DNA from: a virus
Taxonomy: Duplodnaviria; Heunggongvirae; Uroviricota; Caudoviricetes
Length of the DNA stretch: 11,576 nt
Virus record (IMG/VR): IMGVR_UViG_3300021060_000024
Coordinates: 1 to 11,576 of that record
Direction: 5' to 3' (one strand)
Every line of letters starts with the position of its first letter. Positions within the stretch are counted from its first letter, which is position 1. The notes beneath the pieces were generated by a model, which was not told the DNA's origin, searched no databases, and worked only from the letters and a program-made list of their open reading frames with translations. A program made the position numbers and the translations under genes. This document shows positions 1-11,576 of this stretch, piece after piece.

Positions 1-1
1 G

Positions 2-229
2 GAGATGCAGGCCCAGCAGGCTGCGCGCCAGGACGTGCTCGCGATGATGGCCGACCGCTTCCGCGCCGAGCAGGGCGGCGTCGCCGCCGGGGCTGACCAG
101 CCCGCCTCGGGCTCGGGCACGCGCCAGGACCGCGGCTCCTCCAACGGCGGCTCCAGCCCGCTGAACAGGCCGCGCCGTGACCAGGACGGCGATGGCGTGG
201 TCGACGAGCGCTCCAACCGCGTCCGGTGA
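2..229 (+). CDS. C-terminal end of probable portal protein (5'-truncated)
   Basis: The frame is open from the window edge to TGA at 227-229, which overlaps the GTG of the next gene (GTGA). The sequence is a short helix (QAQQAARQDVLAMMADRF) plus a low-complexity tail. Identity rests mainly on its position directly upstream of the minor capsid gene. Confidence 0.55.
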   Translation, partial: EMQAQQAARQDVLAMMADRFRAEQGGVAAGADQPASGSGTRQDRGSSNGGSSPLNRPRRDQDGDGVVDERSNRVR

Positions 230-1485
230 GCACGCCCACCCTCGACCAGGTCGCTCCGCCCAACCCCTCGGGGCTGCCCGCGAGCGCCCCGCCCACGGTG
301 GAGCAGGCCGTCACCGCCTACCAGCTCGTGCTGGCGGCGGCGGTGGCTGGCGCCATCGCTGGCGTGATCCCCGGCCTGCCGGGGATGCCGATGGTCAACC
401 CGTTCACCTGGTGGTACTCCGGCGGCTCGAACTCGCCGGCCAACCGTGCCTTCATCGCACTGGCCACCGCCCAGGAGGTGGCCGCCGCGGCCGCGCGCGA
501 GTACGTCGTGGACGTCATGGCCGCCCAGGGGCACCTGGTCGCGCTGCCGGACCTGCGCCCCCTGGCTCTGGCCGGGGCCGCCAGCGACGGGCGCGACATC
601 GACAAGCTGCTGGAGCAGCCGATCTGGTCGGCCTGGGGCGCGCGCCAGGCGGGCGCCTCACCGGACGAGGCGCGCGCCGCGGCGGCCCTGACGATGGACC
701 GCATCCTGCACACGCAGATCATGGACGCCGCGCGCGAGGCCGTGGCCACGCACCTGGCCGCCGGACGCTCGATCAACCTGGACCCCGAGGACATCGACGC
801 CTACGAGGACGACTTCGAGCGCGGCGTGCAGCAGATCATCGACCGGATCAACCGCCAGCTCGACGACGAGGATGCCGCACTGCTCGTGCAGCGCGACGCG
901 CTGCGGGTGCTGCAGGACGAGGCCGCGCGCGAGCTGATCCGCGAGGCTGAGCGCATCACGCGCCGCGCCGCGCGCGAGGAGGCACGCGAGGCCGACCGCA
1001 CCCCGCGGGTCCAGCTCGGCTGGATCAGGGTCCTGACCCCGCCGTCGTGCGCGCGCTGCGTGGCCCTGGCCGGGCGCTGGTACCGCTGGAGCGATGACTT
1101 CCAGCGCCACGTCAACTGCGACTGCCTGCAGGTGCCCGCGGCCTCGGCCAAGGAGGCCCAGCCGATGGTGACCGAGCCCGACGTGTACTTCGCCAGCCTC
1201 ACCGAGGCCGAGCAGAACAAGACCTTCGGGGTCGCGGGCGCCGAGGCCATCCGCAGCGGGGCCGACATCGCCCGGGTGGTCAACGCCTACCGCAAGGGCT
1301 CGCTGTCGACGGTGGACGGCTACACGTACACCTCCGAGGGCACCACCAAGCGCGGCTTCTACCCCAAGACCGAAGGCGGCCAGGCTGGAGCGCGTCGCGC
1401 GACGCCGACCACGATCATCCGCGCCGCGGGGGGCGACCAGACCGAGGTCGTCCGCCTGCTCAAGCGCTTCGGCTACATCCGCTGA
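226..1485 (+). CDS. Minor capsid / head morphogenesis protein (MuF/SPP1 gp7-like, actinophage type), 419 aa
   Basis: Contains GWIRVLTPPSCARCVALAGRWYRWSDDFQRHVNCDC (CxxC...HxxCxC) and a C-terminal GTTKRG...IIRAAGGDQTEVVRLLKRFGYI. Both resemble motifs I recall from actinobacterial phage minor capsid proteins. It lies between the portal and scaffold genes. Confidence 0.8.
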   Translation: MSTPTLDQVAPPNPSGLPASAPPTVEQAVTAYQLVLAAAVAGAIAGVIPGLPGMPMVNPFTWWYSGGSNSPANRAFIALATAQEVAAAAAREYVVDVMAAQGHLVALPDLRPLALAGAASDGRDIDKLLEQPIWSAWGARQAGASPDEARAAAALTMDRILHTQIMDAAREAVATHLAAGRSINLDPEDIDAYEDDFERGVQQIIDRINRQLDDEDAALLVQRDALRVLQDEAARELIREAERITRRAAREEAREADRTPRVQLGWIRVLTPPSCARCVALAGRWYRWSDDFQRHVNCDCLQVPAASAKEAQPMVTEPDVYFASLTEAEQNKTFGVAGAEAIRSGADIARVVNAYRKGSLSTVDGYTYTSEGTTKRGFYPKTEGGQAGARRATPTTIIRAAGGDQTEVVRLLKRFGYIR

Positions 1486-1544
1486 CCAGAAGTTGTCGAT
1501 CCTGCCCCACAGACCACCCCCACACCGTGTGTGCTGCTCTCGAT

Positions 1545-1592
1545 CACCAGGCGCGAGGCCCGGTGGATGCAGGGAGCGGCGCGAGGTCGCTC
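1545..1592 (+). promoter_or_regulatory. Two tandem hairpins, each capped by an identical GCGAG loop, in the scaffold gene leader
   Basis: CACCAGGC-GCGAG-GCCCGGTG (1545-1565, one A.C mismatch) and GAGCGGC-GCGAG-GTCGCTC (1574-1592, one G.U pair). The 9-mer GGCGCGAGG occurs at 1550 and 1578. The SD-rich AGGAGAGGTG follows immediately. Confidence 0.55.
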
Positions 1593-1608
1593 AGGAGAGG
1601 TGGCACTG

Positions 1609-2340
1609 ATGGAGCGCACTGACAGCGTCGAGACGATCATCGACCGGTGGTTCGCGCAGCCCTTCGGGCTCGTGGGCGCTGAGCCGGACGACGACACGGG
1701 CGGCGGTGACGGTGGCGGCGACACCGGTGCCGGTGGCAACGCCGACCAGGGCGGCCAGGGTGGTCAGGATGGCGACGGGGGAGACAACCCCGGCGACGGC
1801 CTGACCGACGCGGGTCGCCAGGCGATCGACAGGGAGCGGCAGGCCGCACAGCGTGTGCGGGACAAGCTCAAGCCCTGGAACGCCCTCGCTCGCGAGACCG
1901 GGCTCACGCTCGATCAGATCCGCGAGCGGCTGATCGGCGGCGGGACCGGCGGGGGCAACTCCGGCGGCTCGGGTGATGGTGAGCAGGTGACCAAGGCCGA
2001 CATCGAGGCCGCACGCCGCGAGGGTGCGATCGAGGCGAACGCCAGGGCCAACCAGCGCATCATCAGGGCAGAGGTCAAGGCCCTCGCGGCTGACACCTTC
2101 GCTGATCCGAGGGACGCGGCGATCTTCCTCAACCTCGACGAGTTCGAGGTGGACGAGGACGGCGAGGTCGACTCCGACGCCATCAAGAAGGCCCTCAAGG
2201 ACGTGCTCAAGGACCGGCCGTACCTGGCCAAGCGCAAGGGCACGACCCAGACCTCGGGCGGTAGTCCCGACGGGGGAGCTCGCGAGACGCCCCCCAAGCC
2301 CAAGGGCATGTCGGACCTGATCCGCAACGCCCGCCGCTGA
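1609..2340 (+). CDS. Capsid scaffolding (head assembly) protein, 243 aa
   Basis: ATG at 1609 has GAGGTG 6 nt upstream, which is preferred over the ORF-track start at 1531. Gly/Asp-rich N-terminus, LTDAGRQAIDRERQ coiled coil, FADPRDA...DEDGEVDSDAIKKALKDVLKDRPYLAK C-terminal domain, basic tail. Located immediately upstream of the major capsid gene. Confidence 0.85.
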   Translation: MERTDSVETIIDRWFAQPFGLVGAEPDDDTGGGDGGGDTGAGGNADQGGQGGQDGDGGDNPGDGLTDAGRQAIDRERQAAQRVRDKLKPWNALARETGLTLDQIRERLIGGGTGGGNSGGSGDGEQVTKADIEAARREGAIEANARANQRIIRAEVKALAADTFADPRDAAIFLNLDEFEVDEDGEVDSDAIKKALKDVLKDRPYLAKRKGTTQTSGGSPDGGARETPPKPKGMSDLIRNARR

Positions 2341-2369
2341 CCCACACTCGAACCCGAGAGGAACACACC

Positions 2370-3371
2370 GTGTCCGACTTCACCAGGGGCCTCGCCTTCG
2401 CCGGTGGCGCCTACGACAACGTCACGTCGCGCTCCGACGTCGCCGCCCTCATCCCCGAGGAGGTCTCCAAGGAGATGCTCGGGAAGGCGACGCAGGGCTC
2501 GGCCGTGCTCCAGCTCTTCCGCTCCATCCCCGTGGCCCGCGCGGCCATCCGGTTCCCGATCCTCACCGCGCTGCCCATGGCCTACTGGGTCCAGGGCGAC
2601 ACGGGCCTCAAGCAGACCACCGAGATCGGCTGGTCGAACAAGTACATGACGGTCGAGGAGATCGCCACGATCCTCCCCGTGCCGGACAACGTCATGGCCG
2701 ATGTGGACGCGGACATCTGGGACGAGGCCCAGCCGCTGATCGTCGAGGCCTTCGGCCGCGTGCTGGACCAGGCCGTCTTCTTCGGCGCCAACGCCCCCGC
2801 CTCCTTCCCGACCAACATCCTCGCGGCCGTGGCCGCGGCGGGCAACGTCGTGACCGAGGGCACCGCGACCGCCGACAAGGGCGGCTTCTTCGGTGACGTG
2901 GACGAGCTCTACTCCAAGATCGAGGACGACGGCTTCGAGGTCACCGGCTGGATCGGTGCCACCTCGGCCAAGTCCAAGCTCCGCACGGTCCGCGACACCA
3001 CCGGGCGCAAGCTCGACGAGGGTCGCGTCTCGGGCGCGCTGGACAGCCTCGACGGCAACCCGCTGGTCTACCCGATGCGCGGCCTGTGGCCGACCGCGGG
3101 CTCGGCCGGGGCTGGCTCCAAGGGCGTGCGCCTCATCGGCGGCGACTGGAGCGAGTTCGTCGTGGGTGTCCGCCAGGACATCCAGCTCAAGGTGCTGACG
3201 GAGGCCGTCATCACCGACAACACCGGCGCCATCATCTACAACCTGGCTCAGCAGGACATGACGGCGGTGCGCCTGACCTTCCGTGTCGGATGGCAGGTCA
3301 CCAACCGGATCAACAACGACCAGCCGGACGCGACCAAGCGCTACCCGGTCGGCGTCATCCAGTACGCCTGA
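2370..3371 (+). CDS. Major capsid protein (HK97 fold), 333 aa
   Basis: AALIPEEVSKEM...SAVLQLFR...PILTALPMAYWVQGDTGLKQTT...EEIATILPVP...IVEAFGRVLDQAVFFG and GDWSEFVVGVRQDI...YNLAQQDMTAVRLTFRVGW match the recalled phage major capsid family pattern. SD GAGGA upstream; codon usage is strongly biased. Confidence 0.95.
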   Translation: MSDFTRGLAFAGGAYDNVTSRSDVAALIPEEVSKEMLGKATQGSAVLQLFRSIPVARAAIRFPILTALPMAYWVQGDTGLKQTTEIGWSNKYMTVEEIATILPVPDNVMADVDADIWDEAQPLIVEAFGRVLDQAVFFGANAPASFPTNILAAVAAAGNVVTEGTATADKGGFFGDVDELYSKIEDDGFEVTGWIGATSAKSKLRTVRDTTGRKLDEGRVSGALDSLDGNPLVYPMRGLWPTAGSAGAGSKGVRLIGGDWSEFVVGVRQDIQLKVLTEAVITDNTGAIIYNLAQQDMTAVRLTFRVGWQVTNRINNDQPDATKRYPVGVIQYA

Positions 3372-3397
3372 TCCCCACGACGGACGAGGAGACCACC

Positions 3398-3760
3398 ATG
3401 GCCGAGCGCCAGAGCCGCACCGCGGCTGAGAGCACCGAGACCAAGACCGAGTCCGCGCCTGACAACGCCTCGGGGGCCTACGCGGCCGCCGGGCGCCTGC
3501 AGGCGGGGGAGGCTGGCGAGATCGTCACCACGCGCGTGCCGCGCGGCGTCGGCGAGCCGGCCGCGGACGCCAAGGCCGAGGGCTTCGAGGGCGTCGCCGC
3601 CCTGCAGGAGCACGCGGTCAAGGTGGCCAACGAGGAGGCCGAGCAGGGCTTCCGCGGCGTGCAGGTCGACAGCACCCCCAACGAGAACTACACCCTCCGT
3701 GGCGTGGGTCGCGGGCTGCCGACCCCGGAGACCCAGGTCTTCACCCCCCGCGGTCGCTGA
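3398..3760 (+). CDS. Hypothetical post-capsid protein, 120 aa (possible capsid-associated/decoration protein)
   Basis: Strong SD GAGGAG before ATG 3398; the ORF-track start at 3086 is an off-frame overlap with the capsid gene. Disordered N-terminus followed by EEAEQGFRGVQVDSTPNENYTLRGVGRGLPTPET, a motif I recall (unverified) downstream of actinobacterial prophage capsid genes. Confidence 0.75.
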   Translation: MAERQSRTAAESTETKTESAPDNASGAYAAAGRLQAGEAGEIVTTRVPRGVGEPAADAKAEGFEGVAALQEHAVKVANEEAEQGFRGVQVDSTPNENYTLRGVGRGLPTPETQVFTPRGR

Positions 3761-3767
3761 CCGCATC

Positions 3768-3805
3768 GCGTAGGCCGGGTCACCCGACGGTGGCCCGGCC
3801 TACGC
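3768..3805 (+). terminator. Strong hairpin, probable intrinsic terminator/attenuator after the capsid genes
   Basis: GCGTAGGCCGGGTCACC-cgac-GGTGGCCCGGCCTACGC is a 17-bp stem with one G.U pair and a 4-nt loop, starting 8 nt after the stop codon. There is no U-tract, which is common for actinobacterial terminators. Confidence 0.75.
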
Positions 3806-3842
3806 TCGCTCCACCAGCCTTCGACTACCTGGAGTGATCCCC

Positions 3843-4109
3843 ATGGCACTGCGCGTGTGCGACTACTGCGGCAAGATCGACGACAAGGGACGGCACGTCC
3901 ACAGCGTCGCCCCTGGCGAGATCGAGGACGCGTCCAAGAAGGTCTACAACGCGGTGCTGAACTCCGACGCCTCCAACGACGACAAGCTCGCCGCCATGGA
4001 GAGCCTCAAGAACGACACGCTGCAGATCCGGCACATCGAGTGCTGCGCGGTCGCAGGGTGCCCCACGGGGACCTGCCAGGTCCCCGATGCTGTCCCTGAC
4101 ACCCCCTGA
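3843..4109 (+). CDS. Small Cys/His-rich putative metal (Zn)-binding protein, 88 aa
   Basis: SD GGAG 8 nt before ATG 3843. Motifs CDYC...RHVH...RHIECCAVAGCPTGTC contain 6 Cys and 3 His. Confidence 0.75.
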   Translation: MALRVCDYCGKIDDKGRHVHSVAPGEIEDASKKVYNAVLNSDASNDDKLAAMESLKNDTLQIRHIECCAVAGCPTGTCQVPDAVPDTP

Positions 4110-4136
4110 CGCCCTCGCGCAGACTGGAGACTCACC

Positions 4137-4538
4137 GTGGCTCTCGACCAGACGTTCGCCAAGGGCGTCAACGACTACATCCACAACGTGGCCGCTGCGC
4201 CGACGCTGTCGAACGCGCGCAAGCTCAAGCTCTGCTCGAACACGGGCACGAGCACCACGGCGGGCACCGAGGTGGCCACCGGCGGCGGCTACACCGCGGG
4301 CGGGGTCACGGTGACCTACTCGGCCGCCACGGCCGCCACGCCGTCGGTCTCGGCCAACGCGGCCGTCTCGATCACGAACACCCCGGCCTGGGGCTCGGTC
4401 GCCTCCATCGAGCTCACCGACGCCGCGGGCACCCCCGTGCGCCTGGAGTTCGGCGCCATCACCGGCGGCCCCAAGTCGACCAACTCCGGGGACACCCTGT
4501 CGTTCTCGGCAGGCTCGATCACCTCCGCCCTGCAGTGA
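4137..4538 (+). CDS. Small beta-rich phage fibre/minor structural protein, 133 aa (resembles the 'Gp80-like' tail-fibre-annotated family)
   Basis: SD GGAGA. The pattern LKLCSNTGTSTTAGTEVATGGGYTAGGVTVTY...SANAAVSIT...WGSVASIELTDAAG...FGAI...KSTNSGDTLSFSAGSIT matches the recalled pattern GTEV.G.GY.R...N...I.F......WGTI....I.DA..G....G.L...KTV.SGDT..F.AG.L. Confidence 0.7.
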   Translation: MALDQTFAKGVNDYIHNVAAAPTLSNARKLKLCSNTGTSTTAGTEVATGGGYTAGGVTVTYSAATAATPSVSANAAVSITNTPAWGSVASIELTDAAGTPVRLEFGAITGGPKSTNSGDTLSFSAGSITSALQ

Positions 4539-4542
4539 TCCG

Positions 4543-4638
4543 GCTGGGCGCTCATCCCGCCCAGCACCCTGCGCGCGGCAAGGCGCCCCGGTCCCCTCAG
4601 CCGGGGCGCCTGCCCAGTCGGCGCAGGCCGCCGCCTGC
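4543..4638 (+). promoter_or_regulatory. Cluster of intergenic stem-loops (possible attenuator or RNA stability element)
   Basis: GCTGGGCG/CGCCCAGC (4543-4550/4558-4565); AGGCGCCCCGG/CCGGGGCGCCT (4581-4591/4601-4611); CCTGCGC/GCGCAGG (4568-4574/4621-4627); GCAGGC/GCCTGC (4623-4628/4633-4638). Confidence 0.5.
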
Positions 4639-4665
4639 TCGACCGACCAAGAAGTGAGGTGACCC

Positions 4666-5784
4666 GTGGCCGACAGCAACGTCGCCATCACGGCCGGTAG
4701 CGGCACCCCAATCGACACCCAGATCCCCGCCGACGGCAGCGACCATCGCCAGGTCGTCGTGCTGGGCTCGCCCAGCACGAACGCGCGCGTGGCCGAAGTC
4801 GACGCGAACGGCCGCCTGCTCGTGGCCGCCACTGGCGGCTCGGCGGGTGCCATCGGCCCGACGCAGATCGAGAGCACCAGCGCCAACAGCGCGCTCGCGC
4901 TCGCCGTGAGCACCGCTGGCAACGTGACCTTCTGGCTCGCCGGGACGGCCACCACCACCACGGCTGCCGTCACCGCCGGCAGCGTGACCTTCGAGCAGTC
5001 GGTCGACAACACCAACTGGTCGCCCCTGCTGTGCGTGCGCTCGGACACCGGCGCCGCGGTCTCGACCTGGTCGGGCACCCTGTCCGCGGGCGTGGGGCTG
5101 GCCTTCGAGGCCGCTCTGGAGGGCGTGGCCTTCGTGCGCGTGCGCCCCACCGCCAACGCCAGCTCCGGCACCCTGTTCGCCACCATCATCGCTGGCGGCA
5201 TGGCGTTCAGCCCGTCAATGACCCTCACCGGCATCCCCGCGGTCACCCTGGCCGCGGGCAGCTCGGCCGTCGGCACCGTGGCTGCCCCCTCGATCACCAA
5301 GGCCACCCAGGCGTCCACCGGCTTCACCGTGCAGCCGCTGCGCGACGCGGGCCGCGTGGCCGTCACCCTCAACGCCAACCAGGTGGCCCCCTCGGCGGCG
5401 ACCACCGACGCGCTGACGAGCATGACCCCGGTGCGCGACGGCGTGAACGGCACCGCGGCCACGGCCTTCGCCGTCACCTCGGGCAAGCGCTTCCGCATCC
5501 AGAGCATCACGCTGTCGATGCGTCTGACCGCGGCCACGGCCGCCTGGTCGCGCTTCGCCATCCGCTCCACCCCCAGCGGCACCACGGTGGCCACGACCTC
5601 GCCGATCGTGTGGCAGATGGAGCTCTCCAGCCAGAACGTGGCCGCCACCGGCTACGTCGACCGCTTCCATGCCGACTTCCCCGACGGCCTGGAGCTGCCC
5701 TCGGCGGCCAACTTCGCCCTGGTCAGCCAGGCCAGCGGCACCGGCGTGGCCCTGACGGTCAGCATCGTCGGCTTCGAGTACTGA
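4666..5784 (+). CDS. Putative virion spike/fibre-base protein, 372 aa, beta-rich and multi-domain
   Basis: SD GAGGTG. N-terminal MADSNVAITAGSGT.IDT...HRQVV segment, a middle jelly-roll-like domain (SVTFEQSVDNTNW...FVRVR), and a C-terminal beta domain (VTSGKRFRIQSITLS...VSIVGFEY). Ala/Thr/Ser/Gly-rich, as in phage appendage proteins. Function is inferred only. Confidence 0.6.
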   Translation: MADSNVAITAGSGTPIDTQIPADGSDHRQVVVLGSPSTNARVAEVDANGRLLVAATGGSAGAIGPTQIESTSANSALALAVSTAGNVTFWLAGTATTTTAAVTAGSVTFEQSVDNTNWSPLLCVRSDTGAAVSTWSGTLSAGVGLAFEAALEGVAFVRVRPTANASSGTLFATIIAGGMAFSPSMTLTGIPAVTLAAGSSAVGTVAAPSITKATQASTGFTVQPLRDAGRVAVTLNANQVAPSAATTDALTSMTPVRDGVNGTAATAFAVTSGKRFRIQSITLSMRLTAATAAWSRFAIRSTPSGTTVATTSPIVWQMELSSQNVAATGYVDRFHADFPDGLELPSAANFALVSQASGTGVALTVSIVGFEY

Positions 5785-5801
5785 CCCCGGAGGGCTGAGC
5801 C

Positions 5802-8800
5802 ATGACCCTCCTGCTGCTGGCCCGCTCGGCCGCACCCACCGGTGCGCGCACCAACTGGGCGCCCAACCCCTCCTTCGAGCAGTCGATCACCACTGCCTGG
5901 GAGCAGTACGGCGTCGCCGCGGGCACCCACATCCGGGTCACCGACACCAGCCAGGTCGGCGGCGCGAGCCTGCGCCTGGCCTCGGCCGACGTCGTCGACA
6001 TGGGTCAGTGGACCCGCCTGAGCCTGCCCGCGGGGACGTGGACGGCCTCGATGTGGATGCGCACCGAGGCGGTCTCGGCCAACGCCGTCTTCTGCGTGCG
6101 CGAGCCGATCAACTACGGCAGCCTCGGCACCGAGAACCACGTCACGGGCACCACGGGCTGGACGCGCTACGCCACCACGTTCACCCTGTCCCAGGCTGGC
6201 GAGGTCGACTTCCTCGTCGGCCTGGGCTCCTACGGCCCGGCCAGCTCGGGCACGGTCTGGTTCGACGCGCTGCTGGTCGAGGCCGCCAGCAGTGCCGGGC
6301 CCTACATCGACGGCTCGATCGCCAACGCCGGGCGCACCACGCGCTGGACGGGCGCGCCCCACAACTCGCGCACCACCGCCGTGGACTCGGCGCGCTCGCT
6401 GGCCCTGCTGGGCACCGACTTCTCCCAGGCGCTGGACACCTCACGCTGGGGCACCTACGGCTCCCCCGCGGTCACCGGTGGCGAGCTGCGCCTGCCGCTG
6501 GACCCGACCTACCACGGCATCCAGTCCGGCGGGAACTACAGCATCGAGGGGGACTGGCTCAGCTTCCGGGTCACCAACCCCCCGCCGGGCAACATCGCCG
6601 GGGCCAACCCCGGCCTGTACGCCCGCGCGCGCAGCGCCTCGAACGCGAACACCAGCGTGGAGGTGGCCGTCGTCGGTGACGGCGCCAACGGCGTCCGGCT
6701 CAACGTCGTCGCCCACGTCAGCGGGCAGTCCGACACCTACCCCGTCAGCATCACCTGGGACTCCACCGCTCACCGCTGGCTGCGCCTGCGCGGCGAGGGG
6801 GGCTCGATCCGCGTCGAGGCCGCCCCGGACGGGCTGGCCTGGGCGCCGATCGCCACGGTCGCCGCGCCCTGGGACCTGTACGCCACCAGCGTCGAGATCG
6901 GCGCCGGTGACTACACCGGGGACCGCGCCACCTACGCGGCCATCGACGACCTCAACCTCGCGCCGTCGACCGTGGCCACGGTCACCGCGGCCGCGGCGCT
7001 GAGCGCCACCTCGACCCTGAGCGCCAGCGCCACGCCCATCGTGCAGCCGCTGGCGGCGCTGAGCGCCACCTCCACCCTGGCGGCCGACGCGCGCGCCGCG
7101 GTCCCCGCGGCCGCGGCACTGACGAGCACCAGCACGCTGAGCACGACGGCCCCGGCCGCCACGGTGACGCCGGGCGTGGCCCTGGGCGCCACGAGCACGC
7201 TGAGCGCGGCCTCGACCAAGGCGGTCCCCGCCGCCGCGGCGCTGAGCGCCTCCTCGACCCTGGTGGCCGACGAGCGCTCCATCGTGCTGCCCAGCGCCGC
7301 GCTGGGCGCCACCAGCACCCTGGAGGCCAGCGCGGCCGCCACGGTGGCCGCGAGCGCCGACCTGGTCACCACCTCCACCCTGAGCGCCGCCCCCCTGGCC
7401 GTGCGCCAGATGGCCGCGAGCCTGGTGGCCACCTCGACTCTGGTGGCCGACGAGCGCTCCACCGTGCTGCCCTCGGCGGCGCTGTCGAGCACCTCGGCGC
7501 TGAGCGCGGCGTCGAGCAAGGCGGTCTCGGCCGCCGCGGACCTGGTCACCAGCTCGACCCTGGCGGCCGCGCCGAGCACGACGCAGCAGGCCGCGGCGGC
7601 CCTGAGCGCCACCTCGACCATGGGCGTGGCCGCCAGCGCGGCCACCGCTGGCGCTGCGGCGCTGAGCACCTCCAGCACCCTGGCCGCGGGGTCGCCGGGC
7701 GTGACGGTGCTGGCCAGCGCGGCGCTGAGCACCTCCAGCATCTTGGCGGCCGACGAGCGCTCCACCGTCCCGGCGGCCGCGGCCCTGAGCGCCACGAGCA
7801 CGCTGAGCGCGGCCTCGACCAAGGCGGTCCCCGCCGCGGCGGCCCTGAGCGCGAGCTCGGCCCTGGCGGCCGACGGCGTGCGCACCACCAGCGCCGCGGC
7901 GGCCCTGAGCGCGAGCTCGACCCTGAGTGCGTCCGCGGTCGGCGTCGTGCCGGTCGCCGCCGTGCTGGTGGCCACCTCCACCCTGGCGGCCGCGCCGATG
8001 CGCACCACCGGCGCCGCAGCGGCCCTGAGCGCCACCTCGACCCTGGGCGCCAGCGTGGCGCGCACGCAGTCGCTCAGCGCTACCCTGGTGGCGTCGTCGA
8101 GCCTGGCGGCAACTACTCAGGCGTCGGTCTCGGCCGCCGCGGACCTGTCGGGCTCCTCGACGCTGAGCACCGCCGCGGCTGCCACGGCCGCAGGGTCGGC
8201 GACGCTGGTCGCCACCTCGACGCTGACGAGCGACGCGCCGGCCGTGGACGTCGCCACCGCGGCGGCGCTCAGCTCCTCCTCGACCCTGAGCGCGGCTGCA
8301 GCCGCGGCGGTCCCCGCCGCCGCGGCGCTGAGCGCGTCCTCGGCCCTGAGCGCGAGCACCGCGCGCGCCGTCGTGGCGAGCGCCCCGCTGGCGGCATCCT
8401 CTACGCTGACCGTGGCTGGCGCCGCCGCCGTCCCGATCGCGGTCGCCCTGAACGCCACGGTCGTCACGGCTGCGAGCCCCGCAGTCCTGGTGCTCCCGGC
8501 GGCCGCGCTGGCCAGCAGCTCGACGCTGAGCACCACGCCCACCGTGGTCCGCCCGACCGCGGTGGCCCTGAGCGCCTCCAGCACCCTGGTCGCGGCGCCG
8601 GTGCGCACCACCAGCGCCGCGGCGGCCTTGAGCGCCTCCAGCACCCTGACGGCCGACGAGCGCTCCACCGTCCTGCCGTCCGCCGCCCTGACCTCGGCCA
8701 GCACGCTGACGGCCGCATCGAGCAAGGCCGTGGCGGCCGCCGCCGCGCTCAGCGCCACCAGCACGCTGTCGGCAGACGAGACCACCACGGTGGCGGCCAG

Positions 8801-10535
8801 CGCGGCGCTGACGAGCACCTCGACGACGAACGTCACCCCCGCGGGCGCCGCGAGCGCCGCGGTGGCCATGTCGGCGTCGAGCACGACGTCGGCTACCCTC
8901 GACATCGCCGTCGTCGCCAGCGCGGCGCTGGGGGCCTCCAGCGTGCTGGCGGCGGCGCCCGAAGTTGCCGTCTCGGGCGCGGCGACGCTGGCCAGCGCCT
9001 CTATGCTGAGCGTCGCCGCGGTGCGCACGCAGCCCACGGCTGCAGCGCTGGCGGCAACGTCCACCCTCGCGGCTGCGCCCACCAAGACCGTCCCCGGCGC
9101 CGCGGCGCTGAGCGCCACCTCGACCCTGAGCGCGGCCAGCACCAAGACCGTGAGCCCGGCCGCGGCGCTGAGCGCGTCCTCGACCCTGAGCGCGGCCTCG
9201 ACCAAGATGGTGCCCGCGGCAGCAGCCCTCGGTGCAGCCTCGACGCTGAGCGCCAGCCCGGCCGCGGCCGCGAGCGCCGCGGTCGCGCTGTCGTCCGCCT
9301 CGACGCTCTCCGCGACCCCTGCCGTCACCGCGCAGGCCAGTGCGACGCTGAGCGCCACGAGCACGCTGGCGGTGGGCGCCGAGCGCATCACGGCAGTCGA
9401 GGCGGCCCTGGGCGCGGCCAGCGTGATGGAGGTGGCGGCCAGCGCGAGCGTGTCCGCCGCGGCGGCGCTGGAGAGCACCTCCTTCCTGATCGCCACGACG
9501 ATCGCGACTCAGAGCGCCAGCGCGGACCTGGTGACCACCTCCACGCTGGCGGTGGCGGCCCAGCGCGTCGTGGTCACGGCCGCGGCGCTGGTGGCCTCCA
9601 GCGCCATGAACAGCGCGGCCACCAAGGCCGTCCCGACCGCGGCGGCGCTGCAGACCCGTTCCACGCTCACCACCAGCTCGCGCAAGACCGTCATCACCCG
9701 CGCGGCCCTGAGCACGGCCTCGACGCTGAGCACGACGTCGAGCAAGACGGTCCCCGCGGCCGCCGCGCTGGTGGCCTCCAGTGCTCTGGCCAGCGCCGCG
9801 CGCGCGAGCGTCGAGGCGGCCGCCGCGCTGCAGGCCATGTCCGCGCTGGGGCCGGCCGCGGCCATCGAGGCGCCGGGCGCGGTGGAGATGATCAACTCCT
9901 CCACCACCGCGGTGAGTGCGAGCGCTACCGTCCCTGTCGCCGCGGCCCTGGCCGCCGTCTCGACGCTCGGGGTCGCGGTCCAGGCCCAGGTGGCCGCCGG
10001 GACCACGCTGGCGGCCACCTCGGCTCTGGCGGTCTCGGTCGTCCGGGTCCGCCCCGCGGCCGCGGCGCTGAGCGTGAGCTCGGTCATGGGCGTGGCCGCG
10101 GTGCAGGCGGGTCAGGTCACCGTCGCCATGGTCTCGGCCTCGGTGCTCAGCGCCAGCGCCACTCGGGTCCGCCCCGCGGCCGCGGCGCTGAGCGCGGCCA
10201 GCACTCTGGGCACCGCGGTGGTGCGCGCCCGCCCGGCCGCGGCAAGCCTGAGCGCGGCCAGCACCCTGAGCGCGGCGGCGCGCGCGGCGGTCCAGGGCGC
10301 GGCGGCCCTGGCGAGCACCGCCACGATGGTGGTCGACGCCGGGCTGATCGAGGCGCGCCCGGCCACCGACCTGCAGTTCACCGCCGACCTGCGCGAGGCC
10401 TGGAACGCTGGCCCGGCCCACCTGGCCTGGATCGTGGGGTCGCCGGTCCTGGCGGACTACAACCTCCGGACCCTCCTGGCCTGGGATGCTGGTCTGCAGA
10501 CCGACCGGGAGATCGACTCCCCCTACGTGGACTAG
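5802..10535 (+). CDS. Giant repeat-containing fibre/adhesin-like virion protein, 1577 aa: CBM-like domain + ConA/lectin-like domain + 56 x 20-aa repeats + short Trp-containing C-terminus
   Basis: SD GGAGG 8 nt upstream. NWAPNPSFE...WTRYATTFT...VWFDALLVE...PYIDGS...WTGAPHNS (5853-6374) resembles carbohydrate-binding-module-like domains of phage tail proteins. DFSQALDTSRW...HRWLRLRGEGGSIRVEAAPDGLAW...IDDLN (about 6411-6959) resembles a ConA-like beta-sandwich. The repeat region is 6987-10355. Confidence 0.85.
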   Translation: MTLLLLARSAAPTGARTNWAPNPSFEQSITTAWEQYGVAAGTHIRVTDTSQVGGASLRLASADVVDMGQWTRLSLPAGTWTASMWMRTEAVSANAVFCVREPINYGSLGTENHVTGTTGWTRYATTFTLSQAGEVDFLVGLGSYGPASSGTVWFDALLVEAASSAGPYIDGSIANAGRTTRWTGAPHNSRTTAVDSARSLALLGTDFSQALDTSRWGTYGSPAVTGGELRLPLDPTYHGIQSGGNYSIEGDWLSFRVTNPPPGNIAGANPGLYARARSASNANTSVEVAVVGDGANGVRLNVVAHVSGQSDTYPVSITWDSTAHRWLRLRGEGGSIRVEAAPDGLAWAPIATVAAPWDLYATSVEIGAGDYTGDRATYAAIDDLNLAPSTVATVTAAAALSATSTLSASATPIVQPLAALSATSTLAADARAAVPAAAALTSTSTLSTTAPAATVTPGVALGATSTLSAASTKAVPAAAALSASSTLVADERSIVLPSAALGATSTLEASAAATVAASADLVTTSTLSAAPLAVRQMAASLVATSTLVADERSTVLPSAALSSTSALSAASSKAVSAAADLVTSSTLAAAPSTTQQAAAALSATSTMGVAASAATAGAAALSTSSTLAAGSPGVTVLASAALSTSSILAADERSTVPAAAALSATSTLSAASTKAVPAAAALSASSALAADGVRTTSAAAALSASSTLSASAVGVVPVAAVLVATSTLAAAPMRTTGAAAALSATSTLGASVARTQSLSATLVASSSLAATTQASVSAAADLSGSSTLSTAAAATAAGSATLVATSTLTSDAPAVDVATAAALSSSSTLSAAAAAAVPAAAALSASSALSASTARAVVASAPLAASSTLTVAGAAAVPIAVALNATVVTAASPAVLVLPAAALASSSTLSTTPTVVRPTAVALSASSTLVAAPVRTTSAAAALSASSTLTADERSTVLPSAALTSASTLTAASSKAVAAAAALSATSTLSADETTTVAASAALTSTSTTNVTPAGAASAAVAMSASSTTSATLDIAVVASAALGASSVLAAAPEVAVSGAATLASASMLSVAAVRTQPTAAALAATSTLAAAPTKTVPGAAALSATSTLSAASTKTVSPAAALSASSTLSAASTKMVPAAAALGAASTLSASPAAAASAAVALSSASTLSATPAVTAQASATLSATSTLAVGAERITAVEAALGAASVMEVAASASVSAAAALESTSFLIATTIATQSASADLVTTSTLAVAAQRVVVTAAALVASSAMNSAATKAVPTAAALQTRSTLTTSSRKTVITRAALSTASTLSTTSSKTVPAAAALVASSALASAARASVEAAAALQAMSALGPAAAIEAPGAVEMINSSTTAVSASATVPVAAALAAVSTLGVAVQAQVAAGTTLAATSALAVSVVRVRPAAAALSVSSVMGVAAVQAGQVTVAMVSASVLSASATRVRPAAAALSAASTLGTAVVRARPAAASLSAASTLSAAARAAVQGAAALASTATMVVDAGLIEARPATDLQFTADLREAWNAGPAHLAWIVGSPVLADYNLRTLLAWDAGLQTDREIDSPYVD
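6987..10355 (+). repeat. 56 tandem degenerate ~60-bp (20-codon) repeats; consensus xAAALSA[ST]STLSAxxxxxVP
   Basis: Manual parsing gives 53 units of 20 aa and 3 of 21 aa, totalling 1123 aa, which fits exactly between 6987 and 10355. Position 5 is always L or M. Position 9 is Ser in 54 of 56 units. Position 11 is mostly L/M. Confidence 0.92.
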
Positions 10536-10544
10536 GAGGCGGCC

Positions 10545-10853
10545 ATGGCGAGCGCCAAGCTCCCGTTCGGCAGCATCGAGTACCTGCACGTCCCCATCAC
10601 CCGCGACGACGACTCCGTGGCCGTGGACCTCACCGGGGTCCAGATCGAGGTGGCCATCCTGGCCGACGGCGTGGAGCCGAGTGCTCCCGGCGTGACCTGG
10701 CACCTGACGCAGACCCTGGTGAGCGAGGGGGAGGTGCTGGCGCGCTACCTGCTCGACGGCACCACGGCCCGCGGGCGCTGGAACGTGTGGGTGCGCGTGG
10801 GTGCGGGCCCGGAGCTGGCGCTGCGCAAGGCGGGGCTGCTGACGGTCACCTGA
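10545..10853 (+). CDS. Small Ig-like/BppU-N-like beta-sandwich structural protein, 102 aa
   Basis: SD AGGAGG overlaps the upstream TAG, suggesting translational coupling. IEYLHVPIT...VDLTGVQIEVAI...P....W...ARYLL......GRWNVWVRV...PE...R.AGLLTVT is an all-beta pattern I recall from small proteins adjacent to actinophage fibre genes. Confidence 0.65.
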   Translation: MASAKLPFGSIEYLHVPITRDDDSVAVDLTGVQIEVAILADGVEPSAPGVTWHLTQTLVSEGEVLARYLLDGTTARGRWNVWVRVGAGPELALRKAGLLTVT

Positions 10854-10881
10854 GTCCCACCAGGTGATCGCCCTACCCGGC

Positions 10882-10897
10882 TACCCTGCGTGACGTG
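10882..10897 (+). promoter_or_regulatory. Candidate sigma70-type -10 element (TACCCT) giving a leaderless transcript that starts at GTG 10895
   Basis: TANNNT hexamer at 10882-10887, a 7-nt spacer, then GTG. No SD is visible upstream of this gene, unlike most others in the window. No consensus -35. Confidence 0.45.
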
Positions 10898-11350
10898 GCC
10901 TACCCCGTGGACTCCGACGACATCGCAGTGCGCTGGCGCGCGCTCGATGCGGACGAGGCCGCCCTGGCCGAGGTGCTGCTGGAGGACGCCGCCGTGCTGC
11001 TGGACAACCAGCGCCCGGTCCTGGCGGCCGCCTACGCGCTCAAGCCGGGCCTGTTCCTGCCCCTGATCCGCATGGTGCTGGTGCGCGCGGTCAAGCGCGT
11101 GCTGGCCAACCCTGACGCTGTGCGTGGCCAGACCATTGGCGCGGACGGCACGGTCTCCATCAGCTACGGCCTGTCCACGACCAGCACCCAGGTGATCGAC
11201 GGCGTCTACATCGACGACGCCGACCTGGTGGACCTGGACCGTGCGCTGGCCGCGGAGGCTGGAGGCACCGGCCGTCGCCGGGTGCGCTCCGTCCGGCTCC
11301 TCGCCTACGACGAGCCGGTGAACCGCATGTCCATCCTGCCCCTGCCGTGA
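10895..11350 (+). CDS. Head-to-tail adaptor (Gp19/Gp15/Gp42-like connector protein), 151 aa
   Basis: MAYPVDSDDIAVRWRALDADEAALAEVLLEDAAVLL...MVLVRAVKRVLANPDAVRGQTIG...SISY...IDDADLVDL matches the recalled actinophage adaptor pattern (D+..RWR.L...E...A..LL.DA...V...V.RVL.NP.G...ETIG.YSY). Confidence 0.85.
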   Translation: MAYPVDSDDIAVRWRALDADEAALAEVLLEDAAVLLDNQRPVLAAAYALKPGLFLPLIRMVLVRAVKRVLANPDAVRGQTIGADGTVSISYGLSTTSTQVIDGVYIDDADLVDLDRALAAEAGGTGRRRVRSVRLLAYDEPVNRMSILPLP

Positions 11351-11364
11351 CCGAGGAGTCCGAC

Positions 11365-11576
11365 GTGTCCGAGATCCTGCAGCCCGTCAGCGACCTGTCG
11401 GTGCGGCGGCTCGCCGCGCCCGCCGCTCGCCCCGCCATCACCACGGTGGCCGCCGCCGTGGAGGCCATGAGCCCGCGGCGCTACCGCGCGTTCGGCAACC
11501 GCAAGGTGGCCGACTTCAAGCGCTCCAACTTCGAGGCCATCGCTCGCTCGGTGGCCGACATGGCCAAGTTCGAGTC
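11365..11576 (+). CDS. Hypothetical protein (3'-truncated): MSEILQPVSDLSVRRLAAPAARPAITTVAAAVEAMSPRRYRAFGNRKVADFKRSNFEAIARSVADMAKFE...
   Basis: SD GAGGAG (11353-11358) lies 6 nt before GTG 11365. An alternative in-frame GTG at 11347 overlaps the upstream TGA. The frame is open to the window end with GC-biased third positions. Not in the ORF track because it has no stop in the window. Confidence 0.7.
   Translation, partial: MSEILQPVSDLSVRRLAAPAARPAITTVAAAVEAMSPRRYRAFGNRKVADFKRSNFEAIARSVADMAKFE

Follow-up and report, generated by a model that had tools for sequence, protein, structure and literature searches.

A five-gene cassette between the capsid and adaptor genes of an uncultured long-tailed phage: a candidate chain-like accessory fibre of unusual size

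Phage fibres in which small protein dimers are strung along an extended polypeptide, or rope, have been known only since 2023, from a few phages of Gram-negative hosts and with 2-11 bead dimers per rope. According to the accounts given in two later papers (PMC13730344, PMC12609058), Fiber I of the Ralstonia podophage GP4 (Zheng et al. 2023, J Mol Biol 435:168258; PDB 8JOU) consists of the fibre-tail adaptor or collar protein gp77, a separate rope, and dimers of gp80. In the collar-whisker of the E. coli myophages Bas63 and Sf14, gp80-like dimers are threaded on a rope whose strand completes their incomplete sandwich, a 12-fold Ig-like collar lies at the adaptor periphery, and a possible binding of LPS glycans has been suggested (PMC12609058). 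In Bas63, the collar protein itself supplies the rope through a short extension at its N-terminus, which accommodates only two dimers (PMC12609058). The Pseudomonas podophage A1002 makes a flexible, long-reach fibre in which 11 dimers of the bead proteins gp40/gp41 dock by beta-augmentation on the nozzle-rope gp39 in N-to-C order, with dimer 1 at the distal tip, and the Vibrio podophage VP1 also has chain-like fibres (PMC13730344). The neck fibre of the Anabaena myophage A-1(L) (gp80-gp82), a bead chain of about 100 nm in which a small protein is present in many copies and further proteins form the ends, is built differently: it has no rope, its stacked beads are trimers of an unrelated protein, and there is no homology to the proteins described below (PMC10966104).

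In this study, we analysed a stretch of 11,576 nucleotides (IMGVR_UViG_3300021060_000024, hereafter the window) from an uncultured, high-GC phage that is long-tailed, with a 1911-aa putative tape measure, and putatively actinobacterial (high-GC Gram-positive host). At 3843-10853 it contains five closely packed, co-oriented ORFs on the + strand, as are all features given below. The gaps between them are 27, 127, 17, and 9 nt in order, a Shine-Dalgarno-like GGAG/GAGG lies 5-10 nt 5' of each start, and their third-position GC of 0.91-0.98 is like that of the flanking phage genes. Upstream, the slot is bordered by the major capsid protein and a conserved 120-aa gene (2370-3760), the HK97-type capsid gene itself occupying 2370-3371 (PF05065, E 9e-24); downstream lies the head-tail adaptor Ad1 (10895-11350; phrog_137, E 2e-13), the proposed seat of a collar. 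The tight linkage of five genes between capsid genes and adaptor, pointed out in an earlier note on this DNA, is therefore real. We regard the cassette as most likely an unusually large version of the known chain-like fibre type and, on balance, favour a GP4/Bas63-type collar-rope-bead accessory fibre anchored at the neck/head-tail junction, where we infer both the binding of rope to bead and the virion location in this phage.

The central component is a 133-aa protein (4137-4538). A profile of its family (33 sequences) matches PDB 8jou_a over the full length (1-132 / 1-139) with E 3.6e-9. PF23140 is present in 35 of the 59 listed homologues, and the protein itself scores just below the Pfam cut-off of 27 (24.6 bits, E 3.4e-5). 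Judged by these sequence comparisons, it is a true homologue of gp80, the bead of the GP4 chain-like Fiber I. The Cys/His protein encoded directly upstream (3843-4109; 88 aa, or 91 aa if the GTG at 3834 is the start) has no family in Pfam, PHROG, or NCBIfam. Five homologues, all encoded directly 5' of a gp80-like bead gene, share C6, C9, H64, and C68 without exception, and the protein (CxxC...HxxxC) may be a partner of the bead that binds Zn. The head fibres of phi29 and the head filament of phiCbK, which are non-tail appendages on capsomers or the head apex that aid adsorption, had been offered as precedent for the cassette. However, no sequence or architectural relationship between them and the cassette was found, and the fibres of GP4, Bas63, and A1002 are closer, the bead being homologous to gp80.

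The proposed rope is a 1577-aa protein (5802-10535) with two sugar-binding domains, a repeat array, and a tail. Residues 1-195 (5802-6386) comprise an MTLLLLA motif and a CBM_4_9-related domain, D1; residues 196-395 (6387-6986) form a concanavalin-A/LamG-like domain, D2; residues 396-1518 (6987-10355) are 56 tandem 20-residue repeats; and the non-repeat C-terminal 59 aa (10356-10535), for which a family search found none, may be the anchor to the collar or neck. A 789-aa protein of the same phage has, before its GH6 catalytic domain, a domain with which D1 shares 46% identity (E 6e-48); the C-terminal domain of that protein shares 29% identity (E 6e-12) with D2. The two rope domains are thus paralogues of those flanking the phage's own GH6 glycanase, a homology that supports the earlier description of the protein as lectin plus repeats. 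The rope protein has no Pfam match to CBM_4_9 (PF02018) at E <= 0.1; this domain occurs in seven of its 30 HMMER homologues (best E 1.5e-17) and is the Atlas lead for D1, with a score of 0.87. The repeats follow the consensus AAAALSATSTLSAAxxxxVP, in which L5, S9, and L11 are conserved at 94%, 96%, and 83%, respectively, and 52 of the 56 lie at exact 20-aa spacing. Each consists of a conserved 9-residue alternating core and a variable linker of 5-6 residues, and we propose the repeats as candidate docking strands for bead monomers.

It is also conceivable that the array folds by itself into a long beta-solenoid or beta-helical shaft in which each coil would take about 20 residues and L5, L11, and V19 would face inward. 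The 1577-aa protein would then be a conventional rigid, lectin-tipped fibre, and the gp80-like protein a separate collar, cap, or decoration. AlphaFold2 gave a compact, regular, beta-rich and solenoid-like model of 12 isolated repeats, with two to three short strands per repeat, and a self-folding shaft therefore keeps some probability. Each repeat has three hydrophobic positions, at intervals of 6, 8, and 6 residues, that might line a triangular core, and the weak Foldseek neighbours of the model are beta-helix proteins (LpxD and putative adhesins). However, the confidence of the model is modest (pTM 0.62; pLDDT uniform, with a mean of 65 and no residue >=90), none of the Foldseek matches is significant (best E 3.4), and conservation is confined to a single 9-residue strand with a variable linker rather than a full coil with fixed turns. 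Furthermore, gp80-like genes adjoin genes for proteins with repeats of about 20 residues in all eight loci with readable DNA (the window, L008, L040, L041, L042, L043, L044, and L045), and gp80-like dimers ride an extended rope in Bas63, in A1002, and, as those papers relate it, in GP4 (PMC12609058, PMC13730344). The repeat core L-x3-S-T-L is retained wherever bead identity is >=45%. Taken together, we think a self-folding shaft unlikely, and return to the rope-and-bead reading.

TNF/C1q-like heads are typical of trimeric receptor-binding fibre tips. Such a head is predicted at the C-terminus of the 372-aa protein (4666-5784), which the earlier note called spike-like and which is better described as two beta-sandwich domains with a TNF/C1q-like head. 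After an N-terminal conserved MADxxVxITxGSGT segment of low model confidence, residues 59-178 superpose on the XepA C-terminal/YomS domain (6i56 / 6i5o) with Z 13.4 / 12.9, the former at an rmsd of 2.1 A over 106 residues and 20% identity; the corresponding sequence-profile match is weak (E 0.015). Residues 225-372 are modelled as a 10-strand jelly roll (block pLDDT mostly 84-92) ending in a conserved G[FY]EY. Its structural matches include 4-1BBL (Z 11.0), C1q and BclA (Z 8-9), and two phage receptor-binding heads, A4 gp24 (9k09_A, Z 10.7) and the short-fibre CBD of A-1(L) (Z 9.8; PMC12002296). The modelled domain thus resembles receptor-binding heads of phage fibres, at the level of fold only.

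The last cassette gene (10545-10853) ends 41 nt 5' of the adaptor gene and encodes a 102-aa protein. A sequence search returned zero homologues and Pfam gave no PF23148 match; the label Ig-like has its support solely in an ESM Atlas model of a beta-sandwich (pTM 0.69), whose neighbours are TIG, LtfC, and YtkA-like domains. From this fold class and its gene position, we propose the protein as a candidate collar subunit. In three related loci (L008, L011, and L020), Ig-like domains are fused to adaptors, 3' of ORFs of the 372-aa family and of the MxLLLL type, and in L011 the fusion joins an N-terminal PF23148 domain, that of the GP4 gp77 fibre-tail adaptor/collar (E 3e-13), to Phage_connect_1. 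An ORF beginning M[ST]LLLL and often repetitive follows the gene of the 372-aa family in 11 loci, the window included, and in other loci the MxLLLL motif is always accompanied by this family. Because of the gp80-type bead, the carbohydrate-binding modules, and the link between Ig-like domains and adaptors, a glycan-binding second adhesion system attached to the neck is the best reading. A glycan-binding appendage on either capsid or neck had been suggested before: the fibre parts, gp80 homology, carbohydrate-binding modules, and Ig-like/adaptor neighbours uphold such an appendage, and its attachment to the capsid shell has no support.

Of 80 phages with related capsids, not one carries the bead, Cys-protein, or 372-aa genes, which marks these genes as accessory and mobile. 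The nearest backbone relative has a different cargo in the same capsid-adaptor slot; L074, whose adaptor is 43% identical to that of the window, carries unrelated cargo there. The five genes had been suggested to form a self-contained, possibly exchangeable module that might travel as a unit; their accessory nature stands, but they move as two sub-modules. The first, made of the Cys protein, the bead, and a repeat protein, is found at three distinct places in genomes, one of them the tail tip. In L042, a prophage of Intrasporangium mesophilum, the trio lies at the Dit-Tal tail-tip position, where a 1096-aa tail-tip-like protein contains the repeats; in L041 it lies 3' of the endolysin/lysis genes. 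The bead and rope genes of L045 lie between the capsid and tail-tube genes. The second sub-module comprises the 372-aa protein, an MxLLLL rope, and an Ig-like domain or adaptor. The ropes of L041-L045 range from 643 to 2260 aa, and rope tips vary from CBM/ConA-like (window) to GDSL esterase (L044) and discoidin/DUF4082 (L042).

The placements in L042 and L041 indicate that the attachment site is not fixed by gene position. The same beads-on-rope fibre might therefore be fixed to the tail, at its tip, tube, or terminator, and the capsid-adaptor slot might be nothing but an insertion hot spot, as the unrelated cargo of L074 and the nozzle origin of the A1002 rope (PMC13730344) would allow. On the other hand, the rope of the window has the MxLLLL N-terminus that is tied to the 372-aa family and to Ig-like-adaptor fusions, the Ig-like gene separates the rope and adaptor genes, and L045 repeats the arrangement between capsid and tail-tube genes, all of which makes tail attachment improbable in our estimation. 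A decoration of the capsid shell on capsomers, of the phi29 gp8.5, Hoc, or phiCbK type, is very improbable: the genes do directly follow the capsid gene region, Ig-like domains are frequent in Hoc-like decorations, and up-facing fibres contact the capsid in Bas63 and, by the account of that work, in GP4 (PMC13730344, PMC12609058), but Pfam and PHROG searches found no likeness to decoration or cement families, every solved bead homologue is anchored at neck or tail, and the Ig-like domain is joined to adaptors in related loci.

The non-coding spacers may bear on how much of each protein is made. A GC-rich 17-bp hairpin noted earlier 3' of the 120-aa gene (3768-3805) is real, with 94% complementary arms (3768-3784 / 3789-3805), a 4-nt loop, and no T tail. 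Its 82-nt spacer (3761-3842) folds with a dG of -48.6 kcal/mol (z -6.95, 0/200 shuffles as good), and the hairpin is likely a terminator or attenuator between the capsid genes and the cassette. The 127-nt spacer 3' of the bead gene (4539-4665), with three hairpins (z -3.1, 0/200 shuffles as good), could make the genes that follow less strongly expressed than the bead gene. Structured spacers after the capsid genes and the bead gene would be compatible with a large excess of bead over rope. At 56 beads per rope and several ropes, a virion would carry many hundreds of bead copies, which would count against the model. The candidate leaderless promoter reported downstream of the cassette was not substantiated, as a sigma-70 scan of the whole window gave no match. 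The adaptor gene is without a Shine-Dalgarno sequence and has TACCCT 7 nt 5' of its GTG; a small hairpin before it is non-significant (z -1.6).

In the rope-and-bead model that we favour, the 102-aa protein would form a ring at the periphery of Ad1, onto which the C-terminal 59 aa of the single-chain rope would dock. Each of the 56 repeats would supply one short beta-strand (AALSATSTL) to complete the incomplete sandwich of one bead monomer, giving about 28 bead dimers end to end. At the distal N-terminus, the CBM_4_9-like and ConA-like domains would bind the host surface glycan cut by the tail-borne GH6, and the 372-aa protein may provide another distal binding head by associating with the conserved MxLLLL strand. 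The Cys/His protein may bind Zn and act together with the bead, either in assembly or as a structural component. Such a fibre would provide reversible long-range capture of the host cell-wall glycan ahead of tail engagement. A more speculative picture, which we hold only tentatively and which may well prove wrong, is that of neck-anchored "fishing lines" of perhaps about 100-250 nm, formed by one 1577-aa chain each, with about 56 beads, a GH6-type CBM pair, and a TNF-like tip, their length set by repeat number. In this picture, the lines would gather virions in advance on a wall polymer of the beta-glucan type in a filamentous actinobacterium, which the tail enzyme would then cut.

From its genes alone, the cassette is similar to GP4 in having a homologous bead, a separately encoded putative rope, a gene for a predicted Ig-like protein beside the adaptor, and what would be an accessory second fibre system. 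In contrast to GP4, whose rope carries 5 dimers in the published accounts available to us, it has 56 docking-type repeats, two N-terminal carbohydrate-binding domains on the rope, two extra partners (the protein with the TNF-like head and the Cys/His protein), and a collar candidate lacking the PF23148 match of gp77, in a long-tailed phage of a putatively high-GC Gram-positive host. Whereas rope and collar are one protein in Bas63, here the candidate rope and the Ig-like protein are encoded by separate genes, and the former reaches 1577 aa with a lectin tip. Many bead dimers on one rope chain, as we infer here, would be a feature shared with A1002 and VP1; A1002, however, uses a nozzle rope and two bead proteins, while the window has one bead gene, a presumed neck anchor, and about 5 times as many putative docking sites.

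If the fishing-line picture is true, the window would encode a rope-templated fibre longer than any described so far, and siphophages of Gram-positive hosts would have their first example. Together with L041-L045, the window suggests that this design is common among phages and prophages of actinobacteria, that the rope is scalable by repeat number up to dozens of docking sites, and that the module, with exchangeable tips, can be installed at the neck, at the tail tip, or behind the lysis genes. The analysis also allows five "hypothetical" genes to be named, together with several large families that had no name, namely the 372-aa G[FY]EY proteins, the MxLLLL ropes, and the CxxC...HxxxC bead partners. 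The paralogy of the rope tip and the GH6-associated CBMs offers a concrete link between an accessory fibre and the enzymatic processing of the receptor.

It is the second of the five plus-strand genes at 3843-10853 that ties this cassette to a known class of virion fibre. The single 133-aa sequence scored 24.6 bits against PF23140 ("Podophage GP4 fiber I protein gp80"; cut-off 27), and a PDB sequence search with the lone protein gave spurious matches only. PF23140 is nevertheless present in 35 of its 59 homologues, and a profile of the 33-sequence family matches 8jou_a, a 140-aa GP4 virion protein with ten chains in its PDB entry, end to end (E 3.6e-9). Judged by these homologies, the 133-aa protein is a gp80-type bead. 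Proteins of the gp80 family dimerise, and a "rope" polypeptide threads the dimers together (PMC13730344, PMC12609058). As these two papers describe it, GP4 has five dimers on a rope with a gene of its own, and this rope interlocks with an adaptor-mounted Ig-like collar; in A1002 the rope is a nozzle-rope protein to which eleven dimers attach by beta-augmentation (PMC13730344).

The 1577-aa protein of the cassette would be the corresponding rope. Its residues 396-1518 consist of 56 tandem repeats with the consensus AAAALSATSTLSAAxxxxVP (L5 in 94%, S9 in 96% and L11 in 83%), of which 52 of the 55 spacings are exactly 20 residues and three are 21, and each repeat comprises a single conserved alternating strand and a variable linker. 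As odd and even repeats share one consensus, we do not claim a 40-aa super-repeat with one dimer for every two repeats. A PDB sequence search with 400 aa of the repeats returned spurious matches only. The rope gene is overlapped on the opposite strand by an ORF of 1420 aa (window 6441-10703) and by several shorter ones of 190-460 aa; these are by-products of GC-rich Ala/Ser/Thr repeats and not genes.

Homology, the build of the repeats and the linkage of the genes are read directly from the data; every step of assembly is drawn by analogy with GP4 and Bas63. We lean towards the reading that the cassette builds a collar-rope-bead fibre of this type at the neck. The Ig-like 102-aa protein would form a collar on the adaptor, the C-terminal 59 aa of the rope would serve as the anchor at this collar, and every repeat strand would complete the sandwich of one bead monomer, with the lectin domains of the rope and the TNF-like head of the 372-aa protein making up the distal binding end. 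Complex prediction with two copies of the 133-aa protein and three rope repeats gave 0.63, versus 0.55 for the control, and speaks neither for nor against binding. A self-folding shaft is a less likely, though live, alternative for the repeat array: AlphaFold2 produced a regular beta-rich, solenoid-like model of 12 isolated repeats at modest confidence (pLDDT 65, pTM 0.62). A Foldseek search with that model found no significant structural match.

The N-terminal 395 residues of the rope, with 744 HMMER relatives, comprise two mobile domains, D1 (aa ~10-200) and D2 (aa ~200-395); CBM_4_9 was found in 7 of 30 relatives and Laminin_G_3 in one of the 30. Elsewhere in the record (17029-19398; L004:6029-8398), between the gene for tail completion and that for the putative major tail protein, lies the gene for a 789-aa protein with a GH6 catalytic domain (PF01341, E 5e-38). 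The domains that flank GH6 are paralogues of D1 (46% identity, E 6e-48) and D2 (29%, E 6e-12), which argues that the rope tip and the glycanase very probably recognise the same polymer.

Pfam, PHROGs and NCBIfam offered no family for the Cys/His, 372-aa, 1577-aa or 102-aa proteins. AlphaFold2 with 14 homologues modelled the 372-aa protein at a mean pLDDT of 70, with two folded domains mostly at 80-92 and an N-terminal stretch of 60 residues that has low model confidence, yet is conserved in sequence. The first domain (aa 59-178) is predicted to be a sandwich that superposes on XepA-C (Z 13.4) and YomS (Z 12.9). The second (aa 225-372) is a predicted TNF/C1q-like jelly roll, similar to the A4 tail fibre gp24 (Z 10.7) and the A-1(L) short-fibre CBD (Z 9.8), with further likenesses to BclA, C1q and PRD1 P5; as modelled, it resembles trimeric receptor-binding heads. 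An invariant G[FY]EY closes the C-terminus of this family. The 102-aa protein is modelled in the ESM Atlas (pTM 0.69) as an Ig-like sandwich, and the neighbours of this model are TIG, LtfC and YtkA-like. A word-based homologue search returned only the protein itself, and BLASTP detected no similarity to the L008 and L011 fusions of Ig-like domain and adaptor, to the 105-aa protein encoded further downstream or to a 128-aa protein of L043. Its proposed role as a collar is based on the predicted fold class and gene position. The Cys/His protein (88 aa) is one of a small family in which C6, C9, H64 and C68 (CxxC...HxxxC) are invariant; in five actinobacterial loci a gene of this family immediately precedes the bead gene. 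The ESM Atlas model of the 88-aa protein was poor (pTM 0.27) and gave no usable lead.

Comparison of bead loci showed that the gp80-like gene adjoins a gene for a protein with ~20-residue repeats in all eight loci with readable DNA (the window, L008, L040, L041, L042, L043, L044 and L045). Across bead loci the ropes range from 561 to 2260 aa, and the core L-x3-S-T-L is kept wherever bead identity is at least 45%. The binding or enzymatic domain is N-terminal in all ropes compared, and it differs among them, being CBM plus ConA-like in the window, a GDSL esterase in L044 (E 1e-19) and DUF4082/discoidin in L042; the tips are exchangeable. The 2260-aa rope of L043 (8471-15253) has a 20-residue periodicity over most of its length, for which the repeat caller reported ~106 units without a clear consensus. 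In L044 (9838-14987), a 1409-aa rope with the GDSL esterase N-terminus and 51 repeats is followed by a separate 267-aa gene product with 12 more.

The trio of Cys, bead and rope genes occupies three genome positions, namely the capsid-adaptor slot in the window, 3' of the endolysin in L041 and the Dit-Tal region in L042. Given these last two placements, a fibre fixed to the tail instead of the neck is a less likely alternative for the window, where we still favour the neck-attached collar-rope-bead fibre. L042 (9754-13713) is a prophage of the cultured actinobacterium Intrasporangium mesophilum (GCA_054783095.1), and its trio codes for a Cys protein and a gp80-like bead, together with a 1096-aa protein with DUF4082/discoidin domains, ~9 AALSATSTL repeats and a tail-tip-like C-terminus, directly 3' of the genes for a putative tape measure (1066 aa) and a Dit-like protein (255 aa).

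A second sub-module is seen in 11 loci including the window, where a gene of the 372-aa family is followed directly by an ORF starting M[ST]LLLL. These ORFs often carry 18-22-residue repeats (34 in L020), and Ig-like-plus-adaptor fusions come next in L008, L011 and L020; the L011 fusion joins an N-terminal GP4 gp77 collar domain (PF23148, E 3e-13) to Phage_connect_1. Because the window rope bears both signatures, an MTLLLLA N-terminus and AALSATSTL repeats, the cassette is a composite of two mobile sub-modules, and the self-contained, possibly exchangeable module suggested in the earlier note gives way to this arrangement. The combination of bead, 372-aa protein and rope also occurs in L007 (with an unrelated capsid, in the same slot), L008 and L040 (SU10-type adaptor).

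The full IMG/VR record is 75,576 bp long (CheckV completeness 100%), GC content is 68-79%, and third-position GC is 0.87-0.98 in the window's plus-strand genes. The portal gene (74094-75575 of the record) runs off the contig end, and the ORF that opens the window (1-229) is compatible with being the rest of it. Although labelled linear, the record therefore looks complete and circularly permuted. Pfam and PHROG searches identified, all on the plus strand, a MuF/VG15-like protein (226-1485), a scaffold (1531-2340) and an HK97-type major capsid protein (2370-3371), followed by a 120-aa protein (3398-3760), the cassette genes, delimited by ORF calling and third-position GC, and an Ad1 head-tail adaptor (10895-11350; PHROG). 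Arthrobacter phage Eileen (Bridgettevirus), whose capsid protein shares 67% identity with that of the window, has just two small genes separating capsid and adaptor. In the 120-aa protein, the last ~30 residues match Eileen gp8 at 71% identity and recur 3' of the capsid gene in 44 of the 80 loci with related capsids; this small, conserved and putative head or neck protein lies outside the cassette.

The earlier note asked whether related phages with the same capsid/adaptor lack the five genes; the Cys, bead and 372-aa genes were found in none of 80 IMG/VR loci with 47-75% identical capsids. Most of these loci are compact, with the capsid gene, a ~130-aa gene, a ~190-aa gene (the annotated adaptor in Eileen) and then a tape-measure-sized gene. 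By this comparison the cassette is accessory. The nearest backbone is that of L074, with identities of 43% for the adaptor, 59% for the next gene and 50% for the putative major tail protein; its slot holds other cargo of 3.7 kb (L074:7549-11258), consisting of two ~130-aa paralogues on either side of an 828-aa protein, which weakly matches an endosialidase beta-barrel. The capsid-adaptor slot is a hot spot for appendage cassettes. Immediately 3' of the adaptor lies a second trio (window 11347-11576, on to 13525 of the record; L004:347-2525) of 236-aa (C-terminal phrog_5417, a weak tail-fibre PHROG), 367-aa and 105-aa Ig-like proteins, kept in L074 at 59%, 24% and 43% identity, respectively, which may be another neck appendage. 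The 236-aa protein was rejected as a second gp80-like bead (hhalign probability 0.6%). Against 50,697 phage records, neither megablast with the whole window nor tblastn with the 372-aa protein gave a match.

The five ORFs described earlier, their sizes and their close packing were borne out, with intergenic gaps of 27, 127, 17 and 9 nt and an SD-like motif ahead of every start, and the 17-bp hairpin at 3768-3805 is far beyond chance in a shuffling test (z -6.95). The 127-nt spacer 3' of the bead gene is also structured (z -3.1), which would be compatible with a large bead:rope ratio. The leaderless promoter suggested downstream of the cassette found no backing, as a sigma-70 promoter scan gave no sites anywhere in the window; the adaptor gene is without an SD motif and has TACCCT 7 nt ahead of its GTG.

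The rope-and-bead architecture itself is already known from GP4 (2023), Bas63/Sf14 (2025) and VP1/A1002 (2026), and the Intrasporangium mesophilum prophage could serve as an experimental system for it. New here are the scale of the array, with its 56 sites, the host group, the type of tail, a lectin tip whose paralogue is the GH6 enzyme of the same phage, two additional conserved partners, and a cassette shown to be assembled from two mobile sub-modules.

Follow-up and report, generated by a model that had tools for sequence, protein, structure and literature searches.

Rope-and-bead fibres were first seen by cryo-EM in 2023–2026, and those described belong to a few phages of Gram-negative bacteria and carry 2 to 11 bead dimers (PMC12609058; PMC13730344). 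In the solved systems, dimers of a bead protein are threaded on a rope whose strand fills in the incomplete sandwich of each monomer (PMC12609058; PMC13730344). The same reports give two dimers per rope in Bas63, five in GP4 and 11 in A1002 (PMC12609058; PMC13730344), and in A1002 the 11 dimers sit on at most ~333 rope residues, over ~300 Å (PMC13730344). The ropes of A1002 and Bas63 run the same way: each is anchored through its C-terminal part and is free or capped at its N-terminus (PMC12609058; PMC13730344). In the Escherichia myophage Bas63, whose collar–whisker complex is PDB 9MT4, the whiskers attach at the neck and wrap the rope as “beads on a string” (PMC12609058). For the Ralstonia podophage GP4, fibre I (PDB 8JOU) is described as gp80 dimers on a separately encoded rope that docks on the Ig-like fibre–tail adaptor gp77 (PMC13730344; PMC12609058; PMC11445570). 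We found that GP4 gp79, which adjoins gp80 and is the likely (candidate) rope, has its best self-identity at lag 20 and comprises ~9–10 units; it is absent from the PDB sequences searched. The fibre I structure is reportedly the work of Zheng et al. (J Mol Biol 2023).

The locus analysed here (the window, i.e., the whole stretch of 11,576 nt; Table 1) most likely encodes a far longer version of this fibre, solved so far only in short forms. Specifically, we regard it as probable that the 1577-aa protein serves as rope in a bead-chain fibre of ~150 nm, offering up to 56 sites for docking, with lectin-like domains capping its N-terminus and a short anchor at its C-terminus. The architecture is already characterised in GP4 fibre I, the Bas63 whiskers and the A1002 chain-like fibres; a match to a characterised fold was among the outcomes that the first-pass annotation had listed as refuting its reading, and here it counts against novelty of the fold.

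Table 1. Features of the window discussed in the text (nucleotide positions within the window).
Feature	Position	Strand	Basis or remark
Small Cys/His-rich protein, 88 aa from ATG 3843	3843..4109	+	GGAG 8 nt upstream
133-aa bead, Gp80 / Fiber-1 / whisker family, predicted dimer clamping the rope	4137..4538	+	
372-aa cassette protein	4666..5784	+	Variable slot
Predicted rope protein, 1577 aa	5802..10535	+	
N-terminal cap, residues 1–394, two jelly-roll-like domains	5802..6983	+	Weak CBM_4_9, Atlas, tblastn
56 tandem docking repeats, predicted rope, residues 395–1517	6984..10352	+	Periodicity, profile, complex model
Last 60 residues and stop codon, predicted to anchor the rope to the virion	10353..10535	+	Family rule, analogy
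102-aa beta-sandwich protein, candidate collar or fibre adaptor	10545..10853	+	Between rope and adaptor genes
Head–tail adaptor Ad1	10895..11350	+	phrog_137, E 2.2e-13

The likeness to GP4 extends to a bead protein of the same family, a rope with its own gene beside that of the bead, a best period of 20 residues in the candidate rope and, as a lead only, a small Ig-like protein encoded near the 1577-aa gene. On the other hand, GP4 is a podophage of a Gram-negative host with five dimers, whereas the present phage, uncultured and represented by a metagenomic contig, is a high-GC actinobacterial siphophage with up to 56; the GP4 candidate rope is Gly-rich and has no detectable sequence similarity to the Ala/Ser/Thr repeat; and only here do ~390 aa of lectin-like N-terminal domains precede the rope and does a Cys-rich partner gene belong to the cassette. 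With A1002 the proposed fibre would share a single rope chain forming augmented beta-sheets with serial Gp80-like dimers, ~20–30 rope residues per dimer, a distal N-terminus with a globular cap and a C-terminal part anchored in the virion. A1002 differs in its 11 dimers of two bead types (vs. 56 sites and one bead gene) and in a rope fused to a nozzle domain rather than ending in a 60-aa tail, and the word “repeat” occurs 0 times in the text of its paper. In Bas63 a short extension at the N-terminus of the collar protein acts as the rope for two dimers, and both a lectin cap and a long repeat array are lacking. The Anabaena myophage A-1(L) has a ~100 nm neck fibre made up of numerous small beads and ending distally in a carbohydrate-binding module, but there gp81 trimers, which belong to a different protein family, link head to tail and no rope is involved (PMC10966104); here the resemblance is analogy, not homology.

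The repeat array itself is clear. The + frame of the 1577-aa gene is the coding frame, since GC at codon position 3 is 0.96, and long opposite-strand ORFs, e.g., 6441–10703 (−), were rejected as by-products of the repeat and high GC. Self-identity at lag 20 is 0.407, against 0.180 ± 0.010 in shuffled sequences (n = 2000, maximum 0.211; z = 22), and the array resolves into 56 units, of which 53 have 20 aa and three have 21 aa (the latter beginning at residues 435, 616 and 797), confirming the tandem array that the first-pass annotation had described. The unit consensus is PAAAALSATSTLSAASTKAV. With position 1 set at the Pro, the L5, S9 and L11 earlier called near-invariant become L6, S10 and L12, and the counts bear the description out: L6 is found in 53/56 units (plus three Met), S10 in 54/56 and L12 in 47/56 (plus five Met), alongside A4 in 48/56, and the L6/S10/L12 motif is kept across all 56 units. 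As had also been noted, residues 395–1517 contain no Trp, Tyr, Cys or His and a single Phe (A 373, S 196, T 151, L 111, V 107, G 30, F 1); with Ala at 33% and Ser+Thr at 31%, the array is of low complexity. Both TCN and AGY codons are used for Ser10, a mixture that speaks for selection acting on the protein and not for recent copying of DNA. The array is real and under selection at the protein level.

Within the unit, small or hydrophobic residues occupy positions 2, 4, 6, 8, 12, 14 and 20, with Ser at position 10. This pattern agrees with the two-residue alternation proposed previously, though “strict” overstated it: positions 3 and 5 are likewise Ala-rich and positions 15–19 form a variable linker. 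The unit is also a pseudo-palindrome, A4-x-L6-x-x-[T/S]9-S10-x-L12-x-A14, and a mirror analysis of column compositions placed the best centre at 9.0 (0.37 vs. 0.29 for the next). An AF2 monomer model of eight repeats gave short strands, two per unit, and no helices, at low confidence (pLDDT 49). A collagen-like or coiled-coil fibre was rejected (Gly accounts for 2.7% of residues in the array, and neither lag 3 nor lag 7 shows a peak), as was a pentapeptide-repeat or other Pfam-described beta-solenoid, whose units consist of sub-repeats of five or six residues around a central Leu/Phe (the Leu–Leu spacings are 6 and 14, not 5, and there is no Pfam or PHROGs match).

The 133-aa protein is a relative of Gp80 and the whisker proteins, as Pfam, a profile match to 8JOU and structural comparison each indicate. 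It matches Pfam PF23140 (Gp80) at E 3.4e-5 and 24.6 bits, under the 27-bit gathering cut-off, and PF23140 is found in most of its 57 homologues. The profile of this bead family gives a full-length match to PDB 8JOU chain a (E 9.4e-4). 8JOU was recovered with the family profile alone, and the RecA-fusion matches returned when the protein alone was compared with the PDB by phmmer were judged spurious. Its AF2 model (pLDDT 78) comprises a helix at residues 5–15 plus strands, in keeping with the N-terminal helix and incomplete beta-sandwich of Gp80-family beads, and the top VIA matches among 350,542 chains are 8jou_a (Z 7.6; rmsd 4.9 over 123 aligned residues), 9c39_K (Z 7.3) and 9mt4_K (Z 7.2), from GP4 fibre I, the Sf14 neck (PDB 9C39) and the Bas63 whisker, respectively. 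Whisker monomers of Bas63 and Sf14 are thus among the three best structural matches; the next unrelated match lies at Z 4.8. Foldseek E-values for the same model are weak (0.16–1.6). This bead gene of Gp80 type is present as a single copy in the 75.6-kb genome.

Bead genes and genes with 20-aa repeats are genomically linked in metagenomes. In the window the two genes lie one gene apart, and a PF23140 gene stands 0–1 genes upstream of 4/4 homologous repeat proteins examined. Conversely, among the 61 bead loci from IMG/VR that extend 3 kb or more downstream, 43 have a 20/21-aa-periodic ORF on the same strand within 3.3 kb downstream (periodic meaning a best self-identity lag of 20 or 21 with the lag free over 12–30), two more have one upstream instead and 16 have no periodic neighbour, against a background of 2/557 among upstream ORFs. 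The Cys/His-rich protein belongs to the same setting. It is homologous to the genes directly upstream of the bead gene in two related loci (blastp, 1e-14 in L001 and 1e-12 in L002), and by iterative search its family occurs in 79/82 bead loci, directly upstream on the same strand in 73; it has no Pfam match, and a Zn-binding assembly factor or minor component is our guess at its role. The slot of the 372-aa gene holds 150 aa in L001 and 209 aa in L002 and is absent from other loci; the 372-aa protein has nothing in Pfam, PHROGs or the PDB and no homologue among the 82 related loci. Downstream of the rope gene, an Atlas model of the 102-aa protein (pTM 0.69) resembles Ig-like beta-sandwich clusters (TIG, BppU_N, LtfC, YtkA; TM 0.6–0.8). 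Searches with this protein returned no sequence homologues or PDB relatives and detected no relationship with either GP4 gp77 or the collar of Bas63; in L001 the rope gene is followed by a 103-aa gene of weak similarity to it (E 0.04).

Searched as a whole, the window gave no megablast match in 50,697 phage records and the 1577-aa protein nothing in Pfam or PHROGs at E ≤ 0.1, while tblastn with the protein gave weak matches confined to its second N-terminal domain. A profile of the repeat identified 2267 cluster representatives (clusters at 50% identity) that bear it. Among 157 repeat proteins surveyed (14 word-search homologues plus the best-scoring profile matches), the architecture is uniform, with an N-terminal flank of median 374 aa, a median of ~21 repeats and a C-terminal flank of median 50 aa (under 150 aa in 138/157), and the 56 repeats found here are the second highest number. 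Pfam domains are nearly absent from nine high-scoring family members, DUF4082 being the sole exception. Against PDB sequences the repeat profile recovered no solved rope, and its match to a LIM-domain protein, in low-complexity sequence, was read as compositional; an Atlas feature search with the repeats returned only unnamed clusters.

In complex modelling, two bead copies with three repeats scored 0.82, against 0.17 for the best of three controls, and passed a mark reached by 58/80 solved complexes and 2/110 mismatched pairs, in a calibration whose alignments were a different set from our own. The runs share at least 94% of contacts, with a partner pLDDT of at least 61. The modelled dimer lies on residues 17–41 of the three-repeat piece, with contacts over one repeat plus four residues, and on its own side uses its C-terminal strands and the family-invariant G118-D119-T120, G106 and L132. 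The model places a dyad at unit position 9, with bead residues 128/130 contacting rope residues 24/26 in one copy and 34/32 in the other, which is also the centre that the independent mirror analysis preferred; it predicts a bead dimer docked on one repeat unit. As like complexes have been solved (8JOU, 9MT4, 9C39), the pass may reflect likeness rather than binding. The alternative reading of the first-pass annotation, that each unit donates a strand to one copy of a small partner such as the 133-aa protein and repeat number sets length, is favoured by bead family, linkage and model, except that the model calls for a dimer rather than one copy.

We infer the stoichiometry, length, tip function and attachment site of such a fibre as follows. 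A single extended chain would serve as a rope with 56 near-identical 20-residue docking sites, each pseudo-palindromic site clamped by a two-fold dimer of the 133-aa Gp80-family protein; the first half of the unit would thread one monomer's open beta-sandwich, and the second half, its mirror image, that of the other. Repeat count would then set bead count, so that one rope could carry as many as 56 dimers (112 subunits), and bead number would set fibre length, put at ~150 nm because the ~27 Å per dimer of phage A1002 was scaled to this number. The N-terminal CBM/ConA-like domains would form the distal tip. Residues 22–135 match CBM_4_9 weakly (E 0.036, below the cut-off), Atlas feature matches of the region point, as a lead only, to CBM_4_9 / ConA-like clusters (0.87), and residues 195–385, a domain that recurs among other rope proteins, show similarity to a minor tail protein of a Streptomyces phage and to a glycoside hydrolase (tblastn 2e-4); among PDB sequences no relative of the N-terminal 395 residues turned up. 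These jelly-roll-like domains are probably glycan-binding, and by analogy the cap is predicted to be the distal end of the rope. At the other end, comparison with the Bas63, A1002 and GP4 ropes suggests that the last 60 residues, whose sequence is not conserved between loci, would anchor the rope on the virion. Gene order suggests the neck as the point of attachment: the cassette sits beside Ad1, with the capsid gene on one side and the head–tail adaptor gene on the other, and is followed by the small Ig-like protein; in L001 and L003 the cassette lies in or after the tail module.

Other readings of the same data have to be weighed against this rope with one dimer per repeat. The same fibre might be occupied differently, with one dimer per two repeats (28 dimers) or with some repeats empty, a variant prompted by GP4, where ~9–10 units of 20 aa in gp79, the likely rope, face the 10 gp80 chains (five dimers) of 8JOU, so that one dimer per two units could hold there and 28 dimers here. 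We think this rather unlikely. When offered three repeats, the model put both monomers on one 25-residue stretch with equivalent, mirrored contacts 10 residues apart; the unit itself is pseudo-palindromic about position 9; A1002 allows at most 30 rope residues per dimer; and no unit among the 56 has lost the L6/S10/L12 motif. Distinctly improbable, in our view, is a homo-oligomeric beta-fibre, in which two or three repeat regions would intertwine into a beadless shaft and the 133-aa protein would be a separate fibre or adaptor. Such a self-standing fibre was the main inference of the first-pass annotation, and it draws on the polar/small-hydrophobic alternation in the unit core, the two short strands per unit in the AF2 monomer and the fact that trimeric beta structures are common among phage fibres. 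Yet it is not supported by the eight-repeat model, whose strands are of low confidence only, nor by a unit that, two Leu per 20 aa apart, offers no aromatic or large-core residues; it also does not explain why the array gene is so tightly linked with one of the bead family, nor the complex model with its controls, and the homologous solved fibres contain a single rope chain.

A flexible, partnerless spacer, possibly O-glycosylated, that merely projects the lectin-like domains would suit the Ser/Thr/Ala-rich, low-complexity composition and the little order predicted for the array alone, but we hold it very improbable: disordered linkers do not hold a 20-residue register exactly through 56 successive units, the Leu and Ser positions are near-invariant while different codon families are used, and the motif is common to 2267 clusters and linked with bead genes. 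That the protein is a tail tape measure, or another internal ruler of tail length, might be supposed of any long repetitive protein in a siphophage structural operon. Tape-measure genes follow those for the tail chaperones G/GT, and their products are largely alpha-helical. The gene here is instead flanked by those for the major capsid protein and the Ad1 adaptor, the tape-measure position ~10 kb downstream is taken by another ORF, of 1924 aa (genome 21108–26879), the structure predicted for the protein is beta or extended and not helical, and globular lectin-like domains are present. A role as this phage's tape measure is effectively refuted, and any internal ruler is scarcely credible.

The rope with docked bead dimers, if true, would carry rope-and-bead architecture to actinobacterial siphophages, on ropes fivefold longer than any solved, and its docking sites would be readable from sequence as a 20-residue pseudo-palindromic repeat for which Pfam has no model. 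Thousands of “hypothetical” giant phage proteins would gain an annotation, fibre length would become a countable genomic trait that can be compared with the thickness of host capsule or cell wall, and the dimer-recruiting peptide unit would offer a simple modular scaffold for structural work and protein engineering. Whether the 20-residue unit is a general docking code, with the repeat proteins forming a large unrecognised class of phage adhesion organelles, is a broader proposition to which we give somewhat less than an even chance. Were it true, 2267 clusters at 50% identity would each encode 5 to ~60 sites, with fibre length set digitally by repeat number; the rope studied here, with ~112 bead subunits, a length of at least 150 nm and a lectin tip, would be among the longest; the universal Cys-rich partner would be an assembly factor; and bead protein might exceed capsid protein in each virion.

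The first-pass annotation had described an array of 56 20-aa repeats in the 1577-aa protein, and this array is real: 56 tandem units (53 of 20 aa and three of 21 aa) span residues 395–1517, and self-identity at lag 20 is 0.407 vs. 0.180 ± 0.010 in 2000 shuffles (z = 22). The consensus of the 20-aa unit, numbered from its Pro, is PAAAALSATSTLSAASTKAV, with A4, L6, S10, and L12 near-invariant across the 56 units. The array lacks Trp, Tyr, Cys, and His and has a single Phe, as reported earlier, with Gly at 2.7%, and the two-residue alternation holds in the unit core but is not strict across all 20 positions. Ser10 is encoded by TCN as well as AGY codons, so conservation acts at the protein level, and a GC3 of 0.96 identifies the + frame as the coding frame. 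A 1420-aa ORF at 6441–10703 (−) and several shorter opposite-strand ORFs of the repeat gene are not genes; high GC (77%) and the repeat keep them open.

The 11.6-kb window opens a 75.6-kb contig from an uncultured high-GC phage (70–79% GC). The 1577-aa protein is excluded as a tail ruler, as its cassette is flanked by capsid and connector genes and a separate 1924-aa ORF (21108–26879 of the genome, outside the window) occupies the tape-measure position. The latter ORF has a tandem periodicity of its own (22 residues, self-identity 0.52), unlike the 20-aa unit. A strong inverted repeat at 3770–3803 (GTAGGCCGGG ... CCCGGCCTAC, with further pairing inside) separates the fibre cassette from a 120-aa ORF that comes after the capsid gene; it was not called in a terminator scan because it has no T-run, and it could serve in attenuation or processing at the cassette boundary.

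Genes of the window around the fibre cassette
Feature	Position (nt)	Strand	Match
Head-morphogenesis protein	226–1485	+	
Scaffold	1531–2340	+	
HK97-type major capsid protein	2370–3371	+	
Small Cys/His-rich protein	3843–4109	+	
133-aa bead protein	4137–4538	+	
372-aa protein	4666–5784	+	
1577-aa repeat protein	5802–10535	+	
102-aa protein	10545–10853	+	
Head–tail adaptor Ad1	10895–11350	+	phrog_137, E 2e-13

The 133-aa “bead” hits PF23140 in Pfam (“Podophage GP4 fiber I protein gp80”; E 3.4e-5, just under the curated cut-off), and PF23140 is present in most of its 57 homologues; a profile of 47 bead homologues matches gp80 of Ralstonia phage GP4 (PDB 8JOU chain a) over its full length (E 9.4e-4). 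In its AF2 model (pLDDT 78), strands follow an N-terminal helix, and among 350,542 chains searched with Foldseek, seven of the eight best matches were GP4 fibre I, Sf14 neck, and Bas63 connector chains, though with weak E-values (0.16–1.6). Realigned by a second alignment, the model gave Z 7.6 with 8jou_a (rmsd 4.9, 123 residues aligned), 7.3 with 9c39_K of the Sf14 neck and 7.2 with 9mt4_K of Bas63 (both rmsd 3.5, 98 residues), vs. 4.8 for the next, unrelated structure.

Bead and repeat genes travel together from either starting point. A PF23140 gene lies directly upstream or one gene away in all four repeat homologues whose contigs were examined, and one of these cassettes likewise comes just after the major capsid gene. 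In the reverse direction, 79 IMG/VR loci encode bead relatives, 61 of them followed by 3 kb or more of sequence; a same-strand ORF no more than 3.3 kb away was scored as periodic when its strongest self-identity lag, free within 12–30, was 20 or 21. Such an ORF follows the bead gene in 43/61 loci, and in two more a periodic gene lies just upstream. Among upstream ORFs of 250 aa or more, 7/562 pass, five of them from the two loci with an upstream “rope” (i.e., an extended chain carrying the repeats), leaving a background of 2/557. Rope-like genes precede the bead gene in two viral contigs (L073:1603–7509 and L082:6056–9295), so the module has no fixed gene order; L073 carries two tandem rope-like genes plus a second bead-profile match that is weaker. 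An Intrasporangium mesophilum prophage (L003:10423–13713) encodes, directly downstream of its bead gene, a 1096-aa protein that joins a DUF4082/F5_F8_type_C (discoidin) cap, six rope repeats, and a ~650-aa C-terminal region in one chain, which suggests that a rope can be fused to its own anchor, as in A1002 and Bas63. That cassette is part of the tail module and lies two genes beyond a 1066-aa ORF in tape-measure position.

A monomer structure model of the repeats was poor. Two bead copies were modelled with three consensus-like repeats (residues 1078–1137), each with a separate alignment, and scored 0.82 (best of three controls, 0.17); the score mark was reached by 58/80 solved complexes and 2/110 mismatched pairs, counts that apply here only approximately because the alignments were our own. 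Since similar complexes have been solved, the pass may reflect likeness to them and not that this copy binds. At least 94% of contacts recur between runs, with partner pLDDT of at least 61. In the model, the rope contributes residues 15 and 17–41, i.e., one repeat plus four residues, and the bead residues 1–3 and C-terminal strands, including the family-invariant G106, G118-D119-T120, and L132. Bead residues 128/130 contact rope residues 24/26 in one copy and 34/32 in the other, so that each monomer would read one half of a mirror pair centred on rope residue 29, or unit position 9. Independently of the model, column compositions of the 56 units are best mirrored about 9.0 (0.37 vs. 0.29 for the next centre; pairs A4/A14, L6/L12, S7/T11, and A8/S10), which accounts for secondary identity peaks at lags 6 and 14. 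The near-invariant Leu, Ser, and Leu of the first-pass annotation would then arise because a pseudo-palindromic peptide suits a two-fold dimer.

Homologues of the 1577-aa protein are metagenomic proteins that share its 20-aa unit but vary in their other domains. The unit lacks a Pfam model, and among 1.84 billion proteins a repeat profile picks out 2267 cluster representatives with E ≤ 1e-3 (899 with E ≤ 1e-10). In 157 family proteins (14 homologues from a word search together with the top-scoring hits of the profile), median flanks are 374 residues before and 50 after the array, and the median repeat number is ~21, the 1577-aa protein ranking second highest. Some members, such as P0011, space the motif by 18 residues, so a shorter linker part is compatible with an intact core. 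Within the cassette, the Cys/His-rich protein (CxxC ... HxH ... HxxCCxxxxCxxxxC) matches no known family, yet its family occurs in 79/82 bead loci (directly upstream on the same strand in 73) and is thus a near-obligate partner of this Gp80-like clade. No relatives of the 372-aa protein turned up in Pfam, PHROGs, PDB, or the 82 related loci, where the equivalent slot holds unrelated proteins (150 aa in L001, 209 aa in L002) or is empty; the 372-aa protein is perhaps an adaptor or second fibre component particular to this lineage.

On the features tested, the 1577-aa/133-aa system belongs with GP4 fibre I, Bas63 whiskers, and A1002 chain-like fibres, and it would work in the same manner. Whisker dimers of Bas63 line up end to end along a “rope” that extends the collar protein at its N-terminus, “like beads on a string,” and the rope passes through grooves to complete the incomplete sandwich of each whisker monomer (PMC12609058). 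GP4 has a separately encoded rope that bears five dimers and interlocks with an Ig-like collar. The A1002 rope (~300 Å, 11 dimers) has an Ig-like cap at its N-terminal end and its anchor in the C-terminal part (PMC13730344), from which we derive at most ~30 rope residues and ~27 Å per dimer; this polarity, N-terminus distal and C-terminus anchored, matches the 1577-aa protein. The present system differs from all three in its docking sites (56 predicted vs. 2–11), in its host and morphotype (an actinobacterial siphophage), in a regular Ala/Ser/Thr repeat recognisable in sequence, in a predicted lectin-like cap, and in its Cys-rich partner gene, of which the consulted texts on those phages make no mention.

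The likeliest reading of the array is thus a rope offering as many as 56 docking sites, and we consider it improbable that the repeat region is instead a homo-oligomeric shaft. Occupancy may be one bead dimer per two repeats: GP4 gp79 (L083:17948–18925), a 325-aa “virion-associated” protein adjoining gp80, has ~9–10 units of 20 residues vs. five resolved dimers. The best period of gp79 is also 20 residues, in a Gly-rich unit with a 10-residue half-period over roughly residues 40–245. This periodicity suggests that docking on the solved GP4 rope also follows a periodic code, with gp79 as the candidate rope; gp79 was not found among PDB chain sequences.

On gene order alone, the rope may attach at the neck; related cassettes lie in or after tail modules. 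The lineage-specific C-terminal 60 residues would be the anchor, and the 102-aa protein, modelled as an Ig-like sandwich, is a candidate collar. The N-terminal domains, which give weak hints of carbohydrate binding (a CBM_4_9 match at E 0.036; ConA-like Atlas clusters scoring 0.87) and weakly resemble a glycoside hydrolase and the minor tail protein of a Streptomyces phage, would form the distal tip. Repeat number would set bead number and hence fibre length, here ~56 × 2.7 nm = 150 nm as scaled from A1002.
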